From the NCBI RefSeq assembly GCF_006345805.1, contig NW_021828853.1, positions 1-7,493 of the forward strand: a DNA stretch of 7,493 bases. Reading direction: 5' to 3'. Position numbers and translations under genes: made by a program. Below, one piece after another: positions 1-7,493 of this stretch (positions within the stretch are counted from its first letter, which is position 1; each line of letters begins with the position of its first letter). Origin of the DNA: Octopus sinensis. Its lineage: Eukaryota. Under the pieces are notes generated by a model. That model ran no database searches. It saw only the letters and a list, made by a program, of their open reading frames with translations, and was not told the DNA's origin.

Positions 1-980
1 TGCACTGAGAATGAACGAATGTTATTGTTTAGATTCATTTAAATAAATTATTCTCTAGATATTATATAATTTCTGGGGAAAGATACTTTTAGCCAGAAAA
101 TTATGGATACAAAGAAAAGAAGAGCGTCTTGCGAATTTTAACCTTGATAATTCATTTTTCTTAGGGCTTCAATCTATGATCCAACATAAAACTAAGGTAG
201 ATAATTATGGAACTTACTGGAAAGGTGTTGCTAAATTGTAATTATTTGTATGCTGGAAAGAAAATTTAAGCCTTCTATGACAATATTTTATAATTAATTT
301 CTTTAAATTATTAAAGGATCTAGAATGATTTACTAACAAAATATTTACTAAAATATTTATTGGTATTAAGCTGATGTTTGGAACATAATTAACCAAAAGT
401 TGCATAAAAATGATGAGTTTTAATTTGTATATAAACACTTTAAAACAAGCAGTTTTTTTTATTAATGAACTTTGAACATTCTTCTGTAGGTTGGTTCTCA
501 AAAGGATCGTATTTTTGATATGAATTCAACAATAGGTAAGGAGGAAGTCAAATTTTTTTTTAAAGTTATGATAGTTTATAGATAGACTAATTCGTAAAAC
601 ATCTAATTTAACAGCAAGTGGTGACCTTAGTCACTCGAGTCACACTCTAATAGTTTCTTCTAGCAAGAATGTAACCGTGAATATATTAAATTTCTGAGTG
701 AACAGCCAAGATATAAACTGGTACAGAAGTAACTTATATTTCCATATAGAGATAGTAAGTTTTAAAGACTCTTTATAATGGATATAAAAACAAAAGTCAG
801 TGGGTTAAGAAGACAAGTAAATAAAAGATTTTCAGTGAAGTTGATAAAAACAAAAATAGATTTTTCTTAATGTTTCATACCAAACAAAACCGTTTTGATC
901 AATCATTATTTCAACACAATATTTACTGACAAATTGCTGTTATTGGACAAGGGAATAGAAGGAAGGAAAAAAAGAAGACA

Positions 981-1013
981 CAGATAGATAAATGGATGGA
1001 TGGATGGTGGATG
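981..1013. repeat. Short (GATA)/(GGAT) microsatellite
   Basis: cagatagataaatggatggatggatggtggatg. Confidence 0.7.
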
Positions 1014-1079
1014 AGTAAAAGATAGTGACATTAAAAGATTAGTTTCCAGTCCTCCTTACATGAAATATCAAATTCTTGC

Positions 1080-1300
1080 TTTTTTTTTTTTTGCTTTTTT
1101 TTTCAAGTAAATTCAATTAATTTGACTCTAGTCTAATACTGGTACTTTATTTTATCAACCTTCAAGAAAGGGTGAAAGGCAAAGTTGGCCCTGGTGGGAA
1201 TTCAGATTTCAAACTTTGAACAATATTAGTGATGGAGCAAACAAATTTACAGTAAAGCATCTAGTCCCAGTGCTCTCCTCTCTAAAAGCTGTCTATACCA
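1080..1300 (-). mobile_element. Old, diverged copy of the tRNA-derived SINE found at 5976-6407, with possible A-rich tail (1080-1103)
   Basis: actggtactttattttatcaacc..gggtgaaaggcaaagttggccctggtgggaattc aligns by eye to actggtacttaatttatcgacc..gatgaaagccaaagtcgacctcggtggaatttg (6048-6110), with CpGs decayed. Boundaries approximate. Confidence 0.75.
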
Positions 1301-1589
1301 CTTTCTTTAAACATGAAATATTGACATGCTGTAAAAATATACAATGAAGAAATCTTTTAAGATTTTTCATTAACAAAAAAAAAAAAAAATTGAAATTTTT
1401 TCTCCTGTAAAAGTGAAAAAAAAAAAGAAATTATTGCATAAAAAAACAATTATAGTCTTAGAAATGAAAATCCAAGAGTAAAAGAGGCAATTATGGTTTA
1501 TGGGAAGCATCAAGAATAGTTGGGAAAATAACTAACTAACAAACAAAATAGAATAAATTGCACCACCTCATACTGAAACCTTTCTCCTA

Positions 1590-2733
1590 TCAGCCTTGTT
1601 CAAGAGGCAAATTTTTATCTACAGAAATTACATTTGAAACTAATCCATCTTGTTTAGAGAATGGATAAGGAGTGTATGTTGTAAACCTGGTAGGAACACC
1701 TTTTCTTCCAACCAGAGATTCATTGACGATGTTCTCTTGCTTCGGTTTTTTGAGACTTTCATCGAGGTAATCGTAACTGCATTCCTTAGCACCTTTACAT
1801 TTTCTGAGTTTTTCTAAATTGGCATGGAGCTGTTGCAGCACACCATAATTTATTTCATGAATGCTGTTCTTCAACTGATATGGGTCTTCCAGCATGTTAT
1901 AATAACTGATAAAGCCAGTGATGAATTCACAGTAGAGGAAGTTGTGAGTCTCATTAACTGTACGAATACACCAGTACGTGTTGTTATTGGCATTGGAACA
2001 GAAACAAAATGGGCCATAAGTCCAAAAGGGAGGCGTTTTCCAGTGGTCGTTATCCATGATACTACATTCCATACCATCTTTTTTACAAGATATCCCATGA
2101 AGCTGAGAGAGATATTCAGTTGAACGTATCCGATGCCGTGGCTTAAACTTTGATGGAAAGTTCCAGTAAGGTGGGGTTTTCCAGTGATCGTTGTCATGTG
2201 TAAAACATTTCATGTTCGGAACACGGCATTCATGTTTACTGTCTTTCCGGTTACGCTTAAACTTACGCTTAAATTTACGCTTCAATATCTTCTTGCGATA
2301 CCGTGGACGCTTCCATGGTAGAATTGGTTGATTTGTACTAAACAAAGTGTTAAATTTTGGTGTAGTTAACTTCCTGTTAGCCGTGTTGATACCTGTTTGT
2401 GTCCTGCTACAGTCACAGGCCGCTCCATTCCCAACTCTGTCGTAGCTTCCAGTGCTAGGATAGAACATGCGGTCGACAGGAACTGGGGGTGCTACTGTTT
2501 CAGAAGGTTTCTGTTTTTTCAAATGTTTACGAATATCCTTTAAATTTTTAATTGTCAATTGATATTTTTGAATTAAAGAATCAAGATGGTCTTTGTGGTT
2601 TTTCCAGATATCTATTTCCTCATATAACACAGGATCACAAACAATGGTGTTGTTTGCCAGAACTCTGCACATTTGCTGCTGCTTTTGATAGGGAAAATCA
2701 ATTTGTAAAGAGTCCTCTGTAGAAAAATCAGGT
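1590..2733 (-). CDS. Sulf1: Extracellular sulfatase Sulf-1/Sulf-2 homolog, C-terminal portion (second half of hydrophilic domain plus C-terminal domain); 5'-partial, catalytic domain not in window
   Basis: Translation has Sulf-family signatures: CRVLANNTIVCDPVLY..WKNHKDHLD..IKNLKDIRKHLKKQKP (hydrophilic-domain coiled coil), CDC, a basic K/R cluster, CFTHDNDHWKTPPYW, GPFCFCSNANNNTYWCIRTVNETHNFLYCEFITGF..Y..DPYQL..LQQLHANL..LRKCKG..C. Ends in tandem stops TGA (1592-1590) and TAG (1589-1587). The track start at 2771 is spurious because it lies in the LINE. The true 5' edge is either a candidate splice acceptor (tttttctacAG, exon starting at 2716, phase 1) or the LINE junction at ~2733. Could be a retrocopy rather than a functional exon. 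Confidence 0.93.
2251..2286. repeat. 3 x 12-bp coding tandem repeat (LKRK-FKRK-FKRN) in the Sulf basic cluster
   Basis: ttacgcttaaac ttacgcttaaat ttacgcttcaat. Confidence 0.85.
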
Positions 2734-3335
2734 ACAAGCCACTTCAGTGCTTGAAAATGACCACATCTCACTCCTCTGGAACTTCACCATTCAAACTGAC
2801 AGAAAGATAGATGCAAATAGGCCAGACATCATAGTAAAAGACTCCAGACAAAACATGCCTCCTCATTGATATGACTGTCCCAATCGATATAAACGTATCT
2901 GTGAAGACCTACAAAAACTGAGCAAATATAAAGATCTTGAATAGAAATCAGCAAAATGTGGAACCTGAAGACTAAAACAATACCTGTTGTCATAGGTGCC
3001 CTGGGAATGATAGCAAAAGGGGCTGATTGCTACCTAACTCTCAGATACCAGGAACCCCAAAATGGCAGAATTCAAAAGATAGTGCTCATGGGAACTGCCC
3101 ATATCCTACACAAAATACTTTCTATGTAATCTCAAGTTTTAAAACAAACACATATTTTCTTATGGTTCTTAAACATTCTCTAGAACAACACTATGTACAA
3201 AACCAAATATATGGCACCCTAGGCCATAACACCAACATGAACTTCCAACTTGTCTCTTGAGGTCTCTGGGTGAGACTTGGAGCCAACTTGTACAAATGTA
3301 AAGCAAAAGTCAAATATAAAATAATAAAATAATAA
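2734..3335 (+). mobile_element. 5'-truncated, frameshifted non-LTR retrotransposon, R4/Dong-like clade (REL endonuclease C-terminus, 3' UTR, TAA-rich tail)
   Basis: Joining frames gives VLENDHISLLWNFTIQTDRKIDANRPDIIVKD../CLLIDMTVPIDINVSVKTY../LSKYKDLE/IEISKMWNLKTKTIPVVIGALGMI../QIPGTPKMAE/QKIVLMGTAHILHKILSM* (stop 3127-3129). This is the RPD..D PD-(D/E)xK-type nuclease and PVVIGALG motif typical of R4-clade elements. Ends in aaatataaaataataaaataataa (3312-3335). Confidence 0.88.
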
Positions 3336-3336
3336 C

Positions 3337-3404
3337 ATATATGTATGTATGTATGCATGCATGCAGCAATAAGTGGAAACACATACATATATATACATAT
3401 ATAT
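3337..3404. repeat. (TATG)/(TA) microsatellite patch
   Basis: atatatgtatgtatgtatgcatgcatgc ... acatacatatatatacatatatat. Confidence 0.7.
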
Positions 3405-3483
3405 GACAGGCTTCTTTCAGTTTCCGTCTACCAAATCCACTCACAAGGCTTTGGTCAGCCCGAGGCTATAGTAGAAGAGACTT
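3403..3483 (-). mobile_element. Fragment of microsatellite-containing SINE family (same family as 5494-5900, opposite orientation)
   Basis: Reverse complement ccaaagccttgtgagtggatttggtagacggaaactgaaagaagcctgtcatat matches 5494-5550 ccaaggacttgtgaatgagtttggaagatggaaactgaaagaaaccgtcgtagatat. Confidence 0.8.
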
Positions 3484-3637
3484 AGCTGGGTTACATTGTT
3501 TACACACACGGCAGGAATATCAGGTACAAACACTCCTGCATGGAGTCTTGATTTTCAATATTCAATTAAAATTGTTTGGGTGTGCGGAACTAGCAAGGTG
3601 CCTCAATTTAAGTACCAAATTCAACTGAATCTTAATA

Positions 3638-3666
3638 TCACACACACACACACACACACACACACA
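3638..3666. repeat. (CA)n microsatellite
   Basis: Perfect CA run, ~14 units. Confidence 0.95.
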
Positions 3667-3851
3667 TTATTGTGTCTGGGGGGAATCATTCTCTTTTAGT
3701 GCCTTATTACTCGACTCACTCACCGGTTCGACTTCCATTCATTCAACGAAAATTTTAGGAAAAATAAATAAGTAAATGAGTGGAAATCGAACCGGTGAAT
3801 GTGCTAAGTAACAAGGCACTCAAAGAGAACGACTCTCCCCAGACACAATAA
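3667..3851. repeat. Foldback / MITE-like inverted repeat: 77-bp arms (3667-3743, 3775-3851), 31-bp spacer
   Basis: Manual ungapped alignment of the left arm with the reverse complement of the right arm: 65/77 identical; the outer 15 bp (ttattgtgtctgggg / ccccagacacaataa) are perfect. Confidence 0.9.
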
Positions 3852-3908
3852 ACATGCTTCAACACACAAATTCACATAAAGAATCTTGCAAACCAAATCC
3901 CAAAACGA

Positions 3909-3911
<3 letters not shown>

Positions 3912-3954
<43 letters not shown>

Positions 3955-3970
3955 AATATATATATATATA
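3912..3970. repeat. (TA)n microsatellite
   Basis: Near-perfect TA run. Confidence 0.95.
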
Positions 3971-4170
3971 ACAGCGGGAAGGTTTACGAAAAACAAAAGA
4001 CGAGGCAGGTGGAGTACAAACAAACAAATGTATTAGTATGGCGCTCAGGAATAGAAAAAGAACAAGTGTTTTACATTTCGAGCCTATGCTCTTCGACGGA
4101 AAGATACACAGAAAAAAACCAGGAGAGAAACAAGGAGAGAAAAAATGCGTGTAGGAGCAAACGATCTATC
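3971..4170 (-). mobile_element. Probable Penelope-like element terminal-repeat fragment with degenerate hammerhead motif (4099-4066)
   Basis: Complex island between TA microsatellites. Minus strand reads tcttt-CCGTCGA-A-GAGC-atag-GCTC-GAAA-t-GTA-aaaca, resembling the minimal hammerhead layout of Penelope-like elements. Confidence 0.5.
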
Positions 4171-4261
4171 ATATATAGATATATAAACACACACATACAT
4201 ACATACACATGTTCATATATACATACATTCTTACATAGAAATGCATAACACCAAACATCTG

Positions 4262-4510
4262 ATGTCATCATCGTCGTCGTCGTCTCATTTACTCTGCTTC
4301 GTGATCTTCCTGTTTTCTTGGTCGCACAACCTCCTCCTCCTCCTCCTCTCACGTCACTCCCTCCTCTTCTGCCCCCCCCATTTTCTCTCTCCCAGTCCTG
4401 TTTCATTCTCCTCCCTATTCTCACCACCTCTTACTACCCCTTGCACCTGGAACTACGATCACGATTCATATCATATCACTCTCTCATGTCACACCCCCAC
4501 CATCTCCCTC
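4262..4510. repeat. Pyrimidine-rich low-complexity tract ((TCA),(TCG),(CCT) repeats)
   Basis: tcatcatcgtcgtcgtcgtc, cctcctcctcctcctc, C/T-rich throughout. Confidence 0.65.
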
Positions 4511-4546
4511 TGTGTACCCACATGCGCACGTGCACAGACACATTTC

Positions 4547-4628
4547 TATATATAGTATGTATATATATATATACACACACAATATTCACATATATATATA
4601 TAACACACACACACATATACACATATTC

Positions 4629-4661
<33 letters not shown>

Positions 4662-4957
4662 TATACACACACACACCACAACATATACACATATTATAAC
4701 ATATATATATATATTATACACACACACACACATATACACATTCATTATATATATCTATATATACACACACACACACATATTCATATATATATATTACACA
4801 CATATACACATATTCATATATATATATACACACACACACACATATACACATATTCATATATATATATATACACACACACATATACACATATTCATATATA
4901 TATATACACACACACATATACACATATTCATATATATATATACACACACACATATTC

Positions 4958-4990
<33 letters not shown>

Positions 4991-5022
4991 TATACACATA
5001 TTCATACATACATATATACATA
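4547..5022. repeat. Compound (TA)n/(CA)n array with higher-order ~30-36 bp unit
   Basis: Unit (TA)n(CA)n-TATACACATATTCA recurs several times between ~4760 and 5005. Confidence 0.92.
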
Positions 5023-5286
5023 TGTGTATTTGTGGGTGTGTTACTGTTTCTACACATACCATGTGCAATGATGTCATTTGTTGATGATCTGCGTTGTCAA
5101 TGTCGCGAATCTCAGGGTGTAGATATTGTGTATATAAGTGCAAAGAAGGTGGTATGGATGTATGGGTGTGTACACATACACACACACTGCTGTTGTTTAA
5201 TCACATGTTCATCCTTCCGATGAAATTGTCTTAGAGCGAAAGCATTCGACTATCCCATTTTGTTTCATTTTTTAAGAGATATTGCC

Positions 5287-5460
5287 TATGTATGTATATA
5301 TGTATGTATGTATATATGTATGTATGTATATGTGTATATATGTATGATTTGTATGTATGTATGTATGTATGTATGTATGTATGTATGTATGTATGTATGT
5401 ATGTATGAATTTATGTATGAATGAATGTATGTATAGGCATGTATATATTGTATATATGTG
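5287..5460. repeat. (TATG)n tetranucleotide microsatellite
   Basis: Long gtat/tatg run with variants. Confidence 0.93.
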
Positions 5461-5478
5461 TTTAATAGAGAGGTAAGG

Positions 5479-5493
5479 CATCATCATCATCAT
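5479..5493. repeat. (CAT)5
   Basis: catcatcatcatcat. Confidence 0.85.
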
Positions 5494-5900
5494 CCAAGGA
5501 CTTGTGAATGAGTTTGGAAGATGGAAACTGAAAGAAACCGTCGTAGATATATGTATGTATGTATGTGTGTATGTATGTATGTATGTATGTATGTATGTAT
5601 GTATGTATGTATGTATTATGTATGTATGTTTATGTATATATGTGTGTGTTTATATATATATGTATATATACTTATATACATGTGTGCGTGTGTCTGTCCC
5701 ACCATTGCTTGACAACCAGTGTTGGTGTGTTTACCATAACCCGTAACCTAGCAGTTCGGCAAAAGAGATCGATAGAATAAGTACCAGTCTTAAAGGAAAC
5801 GAAAAAATAAGTACAGAGTTCGATTCATTCGACTAAAAATTCTTCGAGGTGCTGCTCCAGCATGGCCACAGTCTAATGACTGAAACGGGTGTAAAGACAG
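5494..5900 (+). mobile_element. 5'-truncated SINE with internal (TATG)/(TG) microsatellite (~5547-5692)
   Basis: The 5' part matches the inverted copy at 3403-3483. The 3' part (gattcattcgactaaaaattcttcgaggtgctgctccagcatggccacagtctaatgactgaaac) matches the inverted copy at 7374-7470. Resembles an abundant octopus SINE as I recall it. Confidence 0.8.
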
Positions 5901-5975
5901 AAGACGCCTGGAGCAGGTAGAGAGGGGAAGAGATAAATAGAAAGAGGGAGGAGGAAGATACATTTTCCAATATTC

Positions 5976-6407
5976 TTTTCTACTCTAGGCACAAGTCCCG
6001 AAATTTTGGGGGAGGTGTCCAGGCGATTAGATCGACCCTAGTACACAACTGGTACTTAATTTATCGACCCCGAAAAGATGAAAGCCAAAGTCGACCTCGG
6101 TGGAATTTGAACTCAGAACGTAAAGACTGACGAAATACTGCTAAGTATTTCGCCCGGGCATGCTAACGTTTCTTATTTCTTTACTGCCCAGAAGGGGCTA
6201 AACATAGAGTGGACAAACAAGGACAGACAAAGGGATTAAGTTGATTACATTGACCTCAGTGCATAACTGGTACTTAATGTATCGACCCCGAAAGGATGAA
6301 AGGCAAAGTCGACTTCGGTGGAATTTGAACTCAGAACGTAGCGGCAGACGAAATACCGCTAAGCATTTCGCCCGGCGTGCTAACGTTTCTGCCAGCTCGC
6401 CGCCTTC
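5976..6407 (-). mobile_element. Dimeric tRNA-derived SINE flanked by a 17-bp target-site duplication
   Basis: Two homologous monomers (6407-~6174 and ~6173-5976) share ~150 bp but have different 3' tails. Minus-strand head ggcggcgagcTGGCagaaacgttag (A-box-like) and gaGTTCAAATtcc (B-box-like). TSD tacattttccaatattc at 5959-5975 and 6408-6424. Confidence 0.9.
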
Positions 6408-6438
6408 TACATTTTCCAATATTCACACCAAGATTTCT

Positions 6439-6474
6439 ATGTGTGTGAGGGCGTGCGTGTGTGTGTGTGTGTAT
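6439..6474. repeat. (TG)n microsatellite
   Basis: tgtgtgtgagggcgtgcgtgtgtgtgtgtgtgta. Confidence 0.8.
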
Positions 6475-6716
6475 ACATAAGTATGTAAGTGTGTACTAGT
6501 GTTTGGTATTGAGTTGTGCGCTTGTGCGCGCGCACATGTCTTTCAACTTGCGCACAAAAGGGAAAAATAAAATGTGCGCGCGCTAGATAATTTTTCCCGT
6601 TGAAGGTCATTATTCGCATGGCTGCACAAATACTTTACAAAGAACAACTCAGTCTTAAATTTAAGTAAATTTCTGTGCTTATTCATAGCAAATATTTGGA
6701 GAATAGTTTTATTTGT

Positions 6717-7021
6717 ACACACACACACACACACATACCCGGACACACTCACACACACTCACACATATGCACACATATGCATATGCATTCACACATACAT
6801 ACACATGTACTCATACACACACTCTCACATCCACCCAGACACACACACACACACACACACACGCACATACACATGCCCATACGCGCGCACACACTCACAC
6901 ATATACACACATAGGCACATGCATTCACACACACACACACACGTAAACATATACATCTACATTCTCTCCTTCTCTCTCTCTCTCGCACACACACACACAT
7001 ACGCACACTCACATACGCACA

Positions 7022-7062
<41 letters not shown>
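6717..7062. repeat. Long imperfect (CA)n array with (CT)n patch
   Basis: CA runs interrupted by CATA/CACT/CGCA; (CT)n at ~6963-6984. Confidence 0.93.
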
Positions 7063-7065
<3 letters not shown>

Positions 7066-7373
7066 ACTACCCGTCACCCATTCACCCAGGCATTCCCCGT
7101 ATTTACTTAGAAGCATCAACCTGAAAACACTCTCTTAATCTCGATATCCGGTTCAAACCCACACATTTCCACTCAGTTCACAAAATAAACACAACCAACA
7201 CAACCAACCTTTTTGTGTTTCGTTTGTCATGAAGCAACGCCACCACTTCCTCACTCCGCCTCCTTTGTCACGCAACCGATCCTTCTTCCTTTATTGCGTA
7301 CTTTGAAATATTTTCATTATTTTCCTACCTGTTTCACTTTAGGTGCGACTTATACACTTATCATTTTCTTCTA

Positions 7374-7470
7374 TTTTTCGCTTGTTCTAGTCATTGAACT
7401 GCGCCCACGCTGGGGCACCGTCTAGAAGTGTTTACAGTTGAATAAATTAACTCTAGTCCTTATGCTTTAG
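7374..7470 (-). mobile_element. Diverged 3' end of the SINE family at 5494-5900, inverted
   Basis: ttctagtcattgaactgcgcccacgctggggcaccgtctagaag resembles the reverse complement of cttcgaggtgctgctccagcatggccacagtctaatgactgaaac (5842-5886). Confidence 0.7.
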
Positions 7471-7493
7471 AGTTTTACTTTTCTTTTCAGTTT

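What the first reader, a model, noticed from the sequence alone, without database searches (positions are those of the whole stretch)
2019..2321. Sulf with an in-frame tandem duplication of the basic-cluster + 'C-x6-C-xxx-DNDHWKTPPxW' module
Seen: unit 1 LPWKRPRYRKK..ECRVPNMKCFTHDNDHWKTPPYWN (2321-2160) is immediately followed by unit 2 FPSKFKPRHRIRS..SCKKDGMECSIMDNDHWKTPPFWT (2159-2019). The conserved cores are 47 codons (141 nt) apart with identical Cys spacing. The DNA is diverged while DNDHWKTPP is retained, and there is no GT/AG at the unit 2 edges, so it is not a read-through intron. Known: vertebrate SULF1/2 carry this motif once, preceded by a basic cluster implicated in heparan-sulfate binding. 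Inference: the units look like an old duplicated exon pair, possibly mutually exclusive exons, one strongly basic and one much less so. That would give a splice-switchable HS-binding module, or else a lineage-specific Sulf with two modules.
Basis: partly seen in the sequence, partly recalled or inferred. Interest (0 to 1): 0.75.

Follow-up and report, generated by a model that had tools for sequence, protein, structure and literature searches.

The report
Ancient duplicated cassette exon in Sulf
The window is an intron-free copy of an octopus Sulf (heparan-sulfate-trimming enzyme) mRNA, and its repeated motif is a separate 141-base exon of the parent gene that gene models of molluscs and an annelid include or skip, which would likely retune how the enzyme grips its sugar substrate.

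Summary
The repeat is real: two 22-residue C-x6-C…HWxTxPxW cores lie 47 codons apart (13/22 identical). The window is not the gene itself. It is a 5'-truncated, spliced copy (seven introns cleanly removed, no substitutions) on a 7.5-kb contig, abutting a decayed repeat; retrocopy or assembly chimera is unresolved. In the parent gene (G000:C9), unit 1 ends a 215-nt phase 2-1 exon and unit 2 is its own 141-nt phase 1-1 exon 21 kb downstream. The exons are not mutually exclusive: unit-2-only splicing frameshifts. Unit 2 is a cassette: RNA contigs break at its edges in 3 of 7 runs, and with/without isoform models exist in octopus, scallop, mussel, abalone, limpet and the annelid Owenia. Unit 2 always carries Met where unit 1 and almost all other Sulfs carry His; oysters and a nemertean keep only unit 2. 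No named non-lophotrochozoan Sulf had two cores. Likely mechanism (inferred): inclusion swaps the module that opens the C-terminal half of the catalytic core and moves the polybasic heparan-sulfate-binding helix 47 residues away. Present in automatic annotations; no paper found describing it.

The parts
1..2733 (-). Processed (spliced) copy of the 3' part of the Sulf mRNA; 5'-truncated inside a 117-nt exon, cut off at the contig start inside the 3' UTR
   Evidence: Seven parent exon pieces match exactly and join at GT-AG introns of G000:C9:5416695-5492068; last exon 1-1756 is 99.6% identical with 0 mismatches and 4 gaps
1590..2733 (-). Open frame for the C-terminal 380 aa of Sulf (hydrophilic-domain end and C-terminal domain); no start, no catalytic domain
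   Evidence: PF12548 E 6.7e-16; 100% identical over 380 aa to P0124 residues 584-963, named Octopus vulgaris/O. sinensis Sulf-1 homolog X1
2159..2373 (-). Unit-1 exon, 215 nt, phase 2-1 (parent C9:5450937-5451151); constitutive in all data seen
   Evidence: no contig break at 2373/2374 in 7 of 7 covering runs
2244..2312 (-). Polybasic cluster at the end of the hydrophilic domain
   Evidence: sequence; helix 722-748 in both models; counterpart of Sulf-2 702-713
2163..2228 (-). Unit-1 core, His type (C-x6-C-x2-H-D-N-x-H-W-x-T-x-P-x-W), the ancestral module
   Evidence: His in 15 of 15 distinct first cores and 280 of 326 single cores
2018..2158 (-). Unit-2 cassette exon, 141 nt, phase 1-1, AG/GT bounded (parent C9:5472465-5472605)
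   Evidence: isoform models differ by exactly these 47 aa; contigs break at 2018/2159 in X7, X15, X16
2022..2087 (-). Unit-2 core, Met type (C-x6-C-x2-M-D-x2-H-W-x-T-x-P-x-W)
   Evidence: Met in 13 of 13 distinct second cores
1757..2017 (-). Two exons (143 and 118 nt) for the conserved C-terminal domain that follows whichever unit is last
   Evidence: model residues up to about 850 align within the S1 sulfatase fold
2699..2733 (-). Last 35 nt of a second alternative exon (117 nt, 39 aa), where the copy is truncated
   Evidence: RNA contigs branch at 2699 and run on into the parent exon at 2733
2734..3335 (+). Decayed 3' fragment of a dispersed repeat (LINE-like; class recalled from its frameshifted translation), head-to-head with the Sulf copy
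   Evidence: 88-91% identical to 5 of 5 copies fetched, all of which continue upstream of 2734 with shared sequence

Best explanation
The second motif is a 141-nt cassette exon that duplicates the 3' end of the preceding Sulf exon and is included or skipped, and including it would likely let unit 2 take the place of unit 1 at the start of the C-terminal half of the catalytic core, pushing the polybasic heparan-sulfate-binding helix 47 residues away from the active site. Shown: exon structure, phases, both isoform classes, distribution, His/Met signature. Inferred: one origin before molluscs and annelids split (partial duplication of exon plus donor, with a new phase-1 acceptor, which would explain the shortened basic stretch and the 32-50 aa length range); the skip isoform is a canonical Sulf; the inclusion isoform stays active but with altered HS binding, processivity or cell-surface retention. 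So the exons are not mutually exclusive in the mRNA, but the modules would be in the folded protein. The window itself is a 5'-truncated processed copy of the inclusion isoform and would encode no enzyme.
For: Parent exons and phases; both units end at the same codon position before a GTAAG donor. Isoform pairs differing by unit 2 in Octopus (963/916, 962/915), Mizuhopecten (894/852), three Mytilus species (861/819), three Haliotis, two Patella and Owenia (992/960). Contigs break exactly at both exon edges in 3 of 7 covering runs from three studies and run through in 4 of 7. Of 410 proteins held, 43 have two cores, 326 one, 15 none, 26 lack the anchor; named two-core proteins are molluscs or Owenia; 0 of the 150 best 50%-cluster representatives have two full cores. 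Unit 2 can stand alone: unit 1 is reduced to a remnant in 4 of 4 full-length Ostrea, 4 of 4 Saccostrea and 4 of 4 full-length Tubulanus models and in unnamed clusters P0016 and P0053. The motif is residues 720-741 of a primate Sulf-2, where an AlphaFold model of human Sulf-2 starts the second half of the catalytic core, with the basic segment 702-713 beside the active-site pocket (PMC11259796, passages). In the skip-isoform model the motif is ordered (block pLDDT 65-76, strand 758-762).
Against: The inclusion-isoform model is unconfident over both units (block pLDDT 32-44), and its alignment split single-module homologues across the two units, so it does not show which unit docks. The skip junction itself was not listed in any run: the RNA evidence is the break pattern plus database models. 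Single origin rests on 22 columns: one branch at 97/87 with the His/Met column, but 3 changes without it, one clade merely not rejected, p-AU 0.39. Several lophotrochozoans show only unit 1 in the models seen (Aplysia, Littorina, Lymnaea, Gigantopelta 2 of 2, Solemya, Capitella, Macrostomum): loss or missed annotation was not resolved. No activity, tissue or protein data. No solved Sulf structure exists among the hits.
Confidence: 0.6

Rival explanations
1. Same cassette exon, but unit 1 stays docked and unit 2 loops out as an extra disulfide-bonded surface module (second glycan site, partner site or domain-swapped dimer).
For: Both cores are kept intact side by side in 43 proteins; the fixed His-to-Met change suggests a different job; a 47-aa insertion is long enough to loop out.
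Against: Lineages that lost unit 1 keep unit 2 directly before the C-terminal domain, so unit 2 can fill the slot; the only strand predicted in the inclusion model is in unit 2 (805-808, low confidence).
Confidence: 0.22
2. The duplicate is functionally redundant: both isoforms behave alike and the cassette is tolerated, with either unit free to decay.
For: Unit 1 decayed in oysters and Tubulanus; unit 2 is absent from several gastropod and annelid models.
Against: Both cores and the include/skip choice persist in cephalopods, bivalves, gastropods and an annelid; Met is fixed in 13 of 13 second cores and His in 15 of 15 first cores; the splice choice differs between runs.
Confidence: 0.13
3. 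One reading: mutually exclusive exons, one strongly and one weakly basic.
For: Homologous tandem exons with the same donor position.
Against: Phases 2-1 and 1-1; unit-2-only splicing meets a stop after five codons; both units co-included in 7 of 7 covering runs; no break at the unit-1 exon start; no octopus unit-2-only model among 11 cluster members.
Confidence: 0.03
4. About the window only: the intronless copy is an assembly chimera of a cDNA-derived read with genomic DNA rather than a true germline retrocopy (about 40% against 60% for a very young retrocopy).
For: No substitutions against the parent; a 7.5-kb unplaced contig; no second contig holds the 3' end; no laid contig bridges 2733/2734 (0 of 8 runs).
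Against: 5' truncation in mid-exon next to an interrupted repeat fits retrotransposition; flank stretches 4255-4545 and 7075-7360 are unique to this contig; the runs laid look like transcriptomes, so they cannot test it.
Confidence: 0.4

Closest known systems
Extracellular heparan 6-O-endosulfatases SULF1/SULF2, Drosophila Sulf1 (S1 sulfatase family; PF00884, PF16347, PF12548)
   Same: Domain order, polybasic cluster at the end of the hydrophilic domain, His-type Cys/Trp core, conserved C-terminal domain (PMC3890690 passages)
   Different: A second, Met-type core on a cassette exon; none seen in named vertebrate, arthropod, nematode, priapulid, hemichordate, echinoderm, lancelet or coral proteins held
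Tandem exon duplication-derived substitutions / mutually exclusive exons (PMC8373072 and PMC9013439, abstracts seen)
   Same: Ancient tandem exon duplication coupled to alternative splicing
   Different: Partial duplication; the copy is added or skipped, not substituted; any substitution would be at the level of the folded protein
Oyster alternative oxidase with duplicated exon 10 (PMC5589949, abstract seen)
   Same: Molluscan duplicated exon under alternative splicing
   Different: A terminal exon used either/or and described in one species; here an internal cassette shared across classes and phyla
Quail Sulf1B splice variant (described in PMC3890690, passage)
   Same: Alternative splicing that changes Sulf function
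   Different: A shorter isoform with opposing activity, not a duplicated module; the catalytic domain is untouched here
Processed pseudogenes / retrocopies
   Same: Introns removed precisely, 5' truncation, 3' UTR included
   Different: No decay; poly(A) tail and target-site duplication not visible because the contig ends

Membership tests
Sulf endosulfatase | S1 catalytic domain with CxPxR motif | tested here: met
   Met for the parent gene: CCPSR at 103 in P0124, N-terminal exons on C9:5375368-5403166, fold match Z 32.8, rmsd 2.5, 406 aligned to 5g2v. The window copy itself lacks this part.
Sulf endosulfatase | Hydrophilic domain ending in a basic cluster | tested here: met
   PF12548; 20 K+R in 54 aa
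Sulf endosulfatase | Conserved C-terminal domain after the Cys/Trp core | tested here: met
   Invariant Cys and other columns in 54 of 54 rows of A1
Sulf endosulfatase | 6-O-desulfation of heparan sulfate | not testable with these tools
   needs an assay
Mutually exclusive duplicated exons | Homologous exons in tandem | tested here: met
Mutually exclusive duplicated exons | Same phases, so that either exon keeps the frame | tested here: not met
   2-1 against 1-1; stop after five codons
Mutually exclusive duplicated exons | Never included together | tested here: not met
   co-included in 7 of 7 covering runs and in the window
Cassette exon | AG/GT bounded, symmetric, length a multiple of three | tested here: met
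   141 nt, phase 1-1
Cassette exon | Both inclusion and skipping occur | tested here: met
   database isoform pairs; contig breaks at both edges in 3 of 7 runs; the skip junction itself was not listed
Processed pseudogene (retrocopy) | Precise loss of the parent's introns | tested here: met
   7 of 7 junctions
Processed pseudogene (retrocopy) | Poly(A) tail and target-site duplication | tested here: inconclusive
   contig ends about 500-540 nt before the ends of the RNA contigs; no other contig holds the 3' end
Processed pseudogene (retrocopy) | Present in genomic DNA reads | tested here: inconclusive
   no genome-sized run among the 24 listed; no bridge of 2733/2734 in 8 runs laid

The most novel reading that the evidence does not exclude
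Lophotrochozoans, which have one Sulf gene, gained a second Sulf activity more than 500 million years ago (date recalled) through a single cassette exon: inclusion swaps the docked core module and uncouples the polybasic heparan-sulfate-binding helix from the active site. This is a conserved, tissue-regulated splice switch that is additive in the mRNA but mutually exclusive in the folded protein, and a natural experiment on how the Sulf hydrophilic domain feeds substrate to the catalytic site.
Probability: 0.35. Interest if true: 0.68.

Novelty: new variant of a known kind. Interest (0 to 1): 0.47.

Why it matters
How the Sulf hydrophilic domain and its basic cluster drive heparan-sulfate recognition is open, and no Sulf structure turned up among solved structures. 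Two natural isoforms that differ only by a 47-residue module at the hinge between the basic helix and the catalytic core, plus species that kept only one or the other module, give a ready comparison. It would also be a conserved means of tuning Wnt/FGF/BMP-type signalling in animals with a single Sulf gene (one locus found here). For the scan, it is a caution: a small contig can be a spliced copy that hides the real exon structure.

Tried and rejected
Read-through intron or intronless gene: rejected, the parent has introns at both edges. Merge of paralogs: rejected, one locus. A third unit in the introns: none in 120 kb by tblastn and six-frame motif scan. Complex prediction of unit 2 with the catalytic and C-terminal domains gave no verdict (score 0.12, mark 0.34; alignments not used) and is not used either way. 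dN/dS between units was not computed: 22 codons with 6 of 10 degenerate identical residues changed is too short and near saturation. A region-limited homologue search was weak (14 hits of 24 candidates). The paper PMC2755875 was not held, so the deletion data on Sulf subdomains were not seen. PMC13405426 (passages) had nothing on this exon. Earlier findings of the scan: none returned. Literature searches that found no description of this exon, judged from listings only; one search found no octopus retrocopy paper among the 10 listed of 53. Supplements were not examined and subscription journals are not covered.

Full report
Observation. The minus-strand frame 2783-1590 encodes the C-terminal half of a Sulf (PF12548, E 6.7e-16). 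DNDHWKTPP occurs at 2195-2169 and 2054-2028, 47 codons apart. The 22-residue cores share 13 residues and 38 of 66 bases and score 93 against at most 54 in 2000 shuffles. The basic stretches do not align; unit 1 has 20 K+R in 54 residues, unit 2 has 8 in 47. Residues 18-397 are 100% identical to residues 584-963 of P0124, which the databases name as Octopus vulgaris / O. sinensis Sulf-1 homolog isoform X1.

The window is a spliced copy. The window is the whole of contig C5324; the same coding sequence lies in separate exons on G000:C9 between about 5.375 and 5.503 Mb. Seven exon pieces match the window exactly and join at GT-AG introns; the last exon and 3' UTR match 1-1756 with 0 mismatches and 4 gaps. 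The copy starts in the middle of a 117-nt exon at 2733, head-to-head with a decayed repeat fragment at 2734-3335 whose five fetched relatives all continue upstream. Two flank stretches tested are unique to this contig. No other contig holds the 3' end, and none of 8 runs laid bridges 2733/2734; the RNA-like contigs run on into the parent exon instead. These runs are 57-106 million letters and look like transcriptomes, so retrocopy against cDNA chimera stays open; I put it at about 60:40. Either way the copy lacks the catalytic domain.

Exon structure of the repeat. Unit 1 is the 3' end of a 215-nt exon of phase 2-1 (C9:5450937-5451151). Unit 2 is a 141-nt exon of phase 1-1 (C9:5472465-5472605), 21 kb downstream and 17 kb before the next exon. 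Both end at the same codon position before GTAAG. Skipping unit 2 keeps the frame and gives the canonical sequence; skipping unit 1 gives a stop after five codons. No third unit was found in 120 kb.

Splicing. Of 8 runs laid, 7 cover the gene and all 7 contain both units joined. In X1, X3, X8 and X2 one contig runs through the exon; in X7, X15 and X16 (three studies, both coded organisms) contigs break at 2018 and 2159 around a 200-nt piece, the pattern a skipped 141-nt exon leaves. The skip junction itself was not listed. None breaks at the start of the unit-1 exon. Database models give the same pair: 963/916 and 962/915 aa in Octopus, 894/852 in Mizuhopecten, 861/819 in three Mytilus species, pairs in three Haliotis and two Patella species, and 992/960 in the annelid Owenia. 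These are automatic gene models.

Distribution. Of 410 proteins held, 43 have two cores, 326 one, 15 none and 26 lack the C-terminal anchor used for counting; the set is what the searches returned (120 listed of 872, 150 of 534, 61, plus cluster members), not a census. Named two-core proteins are molluscs or Owenia. None of the 150 best 50%-cluster representatives has two full cores. The third residue after the second Cys is His in 15 of 15 distinct first cores and Met in 13 of 13 second cores; single cores are His 280, Met 30, Gln 15, Phe 1. The named Met-only proteins are oysters, unionid mussels and the nemertean Tubulanus; in oysters and Tubulanus a remnant of unit 1 is visible upstream. 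Pinctada has a decayed unit 1 and two Met-type copies. A tree of 52 cores splits Met from non-Met on one branch (97/87), but this includes the labelling column; without it the label needs 3 changes (16.5 shuffled, 0 of 500 as low) and one clade is not rejected, p-AU 0.39. One origin in a lophotrochozoan ancestor is the simplest reading, not a proven one. Models from Aplysia, Littorina, Lymnaea, Gigantopelta, Solemya, Capitella and Macrostomum show unit 1 only.

Mechanism. In a primate Sulf-2 of 870 aa the core is residues 720-741 and the basic cluster 702-713. A published AlphaFold model of human Sulf-2 puts the catalytic core at 35-420 and 720-830 and the segment 702-713 next to the active-site pocket (PMC11259796, passages). 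The hydrophilic domain is needed for HS endosulfatase activity and surface localisation but not for small substrates (PMC3890690, passages), and the C-terminal domain is needed for activity (bioRxiv 10.1101/2023.11.22.568358, passages). My skip-isoform model orders the motif (block pLDDT 65-76, strand 758-762) and aligns from residue 57 to about 850 with S1 sulfatases (5g2v: Z 32.8, rmsd 2.5, 406 aligned). The inclusion model is unconfident over both units (32-44) and its alignment was poorly suited, so it decides nothing. The inference is therefore evolutionary: the last unit before the C-terminal domain is always an intact core, and unit 2 does that job alone in oysters and Tubulanus. Inclusion would then dock unit 2, with a short basic patch, and leave unit 1 and the long basic helix on a 47-residue tether, changing HS capture or processivity. 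I give this 0.6; unit 2 looping out 0.22; redundancy 0.13.

Novelty. Tandem exon duplication with alternative splicing is well known (PMC9013439, PMC8373072, PMC5589949; abstracts), and so are Sulf splice variants (quail Sulf1B). This exon is present in automatic annotations, but seven searches (listings only) found no description of it. It is a new variant of a known kind: additive rather than mutually exclusive, old, and at a functionally pointed place. Interest 0.47; 0.68 if the module-swap switch is shown.

Noticed in passing
window 2699-2733; G000:C9 about 5416613-5416729: A second alternative exon (117 nt, 39 aa, basic) in the hydrophilic domain; skipped in octopus X2 models and contigs branch at 2699 in 6 of 7 covering runs.
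   Followed up: partly
proteins P0020, P0024, P0180-P0187 (oysters), P0035 (Tubulanus), P0022 (Sinanodonta), P0016, P0053: The ancestral His-type core has decayed or gone and the Met-type core stands alone.
   Followed up: partly
protein P0009 (Pinctada): Decayed unit 1 followed by two Met-type units, a further duplication in one gene model.
   Followed up: no
window 2734-3335: Decayed LINE-like 3' fragment joined head-to-head to the truncated Sulf copy; the repeat's usual upstream bases and the parent exon resemble each other for a few bases at the joint.
   Followed up: partly
window about 5970-6410: Two tandem copies of a dispersed SINE-like repeat, 88% alike over 149 nt.
   Followed up: no
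G000:C7:101845129-101858047: A second, more distant sulfatase gene (51-56% over two short pieces), possibly the lysosomal glucosamine-6-sulfatase (guess).
   Followed up: no
window 1773 and 2487: Single-base differences in some runs (G>A in X2, X3; G>T in X8, X15, X16) where window and parent locus agree, so the copy matches this assembly's own allele.
   Followed up: no
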